Part shown: in pieces, positions 1-64,000 of the stretch
How positions within the stretch are numbered: position 1 is the first letter of the stretch
How the letters are laid out: each line of letters opens with the position of its first letter
Source: Longimicrobiales bacterium
GTDB lineage: Bacteria > Gemmatimonadota > Gemmatimonadetes > Longimicrobiales > Gaopeijiaceae
Direction: 5' to 3'
DNA: 64,000 nt
NCBI GenBank assembly: GCA_965249725.1
Contig: CBDFMQ010000001.1
Span: forward strand, 192,001-256,000
Position numbers and translations under genes: made by a program
The notes under the pieces: model-generated
Seen by the model: only the letters and a program-made list of their open reading frames with translations
Told to the model about the DNA's origin: nothing
Databases searched by the model: none

Positions 1-506
1 GGAACAACATGGGGAATTCGCTCATGGTGGGCGGTGCGAAGATGGGGATGGACGTTCGACTCGCGGCGCCTGACGTATGCTGGCCCGAGGCCGGGCTGGT
101 GACCCGCAGCGAGGGGTTCGCGGGCGAGAGCGGCGGGAGCGTCACGATAACCGAGAGTGTCGAGGAGGCGGTCCGCGACGCGGATTTCCTCTACACCGAC
201 GTGTGGGTCTCCATGGGTGAACCCGCCTCGATGTGGGCGGAGCGTATCGAGCTTCTCCGCCCGTATCAGGTCAACTCGCAGGTCGTGGCGATGACCGGGG
301 AGCCTCGGGCGAAGTTCCTGCACTGCCTCCCGGCCTTCCATGACCGTCAGACCGCCGTCGGCGAGGACATCTTTCAGCAGTTCGGTCTCGACGGCATGGA
401 GGTGACAGACGAGGTGTTCGAGGGAGAGCACTCCATCGTCTTCGACCAGGCCGAGAACCGTATGCACACCATCAAGGCCGTGATGGTGGCTACGTTGGCC
501 GGGTAA
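1..506 (+). CDS. arcB: Ornithine carbamoyltransferase, catabolic type (5'-truncated by window edge)
   Basis: [25 protein letters not shown] and [15 protein letters not shown] motifs; directly upstream of carbamate kinase. Confidence 0.93.
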
Positions 507-518
507 GCGCGGACGCTC

Positions 519-1424
519 GTGCGCGTCGTCGTCGCCCTGGGGGGAAATGCTCTTCTACGGCGAGGAGAGCCTCCCACGGCAGCTGCGCAACGGAGGAACG
601 TGCGGATCGCGGCTGATGCCCTCGCCCCGGTCGCACAGGATCACGAGCTCGTCATCACCCACGGGAACGGACCTCAGGTGGGCCTATTGGCTCTGCAGGC
701 CGCGGCGTACAAAGGCGTGCGCCCGCCCCCGCTCGACGTGCTGGGGGCCGAAAGCGAAGGCATGATCGGCTACATGATCGAGCAGGAGCTCGGCAATCGG
801 CTCCCGGTCGAGCGACCCTTCGCGACCATTCTCACGATGGTCGAGGTCGATCCCGCGGACCCCGCCTTCGACAACCCCACCAAACCCATCGGTCCGCTTT
901 ACCTGGAGGAAGAGGCCCGTGCGCTGGCGTCGGAACACGGCTGGACCGTTGCGCCCGACGGGGACGGGTGGCGACGTGTGGTGCCGTCTCCCCTCCCACG
1001 GCGAGTTTTCGAGATCCGCCCGGTGCGTTGGCTGCTGGAACACAACGTGATCGTCATCTGCTCGGGTGGCGGTGGCATCCCCACCATGTACGACGATCAG
1101 GGAAAGCTCCACGGTGTGGAGGCGGTCATCGACAAGGATCGGGCGAGCGCGTTGTTGGCGGAACAGGTCGAGGCCGACTGTCTGATTCTTGCCACCGATG
1201 CGGACGCGGTATACCTGGATTGGGGCACGCCGGAGCAGAGCCCGATTCGCGCGGCGACACCCGAAGAGCTGAGACGGCACGAGTTTCCGGCCGGTTCCAT
1301 GGGCCCCAAGGTCGAGGCGGCCTGTACGTTCGTGGAGCGCACGGGGGGCCGCGCGTCCATCGGCGCGTTGGGAGAGATCGAGGCGATCCTCAACGCGAGG
1401 GCCGGAACCGTCGTGGAGCGCTGA
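519..1424 (+). CDS. arcC: Carbamate kinase
   Basis: [32 protein letters not shown] and [10 protein letters not shown] motifs. Confidence 0.96.
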
Positions 1425-1530
1425 TCGAAACAGAAGCGGCGGAATCTACGTCGGGTCGAGGAGACGTTTCGGTCGGCCTGTCGCATGGGGCCGATGGTCC
1501 CGCCTGACTCACACTTGAGGCGACGCTGGT

Positions 1531-1968
1531 ATGGAGCCGGAGATCATTGTCGGGATCCTCGCGATCTTCGTGAGTGGGGGAGCGATGGGGGCGGCCGGGA
1601 CGCTACTGGGGCAGTGGGTGCTCAAGAAGATCTCCGTGACGCCGCAGCGACAGGTGGGCTCCGCTGGTTCGAGGGAGGTCGAGATGCTCAAGGCCGAGAT
1701 GGCCGACATGGCGACACGGCTTCATTCGGTGGACACCCGCCTCGACTTTACGGAACAGCTCCTTGGCGGCGCCCTGTTAGGGGGGCCTGCCCCCGAGAGC
1801 CTGCCGGCTAAGGAGTCTCACCCGGAGTCGCCCTCGATGGCTGAGGGCGATCAGTCCCCTGAAGCGGGCGAGGGCTCCGGCTCGGCCGGCACGGTCCATC
1901 CGTCCACACCGAGCGACCCGGCGGGCGACCCGGCGGGCGACCCGGCGGGCGACCCAGCGGGCCGTTAG
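1531..1968 (+). CDS. Hypothetical protein: N-terminal TM helix, coiled coil, low-complexity PAGD-repeat tail
   Basis: ATG ORF fills the gap; hydrophobic N-terminus; RLDFTEQLL coiled-coil segment. Confidence 0.7.
   Translation: MEPEIIVGILAIFVSGGAMGAAGTLLGQWVLKKISVTPQRQVGSAGSREVEMLKAEMADMATRLHSVDTRLDFTEQLLGGALLGGPAPESLPAKESHPESPSMAEGDQSPEAGEGSGSAGTVHPSTPSDPAGDPAGDPAGDPAGR
1913..1962 (+). repeat. 12-bp tandem repeat GCGACCCGGCGG x4 (encodes DPAG repeats)
   Basis: Read directly; one mismatch in the 4th copy. Confidence 0.9.
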
Positions 1969-2064
1969 CGGCAGCTCGAGACCACCCGCCGGTTTCATCG
2001 GTGGCTCCGGGTCTGTCAGAGTGGGGGACGGGCCGAGTGCGGTGTCAGGCGATACTATATCGCC

Positions 2065-3006
2065 ATGTCCACCCCCACGCTGCGTATCGGAGTCGATCTG
2101 GGCGGCACCAAGATAGAGGCTTTGGCCCTCGGTCCGGATGGCGTAGAGCTGGCCCGGCGTCGGGTCGCGACCCCGGGGAGCTATGACCAGACTCTGGGGC
2201 TCCTCCGCGGCCTGGTGTCGTCTCTGGAAGCCGACGCGGCCACCACGACCGGTTCGGTGACGCCGGCGAGTGTGGGCGTCGGCATTCCCGGGGCCATCTC
2301 GCCGACGACCGGGCTCGTCAAAAACTCCAACTCCACGTGGCTCAACGGTCGTCCCTTCGACGACGACCTGGGGCGGATTCTGGGACGGCCCGTTCGAGTC
2401 CTGAATGACGCGAACTGCTTCGCCTTCTCCGAGGCTACCGATGGGGCGGGGGCAGGCGCGGACGTCGTCTTCGGCATCATCATCGGGACCGGGGTGGGCG
2501 GCGGCGTGGTCGTCCACAAGCAGGTTCTGGAAGGGCCGCAGCGGATCGGGGGTGAGTGGGGCCACAACCCGTTGCCATGGCCCAACGACGCTGAGCGACC
2601 TGGGCCGGAGTGTGCCTGCGGTAAGCGAGGCTGTCTCGAGACTTATGTCTCCGGGCCGGGATTTGCCCGCGATCACGAAGCGACCACAGGCGAGGCACTG
2701 TCCACCCATGAGATCGCATCGAGGGCTGCAGAGGGTGATGCCGGAGCCAGTGCGTCCTACGACCGCTACGTGGATCGGTTGGCCCGTGGCTTGGCCACCG
2801 TCGTCAATGTCGTCGATCCCGATGTCGTCGTGTTGGGAGGGGGCATGTCCAATCTCGCCGACCTGCCGGAGGATCTGAAGCACGCCCTGGCACCCTATGT
2901 GTTCACCGACACGTGCTCGACTCGGGTGGTGCGGAACGTTCACGGGGACTCGAGCGGCGTGCGCGGCGCGGCCTGGCTCTGGCCGGCGGAGTCCACTCGC
3001 AGGTAG
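2065..3006 (+). CDS. mak: ROK-family sugar kinase (fructokinase Mak-like)
   Basis: IGVDLGGTKIE, NDANCFA, GEWGHNPLP and CACGKRGCLE motifs. Confidence 0.9.
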   Translation: MSTPTLRIGVDLGGTKIEALALGPDGVELARRRVATPGSYDQTLGLLRGLVSSLEADAATTTGSVTPASVGVGIPGAISPTTGLVKNSNSTWLNGRPFDDDLGRILGRPVRVLNDANCFAFSEATDGAGAGADVVFGIIIGTGVGGGVVVHKQVLEGPQRIGGEWGHNPLPWPNDAERPGPECACGKRGCLETYVSGPGFARDHEATTGEALSTHEIASRAAEGDAGASASYDRYVDRLARGLATVVNVVDPDVVVLGGGMSNLADLPEDLKHALAPYVFTDTCSTRVVRNVHGDSSGVRGAAWLWPAESTRR

Positions 3007-3015
3007 GCCGATCCC

Positions 3016-4353
3016 ATGTGGCTTCTTCCCGTGCTCTCCGCGTCGTGCTGGTTGGTCAGCCGAGTCTTCTACCGACTCTCCGTGGACGGCCCAGAGGTCC
3101 CACCCGGCGGCCCGGTCCTGCTCGTTGCCAACCATCCGAACTCTCTCGTGGACCCCGTCATCGTCGCGGGTGTTACGGGCCGCCGCGTGCGGTTCTTGGC
3201 GAAGGCGCCACTGTTCACCGATGCCAAGATCGGGTGGATGGTCAGGGCGGCCGGAGCGATTCCGGTCTATCGAACGCAAGACGACCCGTCCGCAATGGGC
3301 CAAAACCGTGACGTCTTCGAGGCGGTCATCGGGGAGTTGGCGCACGGAGCGGCGATCGGGATCTTCCCGGAGGGCGTCAGCCACTCGGAGCCGTCTCTGG
3401 CCGAGCTGCGCACAGGTACCGCGCGCATGGCACTGGGCGCCTATGAGCAGACTGCCCGGACATTCCCCATCGTCCCGGTCGGAATCGTGCCGGCCCGGAA
3501 GGAGCGTTTTCGCTCAGAGATGCGGGTGGTTCTGGGAGAGCCCGTGCAATGGGACGATCTGGCCGAGCGAGGCCGTAAGGACCGTGATGCGGTACGGGAG
3601 CTCACGGCCCGGATCGATCAGGGGCTGAGGGGAGTCACCCTCAACCTGGAGAAATGGGAGGACCGGCCACTCGTGGAAACCGCCGAGGCGATATGGAGCC
3701 TCGAGGTGGAGGAGGCCGAGGGCCCGGCCCACCAGTTGCGCCGTTACGAGATCACCGCGCGGATCCTGTCCGCCGTCCGGCAGGGCTCGGACGACCGCTG
3801 GAAGGCCCTGCAGCGCGACCTTTCCAATCATTATCGTCGCCTGGCCCTGTTCGGGTTCGGACCAGGCGACCTGCACGCCGACGTGGGGATCCCGTCCAGC
3901 GTGCGTTGGTCGGCCCGTCGCCTCTACCTGGTCGGGATTCCCGTCATCGCTCTGGCCCTCGTGGGCCACATCACGTTCTGGGCCCCGTTCTGGCTCACGC
4001 GTTTTCTCACGGCGAGGGCGAGGCCGGCGCTCGATCGGATATCCACCTACAAGCTCCTGTTCGGGCTCCTGAACTACTCCGCCTGGGTGGCCCTGGTCGC
4101 CGCGGCGGGCCTGTGGGTATGGGGCTGGGGGGTGGGGCTGGCTCTGCTGCTGCTCATGCCTCCTCTAGGTATCACGGGGCTTTGGATCCGTGAGCGGTGG
4201 CGCTGGGGGTTCCGTGATGCCCGGCGGTTCCTGATCCTCCGTACCCGCAGGCACGTGATCGCCGAGTTGTTCGCCGAGCAGAAGCGCCTGGGCTCGGAGC
4301 TCCGGGCCCTATTCGGGGCTTGGGAATCGGGAGACCCCGGCCTGGGTCACTGA
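3016..4353 (+). CDS. PlsC-like phospholipid/glycerol acyltransferase with C-terminal TM helices
   Basis: ANHPNSLVD (HX4D), FLAK and IFPEG motifs. Confidence 0.88.
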   Translation: MWLLPVLSASCWLVSRVFYRLSVDGPEVPPGGPVLLVANHPNSLVDPVIVAGVTGRRVRFLAKAPLFTDAKIGWMVRAAGAIPVYRTQDDPSAMGQNRDVFEAVIGELAHGAAIGIFPEGVSHSEPSLAELRTGTARMALGAYEQTARTFPIVPVGIVPARKERFRSEMRVVLGEPVQWDDLAERGRKDRDAVRELTARIDQGLRGVTLNLEKWEDRPLVETAEAIWSLEVEEAEGPAHQLRRYEITARILSAVRQGSDDRWKALQRDLSNHYRRLALFGFGPGDLHADVGIPSSVRWSARRLYLVGIPVIALALVGHITFWAPFWLTRFLTARARPALDRISTYKLLFGLLNYSAWVALVAAAGLWVWGWGVGLALLLLMPPLGITGLWIRERWRWGFRDARRFLILRTRRHVIAELFAEQKRLGSELRALFGAWESGDPGLGH

Positions 4354-5696
4354 AGCCCGATAGCGATCGCCAGGATGACCACGGCGGCGCCTAGGCCCAT
4401 GAGCACCAGATACCACTTCACGGTGAACTTGAGCCACTCCTGATACTCGACTCCCCCGGCGGCCAGTATGGCCATGAGGGCCCCGTTCGTCGGCGTGATG
4501 AGATCACAGAGTCCGGCTCCGTATTGGTACGCCAACACCGTGACCTGACGCGAGAGGCCCAGGAGGTCGGACAGGGGGATGAGCACCGGCATCGTCAGCA
4601 CGGCCTGCCCGCTCACGCTGGGCACCGGTACGTGGACGAAGACGTGAGAGACCATCATTCCCAGGGCCGAGAGGGCCACCGGAAGGTTGGCCACGGGGGT
4701 GAACATGCCGTGGACGATCGTGTCCACGATGCGACCCTGATCGAGCACCACGAAGATGGCTCTGGCGAAGCCGATGAGCAGGGCGGCATACGCCATCGAG
4801 CGGAATCCCTTCACGTATGCCTCCGCCGTGCCCATCACCCGGAGTCCACCCACGACACCGGCCACGATGCCCATGATGAAGAAGAGTGCCGACATCTCGT
4901 CGAAGCCCCATCCCATGCTCAGGATGCCCCAGATGAGGACAGCGAAGGTCGCCACGACCATGGCCAGAATCGACAGATCGTGGGGGCTCATGACTCCGTC
5001 CTCTTCATCTAAGTCTTCGGGAGCCTCGGGAGCCGTGCGGGTGCGCTCTGCGTGGCGCATGGTGGCGAAGATCCAGATGCCGAGGGCCACGGCGAGGAAC
5101 ACGATGCGGAAGAGGCCACCCGAAAGCAGTGGTAGCTCAGCCAGTTTCTGGGCGATGCCCACCTGGAACGGGTTGATGGGACTGAAGGCCGATCCCACGA
5201 AGGCGGCGCCGGCGCTCATCGACACTGCGGTGAGAGGCGCGAAACCCAGGCGCTTCGTCAGGATGAGCAGGACCGGCACGAGCGCGATGATCTCTTCCTG
5301 CATGTTCTCCAGGACGCCGCCGGTGGCGAAGGCGAGGCTCACCACCGGGATGACGAGGACCTCGCGGTTCTGTAGCCTCTTCACGAGCCAACCCACCGCG
5401 CTGCGCAGTGCGCCGGTCTCGTCTACCACGGTGAACGCCCCGCCGATGAGGAACACCAGAAAGACGACGTCTGCCGCGTCGGCCATGCCCTTCGGGATGG
5501 CGACAATGGCCTGGAAGAACCCGACCGGGGCAGGCTCCACCTCATGGTACGTGCCGGCCACGACGACGCTGCGACCCGTTATCGGGTCGTCCCGACGCTC
5601 GTACTGACCGGCGGGAAGCACGTAACTCAAGGCTGCCGCGATCAGAATGCAGCCGGTGAGCAGTGTGAGCGGATGCGGGAAGCGCGGCTTCGTCAT
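4347..5696 (-). CDS. yfcC: YfcC-family (DcuC/ArcD-like) membrane transporter
   Basis: LPAGQYER, SPINPF, SVSGQA and RQVTVLAYQYG motifs; many TM segments. Confidence 0.88.
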   Translation of the reverse strand: MTKPRFPHPLTLLTGCILIAAALSYVLPAGQYERRDDPITGRSVVVAGTYHEVEPAPVGFFQAIVAIPKGMADAADVVFLVFLIGGAFTVVDETGALRSAVGWLVKRLQNREVLVIPVVSLAFATGGVLENMQEEIIALVPVLLILTKRLGFAPLTAVSMSAGAAFVGSAFSPINPFQVGIAQKLAELPLLSGGLFRIVFLAVALGIWIFATMRHAERTRTAPEAPEDLDEEDGVMSPHDLSILAMVVATFAVLIWGILSMGWGFDEMSALFFIMGIVAGVVGGLRVMGTAEAYVKGFRSMAYAALLIGFARAIFVVLDQGRIVDTIVHGMFTPVANLPVALSALGMMVSHVFVHVPVPSVSGQAVLTMPVLIPLSDLLGLSRQVTVLAYQYGAGLCDLITPTNGALMAILAAGGVEYQEWLKFTVKWYLVLMGLGAAVVILAIAIGLQ

Positions 5697-5699
5697 CTG

Positions 5700-5978
5700 C
5701 TACTCCAGGTCGATTTCTGACTCGTAGTCATCCAGCCGGGCGATCCGCTCGAGAAAGAACCCGATGGCGTAGACGCCGGCGCCGCCGACCAGCATGTAGA
5801 CCGTTTCCACTCCCGACACAAACAGGAAGGCCGCGGCCATGATGATGAGGCCGAAGGTGGAGATCAGGCTGGCAAAGGGAGATACGCGGTGCTGGCGACC
5901 CCTGCGCACGACGGCGGAGATGCCGAGTGCCGCCGCCGAGGTAACCATGAACTTGAGGACGGTAGGCAAAGTGATCAC
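5700..5978 (-). CDS. Small membrane protein (about 92 aa, 3 TM)
   Basis: GTG start overlaps the dcyD stop (GTGA coupling); hydrophobic C-terminal half of ORF 5700..6263. Confidence 0.65.
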   Translation of the reverse strand: MITLPTVLKFMVTSAAALGISAVVRRGRQHRVSPFASLISTFGLIIMAAAFLFVSGVETVYMLVGGAGVYAIGFFLERIARLDDYESEIDLE

Positions 5979-7005
5979 GGCTTGGACTCCGTCGCGCTGA
6001 GGATCTCGGGGCCGTAGGCGAAGAGGGCCGGGGTACCGCCGGTATGCATGAATATGACCGGCTCGGGTCCTACCCGGCCCTTTCGGACCAGGTCCAAGAA
6101 TCCCGCAAAGGCCTTGCCTGTGTAGACCGGGTCCACGAGCAGGGCTTCTGTGCGGGCCGCAATGAGCATGGCCTCGGTGGCGGAGTCGGTCAGGCACCCA
6201 TAGGCCGGTCCGAGGAAGTCGTCCGTGACCAGGACGTCGTCCTCCTGCACGATCCCCACACAATCCAAGAGGGATTCCGTTCTGCGCACCACCCGTGTGA
6301 CCCGTCCCCTCTGCGCGTCCTGCCCGCGGCGGACGCAGATTCCGTGTACCGTAACGTCTCTCCGGCCCTGAGCCCTGAGTCCGACGAGCATGCCTGCATG
6401 CGTAGCAGCGCTGCCGCTGGCCAGCACGATGGTGCTCAACGGCACGTTCATCTCATCGGTCTGCTGAATGAGTTCTGCCGCTGCTTCTACGTACCCGAGG
6501 GCCCCGAGGGGCTCGTGTTCCTCCGATAGATAAATCAAGTAAGGGCGTTCCCCGCCTCTTCCAGACCTTGCGCGATTTCAGAGAGGGCTCGGTCGGCCCC
6601 TGCTTCATCCTCACCCTCGGGGTACGTGTGGAGGTGGGCACCCAGCAGCCGATTCAAGAGCACATTGCCCGATCCGTGATACACCTCGCCCATCCCCGGT
6701 ACGCGATCCTCCAGTTGGATGTGGCAGCCTAGCCCTAGCTTGGATGCGGCCGCAGCCACCGTCCGCACGAAGTTGGACTGAACCGCGCCGGTAACGAGGA
6801 CCGTGGTCGCACCGCGCTCGACGGCGTCTCCGAAGTAGAACTCGAGTTGGCGGGCCTTGTTGCCTCCTAGGGCGAGTCCGGTGCAGTCGTCTCGTTTCAC
6901 GAGCAGACTCGGCCCGCCCACGAGCTCCGAGAGGTTGGGCATGGGTTCCAGCGGAGTCGGGAGGTGGGCCAGCTCGACCCGGGGAAAGTCGGTCAGAGGA
7001 CGCAT
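5975..7005 (-). pseudogene. dcyD: D-cysteine desulfhydrase / ACC-deaminase family PLP enzyme, split by a 1-nt frameshift at about 6550-6553
   Basis: N-half (PTPLE, KRDD, GGNKARQLE, QSN) in 6535..7005; C-half (GALGY, SGSAATHAG, DPVYTGKA, HTGG) in 5975..6538; one extra G restores ...GERPYLIY... Confidence 0.88.
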
Positions 7006-7009
7006 GAGG

Positions 7010-7783
7010 CTATCGGAGGAGGGTGGTCAGCAGCATGTAGGATCCGGTGGCGGCGAGTAGAAGAAGGACGAAGCGCCGGAACATGGTTTCATTGATGTGC
7101 CGGGCGGCCGCGTGCCCAAGGGCCGCACCGGCCCAAGCCAGCGGGAGCAGGGTGGCCGCCGTGATCCAAACACGAGGGGAGATGCCTACCGTCGCCGACT
7201 GGAGCAATATCGCTCCTATATATAGAGCGGTGAACAGTGTGAGGGAGACCGCTCTGAAGGTGGCCTTGTCCACACCTATGGCGGTCAGGTAGAGGACCAG
7301 GACAGGGCCTGGCATACTGAGGGACGCCGTCATCGCACCTGCGACCACCCCGACAGCGAGGACCGAAGGGGTGCGGTATGGCATGGCTGTGTCTGTCGAC
7401 GCGGCCGATTGCCCCGATTCTCCAGCGACCTTGGTGGGGGCCTTTTGCCTGGCGAGAACCGCGGTGAAAGCCAGAATGACCACGGCCACCGCCGCGTAGA
7501 TGGCGCCCAAGCTGGCATACGCGAAGGCTATCACCCCCACCGGTACCCCCAGAAGGGCCCCGGTCAGGAGTAGCCGCCACAGGCCCACCGGCACATCTCT
7601 CCATAGGCGCCGGCACAACGAGCCGCAGATCACCAGGTTCAGCACCAGGGTCACCTGCACGGCTTCGGTGGACTCGAGGATCAAGAGGAAGAAGGAGACG
7701 GCCAGCAGAGTGAACGCGAATCCGATGGTGCCCTGTACCGCGGCGGCGAATAAGGTTACCAGGCCCAACAGGACCCAGTCCAT
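7010..7783 (-). CDS. TSUP (TauE/SafE) family sulfite exporter-like membrane protein
   Basis: QGTIGFA and SMPGP motifs; about 8 TM helices. Confidence 0.82.
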   Translation of the reverse strand: MDWVLLGLVTLFAAAVQGTIGFAFTLLAVSFFLLILESTEAVQVTLVLNLVICGSLCRRLWRDVPVGLWRLLLTGALLGVPVGVIAFAYASLGAIYAAVAVVILAFTAVLARQKAPTKVAGESGQSAASTDTAMPYRTPSVLAVGVVAGAMTASLSMPGPVLVLYLTAIGVDKATFRAVSLTLFTALYIGAILLQSATVGISPRVWITAATLLPLAWAGAALGHAAARHINETMFRRFVLLLLAATGSYMLLTTLLR

Positions 7784-7797
7784 CAGCGCGATGGCTT

Positions 7798-8601
7798 CTA
7801 TGAACCGCTCCCTTCATGTCGCTCGACCCATCGCGGTATGACTTCCTGGATCCGGGCCACCCCATCGGTGAGCGCCGCCGGGCCCGGCTGCAGGATGAGG
7901 GGAGACTTGATCTCGTGCACTTCGTCATTACGAACGGCGGGAATCTCAGACCATCCGGGTCGAGCCACCAGCCTGTCCTTCTGGAACTTCCTACCGCACC
8001 ACGAACCGAGAATGATGTCAGGGGACCGTCGAATGACCTCGGCCGGGTCGGCGATGATCCGGCCTTTCGCCAGCGAAGATGCTGCCAGCTCCGGGAAGCA
8101 GTCCTCGCCTCCCGCGATCTCGACCAGCTCCGAGACCCATCGGATTCCCGAGATCAGGGGGTCGTACCATTCCTCGAAGTAGACGCGCGGACGGCGGAGG
8201 AACTCCGCAGCATGCGCGCGCACATCGGCGAGCCCGTCTTCCAGCTCCTCCGCCAGCCGAGCACCCTTCTGTTCACAACCGATCATGGATCCCAAGGTCC
8301 GAATCATCCGCAGAATCCCTGGCACGCTGCGGTGATTGAAGACATGCACCTCGACTCCTTGCCGGATCAACTCGGCGGCGATGTCGGCCTGGATGTCCGA
8401 AAAGCCGAGGACCAGGTCGGGTTCCAGGTCTAGAATCTGGTCGATCTTCGCGCTCGTGAAGGCCGAGACTTTGGGTTTTTCCCTTCTGGCCCGGGGTGGT
8501 CGAACGGTGAAGCCGGAGATGCCGACGATGCGCCAGTCTTCTTCCATCAGGTAGAGGGCTTCCGTGGTCTCCTCGGTGAGACAGACGAGGCGTTCGTACA
8601 T
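7798..8601 (-). CDS. BtuF-like periplasmic-binding-fold protein (cobalamin/Fe-siderophore type), no signal peptide
   Basis: RLVCLTEETTE, PDLVLGFSDIQ, VYFEEW and ILQPGPA; start trimmed to ATG at 8601. Confidence 0.85.
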   Translation of the reverse strand: MYERLVCLTEETTEALYLMEEDWRIVGISGFTVRPPRARREKPKVSAFTSAKIDQILDLEPDLVLGFSDIQADIAAELIRQGVEVHVFNHRSVPGILRMIRTLGSMIGCEQKGARLAEELEDGLADVRAHAAEFLRRPRVYFEEWYDPLISGIRWVSELVEIAGGEDCFPELAASSLAKGRIIADPAEVIRRSPDIILGSWCGRKFQKDRLVARPGWSEIPAVRNDEVHEIKSPLILQPGPAALTDGVARIQEVIPRWVERHEGSGS

Positions 8602-8733
8602 CGAGAGGGTCGGGGCTCCGGGTGCGGTCGGTTGTTCTTTTCGTCGGTGAGGTCGTAACATGCCTCCCCACATAAGCCTTTCGCCATGTGGAAGATCCGA
8701 CACGCTCCCGACAAGCAGAATCAGACGAGGTGT

Positions 8734-10077
8734 ATGATGAGGACGAAGAGTGCTATGACCCTTGCCGCGACCCTGGCCGCCGTGGCTCTTCTCTCCACGG
8801 CCACGACCGTAGCCGCGCAAGACAATGCCGAGTCGCGTGGTAGCGACAACATCGAGGTGGTGTCCCACCTGCCCCTCGGCGCTCCGGGGAGTGTGTCCGA
8901 CATCGAGGTCGAACAGGACATGAACCGTCCTTTCGCGTACGTCGGCCGTGAAGTCCTTGGACAATCGGCCGGTGGCGATCGCGGGATCGATGTCATCGAC
9001 ATTGCGGACCCGGCAGATCCCAAGGTCATCCACCGTTGGCGGATCGAGGACAACGATCTACACGTCGGGGCGGGCGGCAAGGACATCAAGGCCTTCTCGT
9101 GGGACGGCCGTCACTACGTGATTCTGTCGGTCCAGTTCCGCCAGGGTGGGCCGGACTATGACCTGGGCGCCATCATCTTCGACGTGACGGGGCTCCCGGA
9201 TCCATCGAGTTTCCGGGAGGTCGCTCGAATCCAGGGCCCTGAGGAGCTGGGCGGCTTCCATAACATCTTCACATACATGCACAGCAACGGGCGCCCGCTG
9301 CTCTTTGCCACCACGACCACTCCGGCGGCTCACGTCTATGACTTGGGTCACGTCCTGGACGGGAGAAGCGACGAAGCCCTCGTTGCGCGCGTGCCGGTTC
9401 CGGGCGAGAACGCCCAGAGCTACCACGACTTCTACACGGGATACCACGCGGATAGCCAGCAGGACCGATTCTATGGTGGAGGCACCGGCGGATACTATGT
9501 GTTCGACGTGACCGACCTGGAGAATCCCGAACTGTTGGTGACGCTGACGGGAATCAGCGGAATCTCGTGGGGACACACGTTTACTCCGTCGCCGGACGGC
9601 CGGTACGTCATTTCCGAGGCCGAGTACCAGTATGCCCCACTGAGGATGTTCGACCTGAAGCCGGCGCTCGAGGGCGAGGTCTCGAACATCCGGCAGCCGA
9701 TCTCGGCGTGGACCGCCGACTGGGAGCACCTGGTGCACAACCATGAGGTCCGCTGGCCGTTCGTATTCGTGTCCGGATACCTGGACGGCCTCCAGATCTT
9801 CAGCATGCAGGATCCAAAGAAACCCAGGACGATCGCCCACTACGACACCTACCTGGAAGGTGAGGAGGACGGCGTCATGAACGGGGCGTGGGGCACGGAC
9901 GTGAGGAACGCCGACGGCCTGATCGTGGTGTCGGACATGGTAACCGGCTTCTGGGCTTTTCGTATGGAAGGCTTCAAGGGCTGGAACGGCCTCGACTGGG
10001 GGCAGCCGAACATTTCGAGCGTGCAGGATTGGGAGAACGGGCCCGAGTACCAGGCGCGGACTCGCTACCAGAACTAG
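8734..10077 (+). CDS. Secreted LVIVD-repeat beta-propeller protein, paralog 1
   Basis: Sec signal; IDIADP/FDVTD repeats; GFHN, YHD, GHT and HNH His motifs. Confidence 0.85.
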   Translation: MMRTKSAMTLAATLAAVALLSTATTVAAQDNAESRGSDNIEVVSHLPLGAPGSVSDIEVEQDMNRPFAYVGREVLGQSAGGDRGIDVIDIADPADPKVIHRWRIEDNDLHVGAGGKDIKAFSWDGRHYVILSVQFRQGGPDYDLGAIIFDVTGLPDPSSFREVARIQGPEELGGFHNIFTYMHSNGRPLLFATTTTPAAHVYDLGHVLDGRSDEALVARVPVPGENAQSYHDFYTGYHADSQQDRFYGGGTGGYYVFDVTDLENPELLVTLTGISGISWGHTFTPSPDGRYVISEAEYQYAPLRMFDLKPALEGEVSNIRQPISAWTADWEHLVHNHEVRWPFVFVSGYLDGLQIFSMQDPKKPRTIAHYDTYLEGEEDGVMNGAWGTDVRNADGLIVVSDMVTGFWAFRMEGFKGWNGLDWGQPNISSVQDWENGPEYQARTRYQN

Positions 10078-10121
10078 GCAGGAATCTCCCGTCGGAGATA
10101 GCCGTTTCAACGAGGTGACAG

Positions 10122-11456
10122 ATGAATACGAGCAAAAAGACGACACTCACGGCAGCTTTGGCCGGACTGGCCCTGGTTGTGGCGAGTGCCGCTCTCGGTG
10201 CGCAGGAGAACGCCGAGAAGCGTGGTAGCGACAACATCGAGGTCGTGGCTCACGTCCCCATGGGGGCCGAGGGCAGCGTATCGGACATCGAGATCTCTCA
10301 GGACATGGATCGCCCTTATGTCTTCCTCGGACGAGAGGTGTTCGGGGATATAAGCGGCATGGATCGTGGTATCGACGTGATCGACATCCATGATCCGGAG
10401 AATCCCGAAGTCTTGGTGCAGTGGAGGATCGAGGACTCCGAGCTCCATATGGGGGCCGGCGGGAAGGACCTGAAGGAGTTCAAGTGGAACGACCGTTATT
10501 ACGTGGTCCTCTCCACTCAGTTCTCGCAGGGGGGGCCCGATTACGATCTCGGCGCCATCATCTTCGACGTCACGGGGCTTCCGGATGCCTCGACGTTCCG
10601 TGAAGTGGCTCGCATCCAGGGTCCCCAGGAACTCGGCGGATTCCACAACATCTTCGTCTACAAGCACAGCAATGGCCGGGTCCTGCTCTTCACGACCACG
10701 AGCACGCCGTTTTCTCACGTGTACGACTTGGGCTACGTCGTAGAGGGACGGGGCGACGAGGCGCTGGTGGCGCGCGTGCCCGTTCCGGGGCCGGACGCCC
10801 GTAGTTACCACGACTTCTACACGGGCTTCCACGCTGACACCGAGCAGGATCGCTTCTATGGTGGCGGCACGGGCGGCTATTACGTCTATAACGTTACGGA
10901 CCTGGAGAATCCCGAGCTTCTGGTGAGCCTCACGGGGATCAACGGCGTTACGGGCGGCCATACCTTTACGCCTTCGGCCGACGGACGGTACGTCGTGGCC
11001 GAGACCGAGTACCAGTACGCGCCGCTGCGGATCTTCGACCTGAAGCCTGGGCTGGACGGAGAGGTGGCGAACATCAACCGACCCATCTCGGCCTGGACTG
11101 CCAATTGGGAGCACCTGGTGCACAACCATGAGGTGCGTTGGCCTTTCGTGTTCGTCTCGGGATACTGGGATGGCCTGCAGGTGTTCAGCCTCCAGGATCC
11201 CAAGAATCCCAAGACGATCGCCCACTACGATACCTTCCTCGAGCACAGTGAGAGCTCGATCATGAACGGCGCGTGGGGAGTGGACGTGCGCAATGCCGAC
11301 GGCCTGATCGTGATTTCCGACATGGCCACGGGCTTTTGGGCCTTCAGAATGCAGGGGTTCAGCGGCTGGAATGGCCTGGATTGGGGACAGCCGAACATCT
11401 CGAGCCAGCAGGACTGGGAGAATGGGCCTGCGGTTCAGGCACGCTCCCGTAACTAG
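10122..11456 (+). CDS. Secreted LVIVD-repeat beta-propeller protein, paralog 2
   Basis: Collinear homolog of 8734..10077; Sec signal; GAGGTG RBS. Confidence 0.85.
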   Translation: MNTSKKTTLTAALAGLALVVASAALGAQENAEKRGSDNIEVVAHVPMGAEGSVSDIEISQDMDRPYVFLGREVFGDISGMDRGIDVIDIHDPENPEVLVQWRIEDSELHMGAGGKDLKEFKWNDRYYVVLSTQFSQGGPDYDLGAIIFDVTGLPDASTFREVARIQGPQELGGFHNIFVYKHSNGRVLLFTTTSTPFSHVYDLGYVVEGRGDEALVARVPVPGPDARSYHDFYTGFHADTEQDRFYGGGTGGYYVYNVTDLENPELLVSLTGINGVTGGHTFTPSADGRYVVAETEYQYAPLRIFDLKPGLDGEVANINRPISAWTANWEHLVHNHEVRWPFVFVSGYWDGLQVFSLQDPKNPKTIAHYDTFLEHSESSIMNGAWGVDVRNADGLIVISDMATGFWAFRMQGFSGWNGLDWGQPNISSQQDWENGPAVQARSRN

Positions 11457-11575
11457 GCAGGCCCGTTCGCGTAACTAGTATCAGCGATGCCCTTGGAGGA
11501 CCGGCGTGAGACTGCACCGGCCCTCCATCGGGCAACTTGTGAGGATCTTAGCGCGAAAACTGTGAAATCCTTTAC

Positions 11576-11605
11576 TTGACAGACCAGACGAGGCTGTTCT
11601 ATATA
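11576..11605 (+). promoter_or_regulatory. Putative sigma70 promoter for the OMP-susC-susD unit
   Basis: Perfect TTGACA at 11576-11581; CTATATA 17-18 nt downstream; AT-rich context. Confidence 0.55.
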
Positions 11606-11692
11606 CCCGTTACGATTATTTTCACCGAAGGCTGCATCGAGGATCGGCGCGTCCTACGTCCGACCCGTGGTCAGCCATTGAACGCGAGGGCG

Positions 11693-12346
11693 ATGTCCAT
11701 GATACAACTTCGTTCGCTTTTCTTCACGGCCTTGCTCGGCTTTATGCTGGCCACGCCGGCATCGTCGCAGTCTACTGACGTGGTCGGGCAGCTGTCGCTG
11801 CACTTGCAGGGAGGACTTACGTCCGACCCGGTTGGGTTTGATGCCTTCCGGGAGACCACGTTTGGGTCCGCTACCGCCATCGGCGGCGGATTCACCTACG
11901 TGATCTACGAGAACGTTGCCGTACGCGGCGACTTCCATTACGCACCGAAGACCGGGCGCGAAGAGTGCTGCTCGGCTCGGGCTCTCGGCGACGGACTGGG
12001 CGTCACGGTGCCTGCCAACCCGGGGGCTGTCTCTGAGGACGTCGACTTCAACCGAAAGTACTTCGGCGCGAGTGTCCTCATCCGATTCCCGATGTCCGCA
12101 GCCGTTCCGTACCTCAAGCTCGGCGGTGGTTTCATCGACATCAAGCGCGATGCGCCGACGTATCAGTATGACTTCGCGGAGTTCGGTGCCCAGCTCGGCG
12201 CCGGCGTCTCGTTGCCGCTCGGTGACTCGGGTGCGGCGTTCTTTGCCGACGTTGTCGAGTGGATCTATGCGCGCACCGGTACGGGCGAGGGCAATCAGTA
12301 TGACACCCTCGTCAGCGCTGGGCTCTCGTACGCGTTCATCCGCTAG
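11693..12346 (+). CDS. Outer-membrane beta-barrel protein (OmpA/OMP_b-brl-like)
   Basis: Signal peptide; alternating strands PYLKLGGG, GAQLGAGV; terminal GLSYAF. Confidence 0.78.
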   Translation: MSMIQLRSLFFTALLGFMLATPASSQSTDVVGQLSLHLQGGLTSDPVGFDAFRETTFGSATAIGGGFTYVIYENVAVRGDFHYAPKTGREECCSARALGDGLGVTVPANPGAVSEDVDFNRKYFGASVLIRFPMSAAVPYLKLGGGFIDIKRDAPTYQYDFAEFGAQLGAGVSLPLGDSGAAFFADVVEWIYARTGTGEGNQYDTLVSAGLSYAFIR

Positions 12347-12362
12347 ACGGATCTCCGAATGG

Positions 12363-12395
12363 TCGGACCTGGACGCTCGGCGCGTCCGGGTCCGA
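12363..12395 (+). other. 14-bp intergenic hairpin between OMP and susC
   Basis: TCGGACCTGGACGC-tcggc-GCGTCCGGGTCCGA; no adjacent U-tract. Confidence 0.7.
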
Positions 12396-12445
12396 GCAGT
12401 ACATTCAGCTTCTCGCCGATTACCTTTTTTAGGGGGGTAAGTACG

Positions 12446-15400
12446 ATGGACCGATTGCTACGGAAGACGTACTCTATCGTTCTGGTCGCACTGTTGTTGG
12501 GGCCCTTGGGCTTCAGCGCGGCGGCACAGACGAACGTAGCGGGGACAGTGGTCTCCGGTACAGGGCAGCCGCTCGCGGGCGTGCAGATCTCGATTCCCAA
12601 TCTACAGATGGGAACGCTGACCAACTCCGACGGGCGTTTCGTGATTCAGAACGTACCCAACGGTGCGCAGATCATGCGTGCGGAGTTGATCGGGTATGAG
12701 GCTCAGCAGCGTCGTGTAGACGTTCAGGGCACGACGGTCACGGAAAACTACACACTCATCGAGACGGCCGTTGAGCTCGAGGGCCTGGTTGTAACGGCTC
12801 TCGGCATCAGCCGTGACGAGCGAGCGTTGGGTTACGCGGTGCAGGACATTCAGGGCGACGACATTGCCGATTCGGGCGTGTCGACGAACCTGGTGACCGC
12901 ACTGTCCGGTAAGGTTTCCGGCGTGTTGATCAAGAACCAGGGCGCCATGGGCGGCCGTTCAGACATCACGATCCGCGGGCTCGCGTCGATCGCCGGTAAC
13001 AACCAGCCACTGTTCGTAGTGGACGGTGTGCCGATCGACAACGGGACCGACTTCTACGAGTCGAGTATCAACCGTGTGGACTACGGCAACGCGGCACAGG
13101 ACCTGAACCCTGACGACATCGAGTCGATCTCGGTGCTCAAGGGTGCGAACGCTGCGGCGCTTTATGGTTCCCGAGCCTCGAACGGCGTGATCCTGATCAC
13201 GACGAAGAAGGGCGCGGGGGCCGACGGCCGGTTGGAGATCACGGCGAGTGCTGAAGCGTCGTTCGCCACGTCTACGATCTCGCCTCGCTGGCAGAACGTG
13301 TACGGCGGCGGCGACCGTGAAGAGAACTTCGAGTTCAAGGACGGAGCCGGTGGTGGCGTCGGTGACTACATCGACGAGAGCTGGGGCCCGCCGATGAACG
13401 GGCAGCTGTACAACCAGTGGACCGCCGATCCGACGGATGCGGACGGTATCGCGCTGCGTCCTTGGCTGCCGGTCGCATACTCGACGCGTGACCTGTTCGA
13501 GACGGGCATCAACATGACCGAGCACTTCTCGGTAGCGGGAAGCTCTGGCGAGGCGAACGGCCGTCTGTCGGCCACGCAGGTCAACGCGGACGGACAATCG
13601 CCCGGACACGAGATTGACCGCACGCAGTTGTCGATCGCCGCGGGCGTGACGCCGATTCCGAGCCTTCGGGTTCAGGGTTCTGCGAGCTACGTGAAGAGCG
13701 GTGGTACGAACCGTCCTCTGAACGATGGTGGGTCGCTGAACTCGGCGACGTACCAGTATCTGTGGTGGCAGCGCACGAATGAGACGCAGATGCTCAAGCG
13801 TGCGTACGACCTGTGGCTGGAAAAGGGCAGTGAGTTCGGCCCGGATCACCCCGGAAGCGGCCTGCCGCGCAACTGGAACCACAACTATTGGGACAACATC
13901 TACTACGTGCTGGCCGAAGCCGGGAACAGGGACACGCGTGACCGCTTCATCGGCAACGTCGATTTGGACTACTCGTTCAGCGACGCAGTCTCGATCTCGG
14001 CCCGTGTAGGTACGGACTGGTACGAGCACCGTCGTAAGAACGTGTTCCCGATGTTCAGTCACGACTACAAGTTCGGCGCGTTCATCGACCAGTCGATCTT
14101 CCGTCAGGAGACGAACTTTGACGTCGTGCTGACCGCCCAGGGTGACCTGAGCGACGACTTCAACGTGGCGGTGCGTGGTGGCGTGAACCGTCGTGCGAAC
14201 GACACGAACCGTCACTCGGTCGAGACAGAGCGTCTGATCGTACCCGGGCTCTACACGCCGCAGAACTCCGCGGTACCGCCCACGGTCGACAACTGGATCA
14301 CCGAGAAGCGCGTATACAGCGCCTATGGCCTGGGCTCGCTCTCGTTCCGCAACTACGCCTTCGTCGACGTGACGGCCCGCAACGACTGGTCGTCGAGTCT
14401 TCCCGAGGGCAACAACTCCTACTTCTACCCGTCGGTGTCGGCCAGCTTGGTTCTGTCTGACGCGTTCCAGTGGGACGGCGGCGTCTTCGACTACGCGAAG
14501 GTCCGTGCTAGCTGGGCCGAGGTCGGCAGTGACGCCGATCCTTATCAGACCAGCGCCGTGATGACTCAGCTGCAGACCTTCCAGGGTTCGCCTGGGTTCA
14601 TCCCGAGCAACGATCTTCCGGCTCTCGCCTTGAGGCCTGAGATCACGACGTCGTGGGAAGTCGGAGCCGACGTACGGTTCGCGGACAACCGGGCGACGAT
14701 GGACCTGACGTACTACAACACGAAGACGCGGGACCAGATCTTGTCGGTCCCGATCTCGACCACGAGTGGGTTCGCGAACCAGATCATCAACGCGGGCGAG
14801 GTGAAGAACGCCGGTATCGAGGCTCTTCTCACGACCGAGATCATGAGGGGCACTGGCCTGCAGTGGGACATGACGCTGAACTGGGCGCGCAACCGCAGTG
14901 AGGTGCTCGCACTTCACGAGTCGCTCGACCGCATCGTGCTGGGCAACTACGCGGTCACGTACGAGGCTCGTATCGGTGAGCCCTACGGCGTGCTCTACGG
15001 TGACGACTTCAAGCGCGATGCGAACGGCACGCCGGTCGTGACCAGCAACGGCTACCCGGCGCGTTCAGCGACGAAGCAGCCGCTGTGTCCTGGTGGGTCG
15101 GACGGCGCCGTGTGTAAGGACGGCGAACGTGCGACGAGTGAGCCGGACTGGATCGGCGGAGTCCGCAACGATTTCCGCTTCGGTCTGATGCAGCTCAGCT
15201 TCCTGCTGGACGTCCGCTGGGGCGGCGTCTTCTACTGCGGTACCTGCAGCTTGGGCCACCGCGATGGTCTCACGTACGAGAGCGCACACTACGGTGGGCG
15301 TCTGGACGGCGTGACGGTCGACGAGCACTGGAACTTCAGTGGCCGTCGGACGGACGTGGTGGGTGTGAACCTGCTGGGCGTGAAGGAAGACGGATCGGCC

Positions 15401-15730
15401 AACGACATCTACGTCGACGGCAAGATCTTCTGGAATCAGTTCCGTGGTGCGGAGTCTCCGCATGTTCAGCGGGCGACGTTCGGCAAGCTGCGCGAGGTCA
15501 AGCTGAGCTTCGACCTCACGCCGAACGTGCTTGAGAAGCTTCCATTCTCGACGGGCCGGATCACGTTGGTGGGTCGCAACCTGAAGACCTTCTGTGGCTC
15601 GCTGGCTTGCAAGAACATCGACCCCGAGTCTGATGGTGTGGCGTTCGCCGACAACCACGCACGTGGCGTGGAGTACCTGTCGGCTCCGTCGGACCGGACG
15701 TTCGGCATCAACTTCACCGTGACCAGGTAA
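12446..15730 (+). CDS. susC: SusC/RagA-family TonB-dependent outer-membrane transporter
   Basis: CarboxypepD_reg-like N-terminus; VVTALG; IRG; PLFVVDGVP; DIESISVLKGANAAALYGSRASNGVILITTK. Confidence 0.96.
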   Translation: MDRLLRKTYSIVLVALLLGPLGFSAAAQTNVAGTVVSGTGQPLAGVQISIPNLQMGTLTNSDGRFVIQNVPNGAQIMRAELIGYEAQQRRVDVQGTTVTENYTLIETAVELEGLVVTALGISRDERALGYAVQDIQGDDIADSGVSTNLVTALSGKVSGVLIKNQGAMGGRSDITIRGLASIAGNNQPLFVVDGVPIDNGTDFYESSINRVDYGNAAQDLNPDDIESISVLKGANAAALYGSRASNGVILITTKKGAGADGRLEITASAEASFATSTISPRWQNVYGGGDREENFEFKDGAGGGVGDYIDESWGPPMNGQLYNQWTADPTDADGIALRPWLPVAYSTRDLFETGINMTEHFSVAGSSGEANGRLSATQVNADGQSPGHEIDRTQLSIAAGVTPIPSLRVQGSASYVKSGGTNRPLNDGGSLNSATYQYLWWQRTNETQMLKRAYDLWLEKGSEFGPDHPGSGLPRNWNHNYWDNIYYVLAEAGNRDTRDRFIGNVDLDYSFSDAVSISARVGTDWYEHRRKNVFPMFSHDYKFGAFIDQSIFRQETNFDVVLTAQGDLSDDFNVAVRGGVNRRANDTNRHSVETERLIVPGLYTPQNSAVPPTVDNWITEKRVYSAYGLGSLSFRNYAFVDVTARNDWSSSLPEGNNSYFYPSVSASLVLSDAFQWDGGVFDYAKVRASWAEVGSDADPYQTSAVMTQLQTFQGSPGFIPSNDLPALALRPEITTSWEVGADVRFADNRATMDLTYYNTKTRDQILSVPISTTSGFANQIINAGEVKNAGIEALLTTEIMRGTGLQWDMTLNWARNRSEVLALHESLDRIVLGNYAVTYEARIGEPYGVLYGDDFKRDANGTPVVTSNGYPARSATKQPLCPGGSDGAVCKDGERATSEPDWIGGVRNDFRFGLMQLSFLLDVRWGGVFYCGTCSLGHRDGLTYESAHYGGRLDGVTVDEHWNFSGRRTDVVGVNLLGVKEDGSANDIYVDGKIFWNQFRGAESPHVQRATFGKLREVKLSFDLTPNVLEKLPFSTGRITLVGRNLKTFCGSLACKNIDPESDGVAFADNHARGVEYLSAPSDRTFGINFTVTR

Positions 15731-15746
15731 GGGAAAGGAGACCAAG

Positions 15747-17339
15747 ATGCGAAACTTGAAGATGAGATCGCTTATCGTCCTCCTGACCGTTGCCATTCTT
15801 GGCACGGCGGGGTGTGACGAACTGAGTAACCTGACGGATATCAATGAAAACCCTAACGCCCCGACGTCACTGTCGCCGGAGTTCCTACTCCCGTCATTGA
15901 TCCGGGGTCTGGCGGACAAGCTGGTCGGTGAGAACAACATCGACCTGCCTCGGGTCTCCCTGTTCGTGCAGCACTTCGCTCGCATCCAGTACGCGAGCAC
16001 GGATCGTTACGATCTGGGCACGGACTTCGGATCCTGCTGCTGGAACGATTTCTTCACGCTGAGTGGCGATCCGCCGAACGGCGTGTTCGTCCTGGCCCAA
16101 AACGTGCTGAATGGTGCCATTGAGGTGGGTGATGCGAATCAAACGGCGGTGGCCAAGATCCTGAAGGCCTACGCCGTCCACAACCTGGTCGACCTGTACG
16201 GCGACGCGCCCTATTTCGACGCCGTCAAGGGCGGCGCGGAAGAGGCCATCATCAGGCCGGCCTACGATGCGCAGAGCGCGATCTACGACGACATGTTAGC
16301 AGAGCTCACCGCAGCGTCCAGCATGATCAACACGGGCGCTTCCGGGTTCCCCGGCGGTGACCTGATGTACAGCGGCGACATGGACAAGTGGCGCCGGTTC
16401 GCCAACTCGCTCAGGCTGCGGTTGGCCATGCGCATGTCCGAGGCAAACCCGGGCAAGGCTCAGACCGAGGCAGCGGCTGCGGTAGCGGCCGGGGTCATGG
16501 AAGATGCCTCGCACTCGGCGGCCCTCTGGTACTCGGCGGCAGCGCCGGACCAGAACCCCATGTGGGTCGGGTTCGTCGAGCGTCCGGGTGACTATCGCCC
16601 GGCGAAGTACTTCATCGACGAGATGCTCGTTCGTGACGATCCGCGTGTCCGCCTCCATGCGGACGCGGCCGTCGACGCATTGCCCGAATTGGTTTACCGT
16701 GGCATGCCGAACGGACTTAACGACGACCGTGGCTTCGACGATGCCGACGAGCGGGACTTCGACTTCGTCTCGGTGGTCGGTGCCTGGCACTTGAGGCCCG
16801 ACGCTCCTGCGTTCTTCATGGAGTACGCGGAGACGCTGCTTCTGCAGGCCGAGGCGGCTGATCGCGGTTGGATCGGCGGAAGCGCCCAGGACCTCTACGA
16901 GGCAGGCATCACCGCTGCGATGATGGTCTACGCCGACGGTACGGCTGCGGACGCGGGTGCGTTCGTTACGCCTGCCGTGCCTGGCATCACTCAGGCCGAG
17001 ATCGACGCGTATCTGGCCGGGCCGATGGTGGCCTGGGACGGCGGTGGTATTGGCGGCGAGAGCAACCGGTCGCTGATCTACCGGGCGTACTGGTTCCAGC
17101 TCTGGGATCAGGGCATCGAGGCGTACAGCAAGTATCGGCGCACCAACGTGCCGCACCTCATTCCTGGCACCGATGCGTTCAACGCGTTAGTGCCCGTGCG
17201 CTTTCCGTATCCGCGGAGTGAGCAGACGTTCAACGAGACCAACGTTCTCTCAGCCATCTCCGCCAATGGCGGAGACGATGCGTGGGACAGTAGAGTCTGG
17301 TGGGACGTTTCGGACCAAGCTTCCGGTCCGGGTAACTAG
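15747..17339 (+). CDS. susD: SusD/RagB-family surface lipoprotein
   Basis: Lipobox TAGC; INENPN; DLYGDAPY; KWRRFANSLRLR; RFPYP; VWWD. Confidence 0.95.
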   Translation: MRNLKMRSLIVLLTVAILGTAGCDELSNLTDINENPNAPTSLSPEFLLPSLIRGLADKLVGENNIDLPRVSLFVQHFARIQYASTDRYDLGTDFGSCCWNDFFTLSGDPPNGVFVLAQNVLNGAIEVGDANQTAVAKILKAYAVHNLVDLYGDAPYFDAVKGGAEEAIIRPAYDAQSAIYDDMLAELTAASSMINTGASGFPGGDLMYSGDMDKWRRFANSLRLRLAMRMSEANPGKAQTEAAAAVAAGVMEDASHSAALWYSAAAPDQNPMWVGFVERPGDYRPAKYFIDEMLVRDDPRVRLHADAAVDALPELVYRGMPNGLNDDRGFDDADERDFDFVSVVGAWHLRPDAPAFFMEYAETLLLQAEAADRGWIGGSAQDLYEAGITAAMMVYADGTAADAGAFVTPAVPGITQAEIDAYLAGPMVAWDGGGIGGESNRSLIYRAYWFQLWDQGIEAYSKYRRTNVPHLIPGTDAFNALVPVRFPYPRSEQTFNETNVLSAISANGGDDAWDSRVWWDVSDQASGPGN

Positions 17340-17357
17340 ACTCTAGTCTAGAGCTTT

Positions 17358-17399
17358 ACCCCGCGCCTCCTGCCTCACGGCAGGGGGCGCGGGTTTTTT
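17358..17399 (+). terminator. Intrinsic terminator after susD
   Basis: CCCGCGCCTCCTGCC-tcac-GGCAGGGGGCGCGGG followed by T6. Confidence 0.9.
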
Positions 17400-17528
17400 G
17401 TGGGTACACGCCAGAGGCGTTGGTCTTTCATGGAGTGGGACGTTAAGATGCCCCGCGGCCTTTCAGAGGCTCGAGCGCTTTCAACCGGCGGACACTCCCG
17501 CCCACGTCCGCATCCTATGAGGTGATCC

Positions 17529-18848
17529 ATGAGAATCCACACAGCTGGACTGCTTGCCGCTACGCTGGCAGGTGCGAACCTCCTTCTAGTGAGTCCCGCC
17601 ACGGCTCAGGAGGACAGTGAGAGTCGTGGGAGCGACAACATCGAGGTGGTGGCTCACCTCCCGTTGGGCGAGAGGGTGTCGGACATCGAGGTCGAGCAGG
17701 ACATGAACCGTCCTTACGTCTATGTGGCCCGCGAGGGGCGCGGACTCGACATCATCGACATCGCCGATCCCTATGACGCCAAGGTCATTCTTCGGTGGAG
17801 TTTCGAAGACATGGACGTGCACATCGGGTCCGCGGGCAAGGACATCAAGATCTTCGAGTACAACGGGCGTAACTACGTCGTCCACTCCGTACAGTTCCGC
17901 CAGGGTGGCCCGGACAATGATCTGGGCGCCGTCATCTTCGACGCCACCGATCTTCCGGACGTTTCGACGTTCAGGGAAGTGGGTCGGATCCAGGGGCCCG
18001 GTGAGGTCGGTGGATTCCACAACATCTTCGTCTACCGGCACAGCAATGGCCGTCCCCTCCTCTTCACCACGGTGGGTGGGCCTTTTGCCAACGTCTACGA
18101 CCTGGGATACGTGGTCGATGGGCGTACCGACGATGCATTGGTGGCTCAGGTCCCTGTGCCCCAAGGCCAGACACCGGGCCGGGTCGGCGCCGCCGGCTAT
18201 CATGACTTCTATACCGGCTACGACGCTGACAGCGAGCAGGACCGCTTCTACGGCGGTGGCACCGGTGGCTACTACGTGTACAACGTCACCGATCTGGAGA
18301 ACCCCGAGCTGCTGGTCAGCTTGACCGGGATCAACGGCGTCCGGCGTGGACACACCTTCACGCCGTCCCCTGATGGCCGCTACGTCATCGCGGAGACCGA
18401 GTACCAGTACGCTCCGCTTCGGATCTTCGACCTGAAGCCGGGTCTGGATGGCGAGGTGGCGAACATCAACCGGCCCATCTCGGCGTGGACGGCGAACTGG
18501 GAGCATCTGTCGCACAACCATGAGGTGCGCTGGCCGTACGTGTTCGTATCGGGCTATGTGGACGGACTGCAGATCTTCACGTTGTCCGATCCCGCGCATC
18601 CGAAGACGATCGCGCATTACGACACGTACCTCGAGCCAGAAGACGCCGGTGTCATGAACGGCTCCTGGGGCGTAGACGTGCGCAACGAAGACGGGCTGAT
18701 CGTGATGTCCGACATCCAGACGGGTTTCTGGGCCTTCAAGATGGAGGGCTTCGCCGGCTGGAACGGACTGGATTGGGGCGTGCCGAACATCTCCAGCGTT
18801 CAGGACTGGGAGAACGGACCGGCCGTGCAGGCGCGGACGCGCAACTAG
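17529..18848 (+). CDS. Secreted LVIVD-repeat beta-propeller protein, paralog 3
   Basis: Collinear homolog of paralogs 1 and 2; same His motifs; GAGGTG RBS. Confidence 0.85.
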   Translation: MRIHTAGLLAATLAGANLLLVSPATAQEDSESRGSDNIEVVAHLPLGERVSDIEVEQDMNRPYVYVAREGRGLDIIDIADPYDAKVILRWSFEDMDVHIGSAGKDIKIFEYNGRNYVVHSVQFRQGGPDNDLGAVIFDATDLPDVSTFREVGRIQGPGEVGGFHNIFVYRHSNGRPLLFTTVGGPFANVYDLGYVVDGRTDDALVAQVPVPQGQTPGRVGAAGYHDFYTGYDADSEQDRFYGGGTGGYYVYNVTDLENPELLVSLTGINGVRRGHTFTPSPDGRYVIAETEYQYAPLRIFDLKPGLDGEVANINRPISAWTANWEHLSHNHEVRWPYVFVSGYVDGLQIFTLSDPAHPKTIAHYDTYLEPEDAGVMNGSWGVDVRNEDGLIVMSDIQTGFWAFKMEGFAGWNGLDWGVPNISSVQDWENGPAVQARTRN

Positions 18849-18880
18849 AAGCACCGTCTATGCGTTCCTCCGGTTGATTG

Positions 18881-18914
18881 GAAGGGCTGGTGGGGTTTTC
18901 CTCACCAGCCCTTC
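18881..18914 (+). other. 15-bp hairpin just upstream of pnuC
   Basis: GAAGGGCTGGTGGGG-tttt-CCTCACCAGCCCTTC. Confidence 0.7.
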
Positions 18915-18927
18915 GACTTCCCAGCCC

Positions 18928-19641
18928 ATGAACTCATCGGCCCTCAGCTTTCTCGGAACCCCCGCCCACCGCCGTGAGGCGGGAAGGGTTTTCCTCGCCG
19001 CCCTGGTCATAACGGCTGCCTTGGCGTTGCTGACGGCCAGGCTCGCGCGCGGTCCATCCTGGCTCGAATTGGTCGGGACCTCCACCGGGCTCTGCAATGT
19101 GTGGCTGCTTCGCAAACAGAACATCGTGGCTTGGCCGTTCGGGATCGTGAGTGTCACCGCGGTGGGCCTGGTCTTCTACCGCCTGGGCCTCATGGGCCAG
19201 GCCTGGCTGCACCTATTCTACTTTCTTCCCATCAACTGGTGGGCCTGGTATCACTGGGTGCGCGGAGGGGAGCATCGGACGGAGCTGCACGTCAGTTGGA
19301 CGCACTGGAAGGAGTGGCTCTTCTACGTGCCATTGTTCCTGGTTGCCACCTACCTCGTGGCGAGCTTCTTCGATCGCGTCTACGACCGGGCCGTCTTCGT
19401 CTATTGGGATGCGACGATCGTGGCTGCGAGCGTGATCGCACAGTGGCTCTTGAGCCGCAAGAAGATCGAGAGCTGGGTCCTTTGGGTCGGGCCGGTGGAC
19501 GCGTCGGCGATCCTCCTTTTCTCGCTTACCGGAGCGTATATGTTCAGCGCCCTGTACATTGTGTTCCTCTTGAATGCGTCCGCGGCGATATACGAATGGC
19601 GAGCGGATTGGAATCGGAGGGCGGCGCCTTCCACGGCCTGA
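18928..19641 (+). CDS. pnuC: PnuC-family vitamin/nicotinamide riboside transporter
   Basis: LELVG, NIVAWPFG, YWDA, AQWLLSRKKIESW motifs. Confidence 0.88.
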   Translation: MNSSALSFLGTPAHRREAGRVFLAALVITAALALLTARLARGPSWLELVGTSTGLCNVWLLRKQNIVAWPFGIVSVTAVGLVFYRLGLMGQAWLHLFYFLPINWWAWYHWVRGGEHRTELHVSWTHWKEWLFYVPLFLVATYLVASFFDRVYDRAVFVYWDATIVAASVIAQWLLSRKKIESWVLWVGPVDASAILLFSLTGAYMFSALYIVFLLNASAAIYEWRADWNRRAAPSTA

Positions 19642-19688
19642 TCCCACACCAAGATCCCGCACCATCTACCCGGTCTCACGGAGTATGC

Positions 19689-20048
19689 ATGCAACACAAA
19701 CACGCAGGGGACATCCCGTCCGAGCCCGTGGGTGCGGGTTCCGGGACGGTCCGCCAGGTTCTCATCGGCCCCGACGAGGGCCCCAATTTTGCCATGCGCC
19801 GTTTCATCATGGAGCCCGGCGGGGGCATGCCCAAGCACACGAACACGGTCGAGCATGAGCAGTACGTACTCGGCGGGAACGCTCGCGTCGGCATCGGGGA
19901 TCGGGTGATCGAGGTGAAGCGGGACGACGTGGTCTTCATACCGGCCGGTGTACCGCACTGGTACGAGTCCCTCGGGCCCGAGGCGTTCGAGTTCCTGTGC
20001 GTCGTGCCCAACGGTCCGGACGAGATTCGGCTCATCGAGGACGAATAG
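19689..20048 (+). CDS. Cupin-domain protein
   Basis: FAMRRF, PKHTNTVEHE, FIPAGVPH; start trimmed to ATG 19689. Confidence 0.88.
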   Translation: MQHKHAGDIPSEPVGAGSGTVRQVLIGPDEGPNFAMRRFIMEPGGGMPKHTNTVEHEQYVLGGNARVGIGDRVIEVKRDDVVFIPAGVPHWYESLGPEAFEFLCVVPNGPDEIRLIEDE

Positions 20049-20298
20049 CGGCGTCCGCTCGCCTCCCTTGTTGGCCTAGAGGGCGCTCGGGGGCGTAGAA
20101 GGCAATCTGGGGTCTCAGGCGAGGTTCTGCCGTCTCACAGGCCCGTTCAGGGCCCTTAGCGGGCTCCATGAGCCCGTTCCTGGCTTGTTTTCTCCCGAAT
20201 ACGGCGGATGAACCCTTGTGTGTGCCGGGGCTTCGCCCGCAGGTTGGTCCTTTCATGGATCCCTTCCCGTGATCCGATAACCCCGAAACCGAGGCGAT

Positions 20299-21714
20299 AT
20301 GGAGACCATCGGATGGCTCTCGATTCTTCCACCCATTGTGGCCATCGCTTTGGCCATCAAGACCCGAGAGGTCTACATCTCGCTCGCGTTGTTCGTGTGG
20401 TTGGGCTGGACCATCCTCAATTCGTGGAATCCGATCCTGGGGCTCGTGCAGGGTGTGAACGTCTTTCTCGACGCCATCACCAGCCCAGGGAATGCCCGTA
20501 CGTTGCTCTTCTCCGCCTTGATCGGTGGGATCATCACCCTGACGCAGGCATCAGGTGGCATGGAGGGGTTCATCCAATGGGTCGAAGACAAGCGATTGGG
20601 GAAGAGCCCGCGCACGGTTCGCATGTTCGGCATCGGCACCAGCATGGTGCTCTTCCTCGAGTCGAACTTCGGGCTTCTGGTGGCAGGGTCGGTCTCTCGA
20701 CCGCTCTTCGATCGGGCCAAGATCTCACGTGAAAAGCTGGCCTACATCCTGGACGCGACCTGCGCGCCCAAACAGCTCCTGATCCCCATCAATGCCTGGG
20801 GTGCGTACATCGTCACCCTCCTGGCGGCACAGTCCGTACCCGAGCCCAACCGTGTCCTTCTTTCCGCGTTGACGCTCAACTTCTACGCGATCCTCGCGAT
20901 ACTCATGGTGTTTTTCGTGGGCCTTACCGACTGGAACATCGGACCCATGCGCGAGGCCGAGCGTCGCGTTCGGGAGGAGGGCAAGCTGCTCAGGGACGGC
21001 GCCTCGCCGATGATGTCGTCGGATGTCAGCATGCTCGAAGCGAAACCGGGCGTGCCGAAGAGGGCGGTCAACATGCTCCTCCCCATTTTCGCCATGGTCG
21101 CGACGGTACCGTACGTCCTGTGGCTGACCGGGGACGGGGTGATTCTGAACGGCAGCGGGTCCGACGCGGTGCTCTGGGGTGTCATCGTGGGGATTCTGCT
21201 CGGCGCCTTCATGTATCGGCTCCAGGGCATCATGACGTTCCGCGAGGTGACGAGCTACACCATCAAGGGCATCCAGGGGCTGACACCGGTGGTCATCGTT
21301 CTGGCCCTCGCCTTTGCGATCGCCGGGACGCAACAGGCTCTCGGCACTGGTGTGTGGTTGGCCCAAGTAGCGCAGGCGAACGTCAATCCGGGCTTCGTGC
21401 CGGCCATAGTGTTCATTCTGGCCTGCATCATGGCCTTTTCCACGGGGACTTCGTGGGGGACGTTCGCTATCATGATCCCTATCGTGGTGCCCATGGCCGC
21501 GCTCCTGGATCTACACCTGGGGCTGACGCTCGCGGCGGCTCTGGGGGGTGGGATCTTCGGGGATCACTGCTCACCGATCTCGGACAGCACGATCGTAGCG
21601 TCGATGGCGTCGGCTACGGACCACATCGACCACGTGCGGACCCAGCTGCCCTACGCGGTCATAGCGGCGGTTGGGGCGCTGGTGCTCTTCCTGGTTGTGG
21701 GCTTCATCCTCTAG
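20299..21714 (+). CDS. Na+/H+ antiporter NhaC-family transporter
   Basis: LSILPP, REKLAYILD, GTSWGTF and GDHCSPISD...DHVRTQLPY. Confidence 0.9.
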   Translation: METIGWLSILPPIVAIALAIKTREVYISLALFVWLGWTILNSWNPILGLVQGVNVFLDAITSPGNARTLLFSALIGGIITLTQASGGMEGFIQWVEDKRLGKSPRTVRMFGIGTSMVLFLESNFGLLVAGSVSRPLFDRAKISREKLAYILDATCAPKQLLIPINAWGAYIVTLLAAQSVPEPNRVLLSALTLNFYAILAILMVFFVGLTDWNIGPMREAERRVREEGKLLRDGASPMMSSDVSMLEAKPGVPKRAVNMLLPIFAMVATVPYVLWLTGDGVILNGSGSDAVLWGVIVGILLGAFMYRLQGIMTFREVTSYTIKGIQGLTPVVIVLALAFAIAGTQQALGTGVWLAQVAQANVNPGFVPAIVFILACIMAFSTGTSWGTFAIMIPIVVPMAALLDLHLGLTLAAALGGGIFGDHCSPISDSTIVASMASATDHIDHVRTQLPYAVIAAVGALVLFLVVGFIL

Positions 21715-21738
21715 AGCTTCATCCCGGAGGTCCGTCGT

Positions 21739-23610
21739 CTACCGGGTTCGGTTCTCCATCATCACCAAGCCGCCGCCGAGGCTCCCGGAGAAGACGTCGA
21801 GATCTCCGTCCCCGTCGATGTCCACAACCGAAGGCGTGGAGTAGTTGGGAAGCGTAAGGGTGAACGTCGAGTCCTGAACGAATACGGGATCGGCCGTCCC
21901 TCCCTCGCGGCGGTAGAGCAGTAACCCTCCGGCCTCCCGACCGAGAAGCAGGTCCTCATCTCCGTCCCCGTCCATGTCGGCGAAGGTTGGGAAGCTCCGG
22001 CGACCGGCGTCCATCCCTTGGAAATTGTCGCTCACTAGCTCGAATGTGGGAGCCTGTGGCGTCCCTACATTGCGGTAGAAGTTGAGCTCTCCCGACGACT
22101 CCCCGATGAAGAGGTCCAGATCGCCGTCTCCATCCACATCCGTCAGTGCCGGGGTGCTGTTGCTGCCCCGCGTGAGCTTGATGAGCGTCGTGTCGGCGAG
22201 CACGAAGTCGGGCCTTTCGCTCGAGCCCTCGTTCACGTAGAAGGACACGCCCTTGTTCCAGGTACCCATCAGCATGTCCAGGTCACCGTCGCTGTCCAGG
22301 TCACCCATCGCCGGCGCGTAGTGGTACATGGTGAAGAGCTCGATCCGCTCTCGCTCTTCGAAGGAGGGCTCCTGTGTGGATCCCACATTCTCGAAGCGGT
22401 ACATGCGAGAGGTGCGGGTGTCGCTCGGATCGATCTTGTTGGAAAGGAGCAGGTCCAGGTCGCCGTCCCCGTCCAGATCGGTGAACGTTGGAATGCTCTC
22501 GCTCCCCACATCGATCGTGTAGATGAAGCGCTCGGTCTGTCGGCTGAAGCGGCCGTCGACCTGCTCGTAGAAGAGGAAGTTCCGGATCGTGGTCAGGTTG
22601 GGGTTGAAGGCTCCCCCGAGGACTCCGACGTAGAGGTCCAGGTCCCCGTCGTTGTCCACGTCGGCCAGCGCCGGGACGTTGTATCCACTCGTCGTCAGGG
22701 AGTCCTCGACCTCGAAGGGCAGGGGCTCACCGAGCAGAATCGGTTCGCTACACGATCCCGTGTTCTCCAGGTAGAGCACGCTGGCCTCGAAGAAGTCGCC
22801 CCAGAAGAAGTCGAGATCGTCGTCGTCGTCCATGTCGGCGAACGCCATCGAGTTCGCGCCGTGTAGGCTGCCCGCCATGGCGGCGACGATCTCGATGCCC
22901 TGGAAGCGATCCTCTACGAATCGGAAGAGCGGCGCCCCGTCGGCGGACGTCGTCGACGTCTCGTAGCGGCTGATCGTCCCATCCACGCGCCCCAAGAAGA
23001 GATCCCAATTGCCGTCGCAGTCGATGTCGTTGAGGCTCGGGATGTTCTGCCGGTCTGCGAAGAGGGGCTCCCCGTCGACGTCGCGGGCCGAGTCATCGAC
23101 TGCCAAGAACGCCGCCCCCTGAGGTGTGCCCTCGTTGCGGAAGTAACGCACATAGCTGAACGGGTTTTCCGCCAGTAGGTCCAGATCGCCATCTCGGTCG
23201 AAGTCGAGGAAGCGGCTCCACTCCCCGATCTCCAGATCCTGATACGTGTCGGTACGCCAGACGAAGCGTGGCTCACTTGGAGATCCCACGTTCTCGAAGT
23301 GCATGAGTTCGCCCGTGCGCTCCTGGAGGAACAGGTCCAAGTCGCCGTCGCCATCGAGATCGGCGAACTGCGGACGCGGCACGTTCAGCCCGCCCAGAAG
23401 GGGCGACTCGTAAGGCCGCCCCGCCTCATCCAGAAACGAGAGAGCATCCACGACACGCACGAAGCCACTGGCCTCTTGGCCCTCTCCGGTAGCATCGACC
23501 GGCGCTGTGGCCGCGGGCATGCCGTAGCCGCCGCAGCTCGTGATCGCCAAGGAGCTCAGGGCCCACAAGGCCACTCCGCGACCGGCCAATGTCACCGAAA
23601 CTTCCGTCAT
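21739..23610 (-). CDS. FG-GAP/VCBS-repeat lipoprotein
   Basis: Lipobox ITSC; many D-x-D-G-D-G-D-L-D repeats. Confidence 0.88.
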   Translation of the reverse strand: MTEVSVTLAGRGVALWALSSLAITSCGGYGMPAATAPVDATGEGQEASGFVRVVDALSFLDEAGRPYESPLLGGLNVPRPQFADLDGDGDLDLFLQERTGELMHFENVGSPSEPRFVWRTDTYQDLEIGEWSRFLDFDRDGDLDLLAENPFSYVRYFRNEGTPQGAAFLAVDDSARDVDGEPLFADRQNIPSLNDIDCDGNWDLFLGRVDGTISRYETSTTSADGAPLFRFVEDRFQGIEIVAAMAGSLHGANSMAFADMDDDDDLDFFWGDFFEASVLYLENTGSCSEPILLGEPLPFEVEDSLTTSGYNVPALADVDNDGDLDLYVGVLGGAFNPNLTTIRNFLFYEQVDGRFSRQTERFIYTIDVGSESIPTFTDLDGDGDLDLLLSNKIDPSDTRTSRMYRFENVGSTQEPSFEERERIELFTMYHYAPAMGDLDSDGDLDMLMGTWNKGVSFYVNEGSSERPDFVLADTTLIKLTRGSNSTPALTDVDGDGDLDLFIGESSGELNFYRNVGTPQAPTFELVSDNFQGMDAGRRSFPTFADMDGDGDEDLLLGREAGGLLLYRREGGTADPVFVQDSTFTLTLPNYSTPSVVDIDGDGDLDVFSGSLGGGLVMMENRTR

Positions 23611-23684
23611 CGTCCTCTTGACTCCCTCTCAGGATCGAATGCCCCGCGGGGCCGAACCGGACTCAGTATAACGAGGGGGAGAAC

Positions 23685-23826
23685 TACGCCACTATCGAAG
23701 TAGGGGTAGTTGCTCCAGGAGCCGCCCATACCGGCCGAGTTGTCGCCGTACGGCACAGTGTCGAAGTAGCCGATTTCCACCGGATTCTCCGGATCACTGA
23801 TGTCGAGCACTCGCAGTCCGCTCTGC
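23685..23826 (-). pseudogene. Remnant of a choice-of-anchor-B / LVIVD protein C-terminus
   Basis: QSGLRVLDISDPENPVEIGYFDTVPY...GSWSNYPYFDSG with no intact upstream part; abuts AT-rich non-coding DNA. Confidence 0.7.
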
Positions 23827-23957
23827 GGAGAGAATCACCAAAGAGCTATAACCAAGACGTTTCATATCATGCCTCACACAACGGACTGAACGAAAATGTA
23901 GTCCAACAATTTAGTCGATTTCACCATCGGTAGAGAGGGCAGGGACGAGGTATGTGT

Positions 23958-23984
23958 GGAACTTTCTTCCCGGGTCGTCCCGTA
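23958..23984 (+). promoter_or_regulatory. Candidate ECF-sigma promoter upstream of the protease
   Basis: GGAACT-N17-CGTA. Confidence 0.3.
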
Positions 23985-24046
23985 TGGTATAGGTAGGTCG
24001 CCCACAGAGGAGCAGATTGGCCGATGACTAGACACGGGGGAGTCCA

Positions 24047-25108
24047 GTGACGAGGTGGGGACGTCGGTCGAGAATCACGTTCTTGGCGGCCTTATTGGCG
24101 GAGCTGTTCCTGCCCAGCCCTGCGATTCACGACGACCTATGGATCTTCGGGCCGTCTCGGGGGCCTGCTTCCTATGACCTGTCGGCTGCCATTGCAGCTC
24201 AGGATCTCCACAGCCCGGATCTGTTTGCGATCCACGGCGTCGTTGGAACGGCCGTCGGGATCGGACTGGGTGGCATCCCTGTTGTGATGGTGTATACCGC
24301 TCGTTTGGGCGTGTTCGGCGTGCCGGCCAGCCTCGAGGGCATCCCGGTACTCCCCGAGGTGACCGGTGAGTTCTGGGCACTGGGGGACGGTCCGAGGGCG
24401 AAGGAGTCCGAAGACGCCCTCGATCCCAAGCAGCGCTTCCCGAGACCCGTCCCGATCGGGGTCTCTGGTGGCCAGCCCGATGTGACCGCAGGGACGATCG
24501 GAGCCCGGGTGAGTGACGGCGGCAAGACCTTCGCCTTGAGCAACAACCACGTATTCGCGAACCGGAACGATGCCAACAAGGGGGATGACATCCTCCAGCC
24601 CGGTCGAGTGGACGGCGGGACGGATCCCACGAATTCGATCGGTACGCTGCATGATTACGAGCCGCTTCGGTTCTGCAGCGCGCTCAACTGTCCCGACAAC
24701 CGGATCGATGCGGCGATCGCGCTGACGTCGGCGGAGAACCTCGGGACGAGCACGCCGGAAAATGGCTACGGTGAGCCGCGCTCCAAGACGGATGCCGCGG
24801 CTCTGAGTCAGCGTGTTCAGAAGTACGGTCGGACCACGGGACTCACGACGGGCACGGTGACGGGGGTCAACGCCACGATCAACGTGAACTACAACATCGG
24901 GACCGTCCGATTCGTGGATCAGATTCTGATCAGCGACGGCAACTTCAGTCAGGGCGGAGACTCGGGATCGCTCGTGGTCACCAAGGGCAGCGGTGGTGAT
25001 GACCGCAGGCCTGTCGGACTGCTCTTTGCCGGAAGCAACACGCACACCATCGCCAACCCCATCGATCTCGTTCTCGAGCGGTTCGGGGTGAGCGTCGATG
25101 GGAGTTAG
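24047..25108 (+). CDS. Trypsin-like (Nal1-like) serine protease with signal peptide and N-terminal pro-like domain
   Basis: Catalytic triad motifs LSNNHV, IDAAIA, GDSGS; also QPG and KYGRTTG. Confidence 0.87.
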   Translation: MTRWGRRSRITFLAALLAELFLPSPAIHDDLWIFGPSRGPASYDLSAAIAAQDLHSPDLFAIHGVVGTAVGIGLGGIPVVMVYTARLGVFGVPASLEGIPVLPEVTGEFWALGDGPRAKESEDALDPKQRFPRPVPIGVSGGQPDVTAGTIGARVSDGGKTFALSNNHVFANRNDANKGDDILQPGRVDGGTDPTNSIGTLHDYEPLRFCSALNCPDNRIDAAIALTSAENLGTSTPENGYGEPRSKTDAAALSQRVQKYGRTTGLTTGTVTGVNATINVNYNIGTVRFVDQILISDGNFSQGGDSGSLVVTKGSGGDDRRPVGLLFAGSNTHTIANPIDLVLERFGVSVDGS

Positions 25109-25117
25109 CGGGCCCGC

Positions 25118-25342
25118 GTGTCGGCGCATAGCTTGACGGACGACATGAAGCGCGCGCTCGCGAAGCTCACGAAGAAGGTCATCGACCTCCCCGGAGTGTC
25201 TGGGACCGCGATCGGGCTGTCGGGCGGGAAGCCGTGCTTGAAGGTCTTCGTGTCCGGGAACGACGGGTCGGGGAAGATCCCGTCTTCGGTGGATGGCCAT
25301 CGGGTCGTGGTCGAGAAGACAGGGACGTTCGAGCGGTATTGA
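25118..25342 (+). CDS. Small protein homologous to the N-terminal domain of the upstream protease
   Basis: LPGVSGTAIG...PCLKVFV...IPSSVDGHRVVVEKTGTF aligns with IHGVVGTAVG...PVVMVYT...VPASLEGIPVLPEVTGEF. Confidence 0.78.
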   Translation: MSAHSLTDDMKRALAKLTKKVIDLPGVSGTAIGLSGGKPCLKVFVSGNDGSGKIPSSVDGHRVVVEKTGTFERY

Positions 25343-25361
25343 GAGCGATTGCGGCCGAGGG

Positions 25362-25399
25362 TGGGGCGTCGGTGTTGGGGCGTCGGTGTTGGGGCGTCG
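25362..25399 (+). repeat. 14-bp intergenic tandem repeat TGGGGCGTCGGTGT (about 2.7 copies)
   Basis: Read directly. Confidence 0.8.
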
Positions 25400-25494
25400 C
25401 TGGGCAACCATCCGGACACCCTCGGCGTCATATCAATAGACGGGACGCCTCGGAGCGGGATTCGCCGGCCGAGGATGGGGGTTGATTTCAGCGA

Positions 25495-26178
25495 ATGGAG
25501 CGTGCGATGGGTGTGCGAAAGTCAGACCTCATGGCCGTCACGGCCATACTAGTCGGTGCCGGTGCCGGGTTCGGACTTACCAACCTGTATGCGCACGGTC
25601 AGCGCAACGCGGTGCAGGATGAGTTGATCACGATCATGGAGTCTGACGCTCCGCATTACGTCACCACGATGCGCGTGCGCGGATCCGATCACGATCATGC
25701 TCGCGTCCAGGTCATGGAGATCCGTCGTGAGGCGCGGAGCAAAGCCCGTGAGGCTCGGGGCCAGGCGCGTGAGGCCCGCGAGAGAGCCCGCGAGATCCGG
25801 ACCGAGGTGCGGGTCGGGAAGGCCTTCGCCCTTCAGGAGGCACTCGAGGGACTCGAGGGTCTCAAGTCCTTGGAATCGCTCGAGTCCTTGGAGTCGCTGG
25901 GATCGCTCGAGATTCTCGAGAGTCTCGATGGCGAAGTCATGAATCTCGAGGCGCTCGAGGAAGCCATGGAGGAGTTGCAGTTGGAACTCCAAGCGGAGTT
26001 CGACGGTGAAGCGTTCAGCGGTGAAGCGTTCAGCGGTGAAGCGTTCAGCGGTGAAGCGTTCAGCGGTGACGTGACCATCGATATCCAGGTGGATGATGCC
26101 GATGATCAGCACAAGAAGAAGAAGCGGAAGCGCCGCGTCGTGGTGAAACGGCCCGGCAACGACGGTCCGGGCAACTAG
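25495..26178 (+). CDS. Hypothetical membrane-anchored protein with LES and GEAFS repeats and a basic tail
   Basis: N-terminal TM; coiled coil; KKKKRKRR; followed by a terminator; start may be the second ATG. Confidence 0.7.
   Translation: MERAMGVRKSDLMAVTAILVGAGAGFGLTNLYAHGQRNAVQDELITIMESDAPHYVTTMRVRGSDHDHARVQVMEIRREARSKAREARGQAREARERAREIRTEVRVGKAFALQEALEGLEGLKSLESLESLESLGSLEILESLDGEVMNLEALEEAMEELQLELQAEFDGEAFSGEAFSGEAFSGEAFSGDVTIDIQVDDADDQHKKKKRKRRVVVKRPGNDGPGN
26005..26069 (+). repeat. 15-bp perfect tandem repeat GGTGAAGCGTTCAGC x4 (GEAFS)
   Basis: Read directly. Confidence 0.93.
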
Positions 26179-26204
26179 ACCCGAGACGTCTCGCTTCGGC
26201 TCCG

Positions 26205-26236
26205 AGAGCCTCGCCCCACCGGGGCGGGGCTCTTTT
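26205..26236 (+). terminator. Intrinsic terminator
   Basis: AGAGCCTCGCCCC-acc-GGGGCGGGGCTCT then TTT. Confidence 0.8.
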
Positions 26237-26358
26237 GCTTGTCGGGGGCGTGCAATTTGGCCAGACACCACCTATACATCAGAGTCGATGACGACGCCCC
26301 TTCCTTTGGACGACGTCATCCTTCTGTTCAACGTCACCACCGCTGTGTGAGGTAACCC

Positions 26359-28707
26359 ATGCATTCCGCTCTCGAATCACCGCCCCGTGCGGTTTTCTCA
26401 CTGTTCCTGCTGACGGCCGCGACCGCGTTTATGACCGTGTCGGGAGCGATGGCTCCGGCCGCCGCGCAGAGCGCCCAGGACCTGGTGCCCATGACGTTCA
26501 TGGACGTCCAGAGGATGGCAAGGGGAGGGTCCTGGACTCCGAGTCCCGAGGGCGAGTGGATGCTCTACACCGTCACGACGCCGAACTGGGAGGAGGAGGA
26601 ATCCCAGGCCGACATACACCTCGTTTCGATGGACCAAGGTGTCGCGTCGAGCCGGCAGATGACCTATACGGACGACAAGAACGAGCGGTCGCCCGCCTGG
26701 TCGAGGGATGGGAGCTTCTTCGTGTTCGCCTCGGATCGGGACAGCATTGCCAGTCGAAGCAGCGACACCGACGATGGAGAGGCCCAGGGTGGAGATCAAC
26801 TCTACATGATGCGTCCCGACGGCGGTGAGGCTCAGCGCGTCACCGACGCGGACGAGGGCGTGTCCGACTTCTCCTTCAGCGACGACGGCCGTTGGCTCGT
26901 GTATCGCAGCGGGAAGTCGGGCCAGGAGCAGCTGTACAGCTTGCCGGCAAACGGCCTCGTGACGGCCCAACCCGAGCAGATCACCGACGGTGACGCGGGG
27001 GTGGAGCGCTGGGAGTGGTCTCCCGACAGCCGGCGTATCTACTTCGCCAGGCCCGACTCGTGGAACGTGGACAACGAGCTGCGTCTCGAAGAGGGGTTCA
27101 GCGTGGACGTCAAGAACATGGTGACGCCCCTGTCCAACTTGTGGGCGGTGGACTTGTCTCCGAGGGACACACGGCAACTGACGGACGACCCGGCCGTGAG
27201 CGTGGGTGCCTTCGACGTCTCGGACGATGGACGGTGGGTCACATACAGCGGGGGCTCTGCCGAGCGCTACGAGCGCAACATCACGGGTGCGCGGTTGTAC
27301 GCCGACCAGTTCCTGCTCGAGACAGCCACGGGGCACACCGAGCGCCTCACGGACAACTACGAGGTGGGGGAGAGCCTGCCGAGCGTTTCGCCTGATGGCC
27401 GCTTGATCGCGTTTTCGGCGCCGGATGACAGGACGCGTTACACGATGACCGACAACCGGGTGTACATCCGCGACGTGGCCGATCGAGGCGGCTCTTTCCG
27501 GAAGATCGGTACCGGGTTCGATCAGAGCTCGAGCGTCGGTTTCTGGTCTGAGGACGGCAATACGATCTACTTCAACGCGGGTGTCCGGGTAACGACACAA
27601 CTCCACGCGCTCGACGTGCGGAGCGGTGAGGTCACTCAGCTCACCGAAGAGCGGGCGGCGCTTGCTGTGAGCCGCGACGAAGATTCGGGCGTCGTGCTCA
27701 TCGGCTACCAGGATCCGAAGACGCCGGCCACGGTCTTCACTGTCGAGAGCGTCGATGACGTGACGAACCGCTGGGCTTGGACACAGCTGGTCGATGTGGT
27801 CCCCGAGGTACGGGGGATGGCGCTCGGCGAAGAGGTCGAGGTGAACTGGCGTTCGACGGACGGCAAGCTGGTCGGCGGCGTGCTCGTGAAGCCTGTCGGT
27901 TACCAGGAGGGCCAGCGGTATCCGCTCATCGTGGCGATCCACGGAGGCCCGGCGTCGGCCGACGTTCTGCGCTTCAACGGTGGATACAGCGCCCAGGTCT
28001 ACGCGGGTGCAGGATATGCCGTGCTCAAGCCGAACTACCGCGGCTCCCGCAACTACGGCAACGCCCACAGGACCGACATCGTCGGGGACTACTTCACGTT
28101 GGGTTACGACGACATCATGACCGGAGTGGACTACCTGATCGGCGAGGGCATCGTCGACGGGGACCGCATGGGAGCGCTGGGGTGGAGCGCCGGTGGGCAC
28201 TGGTCGAACTGGATCGTGACCCACACCGACCGGTTCAAGGCGATCAGTTCGGGGGCCGGGACCATGAACTGGATCTCGATGTACGCGCAGAGCGACGTTC
28301 AGAGGAACCGGCAGTTCTACATCGGTGACGAGTTCATGTACGAGAACTTCGATACGTACTGGAATCAATCGCCCCTCAAGTACGTCGCAAATGCCAAGAC
28401 TCCGACCATGATCCACGTGGTGGAAGGTGACCCGCGGGTACCGAGCCCGCAGTCAGTGGAGCTCCACATGGCGCTCAAGAAGCTCGGCGTGCCTACGGAG
28501 TTGTTCATGTATCCCGGGAGGACCCACGGGATATCTCAGCCCCGCAACCGGCTCGTGAAGGCGGTGAGTGAGATGGCGTGGATGGACCACTACGTGCGTG
28601 GGATCGGAGACAAGTTCGAGTGGCGCGCCGTGCTCGAGACACTCGAGAAGAAGAAAGAGAAGCCCAAGGCCACCACGGACAGCGAACAGGACATGGGCCT
28701 TCGGTGA
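26359..28707 (+). CDS. S9-family (prolyl oligopeptidase/DAP-like) peptidase, secreted
   Basis: PD40-like repeats; IHGGP, PNYRGS, GWSAGG nucleophile, DPRVP, H in GRTHG. Confidence 0.92.
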   Translation: MHSALESPPRAVFSLFLLTAATAFMTVSGAMAPAAAQSAQDLVPMTFMDVQRMARGGSWTPSPEGEWMLYTVTTPNWEEEESQADIHLVSMDQGVASSRQMTYTDDKNERSPAWSRDGSFFVFASDRDSIASRSSDTDDGEAQGGDQLYMMRPDGGEAQRVTDADEGVSDFSFSDDGRWLVYRSGKSGQEQLYSLPANGLVTAQPEQITDGDAGVERWEWSPDSRRIYFARPDSWNVDNELRLEEGFSVDVKNMVTPLSNLWAVDLSPRDTRQLTDDPAVSVGAFDVSDDGRWVTYSGGSAERYERNITGARLYADQFLLETATGHTERLTDNYEVGESLPSVSPDGRLIAFSAPDDRTRYTMTDNRVYIRDVADRGGSFRKIGTGFDQSSSVGFWSEDGNTIYFNAGVRVTTQLHALDVRSGEVTQLTEERAALAVSRDEDSGVVLIGYQDPKTPATVFTVESVDDVTNRWAWTQLVDVVPEVRGMALGEEVEVNWRSTDGKLVGGVLVKPVGYQEGQRYPLIVAIHGGPASADVLRFNGGYSAQVYAGAGYAVLKPNYRGSRNYGNAHRTDIVGDYFTLGYDDIMTGVDYLIGEGIVDGDRMGALGWSAGGHWSNWIVTHTDRFKAISSGAGTMNWISMYAQSDVQRNRQFYIGDEFMYENFDTYWNQSPLKYVANAKTPTMIHVVEGDPRVPSPQSVELHMALKKLGVPTELFMYPGRTHGISQPRNRLVKAVSEMAWMDHYVRGIGDKFEWRAVLETLEKKKEKPKATTDSEQDMGLR

Positions 28708-29372
28708 GGCCTGCGGCCCGATTCCTTGCGATTGCCCTACTCGTAGGGTGTGGCGGGGAAGCCGTCGAGGAACCTGTAGATCCGCGACTTCAGAACCCCC
28801 TACTACGGGCGAGCCAGTTCAACGAGACGTCGCCCCGGACCTTTAGCGCGCGATTCGAGACCACCAACGGGGACTTCGTCATCGAGGTGCACCGGGAGTG
28901 GGCCCCGCTGGGAGCCGACCGATTCTACAATCTTGTGAAGCGGGGATGGTACGACGGAGTACGCTTCCACAGGGTCCTTAAGGGCTTCATGGTGCAGTGG
29001 GGCGTACACGATGAGCCGTATGTGAACGCCATCTGGCAGGACGAGTTCCTGACCGATGATCCGCCGACGCAGTCGAACACGCGCGGGCGGGTGTCTTTCG
29101 CCAAGGGCGGGGCCAACAGCCGCACGGTCCAAGTCTTCGTCAACTACAAGGACAACGCGAGTCTCGACGAGCGCGGATTCTCACCGATCGGTGAGGTTGT
29201 GGAGGGTATGGACGTGGTGGACGGCCTCTACGCCGAGTACGGAGAGGGCCCTCCGCGGGGCGAAGGCGTCTATCAGGCCATGGCGATGGCCAGAGGAGCG
29301 GAGTACTACGACGCGGAGTTTCCGGAGCTGGACCGGATTCTGCGAGCCACCGTCGAGGACGGTGGCTCGTGA
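28704..29372 (+). CDS. Cyclophilin-type peptidyl-prolyl isomerase, lipoprotein
   Basis: GTG overlaps upstream TGA; lipobox LVGC; WAPLGADRF, FHRVLKGFMVQWG. Confidence 0.9.
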   Translation: MRPAARFLAIALLVGCGGEAVEEPVDPRLQNPLLRASQFNETSPRTFSARFETTNGDFVIEVHREWAPLGADRFYNLVKRGWYDGVRFHRVLKGFMVQWGVHDEPYVNAIWQDEFLTDDPPTQSNTRGRVSFAKGGANSRTVQVFVNYKDNASLDERGFSPIGEVVEGMDVVDGLYAEYGEGPPRGEGVYQAMAMARGAEYYDAEFPELDRILRATVEDGGS

Positions 29373-29422
29373 GTTGCGCCCACCGGAGGTGATCCTGGAG
29401 CGGGGAGGGATTGTCCCCTGAC

Positions 29423-32050
29423 CTACTCCGCCCTGAGCGCCTCCACTGGATCGGTCCGGCTGGCGCGAATCCCGGGAATGGCCGCTGCCACGACCCCCGT
29501 CGCCAGCAGCACCAGGCTGGCCACGCCGAAACTACCAAGGTCCATGGGCTCGACCCCGAACAGGAAGCTCGACAACACGCCGGAGAGAAGCGCCGAGGCC
29601 GCGATACCCCCGATGATGCCCCCCACCACGGGCACCATTCCGCTCCGCAGGACCGATCGTAGCAGGGCGTTCGGCTCCGCGCCGAGGGCCATGCGGATCC
29701 CGAATTCCGCCTTTCGCCGCGCTACTGAGTACGAAACGACGCCGTAGACGCCTACCGTCCCGAGCGCTAAGCCCAACAGGGCGAACAGCCCGAGGAAGAA
29801 GCGGAGACGAAGCGGTTCTGCCATGGCATCGTCCACAACGTCTTGCATCGTGACGACACGAGCGATCGCGACGTTGGGATTGAGACGTCGTACGAGAGCG
29901 CGGAAGGGGGCGGTCAGTGATGTCGACTCGAGGTCGGTCTTGAGGGTTATGACCATCCCTAACCCGGCCGAGCGGGCCTGTGCTTGCGGTTGGTACATGA
30001 CGAGTGTGTTTTCGCCCACGAGGCTCTGCATCCGCACTTCCTCCGCGACCCCTACAACGGTGAGCCAATCGCCCGAGCCCTCGACGCCCGTCCGGACGCG
30101 CCTTCCCAGTGGATCGTCCCCTGGCCAAAGGCGCTCCGCGAACGCCTCGCTGACGACGACCACCTTCGAAGCCCCGGCCATGTCGCCCGCGTTGAAGCTC
30201 CTGCCCTGGACGATCTCGATTCCCATCGTGGCGAAGAAGCCCGGAGTCACTGGCCTCCACATGCTGTTGGGGCGTCTCGCGCCCTCCAGGTCCGGCCGGT
30301 CCTCTACGCTGACCGTGCCTTGCCAACCGCCGTCTCGGATCGGGAGTCGGGCCACGAGTCCCGTCGAGCTGACCCCGGGTAGCGCGGCCGCCTCGTCGAC
30401 GACCACCTCGAAGAACGCGTGCAGCTCGGCTTCGGTCATGGTCTCCTCTCCCACGAGGTCCACGGCCAATACGCCGGTGGGGTCCACTCCCGTGTCGAGC
30501 GATTGGAGGTGCGCAACGCTCCTGCTCAACAGCGTGGCACCCGTCACCAGCATTACGGCCAGCAACACCTCCGAGAGGACCAACGCCCCGTGCATGCCGC
30601 CGCCGGCGGTAATACCTCCACGCTGGCTGCGCTCGCCGACGACCTCACCCTCGAGCCGACCGCGGAGCAGTCCTCGGATAGGGATCACCGAGATGAGCGT
30701 CCCCACGGTCAGCGAAAGAACCAGGGCGCCCGCCAGGGCGGTCCAGTCCAGGGTCAGAGTGTCCTCGAATCCGCCTTGGAGAGGCAGGCCGGACACCATG
30801 ATGTCGAAGAGACCGACGGCCAGCACCATGCCTAGTGCTCCCGCCACGACTCCGAGGGTGACGGATTCCGTGAGAATCTGCCGGGCAAGACGCCCGCGGC
30901 CAGCACCCAACGCTGTGCGAACTGCCAATTCGCCTCTTCGATCCGAGGTCCGAGTGAGTATGAGAGCGGTGACGTTGGCGCACGCCATGAGGAGGAGAAG
31001 GCTCACGGAGCCCAGGAGTAGCAGCAGGGCAGGGGTGATGTCACCAAGCAGGTATGCCCGGATCGGAGTGAACGAGGCGTTCTTGGTCTTGTCCCAGGCG
31101 TCGGGGTAGGTGAACCTCTCTCCCAGGGCCGTGGTGAAGCGCGCCAGCTCCTCGTCCAGTTGGGCGGCGTGCGCGTCGGGCCTCGAGCGACCGATGAGGG
31201 CGAGCCAGCCGTTTCCCCTGTACGCCCCGTAGGCCGGATTCAGATCGAGGGGGCGCCACATGCGGAACTCGGGCGTGGGGAAGTAGAAGCCGCGGGGCAT
31301 CACTCCGATGACGGTAGTGGGGGCCCCACCCAAGGTGAGACGCTTCCCGATCACGTCCGGATCGCCTCCCAGATCCTGCTGCCACAATCCGTAGCTCAGC
31401 ACGACCGTCGGCTCGGCTCCGGGCCGGTCCTCTCCGGCGACGAACGTGCGACCCATGAACGCTCCCGTGCCGAGAACGTCGAACAGCTCGGCCGAGGCCT
31501 GGACGACGTTCACCAGACTCGTCGCGTCTCCGTCCCGGAAGGTCACGCCGTCCTGTCCGTAGGCGGCGATACCCTCGAGGACCCGTGTGCGTTCCGAGAG
31601 GTAATCGAACTCCGAGCCGCGCCAGTCGTGAGGCATCCAGAAGGTCAGGAGCCCGTCTTCCTGGGCGTAGGGAAGAGGCTTCAGCATGAGGCCGTTCACG
31701 ACGCTGAAGAGCGCCACGGTGCCTCCGATTCCCAGGGCCAGCGTGAGGGCGGCCAGAGCGGTGAAGGCCGGGCGGCGACGAAGCTGGCGGAGAGAATGGC
31801 GGAAGTCACGCATACCGTCGTCCACGAAGCCGACACCCCACGAGGAGTGGGTCGCTTCCTTCTGGCGGTCCACTCCACCGAAGCGGGCATAGGCCACCCG
31901 TCTGGCCTCCGCCGGGTCCATCCCCCGATCGAGATTCTTCTTCACCTCCATCTCCAAGTGGAAGATCATCTCTTCGTCCAACTCCCGATCCATCCGCTTC
32001 CGGTCGAAGATTGCCCGAAGCCTCCACCTGAGATCCGCGATCCAGCGCAT
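29423..32050 (-). CDS. ADOP-type duplicated MacB/FtsX ABC permease
   Basis: ELDEEMIFHLE leader, LALGIG, ACANV, RTALGA, EFGIRMALGA, DPVEALRAE. Confidence 0.92.
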   Translation of the reverse strand: MRWIADLRWRLRAIFDRKRMDRELDEEMIFHLEMEVKKNLDRGMDPAEARRVAYARFGGVDRQKEATHSSWGVGFVDDGMRDFRHSLRQLRRRPAFTALAALTLALGIGGTVALFSVVNGLMLKPLPYAQEDGLLTFWMPHDWRGSEFDYLSERTRVLEGIAAYGQDGVTFRDGDATSLVNVVQASAELFDVLGTGAFMGRTFVAGEDRPGAEPTVVLSYGLWQQDLGGDPDVIGKRLTLGGAPTTVIGVMPRGFYFPTPEFRMWRPLDLNPAYGAYRGNGWLALIGRSRPDAHAAQLDEELARFTTALGERFTYPDAWDKTKNASFTPIRAYLLGDITPALLLLLGSVSLLLLMACANVTALILTRTSDRRGELAVRTALGAGRGRLARQILTESVTLGVVAGALGMVLAVGLFDIMVSGLPLQGGFEDTLTLDWTALAGALVLSLTVGTLISVIPIRGLLRGRLEGEVVGERSQRGGITAGGGMHGALVLSEVLLAVMLVTGATLLSRSVAHLQSLDTGVDPTGVLAVDLVGEETMTEAELHAFFEVVVDEAAALPGVSSTGLVARLPIRDGGWQGTVSVEDRPDLEGARRPNSMWRPVTPGFFATMGIEIVQGRSFNAGDMAGASKVVVVSEAFAERLWPGDDPLGRRVRTGVEGSGDWLTVVGVAEEVRMQSLVGENTLVMYQPQAQARSAGLGMVITLKTDLESTSLTAPFRALVRRLNPNVAIARVVTMQDVVDDAMAEPLRLRFFLGLFALLGLALGTVGVYGVVSYSVARRKAEFGIRMALGAEPNALLRSVLRSGMVPVVGGIIGGIAASALLSGVLSSFLFGVEPMDLGSFGVASLVLLATGVVAAAIPGIRASRTDPVEALRAE

Positions 32051-32065
32051 CCTATTCCCCCCGCC

Positions 32066-32413
32066 TCACGACGCTTCGATGATCCGTTCCACCGCCCCGG
32101 ACAGCTTGGACCAGTGCTCGAGTTCCATTCCCAGTTGCTTTTCACCGTCTCGGGTCAGGCAGTAGTACCGCGCTCTTCGGTTGTTGTCGGTCACCTGCCA
32201 CTCCGAACGGATCCACCCCTCACGGGTCAGGCGGTGGAGAGACGCGTACAGTGATCCCTGGTTCACTTGGAGCACGTCTCTGGACATCTGCTGAATGCGC
32301 TCGGAGACGCCCCAGCCGTGCATGGGTTCCATGGAGAGGACCTTTAGGATCAGCATGTCCATGGTGCCCTTGATCATGTCGCCCTGTCGTTTGCCCACGC
32401 TCTCTTCCTCCAT
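32066..32413 (-). CDS. PadR-family transcriptional regulator (Acidobacteria-type)
   Basis: GTMDMLIL, HGWG, QGSLY, NNRRARYY; adjacent to ADOP permease. Confidence 0.92.
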   Translation of the reverse strand: MEEESVGKRQGDMIKGTMDMLILKVLSMEPMHGWGVSERIQQMSRDVLQVNQGSLYASLHRLTREGWIRSEWQVTDNNRRARYYCLTRDGEKQLGMELEHWSKLSGAVERIIEAS

Positions 32414-32438
32414 GAACGGAGTCCCGCTGACTGTTCTC

Positions 32439-32514
32439 TCTGTGAGCGAGACCGGTGCATGCGCTTCTTTCTGTAAACAAGAGTACCTGTCGCACTACCC
32501 TCTGTAAACAAGAG
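32439..32514 (-). promoter_or_regulatory. padR promoter overlapped by three phased operator-like repeats
   Basis: TCTGTAAACAAGAG at 32470 and 32501, degenerate copy at 32439; minus-strand TTTACA-N17-TACTCT. Confidence 0.7.
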
Positions 32515-32633
32515 AAGGTCGAAGGGTTGGACGGGAGTCGAGCCGGAAAGGTTGGAGGGTCGGAACGCGGGGGAGTCTGGGTGGGGCGCGGGCACGCGTG
32601 GGCACGCGTGGGACGGTCATACGTATGGTTCGA

Positions 32634-34181
32634 TCACGAACGTACGTACGGCGAACTCTCCAGAGCCTCGATCGCCTGCGCGATGGTCGCCGGAGGGATA
32701 TCGTCCTCGCATTTGTAGCGGGCCGCGGCGGTGGCGTAGTTGGGCTCGATGCTGCGGGCTCGGTTCTGCTCGATGAGCGCCTCGGCCGGTCTGGGCGGAA
32801 GCGGTGGGGTCGGGGCCGGCCTGTCCGGGATCATCCTCATGGTGGGATCGAGGAAGTAGAGCCGCTCTCCGCGGGGGGAGTGCATCGTATAGCCCTCCTC
32901 GTGCACCAGCCGGTGATGGAACCGGCACAGAAGCACGAGGTTGTCCAGCTTGGTCTGCCCCCCGTCGGCCCAATGTCTCACGTGATGGGCGTCGGTGAAG
33001 CGGAGACCGCAGCCCGGGAACCGGCATCCCCGGTCGCGAGACTCGAGCGCGCGCCTGAGCGCCGGAGGGATCGTGCGTGTCTTACGGCCCACATCGAGGA
33101 TCGAGCCGTCGGGTGACTCGGTGAGCGGTACCACAGCCGCGTCGCACGACAGCCTCCGGGACGTTTCCGCGGAAACGCGCGTGCCGTCTTCGAGGTCCGA
33201 GCGGCCCGGCTCTGTTTCGGCCTGCAGCGTGAGCGATTCGACGTGTAGGACCACTTGGTAGCGTTCGGTGCGGGTCCCGCTGAGGGGGGCCGAGTCGTCG
33301 CGTCCATCCTCAGCACGCTCTTGCCCGAACCCGACCGCCAGCGCCCGCTCGGCGACCAGTCCCACCGCGTCCGCTCGCCGCTGCTTCGGCTCGATGTCCG
33401 TGGCGGGGCCAGCGGCAGGGTCCGTGGCTGGGTCCGCGGCGGAGTCCGCGGTCGCATCCGCCGCCGGATCCGACGAAGCGCTCTCCCTGTACAGCGCGTC
33501 ACCCGCAGCGTCCACCGCCCGCATGAGCATCGCTCCTACCTCCGGGTCCAGCCCCCCGCGTACGAGATACATGCCCTCCTCGTCCGGGAAGACCGAGAAG
33601 TAGCGCGAGCGGTGCCGCATCCTCTCGAGCTCGGCCTCGTCGTGCCGGCTCAGGCTCCGCCACGCCCTGACCACCCGCTCCAACTGGGCCGCCGTGCAGG
33701 AGTGGGCCAACTCGAGCAGCTCGCCTTCGCTCTCGCGTGTGGCCACGCGGGTGAGCGCCCTCACCTTCGTGAACGACAGCTCGCCTTGGGCCATGGACGC
33801 GCTGATGCGTGGAAGGTCGAGCAGCGCTCGCGAGGCCCGTACTCGTTCGCGGGCGGCCCCCAGGTCGATGCCGGTACGAAAGGCCAGCCAGTGGGCACAG
33901 GACCTGTGGCCGCCCGGCTCCCACCCGCGGAGCCGGTCGAACTCTGCGATCAGGGTCAGGAAGCGATGCTCGGCGGCGTGGATGTGTGCCGCGAGCGTGG
34001 CGATCTCGTCGCCGAGGTCCTGGAGCGCGTCGAAGTGATCGTCGGGTGCCCCGCCGCCGGCCAGACATCTATCGGGATCGGCCCGGACATCGGGGTTCGT
34101 GGCGACATCTGGAACTTTGGCAACGTTTGGAATCTTGTGAACGTCTGGAACCTGCGGGCCGGCGAGCGTGGCGGGACGCAT
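32634..34181 (-). CDS. DUF222 + HNH endonuclease (13E12-repeat-like)
   Basis: SCAHWL, RRADA, RRLSCD, RDRGCRFPGC, AHHVRHW, NLVLLCRFHH. Confidence 0.92.
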   Translation of the reverse strand: MRPATLAGPQVPDVHKIPNVAKVPDVATNPDVRADPDRCLAGGGAPDDHFDALQDLGDEIATLAAHIHAAEHRFLTLIAEFDRLRGWEPGGHRSCAHWLAFRTGIDLGAARERVRASRALLDLPRISASMAQGELSFTKVRALTRVATRESEGELLELAHSCTAAQLERVVRAWRSLSRHDEAELERMRHRSRYFSVFPDEEGMYLVRGGLDPEVGAMLMRAVDAAGDALYRESASSDPAADATADSAADPATDPAAGPATDIEPKQRRADAVGLVAERALAVGFGQERAEDGRDDSAPLSGTRTERYQVVLHVESLTLQAETEPGRSDLEDGTRVSAETSRRLSCDAAVVPLTESPDGSILDVGRKTRTIPPALRRALESRDRGCRFPGCGLRFTDAHHVRHWADGGQTKLDNLVLLCRFHHRLVHEEGYTMHSPRGERLYFLDPTMRMIPDRPAPTPPLPPRPAEALIEQNRARSIEPNYATAAARYKCEDDIPPATIAQAIEALESSPYVRS

Positions 34182-34499
34182 CGAACCCCCTCATCTGTCG
34201 ACATGGTAACGACTTACGATGAAATATAACGGGCTGATTCGGGGGCTCTCAGACGGCCCTGGAAGGCGCGAGGAGCGGGCCCTAGGTCAAACGAAGTCGG
34301 ACCGATTGAGGTTCGCGTGGCAGCGGGCACGTGGAGGCCGCGCACAAGCCGATTCGGGGTAACTCCGGGACCCGACAGACTACGCCTCGGTCAAAGTCGT
34401 CAATAGCTGGATGGGACGTTAGCGGTCTCGCCAGAGGCCAGCGCGCCCCGAAGAGCAGCCCGCCGCGCTTATCCCCGGAAGAAACTGGCCGGAACCGGG

Positions 34500-35402
34500 C
34501 TACCAGCTGACGTACTTGTACATCAGACGAATCAACTGGTAGGCCTGAGTCATGTCCTGAGCCGTGTATTCGACGCTTGTCCCGTCCAGCCGGCTCATTC
34601 CGGGAATGGCCTGAAGCACATCCGCGCGGGTCGTGGAGGCGAAGCGCATTCGGATCCTGATCGGATCCCTGACCTGGAGCGGGGAGGCGTTGGCGAGATC
34701 GGCCAAGGCCTCGTGGGTCGCGTCGCGAAGACGCTCTCGTACGACATCCGGGTGCAGGAGTCGAGCGACCTGGTATCCGATCGCCTCTTTGGTGGTGACT
34801 GTCCGAGTCTGGACCAGGTCACCGAACTGCTCTGCGAAGGTGGCATCACCCGCGGCTACGAGGATCGGGACGTCGTGCGATCCGGCATAGTGGGCGTTCA
34901 AACCGCCCTCACCAACCTCCACCCCGTTTAGCCAGAGCCCTTTGACAGACCCCGACCCGGTGTGCGCCAGGAAGCCACCGTCGGTGCCTGCCCGGGCGTG
35001 ATAGCCCAAGAAGATCGCCCCGTCGAAGGAGCTGTCGAGCCCCTGTACCATTCCCAAAGGCTTGATGTTGCCCTGGATGTAGGTGACGCGCGGGTCGAGT
35101 CGTGTGTGGAGGAGGTTCTGCATGTCCCCGTGTGAGTCGTTTACGAGGATCTCGGCCTCGCCGTGTTCGAAGATGGCCGCAACCACAGTGTTGACCTCTT
35201 CGGTCATCAGCGCGCGTCCCGTGGCGTAGTCCTTCCCGGCCCCGTTCGTCATCTTCCCGGTCCCGATGCCTCCGATGCCTTCCATGTCAACGGAGATGAA
35301 GATCCTTAGGGGACGGTCCTGCCCGGACAGTCCGGATGTGGCGAGCCCCGCCACGGCGAGAGCCAGGATCAGAGGGAGCATGGAAGCGCGCTTCGAGATC
35401 AT
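34500..35402 (-). CDS. dppA: M55-family D-aminopeptidase (DppA-like) with signal peptide
   Basis: ISVDMEG, VNDSH, GYHARAG, LAHT, GEGGLN. Confidence 0.9.
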   Translation of the reverse strand: MISKRASMLPLILALAVAGLATSGLSGQDRPLRIFISVDMEGIGGIGTGKMTNGAGKDYATGRALMTEEVNTVVAAIFEHGEAEILVNDSHGDMQNLLHTRLDPRVTYIQGNIKPLGMVQGLDSSFDGAIFLGYHARAGTDGGFLAHTGSGSVKGLWLNGVEVGEGGLNAHYAGSHDVPILVAAGDATFAEQFGDLVQTRTVTTKEAIGYQVARLLHPDVVRERLRDATHEALADLANASPLQVRDPIRIRMRFASTTRADVLQAIPGMSRLDGTSVEYTAQDMTQAYQLIRLMYKYVSW

Positions 35403-35603
35403 CGTAGATCCTCCGAGGAAGACAGTGCGGCCGAAGCCGGAATCTGTACGGAAAAGAAAGTTCTGAGTGTGTAACCCGGGCCGTTGGTAGATTGAGAATA
35501 AGGGACTCGATTTAACATATCGACCCCCCTTGTAGTCAAAGCCGGTGGAAGGGATGATCAGTCGCCCTGATCGGCCTGTGCGCCAGATGAGGAGATTCAG
35601 AAT

Positions 35604-36346
35604 ATGAAGTACCGTTTCTTACTTGGCTTGGTGGCCTTCGGTGTGATCGCTCTGGCCTCCTGTAGTGACACTGCCGCACCCGACGGGACCGACTCGGTCC
35701 TCGAGACCCTCCTGACTCTCGACGTCGCGATGGTCTCCGCCGACGCGCTTCTCGACGACGTGGCGGAACTGCAGTTGGGGTTCGTCGGTGGCTTCGGGGC
35801 CCGCTTGGGGCACCTCCCGACCGTGTTCGGGTCGTCACGTTTTTCGACGCCGACGGCAACGAGCAGGAGGCCTACGACGAGGTCACGACCGCCTCGATCC
35901 ACCTCGTGAGCGAGTTCAGTGGCGAGATGGCCCGTGAGGGCATTTCGGGCAGCATCTCCCGTACACGGGACGTCACCATCACCGGTCTCGAGGGCGACGA
36001 GACCACCCGGACAGCGAACGGCTCGGGAACCGGCTCTGTGTCCCGTAGCCATCACTCCGACGAGCACGGGGACCGGAGCTATGACATGTCCGGTTCGTCT
36101 GTTATGGCCGATGTCGTTCACGGCGTGCCGCGGGCGGATAATCCATACCCGCTTTCCGGCGCGGTTACGCGCGACGTGACGGTGGTCATCGTCAATGGGC
36201 GCAACGGCGACGAGACGCGCACCAGACATGTGCAGATCACGTTCGACGGGACGCAATTCGCGACCATGTCCGTCGATGGCGAGTCATTCGAAGTCGACCT
36301 TTCGACCCGCGACGGCCGTCATCCCCTCCGAAATCGCGGACGGTAG
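35604..36346 (+). pseudogene. Lipoprotein of unknown function split by a 1-nt frameshift near 35796-35810
   Basis: Lipobox LASC in 35604..35909; the second frame is protein-like from about 35810 (VTFFDADGNEQEAYD) through 36346; G4 runs at the switch. Confidence 0.72.
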
Positions 36347-36442
36347 CATCTGGTTGCGAAGTCCGAGACGCCCTTTAGCATCCGAGATGGGCCAGCATCT
36401 CACCTACTTCACCGCGGCGGTCGTCCGCAGGACTGACGGTTC

Positions 36443-37612
36443 GTGCTGACCCGGCTGCTCAGGATCACGCTCGTAGCCGCATTGGTCGCGTTCGTTGCGG
36501 TGGTGGTGGTATCGGTCGCGACTCGACTCCCGCTAGAGGCGCCCTCGGCTCGGGGGCCGCTTGAATGGGTGGGTGCCATTCATGTGCACACCGTGGCTTC
36601 GGACGGCGGCGGCACGATCGAGGAGGTCGCGGCGGCCGCCCGGGCCACCGGACTCGACTTTCTCACCATCACGGATCACAACATCTGGGCCATGCCGGCG
36701 CCGATCTATGTCGATGGACGGTTGATGGTCCTCGGGGAAGAAGCCCGAGTGCCTGCCGGACACATGCTGGTCATCGGTGGTGACGACCCACAGGAGAGGC
36801 GCGCGCGACGCGCTGAGGCCGAGGAGAGCGGTGAACCGTTGGGGTCTTCGGTCCCGGAGGGTCCTGGCCTGCGTATCGTGGCCCATCCGGAGGGGCCGGG
36901 CGATCCCTGGAACGACTGGGATCCCGCCGGCTTCGATGCACTCGAGATCTGGAATTGGGATACGGAGCTCCGCGACGACGGCTTGGGCGATTGGCCCAAG
37001 GCGCTTCTGCTTCTTCCGGCCGAGCCGGTATCCGCGATGCTGGAACTGGTCGATCGGCCGACGGCGTCACTCGAGCGCTGGGATCGCCTTCTGGCAGAGG
37101 GTCACCGGGTAGCCGGCGTTTGCTCGGTCGATGCGCACTCGAACGTGCCGGTCACCGATGATCTGGCCCTGCCGTTCCCAGCGTACAGGGACCTCTTCAG
37201 CTTAGCCCGCCAACACGTGCTCCTCGGAGCCGAGCCTACTGGGGAGGCGGTCCACGATGCCGCGCTCGTGACGGAAGCACTGCGCCTCGGCCGCAGCTTC
37301 TGCGCGCTGGACGCAGTCGCGGACGCCTCGGGGTTCACCGCCGAGGCCGTGAGCCTGGATGAGGCGGTGACGTTCGGAGGAGAAATTCCGTGGGAGGTCG
37401 AAAGCACGAGGATCAAGGCGTCGGTGCCGAACGTCGCGGCAGCCACGGTCGTGCGGCTCTATCGTGATGGCGCCCTGGTGTCGGAGGGGACGGGGCCCGA
37501 GTACGATTCCGGGCCCCTGGTGGGGCCAGGAGCCTATCGCCTGGAGATCTACGTGGAGCTGGGGCGCGGGCAGGTTCCCTGGATCTTCACGAACCCGATC
37601 TGGGTGCTGTGA
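36443..37612 (+). CDS. PHP-domain metallohydrolase (CehA/McbA-like)
   Basis: IHVHT..SDG, TDHN, AHP, DAH, WIFTNPIW. Confidence 0.85.
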   Translation: MLTRLLRITLVAALVAFVAVVVVSVATRLPLEAPSARGPLEWVGAIHVHTVASDGGGTIEEVAAAARATGLDFLTITDHNIWAMPAPIYVDGRLMVLGEEARVPAGHMLVIGGDDPQERRARRAEAEESGEPLGSSVPEGPGLRIVAHPEGPGDPWNDWDPAGFDALEIWNWDTELRDDGLGDWPKALLLLPAEPVSAMLELVDRPTASLERWDRLLAEGHRVAGVCSVDAHSNVPVTDDLALPFPAYRDLFSLARQHVLLGAEPTGEAVHDAALVTEALRLGRSFCALDAVADASGFTAEAVSLDEAVTFGGEIPWEVESTRIKASVPNVAAATVVRLYRDGALVSEGTGPEYDSGPLVGPGAYRLEIYVELGRGQVPWIFTNPIWVL

Positions 37613-37625
37613 GTGCGCTCATCGC

Positions 37626-38318
37626 TCAGTACCGGATGTCCGAGCGGCCCACGGTCTTGCCGATGTGGCCCACGGCCCGACCCATCGTGTAAAACTCCCC
37701 GCTCCCGGCCGTCATGCCGAAGAACGGCACGTCGTCCACACGGAGTCGCTCGTTCTCGTCCACGGTTCCCTCCAGGACGGTAGTGGCGACGACCTCCGCG
37801 ACGAACAGCGTGCGTGCCGGCGGCACCAGGAGGGAGTCGAAGACGCGGCATTCCACGTGTATAGGACACTCCTCGACGGTGGGCGCGTTCACCTCGACGG
37901 CCGATCCGCGAGTCAGCTCTGAGAGCTCGTACTTGTCCCCCACCCTCGACGAGCTCATGTCCACTCGGTCGAAAGGCGTGACGATGTCGGCCACCGGGAC
38001 GTTCAGGACGAACTCGCCGTGGCGCTTGATGAGCTCTCCGGCCACATGCTCGTCGCCCACGGCCACGCCGATGTGGGGTGGGCTGCCCTCGATGATGAAC
38101 GTCCACACGACCGAGAGGTGATCGGGATCACCCGGTGCGCCGTTTACCGACAGTAGCACAGCCGGGACGGGTGGCAGCATGGGCCCGGGCTCCCGTAAGC
38201 GGATGCGTTCGGCGGCCTGCGACCGTTCGATGTTCAGAGGGGCGCCACCGGAGAGTATCGCACCGGCAGCCGTGACCCCCAAGAACGACCTTCGCGACAG
38301 ACCATCTTGAGCGTTCAT
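37626..38318 (-). CDS. Flavin-reductase-like FMN-binding protein with Tat signal
   Basis: SRRSFLG twin-arginine motif; EFVLNVP, APTVEECP..ECRV. Confidence 0.82.
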   Translation of the reverse strand: MNAQDGLSRRSFLGVTAAGAILSGGAPLNIERSQAAERIRLREPGPMLPPVPAVLLSVNGAPGDPDHLSVVWTFIIEGSPPHIGVAVGDEHVAGELIKRHGEFVLNVPVADIVTPFDRVDMSSSRVGDKYELSELTRGSAVEVNAPTVEECPIHVECRVFDSLLVPPARTLFVAEVVATTVLEGTVDENERLRVDDVPFFGMTAGSGEFYTMGRAVGHIGKTVGRSDIRY

Positions 38319-38380
38319 GCTCTTACTCCCGGGTCGAGCGGTTCATAGCGGACTCCATCATGTTTCGGTCACTGCGTGGG

Positions 38381-39088
38381 TCAGGCAGTGCTCGACTCGC
38401 GAGGCCGTGGGCCCGTTGATTCCTCAGACGCAGAGCGCGCCGCCGCCGCCGCGTCGTGGCCGTGGTCGTAGTAGCGCTGTTCCTGGGCTTCCACACTTGG
38501 GTCTCGGTATCGGATGAGACCGGCGGGGAGCCGGTGAGTGGACTGGCCCAACACCCGGGATAGTCCTGTGGCCGACGACTCGAGGATCTCAGCCACCATC
38601 CGAACGGAAACACCCGACTCGCCGTCTCTCAGGGATCCCAGGCTCTGCATGTCGCCCAGGGCATCCTTGAGGCCCACGAGCGACCCTACCGCATTCGCCT
38701 CGGTATCGAGGGCCTCGCGGCTCTGCGTGCCGAGGTTGACCAGGAGTGTGCGAGTGAATCGGGGCACGGGGTCCTTGGAGCGAATGCCCGAGATGATACC
38801 CAGGAGCTCTTCCGAGCCCGGTTGCTGTGGGCCTCCCTGCCAGATCCAGACCACTCGCTCGATGGAATGGAACAGCCTCCAGGAAAGCTCACGCCCGCGG
38901 TCCTGGAGCCGCCGACGTTCGAAGAACCACTCGACCACGGCCACCGTGACCAGGATGCCGAAGATCTCCGTGCCCAGGTTGATGAAGAGGGTACCCGTGG
39001 GCGTTGTCGGGCCCACCACAAAGAAAGCGATCAGCACGCAGCCGATGGAGATGATCGAGAAGGCGACTGCGACGAGGGCGCGGATCAA
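38381..39088 (-). CDS. Hypothetical membrane protein (2 TM plus cytoplasmic domain), paralog of 46172..46945
   Basis: NLGTEIFGILVTVAVV..FERRR motif. Confidence 0.72.
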   Translation of the reverse strand: MIRALVAVAFSIISIGCVLIAFFVVGPTTPTGTLFINLGTEIFGILVTVAVVEWFFERRRLQDRGRELSWRLFHSIERVVWIWQGGPQQPGSEELLGIISGIRSKDPVPRFTRTLLVNLGTQSREALDTEANAVGSLVGLKDALGDMQSLGSLRDGESGVSVRMVAEILESSATGLSRVLGQSTHRLPAGLIRYRDPSVEAQEQRYYDHGHDAAAAARSASEESTGPRPRESSTA

Positions 39089-39309
39089 GGATGTTCCTAG
39101 CTGGTGGTCTGAGCGGAACCTGGCGTGGCGGGTCCAGCCGGACCCATCACGTGAAACTGCACGGGGGCGAACGGGTGCACAACTGCGATTGGCGCAGGGT
39201 CATTCCTGCGGTGCCCGCGACTCCGTGGGGTGGACCGATGGGGCGCGGCGACCGCTCTGCCGGGACCGGGAAGCGAGGCCCGGCCCCGGAGAGCGGACGG
39301 ATCCGAGGT

Positions 39310-39453
39310 TTAGGCACCCCCGTTGGCAGCCGTCACCACGGGGTAGGCCAGGGAGGCGATGATGGCGATGTAGGCGACGATGACGCCGGTCACCTCCAGA
39401 AACATCACGGCCTTCGACTCCTTGTGCTTCGCTTTCTTCGCTTCCGGTTTCAC
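39310..39453 (-). CDS. 47-aa single-TM small protein
   Basis: AAGGAGGA RBS before GTG; basic N-terminus then hydrophobic helix. Confidence 0.65.
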   Translation of the reverse strand: MKPEAKKAKHKESKAVMFLEVTGVIVAYIAIIASLAYPVVTAANGGA

Positions 39454-40055
39454 GGAATCCTCCTTGTGTAGGGACTCGAGTTGGTCTTGTCGGTTTCCAC
39501 TGAGCCAGTGGGTGGCCCGGTAGGCACCTTGGTCCATCCGCGCGGAGAATCCGCGCATGGCGACGGAGAGCCGTGACCACCTGGGCTCGGCGGTGGAACG
39601 GGAGACACTCATCGCACACATCCTTCGTTGCGCGCCCCGGGGGGCACTCGCTGCTTGTGGAAGGAGGCTAGAGTCGGGCCATCAGACCGGTATCAGCCGG
39701 GAGTCAGACGGTTCGGACAGGTTTGGTGGCAGGGCCCCGGGAGACCCGTTGAAGCGAGGTCGCCGTCCAAGCGTCCCATTCCTCGTAGCTGCACGGCGTG
39801 AAGCGTGTGTAATCTCCGTAACATGTTGCCACCTATGGGATTGTCCGAATTGTACGCCGAAGCGGGGATGCACTCGTGGCGGGCGTGGCGTGGGTCGTCG
39901 ACTGCGCCTGAGGGACGAATGATTCACATGTCGTGACCGATGTCCGGTGCTTGCGTTTCCAGGCGGCCGTGGACAATGATCAGGCACCGTCGGAGTCTAG
40001 AATCCTGCCGTCTTCCCCCAGGCGATGCTCCGGCCACGCTTGAAGGGCCTCTGCC

Positions 40056-42053
40056 ATGACCGTCCGTCTCAACACGCTGGGCAGACTTCAGGTGTTCCGC
40101 GGGCCCGAGGAGTTGAAGTCCTACGCGGTCCGTGGAACGCGGTGCGCCCTTCTGCTCTACATCGCCCTCGAGCGTGACACCACTCGAGACGCCGCGATGG
40201 GGCTCGTCTGGCCCGAGAGTTCTCCGGAGAAGGCCCGACACTCCCTGAGCCAGACTCTCTACGAGTTGCGGAAGGACCTCGGTGAAGATTGGATCGAATC
40301 GGCGGGGGAGGTGCTGCGCGCCAGTGACTTGGAGTCGGACGCCGAGCGATTCGTTCAAGCCGTTGAGGCCGAGAGGTACGAGGAGGCGTTGGACCTGTAC
40401 CACGGGGCGTTTCTCGAGGGTACCTATCTCGTCGACTCGGGCGACTTCCAGAGGTGGGTCGAACGGCAACGCTCCGCCATCGACCGAATGAGGAGGAATG
40501 CCCAGCGTGCCGAGTTGGAGCGACGTCTGGGGCTGCGGGACCTCGAAGGAGCCCTGGCGGTGACCTACTCATGGGTCGAGTGCGACCCGCTCGACGATGA
40601 GGCGCAGCACGCGTTGGTCAAGCTGCTCGCCGACGCCGGACGTCGGTCGGAGGCGCTCAGTCAGTTCGACGAATTCGAGCGCATGCTCCGCCGGGAGCTG
40701 GAGGTCAGTCCTCTCGAGGAGACATGCCGCCTGATTGAGCAGATTCGGGCCGGAAACGAAGAAGTGCTCGGCGCCGGGCGCCCCGGTCCGGGACCGGAGG
40801 TTGGCGGGTCCAGCGTCTCGATTCCGGAGGGGGCTCACGGCACCGAGGCGGAGACCGTGAAGTCGGATCGAGGCGTCCGCGGGCTCCTCGAAGCGACCTT
40901 GGCGGGCGAGTTCGACGTTGTTCGCAAGATCGGAGAAGGGTTGATGGCCGAGATCTTCCTCGCCCGCGAGGTGAGTTTACGCCGGTTAGTCGCCATAAAG
41001 GTGCTGAGGCCCGAGCACGCTGAGACCGAGACGGCCAGGCGGAGGTTCATTCGTGAGACACAGGCCGCCGCACGGGTCTCGGACCCTAATGTGGCCGCGG
41101 TCTTCCGGACCGGGTTCCTACAGGACGATCTGCCCTATCTCGTCATGGAGTGGATCAAGGGAACGAGCCTGGCCGACTGGCTGGCCTCGGGGACCCAGCT
41201 CGGAGAGGACGGCATCAGACGGGTGGTTCTCGGCATCGCCAAAGGGCTCGCCGGAGCCCACGCGAAGAGAATCGTCCATCGAGACGTGCGTCCGGACAAC
41301 GTCCTGGTCGAGGAAGACACGGGTCGGGTGGCCCTGACGGATTTCGGGATCGCAGCGACGTTGGCCACCGGCGCGGAAACGCCGGAACGGCTCACGGAAA
41401 CGGGGGAGCTGCTGAGCCATCCGCGTTACGCCGCTCCGGAGCAGTTTGCGGGACACGGGGTGACCGAACGCGCCGACATCTACAGTCTGGGCGTCATCGC
41501 CTTCGAGATGCTCACGGGCGAGCACCCATTCGGAGAAATGTCGGCGGCGGAGATGGCCGCGGCGAAGCTCCACGACGAGCCGAGGGGCGTTCTCGCGGTC
41601 CGAGAGGGTGTTGACCCGGGTCTGGCCGCCGTAGTGGACCGCTGCCTAGCGCGCTCTGCGGAGCGACGGCCTCGAGCGGTGGAGGTCGTGGCCGAGCTGG
41701 GGGGCGTCGCCGCACGAGGCGCGGTGACCGGGCCCGAGCACACGCAACCGAAGTCGGGTTCGCTTCTGTCAGAGCTGCGAGCTCGACGGATCCCGGTTGC
41801 GGTGGGGGGCTTCTTCCTGCTGAGCTGGGGGCTGCTGTTCTGGGGCAACGCATTGGTCGAGGCAGGCGCCGCCGGGCCGGCAGTGTATCCGCTCCTTCTC
41901 GTGTTCCTGGCTTCGGGGTTCCACGCGGTCCTTATTCGCACCTGGTTCCACGGAAAACCGGGTGAACATCCTACTTCTGCGATGGAGTTGTGGATGTTGG
42001 GGGCGGTGGTGTGGGTGTGGGCGGTGGTGAGCCTGCTGGTGGTCATGGTGTGA
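40056..42053 (+). CDS. BTAD (SARP-type) domain + Hanks protein kinase + C-terminal 3-TM fusion
   Basis: LGRLQV, LVWPES, LYHGAFLEG, DPLDDEA (BTAD); VAIK, HRDVRPDN, DFG, APE. Confidence 0.88.
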   Translation: MTVRLNTLGRLQVFRGPEELKSYAVRGTRCALLLYIALERDTTRDAAMGLVWPESSPEKARHSLSQTLYELRKDLGEDWIESAGEVLRASDLESDAERFVQAVEAERYEEALDLYHGAFLEGTYLVDSGDFQRWVERQRSAIDRMRRNAQRAELERRLGLRDLEGALAVTYSWVECDPLDDEAQHALVKLLADAGRRSEALSQFDEFERMLRRELEVSPLEETCRLIEQIRAGNEEVLGAGRPGPGPEVGGSSVSIPEGAHGTEAETVKSDRGVRGLLEATLAGEFDVVRKIGEGLMAEIFLAREVSLRRLVAIKVLRPEHAETETARRRFIRETQAAARVSDPNVAAVFRTGFLQDDLPYLVMEWIKGTSLADWLASGTQLGEDGIRRVVLGIAKGLAGAHAKRIVHRDVRPDNVLVEEDTGRVALTDFGIAATLATGAETPERLTETGELLSHPRYAAPEQFAGHGVTERADIYSLGVIAFEMLTGEHPFGEMSAAEMAAAKLHDEPRGVLAVREGVDPGLAAVVDRCLARSAERRPRAVEVVAELGGVAARGAVTGPEHTQPKSGSLLSELRARRIPVAVGGFFLLSWGLLFWGNALVEAGAAGPAVYPLLLVFLASGFHAVLIRTWFHGKPGEHPTSAMELWMLGAVVWVWAVVSLLVVMV

Positions 42054-42194
42054 CTCGAAGCGCGACGAGCGACTCGTACGCGTCCGGCTCGGGGTCGGTT
42101 GCGTCATTTTTCCCTGGCAAACCATGCTACACGGCCGTATGCTCTTGGACACCGGCCCCCCAGCCAGCAGTCGGTATCCCAAGGAAGCGTCCCC

Positions 42195-45100
42195 GTGCGT
42201 GACCGCTTGGATCACCTGCGCGTCGTTCTTTCCGACCGCTACGCCATCCAGCGTGAGCTGGGCGAGGGCGGGATGGCACACGTCTATCTGGCCGATGACC
42301 TCCGGCACAGCCGCAAGGTCGCCCTCAAGGTGATTCGTCCCGAGCTTGCCGAGGCCGTCGGATCGGACCGTTTCCTCCGCGAGATAAGAATCACTGCAGG
42401 ACTCGTCCACCCGCACATTCGACCCCTCCTCGATTCCGGCCATATAGAGCACACGCTCTTCTACGCCATGCCGTTTGCGGAGGGCGAGACGTTGAGGGAG
42501 TGGCTTGATCGCGAGGGGCAACTCCCCGTCGAAGACGCTTTCCGCCTGACACGCGAAATCGCCGACGGGCTCGACTACGCTCACGAGTCCGGCGTCGTTC
42601 ACCGTGACATCAAGCCCGCCAACATCATGATCGAGGCGGGGCATGCGGTCATTAGCGACTTCGGAGTCGCACTGGCGATCGAGAGCCACGGACAGGAGCG
42701 CATCACCGGCTCCGGGGTCACCGTGGGCACGGCCGAATACATGAGCCCAGAACAGTGCGGGGCGGAGGGCCAGTTGGACGGCCGATCCGACATCTACAGC
42801 CTCGGCTGTGTGCTGTATGAGATGCTTGCAGGCCAACCGCCCTTCACAGGTCGCACCGCCCTCGCGGTGGTGGCTCGCCACCTGCGGGAGCCCGCCCCCT
42901 CCATCCGTGTGGTTCGTCCAGACGTGCCGGAGCCCGTCGACGAGCTGATTCGTCGGGCGATGGCGAAGGCGCCGGCGGATCGCTTCAAGACCGCGGGGCA
43001 AATGCGCGACGCCTTGTCCCATGCCCAGGTTGTCGGTCCGGCGGCACGGGTACGCTCATGGACTGCCGTGGCGGCCGTGGCGACCGCTATCGCCGTCCTT
43101 CTTGTGCTCTTCCTCACGCGAGGCGGGACGCCGCCGATCGACGTTGACCCCTCTCTCTACGTGGTGCTCCCGTTCGTCCACAGAGACGGGAGCGCACCAG
43201 GTCTGATCACCGGGGATCGCTGTGAGACGCTCGTGTATCAGTCGTTGGATCGCTGGGGAGTGCAGGTGGTCGACCTGATCCGCGTGAACGACGCGTTGGC
43301 CAGACGAAGGGGTGTGATTTCCGGGCTCGAGGACGCGTTGGCGATCAGCCGGAGTCTGGGGGCGGGCAGGCTCATCTGGGGGCAGCTATGGGATGCAGGA
43401 GACTCTACCGTGGTTCGCGGCGTACTCTACGACGTAGCTGAGCCGGAACGACCCGTTCAGGAGTACGCTACGCGGATACCGCCCGACCTGCAGGACTTCG
43501 GGGCACGGTTCGATGAAATGGTCGATGGGCTACTCTTTGGACAGACGACGTCACGAGCCGCCGCGACGCGGATGGGCGGGACGACCTCTTTCGATGCCTT
43601 CTTGAAGTTCGACGAGGGCCACCGGTTCCTGGAGGAGTGGGACCTGGACGGGGCGTCCGAGGGCTTCGGCTCTGCCGTGGACATCGATCCGGAGTACACG
43701 CAGGCTTCTCTGTGGCGCGCGCTCGTCGGTCTGTTCTCGGGTGAGCCGGCGTCGAGTTGGCGGGCCCATGCTTCTCGCGCGCTGGCCGTGCCGAGTGGGC
43801 TGCTCGGTACGGACTCGCTGCTGGCCGCCTCCCTCAACGAGCTAGCCGGGGAGCGCTGGGTCCAGGCTTGCGAGGGATTCTCCGAGCTCGTAGCACTGGA
43901 TCGGGCGAGTTTCACGGCGTGGCTTGGGTTGGGGGAGTGTCTCGCACGCGACCGAGTCGTTGTCGAGAACTCGGCGAGCCCCTCGGGCTGGAGCTTTCGC
44001 TCCAGTTGGCACGCGGCCGGCGAAGCGTATCGGGCGGCACTTCAGTTGGTACCGTCTTACAACCTAGTGCTGCAGGACACGTCTATCGCTCGCCTCGAGA
44101 GCGTTCTCCCGACGGTAACCACGAGAATGCGAGGCGGCCATGCACTGCTGCCGGATACCGTCCTCTTCGCTGCGTTCGTCGAGCTCGAGGACGATACGCT
44201 CGGGCACGTCCCCTACCTCCTTCCGGAGATCATCGCTGGTCGACGGGCCAACATGCCCGCCACGACGACGAGTGCGGTCGACCGTAATCGTCAGATCCTG
44301 ATGGAGATAACGGGAAACTGGGCGACGGCTTTTCCGGACGACCCAGGAGCGCTGGAGGCGCTGGCAAGAGCCCAGGAACCCCTTGGGCTCCTGGAAGCGA
44401 CGGGCGATTTCACAACCTCTGCTCTCGATGCGGTCCGCAGGGCCAGGGTGAGGGCCGATTCCTTGAGCGCTCTTCGATTGACTATGGCCGAGGTGCGAAT
44501 GCTCACCAAGTTGGGCCAGTTCGCGGAGGCAGCCAGGCTCTCGGATTCGATCCTGTTGGGCAACCCCACACCGTCGCCGCGAGAGGCGACCGACCTGGCC
44601 GGCCTGGCCCTTCTGATCGGGCGAGTCCATAGAGCTGCGGAGCTGTTGGAGGTTGCGGCGGTCGATTACGAGCCGTACGACACCGAGGGGACGGTTCCCA
44701 CGCCACTTCCGCTGATCGAGACGGCGAATCGTCTGCTCGCGTATGCGTCGGCGGGTGCGCCAATGGACAGTCTGATCGGCCTGCGCACGAGGGCGAAGCG
44801 ACAGGCGGAGAGCCTGGTACCGGGGAACGCGCGAGATCGAGTGATGCGGGCCGCGCTCTCATGGCCGTTGACGGTCGCTTATGCCGAGATCAGGCCCGAG
44901 GTGGACGATCCGGAGGGTCGGGTGGGCAACTACCTCAATCGCTGGTACAAGTTCGTTGAGTCCGGGGATCTTGCTCCGCTGCGAGAGGACATGGCTCTGG
45001 GAGTGGAGCAGCGGAGCGTGTCGGCCCCCGCGAGCATGCCGCTGAGCTTCGCCTATGGAGAAGCGCGTGTCTATTTGGCGTTGGGAGACACGGCCACGGC

Positions 45101-45338
45101 GATCGAGGTGCTGGATCATCCCCTCCAGAGTTTGCGCCTGCAGGATCAGGGGCTGACCCAAGTCGTGCACCATGCAGGTGGTCTGGTGCGCGCCATGGCC
45201 CTACGGGCCGAATTGGCTTCCGCTGCGGGAGACACGCCCGTGCAGCAGCTTTGGGCGAACCGTGTCGTGACACTTTGGGCCGGCGGAGACGACTCCGTCC
45301 AAGCCGTTGTGGAGCGCATGCGCTCGCTGCTGAATTGA
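42195..45338 (+). CDS. Receptor-like Ser/Thr protein kinase with TM and TPR-like extracytoplasmic region
   Basis: LGEGGMA, VALK, HRDIKPAN, DFG, GTAEYMSPE; TM at about aa 290-310. Confidence 0.92.
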   Translation: MRDRLDHLRVVLSDRYAIQRELGEGGMAHVYLADDLRHSRKVALKVIRPELAEAVGSDRFLREIRITAGLVHPHIRPLLDSGHIEHTLFYAMPFAEGETLREWLDREGQLPVEDAFRLTREIADGLDYAHESGVVHRDIKPANIMIEAGHAVISDFGVALAIESHGQERITGSGVTVGTAEYMSPEQCGAEGQLDGRSDIYSLGCVLYEMLAGQPPFTGRTALAVVARHLREPAPSIRVVRPDVPEPVDELIRRAMAKAPADRFKTAGQMRDALSHAQVVGPAARVRSWTAVAAVATAIAVLLVLFLTRGGTPPIDVDPSLYVVLPFVHRDGSAPGLITGDRCETLVYQSLDRWGVQVVDLIRVNDALARRRGVISGLEDALAISRSLGAGRLIWGQLWDAGDSTVVRGVLYDVAEPERPVQEYATRIPPDLQDFGARFDEMVDGLLFGQTTSRAAATRMGGTTSFDAFLKFDEGHRFLEEWDLDGASEGFGSAVDIDPEYTQASLWRALVGLFSGEPASSWRAHASRALAVPSGLLGTDSLLAASLNELAGERWVQACEGFSELVALDRASFTAWLGLGECLARDRVVVENSASPSGWSFRSSWHAAGEAYRAALQLVPSYNLVLQDTSIARLESVLPTVTTRMRGGHALLPDTVLFAAFVELEDDTLGHVPYLLPEIIAGRRANMPATTTSAVDRNRQILMEITGNWATAFPDDPGALEALARAQEPLGLLEATGDFTTSALDAVRRARVRADSLSALRLTMAEVRMLTKLGQFAEAARLSDSILLGNPTPSPREATDLAGLALLIGRVHRAAELLEVAAVDYEPYDTEGTVPTPLPLIETANRLLAYASAGAPMDSLIGLRTRAKRQAESLVPGNARDRVMRAALSWPLTVAYAEIRPEVDDPEGRVGNYLNRWYKFVESGDLAPLREDMALGVEQRSVSAPASMPLSFAYGEARVYLALGDTATAIEVLDHPLQSLRLQDQGLTQVVHHAGGLVRAMALRAELASAAGDTPVQQLWANRVVTLWAGGDDSVQAVVERMRSLLN

Positions 45339-45379
45339 CGTCGATGTTTCTTATTCCGGTACCCCCGAAGGAGGAAAAC

Positions 45380-46105
45380 ATGGCAACCGAGCAATTGAGA
45401 GCGTTGGGCTCCCGTCGAGTGTGGGTGTTAGGTGTCCTGGCGCTAGGCGTGGTATTCGCCCCCACCCTGGCCCAGAGCCAGGAACCGCGAGTCTGGACTG
45501 AGGCTGAACGAGAGGACCTTCGACGCAACATTGCCGCCGATCGCCCAGATTGGGACAGTCCGATCGACGAGATCGCCATGGACGTGATCTTGGACCGGGC
45601 CCGAAACTTGTTCTTCGACGATGTCCCGTGGGTGCAGGACCGGCAGCACTTGGTCTTCAGGGTAGTCGACGAGCTCCGCGTGGGCCCTTTGGCTACCATC
45701 AGGCCCCGAGCGGGCACCCATCTGTTGAGGAGCCCCGAGTCGGATGCCATCTGGAGTAGTGGCATCTTCGCCGCAGCGGTCGACGTGGACCTTGCCGTGC
45801 CCGCGATGGGGCTCGCGAGGGGGAAAAACTACATCTGGGTAGACGGGCCTGACATTGACGATCTCCGTGCTTATATCGTGCACGACGTGCCGAGGGGCCG
45901 TGACCTCATGGTCTCAGTTTGTTCGGTCCGCCATATGCAGCATATCACGCAATCCGATCTGTCACATGCATTGTGGGTCCACAAAGAGGACCAAGAGGCC
46001 GGAGTCTTCCAGGCTGCGATGAGGCCCCACTACGAGTGCCGCGACGGATGCTGTGACGTGGATCGATGCACACAAACGCTCCATAGGGGTGCGTCACTCC
46101 GGTAG
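45380..46105 (+). CDS. Secreted hypothetical protein with Cys-rich C-terminus
   Basis: AAGGAGGA RBS; signal peptide; ends ...YECRDGCCDVDRC... Confidence 0.72.
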   Translation: MATEQLRALGSRRVWVLGVLALGVVFAPTLAQSQEPRVWTEAEREDLRRNIAADRPDWDSPIDEIAMDVILDRARNLFFDDVPWVQDRQHLVFRVVDELRVGPLATIRPRAGTHLLRSPESDAIWSSGIFAAAVDVDLAVPAMGLARGKNYIWVDGPDIDDLRAYIVHDVPRGRDLMVSVCSVRHMQHITQSDLSHALWVHKEDQEAGVFQAAMRPHYECRDGCCDVDRCTQTLHRGASLR

Positions 46106-46171
46106 CTTCCCACGGAAAGTGGAGGGGAGGCAAGGCTCCCGGGCGGCTTCCAAGCCCTCGGGGGTCTCGCT

Positions 46172-46945
46172 TTACCCCCCGAACCGCAGCGTCCCCGGAG
46201 CCGGCGACCGCTCCAGACTCCAAAAGTCATCGGGCAGTTTCGTAAGGGGTGCGTCGCCCAGTGCGCTCTCGTTGTAGAGTCGAATAGCCTGTACCAGGGT
46301 CCGAAGGAACTTCCCTCGCACCGCCGACGTGCGCGATATCGAATAGTCGTCGGCCTCGATTTCATCGGGGAAGAGCTCTCTTCCCACTCGAAGCTGCTCG
46401 CCCAAGGTCTCGACGTGAGAGAGGAACGGATCGTCCCGAATCTCGTCCAACACTTCGATGAAGTGAGCGTTCAGATGGACGCCGTACAGATCCAGGATGC
46501 CGCTGATCTGGTCCCTCGCCCGGGCGATGACGCGGGCGGCCGATTCTGCCCAGGTCTCGTCACTCCAGGCGTAACGCACGTGCGTCAGGTCGCAATGATC
46601 GATCACCGCAGACCATTCGGAGGAGAACAGCTCCTCATATGTGTGGGGAGGGCGGCTGGGAAGTCGTTCCAGGCATCCACGCACGATCTCCGTCCACAGG
46701 TCGGACAGATCCCGCAGGGGATCCTCGGCCCTCCGAACTCCTCCCCGTGACGCCCGAGCCCGCTCGTCCATGGCCCGTCGGTCCAGAATGCGGTGCACGA
46801 ACACGAGTGTGATGAGGATGCCGAGGACTTCCGTTGCGAGCCCCGGTGCGAAGTCCCGAATGAAGCCGGTGTCCTGACCCCAGATCAGGTGGGCCACGGA
46901 CACAAAGGCGACGATCATTGCCAACGTGATGTAGATCGCTCTCAC
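46172..46945 (-). CDS. Hypothetical membrane protein, paralog of 38381..39088
   Basis: AAGGAG RBS before GTG; GLATEVLGILITLVFV..LDRR motif. Confidence 0.72.
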   Translation of the reverse strand: MRAIYITLAMIVAFVSVAHLIWGQDTGFIRDFAPGLATEVLGILITLVFVHRILDRRAMDERARASRGGVRRAEDPLRDLSDLWTEIVRGCLERLPSRPPHTYEELFSSEWSAVIDHCDLTHVRYAWSDETWAESAARVIARARDQISGILDLYGVHLNAHFIEVLDEIRDDPFLSHVETLGEQLRVGRELFPDEIEADDYSISRTSAVRGKFLRTLVQAIRLYNESALGDAPLTKLPDDFWSLERSPAPGTLRFGG

Positions 46946-47124
46946 CTGGGCTCCTTGCGGTGTCGGTGCTCGGGCCGTTTGACGCCGTCGTGGCGATCGA
47001 GCACATCCAAAGGGGTAGTTTCGCCTGGCCGGAAGCTGCGGGCGGCTCATGGGTCAGACAAGGCCGCTAACGGAGCCAGGCCGCCCCCGGCTCGTGTGGC
47101 CCGGAATCCGGCAGGTGGCATGCG

Positions 47125-47589
47125 CTACCCGGTAGGTCGCATGCAGTCGTCCCCTACGAAGCGCAACAGCACCGCTTCGACCGCCCGAACATCGGCTCCG
47201 CCGGTGGACGAGGGCTTCCGTCTGTCGTAGAGAAGGTGTCGGACCAAGGCGGCGTCGGCTCCCATCTCCGCGGCCTCCGCCCCAAGCTTGGCCCGGATCC
47301 CGGTCAGCAACTCGTTGGGGGAGGGATCCTCGCCACCGGTGTCGTGCACGAACGGGGCGCGTACGGTCAGGGTGCCGAGCGCTTCGAAGGGACAGGGCAC
47401 CCGCTCGTCGGGCATCATCACCTGGACGCTGAGGGGACGTGTCGCGTCGTGACTCCGTGCCCCCTCGGCGAGCACCACCGGGTTGGTGTCCCTGACCGGC
47501 ACGGGCCCGCTACCGCCGCCTCCAGTAGCACAGGCGGGCAGAAGGAGGAGGAACGCACCGGCCAGGGACGATGTCACTTGGGTCCTCAT
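47125..47589 (-). CDS. Hypothetical lipoprotein
   Basis: Lipobox LPAC; EAAEMGADA motif. Confidence 0.68.
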   Translation of the reverse strand: MRTQVTSSLAGAFLLLLPACATGGGGSGPVPVRDTNPVVLAEGARSHDATRPLSVQVMMPDERVPCPFEALGTLTVRAPFVHDTGGEDPSPNELLTGIRAKLGAEAAEMGADAALVRHLLYDRRKPSSTGGADVRAVEAVLLRFVGDDCMRPTG

Positions 47590-47726
47590 CGGACTCGACA
47601 CGGGGCTAGTTCTTCGAGGTGAACGGCGCATGGTGGCCTCCGCGTCGGTTGGCGAGAAGTACTGGGCTCACCCTCTCTGACGCATGAGGCGTGCCAACAT
47701 GCACTGGGTCCTGCCGTTGGGGGGTG

Positions 47727-48176
47727 CTAGCCGGCCTTGGATCCCTCGGCGTCGGCCTCTTGCTGCGGAGGCGGACGAAGGATGCGTTCGATCGCCATGG
47801 CCAGGTCCTCGTACCCGTCGGGCTTCACGAGGAAGTCGCGGACACCGAATGCGCGGGCGCGCTTCTCCACGCTTTTTTCCAGGCAGGCTGTGAACACCAC
47901 CACCGGAATCGACGACAGCTCGTCGAAATCCTGGAGCCATTCCAGGATCTCGAGCCCGGTGCCGTCCAACAGCCAGTGGTCGAGTACGATCAGTCCCGGA
48001 AGCGGGTGCCGCTGTCGATTGTCGAAGGGCCACTCGCCTCCCAGGTACGCCTCCGCTTCCGCCACACTGGCCGTGACGAACACGGGGCTGTCGAGGGCCC
48101 GGAAGTCCAAGAGAGCTTGGATCAGGGTCGCGTGTTCGTGGTTATCCTCGATGAGGAGAACCAGTTCAGTGGACAA
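47727..48176 (-). CDS. Single-domain response regulator (CheY/Rcp1-like)
   Basis: LLIEDN, IVLD phospho-acceptor, VVFT, FLVKP; TTG start inferred from RBS. Confidence 0.87.
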   Translation of the reverse strand: MSTELVLLIEDNHEHATLIQALLDFRALDSPVFVTASVAEAEAYLGGEWPFDNRQRHPLPGLIVLDHWLLDGTGLEILEWLQDFDELSSIPVVVFTACLEKSVEKRARAFGVRDFLVKPDGYEDLAMAIERILRPPPQQEADAEGSKAG

Positions 48177-48324
48177 AAGCTCAGACTCCCGGCGGGGACG
48201 GGGTTTCTCTTTGGGCGCTCGATGTTTGGGGGGGGAATTACCCAACAACGTTAGCACCCATCCCTCGTCCCCGCCACATTTTTTTACAGGTGGGAGAGCG
48301 AGGACATCCCGAGGCGAAGCCGGC

Positions 48325-48948
48325 TCAAGGCGTTCCGTTCGTCCGCCTGAACAGGCAGGACAGGAACTGCTGAGCTCCCCCTCCCGGGGTGGTGTGATCG
48401 ACGATCTCCTGGTGCTCGAGAGAGAAGTCCGGACCGATCCAGTCCGTCATGTCGTCCGCATCGTATCGTCGAACATCCAGGCCACTACAACGTGTCGGCC
48501 CCTCAGGACCGAACGTACTCAATACCGCTGCACCGCCCTCCGCGACGGACGCTCTAAGCCGCTGTCGGTACGCGGCCCGATCTTCGTCATCGGTGAGAAA
48601 ATGGAGCACAGCCCGGTCGTGCCAGACATCCCAGGGATGCGGCGACACGAATTCGGTCACGTTTGAAACGAACCACTCCACGTCCGGTGCACGATCTCCA
48701 AGACGCTTTCGTGTGATGTCGATGGCCGTGGACGATACGTCGAGAACGCCCAGGTGCCGGTAACCCGACTCCAGGAGATTATCCACCAGAGTCGACGTGC
48801 CTGCGCCTACGTCGAGAATGCGGGAGTCGCTGTCAACGCCGGCTCTGGAGATGAAGGACAGCGACGGATCGGGCCGATTCTGATACCAGCTGACCTGGGA
48901 GAGGTCCTTTTCTCGGTAGACCGTTTCCCAGTGGTCTCTCAGGTTCAA
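48325..48948 (-). CDS. Class I SAM-dependent methyltransferase
   Basis: HWETVY, VSWYQ, LDVGAG, WHDRAVLHFL. Confidence 0.9.
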   Translation of the reverse strand: MNLRDHWETVYREKDLSQVSWYQNRPDPSLSFISRAGVDSDSRILDVGAGTSTLVDNLLESGYRHLGVLDVSSTAIDITRKRLGDRAPDVEWFVSNVTEFVSPHPWDVWHDRAVLHFLTDDEDRAAYRQRLRASVAEGGAAVLSTFGPEGPTRCSGLDVRRYDADDMTDWIGPDFSLEHQEIVDHTTPGGGAQQFLSCLFRRTNGTP

Positions 48949-49160
48949 CTCGGTCTCCAGTGATTGAGCGGTCGACGTGTTGAAATGAGGTTCACGGTCT
49001 CGACAATCGACCGCAAGAGGTCACCAGAGGGAGGGATCTCCGAGTACCTGCCTCAGGTGAGCCCACGCTCGCTACGTCCCGGTGAAGATCCCGGGAATCA
49101 GGATGGGGGCAGGGGAGCGCGTCGCGGTTTCGGGGCTCATGGGCGGATCCGTGGGCGGGC

Positions 49161-49200
49161 AAAAAAGAAGGGGCCGCCCCGACGAATCGGAGCGGCCCCT
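49161..49200 (-). terminator. Intrinsic terminator after cold-shock gene 1
   Basis: AGGGGCCGCTCCGA-ttcg-TCGGGGCGGCCCCT then TCTTTTTT. Confidence 0.9.
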
Positions 49201-49226
49201 GAAGCCTCTATCAGCTCAGGAACAGG

Positions 49227-49439
49227 TCAGGTGACTCTCACCACGTTCTCTGCGGCTGGTCCCTTCTGCCCCTCGACGATCTCGAACTCGACGACGTCGC
49301 CTTCGTTCAGTGTCTTGAAGCCCTCAGCCTGAATGGCAGAGTGGTGGACAAAGCAGTCCTTGCTGTTGTCCTCCGGCGTGATGAATCCGAATCCCTTCTG
49401 ATCGTTGAACCACTTCACTGTCCCTCTGGTACGCATCAT
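49227..49439 (-). CDS. Cold-shock protein (CspA family), copy 1
   Basis: GTVKWFN..KGFGFI (RNP1), FVHHSAI (RNP2). Confidence 0.97.
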
Positions 49440-49575
49440 CCAGCTCCTTTGGTGGTCACTGTCGGAGTCCGGATGAACCGCACCTTCCGACTAGATGACT
49501 CGCGCGGAAACTCCCCCGCGCTAGGCCCCGTGCCAGTAGCGACACGGAAGAAATCCTCGACGTCGGGTCGAGGGT
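49440..49575 (-). ncRNA. Putative structured 5' leader of csp copy 1
   Basis: Four hairpins in the same order as in the csp copy 2 leader. Confidence 0.6.
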
Positions 49576-49581
49576 GAACCA

Positions 49582-49610
49582 ACGGTGCCTGCCCGTGTGC
49601 TCCCGGTCAA
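49582..49610 (-). promoter_or_regulatory. Putative sigma70 promoter of csp copy 1
   Basis: TTGACC-N17-CACCGT. Confidence 0.5.
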
Positions 49611-49640
49611 GTCTTTTCCTTTGGCACCTCGGCGCGCCTC

Positions 49641-50105
49641 CTACTTCTTCCTGCGGACGGCCTGGATCATCTGGTCGAGGGCCTGGAGGAACTGAGACCG
49701 GTCCCGCTTCTCAAAGGGAGGGGGTCCGCCGGTCACTTCGCCCATATCGCGTAGTTGGGACATGAGTTCCCTGGTTGCCAGTGCGCCACCGATGGAATCC
49801 TCCGTGTAGGGACGTCCACGTGGACCGAGCACCCCGGCCCCCTTGCTCAAGCAGTCCGCGGCCAGGGGGATGTCGGCCGTAATCACGATGTCGTCCTCGG
49901 ATACGTGTTCGACGATCCAGGCGTCTGCTGCGTCTAGCTCTCCGTCCACGATCACCAATTCGAGCCAATCCTCCCGGGGCGTGCGGAGCCAGGAGTTGGA
50001 GACCAGCTTCACGCCGATGCCGTAGCGCTGGGCGACACGATAGACCTCATCCTTCACCGGACAGGCGTCGGCGTCCACGAAGATTCTCGGCAAGGAGTCC
50101 GTCAC
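49641..50105 (-). CDS. yaiI: YaiI/YqxD (DUF188) family protein
   Basis: IFVDADACPVK, DAADAWI, ITADIPLA, GGPPPF. Confidence 0.93.
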   Translation of the reverse strand: MTDSLPRIFVDADACPVKDEVYRVAQRYGIGVKLVSNSWLRTPREDWLELVIVDGELDAADAWIVEHVSEDDIVITADIPLAADCLSKGAGVLGPRGRPYTEDSIGGALATRELMSQLRDMGEVTGGPPPFEKRDRSQFLQALDQMIQAVRRKK

Positions 50106-51079
50106 GGCGATGCCGATCCGAGGACCGGCCCCATCGGTATCAGCGTGCTCCGAATTTCAGCGATGTGCCCGGGCTGGATTCGGCAACATCCGCCGATTCC
50201 GGTCGCGCCCAGTTCGGCCCATTCTTCCACGAAGGTCACCAAGTCGCTCTGGTGCGGGGATGGGGCCCAGGTCTTCGTGGTCGCGTCGTAGGTCTCACCG
50301 GAGTTCGCATAGACGATGACGTGCTTCGGCTTGGCCTTCCTCATCTCGCCGATGAGCGACGAAACTCGATAGGGAGGGATGCAGTTGACCCCGATAGCCG
50401 CTATCCGTGGCTCGCCGGCGCACAACTCGGCGACCTGCTCGAGCCGAGTGCCGTCACTCAGATGAGCTCCGTCCCGACAGCTGAAGCTCATCCACGCCCA
50501 GCAGTCCTCTGTCTCCTGCAACAGTCTAAGGAGAGCCTCGACTTCGGGAAGCGACGGAATGGTCTCGCACGCCATCAGGTCCGCGCGGCTGCCTGCCAGC
50601 GCTTGCCAGCGTCTCTCATGGAAGGCGTGCAGTTCGTCCGCGTCGAGCCCGTAGTCGCCGGTGTACTCCGATCCGTCGGCGAGGAACGCTCCGTACGGCC
50701 CGATACTGGCCGCGACGAGGGGGCGAAGGCGACCCTGTCGGTTGGCCGGGTCCGCCCAGAAGGCGTCGCGGGTATCGACCGCGATGTCTACGGCCTGCAC
50801 CAGAAGTCCCTCGGCCTCCTCCTCTCCGAGACCCTTGGCCGCGAAGCCGGGGAACGTGGCCTGATAGGTAGCCGTCGCGATACAGTCGGCACCTGCGGCC
50901 AGGAAATCGCGGTGTACTTCCGCGATGGCGTCTGGGTCCTCCAGGATCACCTTGGCGGACCAGAGATCGTCGTTGAGGACGTGCCCGCGGGCCTCCAAGG
51001 CGGTGGCCAGGCCACCGTCCAGCACGAGTCTACCCTGGGAGCGCACGAACGGGACGAGTGGGTTCTCGATGTCTACCAT
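50102..51079 (-). CDS. mmuM: Homocysteine S-methyltransferase
   Basis: LDGGLAT, LWS, GPYGA..DGSEY, GVNC and GGCC Zn ligands. Confidence 0.93.
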   Translation of the reverse strand: MVDIENPLVPFVRSQGRLVLDGGLATALEARGHVLNDDLWSAKVILEDPDAIAEVHRDFLAAGADCIATATYQATFPGFAAKGLGEEEAEGLLVQAVDIAVDTRDAFWADPANRQGRLRPLVAASIGPYGAFLADGSEYTGDYGLDADELHAFHERRWQALAGSRADLMACETIPSLPEVEALLRLLQETEDCWAWMSFSCRDGAHLSDGTRLEQVAELCAGEPRIAAIGVNCIPPYRVSSLIGEMRKAKPKHVIVYANSGETYDATTKTWAPSPHQSDLVTFVEEWAELGATGIGGCCRIQPGHIAEIRSTLIPMGPVLGSASP

Positions 51080-51087
51080 CCCTTCGT

Positions 51088-51125
51088 AAAAAAGCGGGCC
51101 ACCCCGAATCCTCGGGATGGCCCGC
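51088..51125 (-). terminator. Intrinsic terminator after cold-shock gene 2
   Basis: GCGGGCCATCCCGA...TCGGGGTGGCCCGC then T6. Confidence 0.88.
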
Positions 51126-51159
51126 CGCCTGCTATAGGCCATACGGCCTTATTGAGGCT

Positions 51160-51369
51160 TTAGAGCTTCTGGACGTTCTCTGCAGCGGGACCCTTCTGGC
51201 CCTCCACCACGTCGAACTCAACGCTCTCGCCCTCGGCGAGAGACTTGAAGCCCTCGGCCTGAATCGCCGAATGATGAACGAACAGATCTCTGCTGCCATC
51301 CTCCGGGGTGATAAAGCCGAAGCCCTTTTGGTCGTTGAACCACTTCACAGTGCCTTTGGTACGCATCAT
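51160..51369 (-). CDS. Cold-shock protein (CspA family), copy 2
   Basis: RNP1/RNP2 motifs; close paralog of copy 1. Confidence 0.97.
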
Positions 51370-51550
51370 CTTGCTCCATCTTGTTGGTCATGGTCGGAGT
51401 TTCGGACAATCCGCACCTTCCGACTTCTTGACTCTCGCGGTCGTAACCCCCGCGCTGGGTCGTGGCACTTGCCACGAAAAAAGCGGGCAGCCCGTGGAGG
51501 CCCCCGCATCGGTACTTCTGCTTACAGCCTACGCTCAGTTTTCTTTATTC
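51370..51550 (-). ncRNA. Putative structured 5' leader of csp copy 2
   Basis: Shares sequence blocks and hairpins with the copy 1 leader; includes a hairpin followed by U6. Confidence 0.6.
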
Positions 51551-51556
51551 GCCGTA

Positions 51557-51585
51557 AAGCTCACGGAAACGCCCCGTGGCGTCAA
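51557..51585 (-). promoter_or_regulatory. Putative sigma70 promoter of csp copy 2
   Basis: TTGACG-N17-GAGCTT. Confidence 0.42.
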
Positions 51586-51903
51586 CTACCGCGGATCCGT
51601 GGGGGGAAGGCCTCTCAGGGTACAGAGAAGCGTAGTCGGGCTCCTAGGCCTTCCCCCTCCGTATCGAGGAGGGCCCCGGCGCTACGGTTCAGTTCGGTTA
51701 CCGTCAGTTCTTGAAGGTGGAGCATGATCGCCTCCCCCCCGAAGGGGGCATACCGGTGCCTTCGAAGCGTCGAGAGAGACCGGTCGCCCCGACAAACTGA
51801 GAATGTCCGCACCACTAGCATAATCTCACGAATCGAAGCGTGCCGCGCTGTAGGGGTTTTTCTGATATGGGCAAGCCAGCGTACGGTGCGCATATTGATA
51901 TGC

Positions 51904-52350
51904 ATGGAGTGTCGCAACCGAGACGAGCTGCTCCCGGCGACCGAAGTGTCTGCAGACGGCCGGCTACCGTGCCGCGGGTTTACGCTGATCGAGCTGATGA
52001 TCGTGACGGTCATCGTCGCACTGTTGGCGGGCATCGCGGTGCCCGAGTTCGACGGTATCCGACAGAAGGCCTTCAACGCTGCGGCTCTGGCGGATCTCAA
52101 CAACGCCAACAAGGAGATCGAGCGCTTCTTCAACGACAACTTTCGATATCCCGCGGATGATGACGAGTTGATCGCAGCGGGGTATTCGCACTCCCCAGGC
52201 GTGTCGTTTACGACGTTCAGCATCCGGGATGCCAGCAACCCGGCCACGACCCGCGTGCACATGCACATCAACCACGAGGGGTCGACGCACTACTATCACT
52301 ACGAATATCCGAAGGGGTATGCCGGGGTGCCGGAGCTTCGCTGGAAGTAG
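51904..52350 (+). CDS. Type IV pilin / pseudopilin-like protein
   Basis: RG|FTLIELMIVTVIVALLAGIAVP class III signal; start codon uncertain. Confidence 0.88.
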   Translation: MECRNRDELLPATEVSADGRLPCRGFTLIELMIVTVIVALLAGIAVPEFDGIRQKAFNAAALADLNNANKEIERFFNDNFRYPADDDELIAAGYSHSPGVSFTTFSIRDASNPATTRVHMHINHEGSTHYYHYEYPKGYAGVPELRWK

Positions 52351-52362
52351 TGCCGGTCGTGA

Positions 52363-52848
52363 TCAGCCGGTGACGACGGAGACTTCCTCCACGATCCATC
52401 CGGTCTCGGGGGTGAACTGCGCCTCGCAGAGAATCTCGGCCCTGGTCCGGCGGCGGCCGTCCTGAATCTCGACCGGGAAAACGACGCTGTACTCCCCGCC
52501 CTGCAGATACTCGGGTCGTTCGGGTCCGAGGAACGAGGGATCCTGCTCGGCCATCTCAGATTCGATCGCCTCACGACAGATCAGCACCGCCTCTTCCTCG
52601 GAGTGCAGGGCCTCAAGCTCGGGATCAGGGCCGGCGTCACCGCTCAGGCCGCGCCACAGGTTGACGACTACGAGCGCGGCGAGGAGCGGGATGGCAGCAC
52701 GCTTCCATCCCTTCGAGCTCCCGCCACCGCCTCCAGGCCGAGGGCCTTTCGGGAGGACCTTGGAGGCAGACAGAGCTCCGCAGTAGGGACAATCCTCGCG
52801 GTCGTCTTTGAATCTGCGTTCGCAGACCTGGCAGGTGGTTAGTGGCAA
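52363..52848 (-). CDS. Hypothetical membrane protein with N-terminal Zn ribbon
   Basis: CQVC...CPYCG followed by a TM helix. Confidence 0.65.
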   Translation of the reverse strand: MPLTTCQVCERRFKDDREDCPYCGALSASKVLPKGPRPGGGGGSSKGWKRAAIPLLAALVVVNLWRGLSGDAGPDPELEALHSEEEAVLICREAIESEMAEQDPSFLGPERPEYLQGGEYSVVFPVEIQDGRRRTRAEILCEAQFTPETGWIVEEVSVVTG

Positions 52849-52989
52849 CGGAGGGTCTGGGGGTTCAGGGGTTGTGGTTGGAGAACTTGTCCGACCCGAG
52901 GGGCCAGTGGCAAGAACCGGATGGCGTGGAGACGGTCCAGTCCCGAGATTGCCTCACGGATTCCCCGCACCCGTCAGCAGGAGGCAGGT

Positions 52990-53415
52990 ATGAAGATCAG
53001 GGATATCCTCAGCCACAAAGGGCACGATGTGGTGACCGCGTCCACCGGCGACAGTGTCCTCCAAGTTATCCGTGTTCTCGTTGACCAAAACATCGGTGGT
53101 GTCGTGGTCGTTGATCGCGGGGAGGTCGTCGGCATTCTCACGGAACGTGACGTCCTCCGTCTCGCCGCGACCAAGGCGGATATGCTCGAGGATCTCGAAG
53201 TTGGTCAGGTAATGACTGGCGATGTGATCAAGCTCGCGGCCGACGATGACCTCGCCCACGTAATGGAGGTAATGACGGAGAATCGGATCCGACACCTTCC
53301 GGTCATCGAGGACGGCCGGTTGGCCGGGATCGTGACGATCGGCGATGTCATCAACGCCTTCCGGCGCGTGGCCGAGGACGAGAATGCGCACCTGAGGCGG
53401 TATATCCAAGCCTGA
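52990..53415 (+). CDS. CBS-domain protein
   Basis: GILTERD, RIRHLPV, GIVTIGD. Confidence 0.92.
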   Translation: MKIRDILSHKGHDVVTASTGDSVLQVIRVLVDQNIGGVVVVDRGEVVGILTERDVLRLAATKADMLEDLEVGQVMTGDVIKLAADDDLAHVMEVMTENRIRHLPVIEDGRLAGIVTIGDVINAFRRVAEDENAHLRRYIQA

Positions 53416-53428
53416 AGCTGACGGGACG

Positions 53429-54100
53429 CTAGCCCTTACGCACCACCCAGGTCGTCATGCAACGAAGCCCCTGGACGTTGGTGGTCTTGATAGGGTCCGC
53501 GAGGGTCCCCCCCAGCTTGTCCGTCAGAGCGAGGAGGAGCTCCTCATCAACGAGGAAGCGATCGGTCCCGTCCGGGAGGTGGAAGCGGCGGTGCCCTAGG
53601 CTCTCGATGCGGTCCTCGATCCCGATGGATGAGGCCGTTCGGGCCCAGAAGAGGCCGCCGCTCTTGAGAACCCTCCACATTGCGGAGACCATCGCTTCGA
53701 ACTCCAACTCGTCCGAGCTGAAGTGCAGCACGGCGCTGCTCAGCACCACGTCGAAGTGCTCATCCGGATGTGGGAGTTCCGCCACGTTGCAGACCTGGAA
53801 GTTCTCCCCGGGTAGAGCCGGGGCCACTTCGGCCGCGAGTCGTTGCACCTGGAGCACGGCTTCGGGACTGCGATCGATCCCTGATGCGTCATATCCGGCT
53901 CGAAGCAGAAACGACAGATTCCTGCCCTCTCCGCACCCGGCGTCCAGCATCCGCATTCCGGGTGTGATTCTACCACGAAGCAGCTGGTCGAAGAGGTAGA
54001 TATCGATCGGTCCGAAGACCCGTCTCAGGTCTTCGGCGTCGGTGAGTGAATCGCTTGCCAATTGCATTCTGGTGTGAAGGTCGTCAGGGTGTTGCGACAT
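53429..54100 (-). CDS. Class I SAM-dependent methyltransferase
   Basis: IDIYLFDQLL, LDAGCGEGRN, AVLHF. Confidence 0.88.
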   Translation of the reverse strand: MSQHPDDLHTRMQLASDSLTDAEDLRRVFGPIDIYLFDQLLRGRITPGMRMLDAGCGEGRNLSFLLRAGYDASGIDRSPEAVLQVQRLAAEVAPALPGENFQVCNVAELPHPDEHFDVVLSSAVLHFSSDELEFEAMVSAMWRVLKSGGLFWARTASSIGIEDRIESLGHRRFHLPDGTDRFLVDEELLLALTDKLGGTLADPIKTTNVQGLRCMTTWVVRKG

Positions 54101-54246
54101 CTTACACGACTGTCGAAATGCTGTGATCGTGGCCTGGCTGACGCAAGGAGCGACGCGCCAGTCGGTGGGCGGTCCGTTTTTTTCTCAAAGGAATCGGTGA
54201 TGAAGACAATAGCTGTACTGGACCACGCTGAGGACGCAGCCGCCAT

Positions 54247-55077
54247 ATGACGCGCGTTGCGATCCAGGGAGAGGCGGGGGCTTTCAGCCACGCGGCGGCC
54301 CAACAGCTGCTCGGATCGGAAATCGACGTTCGGCCATGCAGAACCTTCGACGAGGCCTTCGATGCCGTTCTGAGCGACGAGGTGGATCGGGCGGTGATTC
54401 CCGTCGAGAACTCCTTAGCCGGCCCCGTCGTCGAGTCTCTGGATCTGTTGTGGTCGACTGGTTTACGGGTCGTGGGTGAGACCCGAGTTCGTATTCGCCT
54501 CTGCCTCTCGGCCGCGCCGGGAGTCCGGATCGAGGATGTGCGGACCGTGGCTTCACATCCGGTCGCGTTGAAGCAGTGCAAGGGGCTCTTCCAAGCCTAC
54601 CCACTCATGGAGAGCGTCGTCGTCTACGACACGGCCGGTTCAGTCCGGGACCTCATGCTAGGGGACGCAGGCTACGACGCGGCCATCGGATCACTCCTTG
54701 CCGCTCAGCTCTATGGTGCGGAGGTACTGAACGAGGGAGTGGAAGACGACGATCGGAACTACACCCGGTTCTTCGAGCTGACGGCCCCGGGATCCGCGGC
54801 GTCGGAAGGTGGAGACAGTGCCGCAGTGGCTGCCGTAGTCCGGAATGAACCGGGTGGCCTTCACGAGGTGATGGGGGTCTTCGCCGGCCACGGTGTCGAC
54901 ATGACCCAGATCGTCGCTCGACCCATCCGCGGGGCCCCGTGGCAGTACCGGTTCTACATGGAAGTCCGTGCCGATCGGCCGGAGGACCTGACCAAGTGCC
55001 TGCGGGTGCTGGACGGTGTCGCGGTAGAGACCCGGGTCTTCGGCATCTACTCCAGGTGGGAAGAGGCCGCGGGCTGA
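54247..55077 (+). CDS. pheA: Prephenate dehydratase with ACT domain
   Basis: QGEAGAFS, PVENSLAG, SHPVALKQC, NYTRF. Confidence 0.92.
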   Translation: MTRVAIQGEAGAFSHAAAQQLLGSEIDVRPCRTFDEAFDAVLSDEVDRAVIPVENSLAGPVVESLDLLWSTGLRVVGETRVRIRLCLSAAPGVRIEDVRTVASHPVALKQCKGLFQAYPLMESVVVYDTAGSVRDLMLGDAGYDAAIGSLLAAQLYGAEVLNEGVEDDDRNYTRFFELTAPGSAASEGGDSAAVAAVVRNEPGGLHEVMGVFAGHGVDMTQIVARPIRGAPWQYRFYMEVRADRPEDLTKCLRVLDGVAVETRVFGIYSRWEEAAG

Positions 55078-55994
55078 ACGGGGCGTTTCGGCCGACCCCC
55101 CTTCAAGGTCACAATGACCACCGACGACAGGATCATCGCCATGGCAACGGCGGCCTTCGCGTCGAGTCGTTCGTCGGCGAGGAGCCATCCGAGAACCACG
55201 GCCACCGCCGGGTTCACATACGCATAGGTGCTAGCTCGCGCGGGTGTGGTCACGCCCAGGAGCCAGATGTAGGCCGAGTAGGCGACCACAGCGCCGAAGA
55301 CGATGAGGTACGCGAGGGAGACCAGCGACTTCATCGAGACGTTGGCTGTATCGAACTGTCCCGGTTCGCCTGATATGATCGCCATGACCGCGAGTACTGC
55401 CCCTCCGGAGAGCATCTGCATGGCGGTGGTGAGCCAGGGCGAATCCGGGAGCCGGGCCCGACGCGCATAGATCGATCCTGAAGCCCAGGCCAAGGCAGCC
55501 CCGAGGAGGGCCATCGCACCCAGGAGTCCTTCCCGACTCTGTGCCCCGACCCGGTCCGAGCTGACGAGCAGCCCCACGCCCAGGAGTCCCCACAGAAGGC
55601 CGGCGGTGAGGGCGCCGGACGGGCGCTCACTGCCACCGGTCAGCCAATCGATCAGGACCATCCACAACGAGACGGAGGCGATGATCACGGCCGCAAGCCC
55701 GGAAGGCACCCACTGGATCGCCCAGACCACGCCCCCGTTTCCTCCCCCGAGCAGCAGCGTGCCGACGATGGCTGCCGAGAGCCAGTCACGCCCGGTGGGG
55801 CGCTCTGTTCTGCTACGAGCGAAAGCGTAGAGGATGGCCCCGGCAGGGAGGAACCGAACCGCTGCCATCGTGAACGGAGGGATCGTCTCGATCGTGAAGC
55901 GGATCGCGATGTACGAGGAGCCCCAGATGACATACACCGACGCCAACGCCAGCATCAGCTTCCACAGCGCCGGGTCGGCTTGAGGTGAACGCAT
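55047..55994 (-). CDS. EamA/DMT-family transporter (YedA-like)
   Basis: VYVIWGSSY, STYAYVNP; about 10 TM. Confidence 0.9.
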   Translation of the reverse strand: MRSPQADPALWKLMLALASVYVIWGSSYIAIRFTIETIPPFTMAAVRFLPAGAILYAFARSRTERPTGRDWLSAAIVGTLLLGGGNGGVVWAIQWVPSGLAAVIIASVSLWMVLIDWLTGGSERPSGALTAGLLWGLLGVGLLVSSDRVGAQSREGLLGAMALLGAALAWASGSIYARRARLPDSPWLTTAMQMLSGGAVLAVMAIISGEPGQFDTANVSMKSLVSLAYLIVFGAVVAYSAYIWLLGVTTPARASTYAYVNPAVAVVLGWLLADERLDAKAAVAMAMILSSVVIVTLKGGRPKRPVQPAASSHLE

Positions 55995-56118
55995 GCGTAT
56001 GCATACCCCCGCGAGTTCCATGATGGCGTCGGGACGCGTAAGGGGCACGCAGCCCCAGCCTTGCCCCGCCCTCGGCTTGGGCCCAGCATCACTCAACGTC
56101 CCACCAAGGAGAATTCCC

Positions 56119-57672
56119 ATGCGCCCAGCCACCGCGCTCCCGACGGCGCTTCCGGCCGCGCTTCCGACGTCGCTTGCAGCCGTGCTTATTATGGTCGTGG
56201 TGACCGTGGCCTGCGAGGCAGGGGATACCTCTTCGGAAGCCGACGGGGGCGTATGGAATCCTGAGTTCTCAGCTGTGCAAGCCGAGCTCCTGGGTGAGCC
56301 CGGCACGCTCACGAACGCGTGGGCCGATATCGATGGGGACGGCGATTCCGATCTCTTCGTGGGGTTCAACGGAAGCCCGAATCGCCTGTACCGAAACGAC
56401 GATGGTCTACTTGTGGACGTGGCGACCGAGATGGGGTTGGCAGATGAGCGCTCGACCCGGACGTCGGCATGGGGAGACTTCGATTCGGACGGGGACCCGG
56501 ATCTCTTTCTAGGGTTTGCCGGTGGTGATGGGCCGGTCACCAAGCTCTACCGGAATGACGGAACGTCCTTTCTGGACATCACGGTCGATGTAGGGTTGCA
56601 GGTTGCAGAAGGGTCGACGCGGCAGGCGAGTTGGGTGGATTACGATTCTGACGGGGACCTGGACCTCTTTCTGGCTCTCCGGAATTTCCCCAACACCCTG
56701 TTTGCGAACGAGAACGGGACCTTCCGGGATGTCGCCGCAGAGGTTGGTCTCGACGACTTGGCGAGAACGGTGGGCGCCGTCTGGTTCGATTACCAGCAGG
56801 ACGGAGACCTCGACATCTTCGTCGCCAATATGGACGGGGATCCGAACAGGCTCTTTAGCAACGACGGTGGCACCTTCACGGACGTGGCGACTGCTGCGGG
56901 CGTCGTTAGTGGAGGGCGGGGGCTCGGAGACGAGTCACACGGCACGGTACGTCCGTGTGTGGTCGATTACGACAACGACGGGCTGTTTGACCTATTCATG
57001 GCCAACTACGGTCCCAACGCCCTCTTCAGGAATGGGGGGGACGGTACGTTCCGCGACGTGGCGCCCGAGTTTGGGCTTGATATCGATGCCCGCTACGATG
57101 CGTGCGAGTTCGGCGATTTCGACAACGACGGACGGGTCGATCTCTTCGTCAATGGGACGGTCACGGGGGGGATTCAATACCGCGACTACCTGTTCAGAAA
57201 CACCGGCGACGGTTTCGCCGATGTGACGCCGCCCGAACTGCTCGGCCTTGATGCGGATCACGGTGTTCGCTGGCTCGATTATGATCGCGATGGCGCCTTG
57301 GATCTGTCCCTCACGGGTGTGACCGACACGGGCATGCACCATGTGATGCGGAACCTGATGGGCTCCGACCTGTCGGGGCGCTCCATCCAGGTTCGGGTCG
57401 TCGATGCGGCGGGACACGCCACGAAGGCCGGGGCTGAGGTGCGGGTCTACGTGGCGGGAACCCGAACGCTCCTGGGCACCCGTCTTATCGACTCCGGGTC
57501 CGGCTATGACACCCAAAGCGTGCTGCCGGTCCACTTCGGATTGGGGGGCGATGGGCCAGTCGACATCGAGGTGTTGTTTCCTGGCGGCGGGTCACGAGAG
57601 GTGACCCAGCGGAAGAACGTCGATCCGGCCGCCCATGTCGGCCAGCCGATTACCGTGATGCTCCCCGGATAG
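56119..57672 (+). CDS. CRTAC1-like FG-GAP + ASPIC/UnbV lipoprotein
   Basis: Lipobox TVAC; DxDGDxD repeats; GSGYDTQ..VHFGLG. Confidence 0.88.
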   Translation: MRPATALPTALPAALPTSLAAVLIMVVVTVACEAGDTSSEADGGVWNPEFSAVQAELLGEPGTLTNAWADIDGDGDSDLFVGFNGSPNRLYRNDDGLLVDVATEMGLADERSTRTSAWGDFDSDGDPDLFLGFAGGDGPVTKLYRNDGTSFLDITVDVGLQVAEGSTRQASWVDYDSDGDLDLFLALRNFPNTLFANENGTFRDVAAEVGLDDLARTVGAVWFDYQQDGDLDIFVANMDGDPNRLFSNDGGTFTDVATAAGVVSGGRGLGDESHGTVRPCVVDYDNDGLFDLFMANYGPNALFRNGGDGTFRDVAPEFGLDIDARYDACEFGDFDNDGRVDLFVNGTVTGGIQYRDYLFRNTGDGFADVTPPELLGLDADHGVRWLDYDRDGALDLSLTGVTDTGMHHVMRNLMGSDLSGRSIQVRVVDAAGHATKAGAEVRVYVAGTRTLLGTRLIDSGSGYDTQSVLPVHFGLGGDGPVDIEVLFPGGGSREVTQRKNVDPAAHVGQPITVMLPG

Positions 57673-57678
57673 ACCAAA

Positions 57679-58503
57679 ATGTCCCCCGGCCTCTCCGTCC
57701 GTCCTCTCACCCCGGTCATCGGGGCGGAAATCGAAGGCGTGAACCTCGCCGAGCCGTTGGACGACCTCACCGTCAAGGAGATCCAGGACGCGCTCACTGC
57801 ACACCAGGTGATCTTCTTTCGAAACCAGGACATCTCGGTCGAGCAGCAAAAGGCTCTCGGCAGGTGGTTCGGAGAACTGGTCGTGCATCCCAACGATCCC
57901 GGGCTGGAGGGCCATCCCGAGGTGATGATCATCCACGCCGACGAATCGTCCAAGCGGGTGGCGGGGGAGCGGTGGCACTCCGACGTATCTTGCTCGGAGG
58001 AGCCTCCCTTGGGCTCGATCCTCCGCCTGTTCACCGTTCCGGAATCGGGTGGCGATACCCTCTTCGCCAGCATGTACGCGGCCTACGACGCCCTATCCGG
58101 GCCGATGAAGAGCTTGCTCCAGGGGCTGACCGCGATTCACGATGGTGGGCCATACTACCGGGACGTGAACCCTCTGATCGGTCGCGACGAGGCCGGTCGT
58201 GAATACCCCAAGGCCGAGCATCCCGTGGTCCGGTCCCACCCCGTGACGGGACGAAAGGCCCTCTTCGTCAACGAGATCTTCACGACCCGGCTGGTGGGCC
58301 TGCCTACGCCCGAAAGCGACGCGATCCTCGATTTTCTGTTCCGGCATGTGCAGCGTGGCGACTTCCAGTGCCGCTTCCGTTGGGAGCCCCACTCGATCTC
58401 GTTTTGGGACAACCGTTGGACCCAGCACCTGGCGATCTGGGACTACTGGCCCCAGACCCGATCGGGGTACCGCGTCACCATCAGGGGAGAGCGTCCAGTC
58501 TGA
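57679..58503 (+). CDS. tauD: TauD/TfdA-family Fe(II)/2-oxoglutarate dioxygenase
   Basis: WHSD, GGDTLF, HPVVRSHP, WDNRWTQH. Confidence 0.9.
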   Translation: MSPGLSVRPLTPVIGAEIEGVNLAEPLDDLTVKEIQDALTAHQVIFFRNQDISVEQQKALGRWFGELVVHPNDPGLEGHPEVMIIHADESSKRVAGERWHSDVSCSEEPPLGSILRLFTVPESGGDTLFASMYAAYDALSGPMKSLLQGLTAIHDGGPYYRDVNPLIGRDEAGREYPKAEHPVVRSHPVTGRKALFVNEIFTTRLVGLPTPESDAILDFLFRHVQRGDFQCRFRWEPHSISFWDNRWTQHLAIWDYWPQTRSGYRVTIRGERPV

Positions 58504-58512
58504 CGGCGACCG

Positions 58513-59202
58513 TCACTCGCCCTCCTTCAGGATTCGCTCCAGGGCCTCCTCGTCGGATACCCGGTACGTCCCGTCACCCTCGGAGACGATGACACCCTCC
58601 TGCTTCATCTTCCCCAACTCCCGAGCCAGGACCTCCCGGACCGTTCCCAGATCCTCGGCCCACGACTCCTGGGTGCCCTCCACGCGGATCACACCCTCCC
58701 CATCGGTGGCCTCTGCGAGTAGCGACGAGGCCAGTCTGGACCGCACCGTCCCGAGCGTATTGCGCTGAAGACGGGCCACGAGGTGGCGCACCCGTCCCCC
58801 CAGACGCTCGAGCAATCGCCAGGCCAGGTCGGGATCCGCGCGGATGGCGGCGTGGATCACGTCCGCCGGGACGATGAGGCATTCCCCGTCCGTGGCCGCG
58901 ATACACGTCGCGGGGTATCCCGCCCCGTCCAGCAACGGGACCTCGCCTAGGGTCGCGCCCGGGCCCTCCGTGTGGACCTGCTGACGGCCCGCACGGGTCT
59001 GCAGCACCCGCACTCGACCACTCAACAGCACGTACAGGCCACGAGAAGGCTCACCGGCCCGCCACAACAATGCCCCTTTCACGTGGCGTCGAACCGTGGC
59101 CTGCCGACAGAGGTCCGTACGGGCGGCGGCGTTCAGCTCGCGAAAGATCTCGATTCCTGCGAGCGTCGATTCTTCGATCATGGGTCCTGTGACAAAAGTC
59201 AC
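58513..59202 (-). CDS. Crp/Fnr-family transcriptional regulator
   Basis: cNMP-binding GEVPLLDG; HTH LGTVREVLAREL. Confidence 0.9.
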   Translation of the reverse strand: MTFVTGPMIEESTLAGIEIFRELNAAARTDLCRQATVRRHVKGALLWRAGEPSRGLYVLLSGRVRVLQTRAGRQQVHTEGPGATLGEVPLLDGAGYPATCIAATDGECLIVPADVIHAAIRADPDLAWRLLERLGGRVRHLVARLQRNTLGTVRSRLASSLLAEATDGEGVIRVEGTQESWAEDLGTVREVLARELGKMKQEGVIVSEGDGTYRVSDEEALERILKEGE

Positions 59203-59265
59203 GGCTGTGCGGTTCTGGAGCCGTCATCTTCCGAGGAATGACACCCTTGCCGCAAGGAGTTCGAC

Positions 59266-59811
59266 ATGCAGAGACCCCTAGGTCCGTCCGCGTTGGCCCT
59301 GAGCCTGGCCGTACTGTTGTTGGGTACGTCCGTCGCACCCGAGCCGGTAACGGCCCAGCACCAGCACCCGTCACCCTATGCAGGTCACGAAGCCATGGAG
59401 ATCTCCTCGCTCAGTCCGGATGAACTCCGAGAGCTACGGACGGGGGAGGGCATGGGATTGGCCCGGGCGGCCGAACTCAATCACTTCCCGGGTCCCAAGC
59501 ACGCGCTCGAGCTCCAGGCCGAACTGGCGCTTTCCTCCGACCAGGTGGGAGGTCTCACTGAGATCAGGCGCGTCACGCTCGAGCAGGCCATCGAGATGGG
59601 CGAGGAGATCATCACTGCCGAGCGCGAACTAACCGAGCTGTTTCGAGGAGGCACGCCCGACGATTCGGGTGTCACGACACTCACGGCCAGGCTGGGGGCG
59701 ATGTACGGTGAGCTGAGAGCCGTTCACCTGATCGCACACCTGCGCACGGTCGAGCTGATGACACCGGAGCAGGTCGGCGACTATGACCGGCTGAGAGGTT
59801 ATGTGAGGTAG
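59266..59811 (+). CDS. Periplasmic Spy/CpxP-like (LTXXQ) protein
   Basis: Signal peptide; SPYAG, GMGLARAAELNHFPGP, MTPEQ. Confidence 0.78.
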   Translation: MQRPLGPSALALSLAVLLLGTSVAPEPVTAQHQHPSPYAGHEAMEISSLSPDELRELRTGEGMGLARAAELNHFPGPKHALELQAELALSSDQVGGLTEIRRVTLEQAIEMGEEIITAERELTELFRGGTPDDSGVTTLTARLGAMYGELRAVHLIAHLRTVELMTPEQVGDYDRLRGYVR

Positions 59812-59846
59812 GACGGGATCTCAGGCCATCCGCACGGACCAGACGT

Positions 59847-59877
59847 AAGGGGGCCCCGATCTCGGGGTCCCCTTCTT
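59847..59877 (+). terminator. Probable intrinsic terminator between convergent genes
   Basis: AAGGGGGCCCCGA-tc-TCGGGGTCCCCTT. Confidence 0.65.
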
Positions 59878-59924
59878 CACCGCGGTCTTAGACCGCGAGA
59901 GGCCGTCTGGTCTAGTTCAAGCGA

Positions 59925-60485
59925 TCAACCGGGCCACAGCCATCCGAACACCCCTGCCGTCAGGAGCGAGTAGATGAGCCCGTCGAACATCGACTTGAAC
60001 GTGGCGCCCCAATTCTTGTGGTACCAAATCGAATTCTGAGGCAGTCCCAGAGCATATCCCACGAACGCGACGCTCCCGACGTAGCGGAACACTACCAGGT
60101 AGTCTTCGCCGGGCTGGACGGCGTTGCCGGCCACATAGGCGGCAAAGATCCCGATGACGATGCAGTAGATGAACCACTGCGTCAGGTACTTGCCCATGGC
60201 CGGGACGCCGTTCGCCACAACGGTCAACATGGCGTTGGGACCCTGGTTTGCCTTCTCGATCCACTCCGGATCACTCATGGCCTTGGCGGTTCCCGCGTAC
60301 GGGATGTGGTAGTCTCCCGGAGCGATGTTCGCGCCGCGCAACGCCTCCCGTACGCTGTCCTCCGAGGGTACCTGGCCGTAATCGCTCTGGTGATAGGTCA
60401 TGAACATGTGGAGGATCGAGCTGGCGATGAACACGATCACAGCCGACAGCAGGATGGGAATCCAGAGTGACATCAAGGGGACCAT
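59925..60485 (-). CDS. Conserved hypothetical membrane protein
   Basis: LWIPILLSAV...SSILHM...DGLIY..FGWLWP; AGGAG RBS. Confidence 0.8.
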   Translation of the reverse strand: MVPLMSLWIPILLSAVIVFIASSILHMFMTYHQSDYGQVPSEDSVREALRGANIAPGDYHIPYAGTAKAMSDPEWIEKANQGPNAMLTVVANGVPAMGKYLTQWFIYCIVIGIFAAYVAGNAVQPGEDYLVVFRYVGSVAFVGYALGLPQNSIWYHKNWGATFKSMFDGLIYSLLTAGVFGWLWPG

Positions 60486-60594
60486 AGTGAGCTCCTGGAA
60501 TTGGCGAGAATGCCCCGGCACTTGCCCGTCACGTCGGTAGGCAAGGTGTGAGGGGCCCCCGTCAATCGCAAGAAAACCGGCCCCTCCCCGACGG

Positions 60595-61293
60595 TCAGGG
60601 GGTGGGCGCTGTGAGAGTGAAGGATTCTCCCTGCTCCATCACTTGGGCGTCGAAACACCCGCGCGTTCCTTCCCCTTCAGCTTGATGATACAGCACGATT
60701 CTCTCAGCGTCGATTTCACGTCCGAACGCCCCGGCGGTACAACCGAGCCAGGGAGTCACGAACGCGACCTTCAGCTTGGGGACGGAGAGGAGATGGCCCG
60801 GATTCTCGGTGTCCCCGACGAAGTAGAAACGCAGACCGTGCCACGTGACGAGATAGGAGTAGTGCTCCACGTCGCTGTGTGCGGTCCGGTGCGGCCGGAC
60901 CGTGAACGCCCCGACCTCGATGGCCTCACTCATCACGACTACGCGGCCAGCCGGCAGCCGCGCGGTGACCTCGACCGGTCCGATGATGTCCCAATCCCGC
61001 TCGAGGAACAGCGCTTCGTCGAAGTGGTCCGCGTGACGATGGGTGATCAACGAGACGACCCGCCCCTGTGGATCCAAGGTTCCGGGGTCGTACTGCATGT
61101 AGTTGAACGCGCCCGGCTGATACGGAAGATCGGTGAGGATGGTGGTCTCACCGTCGGAGAGCTCGAAGCCTTCGTTGCCGATGAAACGGATCTGGAGCGC
61201 CGCCACCTGAGGGGCCGGGCTTGATGCGGTCGCGTGGAGATCGGCCTGTGAAAGAGTGACCAGCGCGAAAACGGTGACCGCGATCGGGCTCAC
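60595..61293 (-). CDS. Metallo-beta-lactamase-fold hydrolase, secreted
   Basis: THRHADH motif; GDT. Confidence 0.82.
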   Translation of the reverse strand: MSPIAVTVFALVTLSQADLHATASSPAPQVAALQIRFIGNEGFELSDGETTILTDLPYQPGAFNYMQYDPGTLDPQGRVVSLITHRHADHFDEALFLERDWDIIGPVEVTARLPAGRVVVMSEAIEVGAFTVRPHRTAHSDVEHYSYLVTWHGLRFYFVGDTENPGHLLSVPKLKVAFVTPWLGCTAGAFGREIDAERIVLYHQAEGEGTRGCFDAQVMEQGESFTLTAPTP

Positions 61294-61450
61294 CTAGATG
61301 GCTCCACCGTTCGGTTCATAGGCGCAGAACGGATTGGTCGTAGACGTAGCCGGGAATGCGAGACCTCACCAAAGAGGCCTTGGAGGCAGGCCCCGGGTGA
61401 CCTAATGCCGGTGCTGACGGATGCACGTGGTTCTCCGATGCAGAGAGCTT

Positions 61451-62365
61451 TCAGCTCTGTTCTCGTGTGAGGATCTGATACCCGCTCGTTGCGGTTTCCT
61501 GAGCGTACAGCTCTGACAGGCGTTTGGTCATGGGCCCGGTTTCCCCAGTGCCGATGGTGCGTCCGTCCAACGTATTGACCGCGACCAGTTCTCCCATGGT
61601 TCCCGAGCAGAACATCTCGTCAGCAGCGTAGGCTTCGGTGAGTGAGACCCCTCGGACCTCGTGCTCGATCCCGTTGGCAGCACAGAGGTCCAGAATCGTC
61701 TGGCGGGTGATCCCCTCGGGGCAGGCATCCGTGGTGCTCGTGAAGACCCGATCCCGTCGTGCGAAGAACACGTGCGTCCCGTGTGCTTCGGCGATGAACC
61801 CTTGCCGGTCGAGCAGTAGGGCCTGGTCGGCGCCTGCGTGATTGGCCTCGATCTTGGCGAGAATCGACTGGAGCAGGTTGTTGTGATGGATCTTCGGGTC
61901 CAGGCAGTCGGGCGGGAATCGGCGCACGGAGCTCGTGATGAACGACAGGCCACCTCGGTCGTACACCGGGGGTTTGAACTCGGGCAGCACGATGAGCGTC
62001 GGGCCCGACTGGTTCAAGCGGGGGTCCATCCCGGACGTGACCTTCACGCCACGCGTCAGTGTGAGGCGCACGTGCACACCGTCGACCATGTCGTTGGCCT
62101 CGAGCGTGCGACGGATCTCGTGGATGATCTCCTCGTGAGAGGGGATCTCGGTGAACGCCAGGGCCTTGGCAGAGTCCCTGAGTCGGTCCAGGTGCTCGAT
62201 CAGCCGAAAGATGCGTCCTTGATAGAGCCGGAGGCCTTCCCAAACGCCGTCGCCGCCCTGGACGACGCTGTCGAACGGGCTGACTCCGGCCTGATCGCGA
62301 TGGACGAGTTCACCGTCGATGTTGACGATGAGATCGCGGTTCCGTTCATCATACTTCTGAAGGAT
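61451..62365 (-). CDS. Aminotransferase class IV (branched-chain/D-amino-acid type); start codon anomalous
   Basis: GDGVWEG, HLDRL, KIHHNN (PLP lysine), EGITR, GTMGE. Confidence 0.9.
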   Translation of the reverse strand: MLQKYDERNRDLIVNIDGELVHRDQAGVSPFDSVVQGGDGVWEGLRLYQGRIFRLIEHLDRLRDSAKALAFTEIPSHEEIIHEIRRTLEANDMVDGVHVRLTLTRGVKVTSGMDPRLNQSGPTLIVLPEFKPPVYDRGGLSFITSSVRRFPPDCLDPKIHHNNLLQSILAKIEANHAGADQALLLDRQGFIAEAHGTHVFFARRDRVFTSTTDACPEGITRQTILDLCAANGIEHEVRGVSLTEAYAADEMFCSGTMGELVAVNTLDGRTIGTGETGPMTKRLSELYAQETATSGYQILTREQS

Positions 62366-63719
62366 GATCCCTCCTCTTCTTCGAAAGCCAGAACAAGCTA
62401 ATCGGGAGTCCGCTGGCAACGAAGGCGAAGTCGATCAACGATTTTTCCCACTCGAAGATCGCACGAAGAACCAGCAGTCCCACGATCCCGATCAGGTAGA
62501 TGGACGGGAGCAGGGGATAGAACGGCATCTTGAACGCACCCTCACTGCCCACCTCGTTTCGACGCAGCTTGAACAAGGCCAGCGTCGTCATGGTGTAGAA
62601 GATGAGGATGGCGAAGACCATGCCCGCGGCAATGGCCTCGAACGAGCCCCGAACCACGAGGATCACCGAAGCCCACAGGCAGTGGACGATGATCGCACGT
62701 GACGGCGTTCGGAACGTCGGATGCACGTGATCCAACCAGCGGAAGAACAGTCCATCACGGGCCATCGCGAAGTAGACACGTGTGGCCGACATCATCGTCC
62801 CGTTGATGCTCCCAATGGCTGAGACGATGGCCATGACGGCTACGATGCTCGCACCCACCGCACCGACCATGATCGTCGCCACGTCGGCGGCAGGCGTGAC
62901 GGTGGTCTGCATGCCCTCCATGCCGAGCGTGTAGTGATACACGGTGATGACGGACCAATAGATGCCGAGGACGGTTCCGATTCCGAACAACATGGCGCGG
63001 GGAATCACCCTGCTCGGGTCCTTCATCTCGCCGGCCACGTAGCCGACTCGGTCATAACCGGTGTGGGTGAAGATGATCAACATCAGGGCGGCGATGAGAT
63101 TGCCCGCCGGGCCCAGGCCGGTGGTGGGTGCCGCCTGAGTCCCGAGCAGGTCGGGTACGCCGCTCATGAGCGCCACTCCCACGGCGGCGAAGAGCACCAG
63201 GAAGCCGACCTTGATGACCGTGGTGATCTTCTGGAACATGCTCGCCCACTTGATGCCCACGTAGTTGAAGACTCCCAGGCCCGCGATGATGCTCAGGGCC
63301 ACGGCCGTGTGTCCTCGCGGGCTGAGATCCGTGAGCACACCTACGTAATCCGAGGCGACCAGGGCGAGTCCCGCGGCAGGACTCGTTCGGATGATGAAGA
63401 GCTGGGCCCAGCCGAACATGAATCCGGCGAAGGGGCCGAAGCAGCGGGTGATGTAGACGTACTCACCGCCGGTGGCGGGGAGCCGGGTGCCCAACTCGGC
63501 GTAGATGAGCCCCCCGATCATCGCGAACAGCCCCACCGCGACCCACACCGTCATCACGGCCGAGAACGAGTCGAAATACACCGAGACGAGGGCCGGGGTC
63601 GTGTAGATCCCGGATCCGATCACGATCCCGACGAGGAGTGCGATGCCGTCGAAGGTCCCCAGCGTTCGCCGAAGCTCGGGTTGCGCGGCGTGAGCCCCCT
63701 CGGTGGTCGCGCCGCTCAC
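62349..63719 (-). CDS. APC-family amino acid permease
   Basis: GIVIGSGIY, AELG, GGEY, AGEMKDP, MARDG. Confidence 0.92.
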   Translation of the reverse strand: MSGATTEGAHAAQPELRRTLGTFDGIALLVGIVIGSGIYTTPALVSVYFDSFSAVMTVWVAVGLFAMIGGLIYAELGTRLPATGGEYVYITRCFGPFAGFMFGWAQLFIIRTSPAAGLALVASDYVGVLTDLSPRGHTAVALSIIAGLGVFNYVGIKWASMFQKITTVIKVGFLVLFAAVGVALMSGVPDLLGTQAAPTTGLGPAGNLIAALMLIIFTHTGYDRVGYVAGEMKDPSRVIPRAMLFGIGTVLGIYWSVITVYHYTLGMEGMQTTVTPAADVATIMVGAVGASIVAVMAIVSAIGSINGTMMSATRVYFAMARDGLFFRWLDHVHPTFRTPSRAIIVHCLWASVILVVRGSFEAIAAGMVFAILIFYTMTTLALFKLRRNEVGSEGAFKMPFYPLLPSIYLIGIVGLLVLRAIFEWEKSLIDFAFVASGLPISLFWLSKKRRDHPSEV

Positions 63720-64000
63720 TCGATCCGTCCGCTCGCTCGAAGGACCGCCGGTAGCTCTGCAACGGATCCGATGATCGCATCGTGAGGCGCCGACCGGAGC
63801 ATTTCCTCGGTATGGGCTCCTGAAAGCACGCCCACGGCCAACCCGACTCCGGCTCGTTGCGCTGCCTGCAGGTCGGCGGTGGTGTCGCCGACCGCTACGA
63901 CACGCGCCACGTTCTGGGTATTCGTTCTGTGCATGGCTTCGAGTATCAAGTCGGGTTCGGGTCGGCCGTGCTCCACGTCATCGTCGCAGACGACGGCGTC
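63716..64000 (-). CDS. HAD-family phosphonatase-like hydrolase (5'-truncated by window edge)
   Basis: DDVEHGRPEPDLI, VGDTTAD, GVLSGAH. Confidence 0.82.
   Translation of the reverse strand, partial: DAVVCDDDVEHGRPEPDLILEAMHRTNTQNVARVVAVGDTTADLQAAQRAGVGLAVGVLSGAHTEEMLRSAPHDAIIGSVAELPAVLRASGRIE

What the first reader, a model, noticed from the sequence alone, without database searches (positions are those of the whole stretch)
49440..51550. Two csp genes share a conserved multi-hairpin 5' leader: candidate new cis-regulatory RNA
Seen (minus strand): both leaders have P1 (CCGUGUC...GGCACGG vs UCGUGGC...GCCACGA), P2 (GCGCGG...CCGCGC vs CGCGG...CCGCG) and a long P3 (GUCA-n4-GUCGGA-AGGUG-CGG...CCG-..AC-UCCGAC-n2-UGAC) ending just before the GGAG RBS. 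Loops differ while pairing and the AGGUG internal loop are kept. Known: the E. coli cspA leader is a thermosensor RNA. Inference: a lineage-specific thermoswitch or Csp-binding element that may be undescribed.
Basis: partly seen in the sequence, partly recalled or inferred. Interest (0 to 1): 0.72.

Follow-up and report, generated by a model that had tools for sequence, protein, structure and literature searches.

The report
Two-state cold-shock gene leader RNA
The two look-alike stretches are copies of a folded RNA leader that heads cold-shock protein genes across Gemmatimonadota bacteria; it appears built to flip between a shape that frees the ribosome start site and one that buries it, much like the cold-shock switches known from other bacteria but with its own structure.

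Summary
Real, and larger than reported. Both leaders belong to a csp-specific RNA found in 69 of 151 genomes of the phylum; 88 of 89 examined matches sit directly before a cold-shock gene. No Rfam family matches the leader. P3 (ON) hides an anti-Shine-Dalgarno strand. The same strand, its loop and P3's 5' side can instead pair with the SD, start codon and codons 2-3 (OFF). Both helices co-evolve in independent sequence pairs: ON 44 vs 14, OFF 52 vs 11. Upstream, 134 of 161 leaders carry a terminator-like hairpin behind a promoter-like site, with no RNA antiterminator found. Best reading: a kinetic translation switch of the csp thermoswitch kind, driven to OFF by warmth or Csp binding. The trigger is untested; equilibrium folding shows no temperature effect. 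I found it in no paper searched, but this scan noted the terminator half before on another Gemmatimonadota genome (e1-7743038). New variant of a known kind.

The parts
51557..51585 (-). Copy A sigma70-like promoter (-35 at 51580-51585, -10 at 51557-51562); predicted start about 51550
   Evidence: Pattern found upstream of the terminator in 111 of 134 leaders vs 9 on the reverse strand and 4-9 in shuffles; coordinates. Prediction only; the strict consensus scan did not list it.
51477..51507 (-). Copy A terminator-like hairpin (51483-51507) and U run (51477-51482) inside the predicted leader
   Evidence: class-wide in 134 of 161 leaders, arms co-vary 47 vs 1. Not listed by the stricter scan.
51460..51477 (-). 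Copy A P1 (variable across the family)
   Evidence: halves co-vary 33 vs 17, p=0.033
51436..51454 (-). Copy A P2
51387..51432 (-). Copy A P3, the ON hairpin that hides the anti-SD strand (51396-51410 with loop)
51358..51417 (-). Copy A OFF helix: 51396-51417 paired with SD (51374-51377), start codon (51364-51366) and codons 2-3
   Evidence: Duplex -20.6 kcal/mol, matched or beaten by 16 of 448 control SD regions; lowest-energy fold of the full predicted leader
51160..51366 (-). Cold-shock protein gene A (a second in-frame ATG at 51367-51369)
   Evidence: PF00313, E 2.3e-32
51093..51126 (-). Intrinsic terminator-like site after gene A
49582..49610 (-). Copy B sigma70-like promoter (-35 at 49605-49610, -10 at 49582-49587); predicted start about 49575
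   Evidence: prediction only
49548..49573 (-). Copy B short 5' hairpin with a weak U-rich tail (reduced terminator-like module)
49528..49547 (-). Copy B P1
49502..49521 (-). Copy B P2
49455..49499 (-). Copy B P3, ON hairpin (anti-SD strand with loop 49464-49477)
49428..49484 (-). Copy B OFF helix: 49464-49484 paired with SD (49444-49447), start codon (49434-49436) and codons 2-3
   Evidence: Duplex -30.5 kcal/mol, matched by 0 of 448 control SD regions; lowest-energy fold
49227..49436 (-). Cold-shock protein gene B (a second in-frame ATG at 49437-49439)
   Evidence: PF00313, E 2.9e-31
49169..49200 (-). Intrinsic terminator-like site after gene B

Best explanation
A cis-acting two-state translation switch in the 5' leader of csp genes. 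As the leader is made, P3 folds first and hides the anti-SD strand, leaving an A/C-rich linker, SD and AUG open (ON). Once SD and the first codons exist, P3's loop, 3' strand and 5' side can instead zip onto SD, spacer, AUG and codons 2-3 (OFF), a helix of about equal or lower energy. Shown by computation: both helices exist, exclude each other and are kept by selection. Inferred: ON is a kinetic trap that lasts in the cold, while warmth or accumulated Csp chaperone speeds refolding to OFF, giving cold induction and negative feedback. An upstream terminator-like hairpin in most leaders probably adds control of transcription read-through (weaker inference).
For: Swap test on 81 disjoint sequence pairs from a tree of the coding sequences (own partner pairs better vs swapped partner): whole P3 44 vs 14 (p=1e-4), lower P3 43 vs 9, P2 37 vs 10, long OFF helix 52 vs 11 (p=1.7e-7); loop..anti-SD against SD..AUG 46 vs 14, 8 control windows not significant; pairs differing only in the P3 loop 32 vs 8, which P3 itself cannot explain; a third set found by a P3 pattern alone 19 vs 7, p=0.029. 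OFF duplex in the best 5% of 150 control SD regions for 120 of 163 leaders; codon 2 is CGU in 121 of 139 Arg codons vs 14 of 67 in control genes. Prefix folds P3 in 139 of 163; ON-OFF gap median -1.8 kcal/mol in 125 scored. 88 of 89 model matches precede csp. Same two-state logic is shown for E. coli cspB/G/I, S. aureus cspB/C and Listeria cspA.
Against: No experiment. Equilibrium folding shows no temperature effect: OFF above 0.5 in 104, 111 and 115 of 163 at 4, 37 and 55 C; from 15 to 37 C the gap moves toward ON in 70 and toward OFF in 56 of 126; for copy A in that window ON rises with temperature, the wrong way for a cold switch. The P3 core is nearly invariant and gives no covariation (25 vs 17, p=0.28; no significant core pair in the independent set). 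Pairing of P3's 5' side with codons 2-3 is not significant alone (17 vs 9; 5 vs 3). In the third set loop vs spacer reached only 15 vs 6, p=0.078, with a control at 10 vs 5. No fixed-column pair of the OFF helix was significant; its register shifts between sequences. The barrier figures are upper bounds and would look alike for any helix exchange.
Confidence: 0.66

Rival explanations
1. Two-state switch, but the trigger is not temperature: it is purely Csp level (homeostatic autoregulation), ribosome availability, or another protein or small ligand that binds the invariant bulged core of P3.
For: P3 core sequence is far more conserved than its pairing needs; no equilibrium temperature effect; many csp paralogues are not cold-induced (general knowledge; PMC8034633 section 27 notes this cannot be predicted).
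Against: The invariant letters are those that must pair in both states, which explains them without a binder; all tested csp two-state leaders in the papers read respond to temperature. No Rfam riboswitch resembles it.
Confidence: 0.2
2. The main control is transcription attenuation at the terminator-like hairpin; P1-P3 serve stability or ribosome standby, and the OFF pairing is secondary.
For: Hairpin plus U run in 134 of 161 leaders vs 20 reverse strand, 27 and 36 shuffled, 16 of 200 control genes; promoter-like site about 71 nt upstream of the U run, a second internal one in only 8 of 134.
Against: 27 of 161 leaders lack it, several with a promoter right before P1, and copy B has only a reduced form; no antiterminator co-variation (13 vs 21); OFF helix co-evolves strongly.
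Confidence: 0.08
3. The hairpin and U run are not a terminator but an RNase III cleavage or Csp-binding site, as in S. aureus cspA, and the leader works by processing.
For: No RNA antiterminator; U runs are often short (4-5 U of 8 in 71 of 134); one contig from an RNA library runs across the U run (X1 record 8, 51368-51527); precedent described in PMC8722363.
Against: Stems are short GC-rich hairpins directly followed by U, the form of an intrinsic terminator; the contig is one low-depth record, may be DNA, and read-through is expected under attenuation too. This rival concerns only the upstream module.
Confidence: 0.04
4. Inherited sequence similarity with no RNA function.
For: Folding energy of single leaders is not unusual.
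Against: Four-fold sites are saturated while the leader is kept; tree-aware covariation of P2; swap tests; csp specificity.
Confidence: 0.02

Closest known systems
E. coli cspB, cspG, cspI 5' UTR thermometers (PMC13271884, passages read)
   Same: A long stem-loop taking in leader and coding start buries RBS and start codon; a shorter, leader-only stem-loop frees them.
   Different: No sequence likeness was tested against these leaders; here a separate co-varying P2 and an upstream intrinsic terminator-like hairpin are added; temperature response untested.
S. aureus cspB/cspC thermoswitches (PMC8034633, abstract and sections 21, 27 read) and L. monocytogenes cspA thermoswitch (PMC8722363, passages)
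   Same: Paralogous csp leaders with mutually exclusive open and locked forms; a hairpin hides the anti-RBS; CspA may act at the hairpin loop to favour the locked form.
   Different: Those sequences are confined to staphylococci or Bacillales/Lactobacillales; leaders of 110-160 nt with no terminator in the passages read; here the loop is mostly anti-spacer/anti-AUG rather than a U-rich motif.
Rfam RF01766 cspA thermoregulator
   Same: Same gene class; the model scores 50.6 and 45.5 bits over leader, gene and terminator.
   Different: Below the 78-bit cut-off in both copies and in 16 of 16 matches among 18 relatives; the score comes from coding sequence and terminator, leader alone gives no match.
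Rho-dependent switches in E. coli/Salmonella cspA/B/G leaders (Delaleau 2024, seen only as reviewed in PMC12360218)
   Same: Early termination and translation are both controlled in a csp leader, with Csp feedback.
   Different: There Rho acts; here an intrinsic-type hairpin with U run lies upstream of the translation switch.

Membership tests
Rfam RF01766 cspA thermoregulator | Score at or above the gathering threshold (78 bits) | tested here: not met
   50.6 and 45.5 bits; best relative 71.8
Rfam RF01766 cspA thermoregulator | Leader sequence and structure fit the model without the coding region | tested here: not met
   No RF01766 match to either leader alone up to E=10
csp two-state 5' UTR thermoswitches (functional class) | Lies in the 5' leader of a cold-shock gene | tested here: met
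   88 of 89 matches; promoter-like site upstream in 111 of 134; start site not mapped
csp two-state 5' UTR thermoswitches (functional class) | Two mutually exclusive folds, one burying the RBS, sharing an anti-RBS strand | tested here: met
   By computation and co-evolution only
csp two-state 5' UTR thermoswitches (functional class) | Open form favoured in the cold | tested here: inconclusive
   No equilibrium effect; a kinetic effect is possible but needs probing
csp two-state 5' UTR thermoswitches (functional class) | Csp binding drives the locked form | not testable with these tools
   Needs binding and probing assays
Intrinsic transcription attenuator | Terminator hairpin and U run between promoter and gene | tested here: met
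   134 of 161 vs controls; arms co-vary 47 vs 1
Intrinsic transcription attenuator | Competing RNA antiterminator | tested here: not met
   Upstream leader vs 5' arm 13 vs 21, vs 3' arm 17 vs 18
Intrinsic transcription attenuator | Regulated early 3' end in vivo | not testable with these tools
   Only assembled contigs were available
Known riboswitch or other Rfam cis-regulatory family | Match to a curated model | tested here: not met
   0 gathering-level matches in the window; leader-only best 12.3 bits, E 4.6-9.4

The most novel reading that the evidence does not exclude
A tandem, protein-gated leader: an intrinsic terminator with no RNA antiterminator is read through only with Csp help (positive feedback), while downstream a kinetic switch uses its loop as an anti-start-codon toehold so that more Csp, or warmth, shuts translation (negative feedback). 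One leader would then hold Csp within a band, with the protein's first codons fixed by RNA pairing across a phylum.
Probability: 0.2. Interest if true: 0.7.

Novelty: new variant of a known kind. Interest (0 to 1): 0.5.

Why it matters
It adds a phylum-wide cis-regulatory RNA family for a widespread, mostly uncultured soil and marine phylum with hardly any described RNA regulators, and both of its states carry evolutionary support, which is uncommon for predicted switches. It shows csp two-state leaders with yet another structure, here coupled to an intrinsic terminator-like module, and gives exact mutations to test in a cultured Gemmatimonas or an E. coli reporter. The regulatory principle itself is known.

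Tried and rejected
Rfam membership: rejected. Recent duplication as the cause of similarity: rejected. RNA antiterminator, pairing of the 5' end with the stretch after the U run (27 vs 15, p=0.088), and pairing of P3's freed 5' side with P1 or P2: no support. Equilibrium temperature sensing: not seen. Co-variation of P3's 5' side with codons 2-3 on its own: not significant. A second promoter after the U run, which would make the front part a separate small RNA: pattern in 8 of 134 only. Expression: four RNA runs with shares of 0.05-0.06 were laid; they are contigs of relatives, cover the two csp genes and parts of both leaders and none of the genes between, but runs were found through these genes and contigs show no start, end, strand or level, so no conclusion is drawn from uncovered parts. 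Viral contigs: 1 pattern hit, not before a csp gene. Weak model hits at E above 0.005 (L222, L378, L375, L376) and one at E 2.8e-5 (L383) were not before csp genes and are taken as noise. Literature: nine searches listed no paper on this element; main texts of PMC11109978, PMC8632094 and PMC2965389 hold no 'csp' (the first two no 'Gemmati' either); one supplement of PMC8632094 gave 0 hits; supplements of PMC11109978 and PMC5737381 could not be read and may list it; the main text of PMC5737381 was not searched. R-scape, CMfinder and protein structure tools were not run.

Full report
Observation. Two cold-shock genes (PF00313) lie on the minus strand at 51160-51366 and 49227-49436, separated by a homocysteine S-methyltransferase and a DUF188 gene. 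The leaders share 82% over 38 nt while 7 of 24 four-fold sites of the genes agree, and the nearest relatives of A and B in the coding tree are two leaders from one other genus, so the pair is old and the leader is under selection. Folding energy alone says little (z -0.72, -1.54).

Family. I gathered 131 csp upstream regions from relatives (the query included coding sequence, so its 59 of 61 is not a leader count), aligned 60 and built model R1 of P2, P3, linker, SD and ATG without coding sequence. In the own genome R1 finds 3 places at E up to 1, all before csp genes; two other csp genes lack it. In the phylum 69 of 151 genomes match (counts include the own genome and unpublished G114). I examined 89 of the 101 matches outside the own genome, including the 60 weakest bar one; 88 lie directly before a csp gene, the miss being the weakest hit (one of the 88 is from G114). 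The model contains SD and ATG, so nearness to some start is built in, but not the gene's identity. The window's phylum is inferred from this. A second model R2 matched 31 of 41 genomes of the order (includes unpublished G056, G037 and a few noise-level hits), 5 of 141 in the phylum of an Acidobacteriota record and 3 of 81 in that of a Krumholzibacteriota record; of those outside loci 9 precede csp and 2 do not. Several genera of the window's own family gave no match in those searched. Filters scored only the best candidates per genome, so misses are not absence.

Structure. On the 87 matches not used for the seed, 91% of cells pair and the covariation score is 0.240 against 0.115 shuffled (alignment fitted to the model, control blind to kinship). 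My own tree-aware G-test, modelled on R-scape but not R-scape, finds 4 of 6 P2 pairs significant in that set, and 2 P2 pairs plus the base of the P3 core in the first set; the rest of the P3 core is too invariant to test.

The second state. Copy B's lowest-energy fold is a long helix that buries SD and AUG, and the full predicted leaders of both copies fold that way at 15 and 37 C. Across the family the loop and 3' strand of P3 are complementary to SD, spacer and AUG, and P3's 5' side to codons 2-3. To test this I took 163 distinct leaders (from 174 aligned matches, dropping G114's locus beforehand, near-duplicates, the non-csp hit, one ill-parsed row and identical rows), built a tree from the coding sequences, formed 81 disjoint pairs and asked whether each strand pairs better with its own partner or the sister's. 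Results, own vs swapped: loop..anti-SD with SD..AUG 46 vs 14; loop-only differences 32 vs 8; long OFF helix 52 vs 11; whole P3 44 vs 14; lower P3 43 vs 9; P2 37 vs 10. Eight control windows were not significant. Both data sets agree (22 vs 7, 17 vs 6). A third set of 81 leaders gave 19 vs 7 and, for loop vs spacer, 15 vs 6 (p=0.078). About 40 such tests were run; the main ones survive correction, P1 (p=0.033) and the third set do not. Against: P3 core 25 vs 17, 5' side with codons 17 vs 9 and 5 vs 3, no fixed-column OFF pair. The OFF duplex ranks in the best 5% of control SD regions for 120 of 163 leaders, and codon 2 is CGU in 121 of 139 Arg codons against 14 of 67 in control genes; csp genes left out of the 163 also often use it (a mixed set), so this bias is suggestive only.

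Mechanism. A prefix ending before the SD folds P3 in 139 of 163 leaders; with the start present OFF is lower in 74 of 125 scored, median gap -1.8 kcal/mol, with a direct-path barrier near 19 kcal/mol at 37 C and 25 at 10 C. The linker is 77% A or C, fit for ribosome landing. Equilibrium occupancy barely moves from 4 to 55 C, and copy A moves toward ON on warming in one window. So if temperature is sensed it is through folding kinetics: ON forms first and lasts in the cold; warmth or Csp chaperone lets it relax to OFF, probably seeded by loop-AUG pairing. These steps are inference from the anatomy and from E. coli, S. aureus and Listeria csp leaders.

Upstream module. 134 of 161 leaders with enough upstream sequence hold a GC-rich hairpin and U run about 125 nt before ATG, against 20 on the reverse strand, 27 and 36 in shuffles and 16 of 200 control genes. 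A sigma70-like site precedes it in 111 of 134 (controls 4-9), placing the start about 71 nt before the U run and 193 nt before ATG. No RNA antiterminator co-varies. The module is optional (27 of 161 lack it) and reduced in copy B. Csp proteins alter read-through at terminators in either direction (PMC8307031, passages), so protein-gated read-through is plausible but unshown; a processing or binding site is the rival. One RNA-library contig crosses the U run of a copy A relative, a weak hint of read-through.

Comparison. It is not RF01766 or any Rfam family. It works like the E. coli cspB/G/I thermometers (long stem with coding start vs short leader stem) and the S. aureus and Listeria switches (hairpin hides the anti-RBS), with a different structure and an added terminator-like part. 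Papers seen: PMC8034633 abstract and sections 21, 27; passages of PMC8722363, PMC13271884, PMC12360218, PMC8307031, PMC11109978, PMC8632094; a word search of PMC2965389; Giuliodori 2010, Zhang 2018, Caballero 2018 and Delaleau 2024 only as cited there. Nine searches listed no description; two motif-catalogue supplements were unreadable. This scan's own notes hold the terminator half in another Gemmatimonadota genome and a similar design in Omnitrophota, seen after my tests and not counted as support.

Verdict. A real, csp-specific, phylum-wide two-state leader RNA; new variant of a known kind; trigger unproven. Interest 0.5.

Noticed in passing
G000:C3:2276938-2277027 (-): Third, diverged copy of the leader before another csp gene, with full terminator-like module and OFF helix.
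   Followed up: yes
G000:C3 about 853045-853248 (-): A fourth csp gene has a short, unrelated leader that shares a few letters with the P3 5' side, and its protein lacks one residue, a Phe, in the second RNA-binding motif relative to the window's proteins.
   Followed up: partly
window 49641-51142 (-): Homocysteine S-methyltransferase and YaiI/YqxD (DUF188) genes lie between the two csp genes; the DUF188 gene also precedes csp B in G011.
   Followed up: partly
window 51724-52350 (+): Divergent gene with a type IV pilin N-terminal methylation motif; true start probably downstream of the listed ATG.
   Followed up: no
L379, L380, L381, L382, L347 (Acidobacteriota phylum set); L344, L346, L348, L349 (Krumholzibacteriota set); L345: Full leader before csp genes in scattered genomes outside Gemmatimonadota; L380 and L381 lie on megabase contigs and lack the terminator module. 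Transfer, loss or mis-binning not resolved.
   Followed up: partly
L011, L012, L017, L025, L039, L043, L054, L075, L145 upstream hairpin: A subgroup keeps an identical U-rich 7-nt loop in the terminator-like hairpin, a possible Csp contact.
   Followed up: no
L061, L104: Here the leader begins right at the end of an upstream small basic ORF, with no promoter or terminator module of its own visible.
   Followed up: no
L020: Two csp genes in tandem 435 nt apart, each with its own copy of the leader.
   Followed up: partly
L040, L057, L127: csp leaders that keep the terminator-like hairpin but lack P2-P3, so the two modules can occur apart.
   Followed up: no
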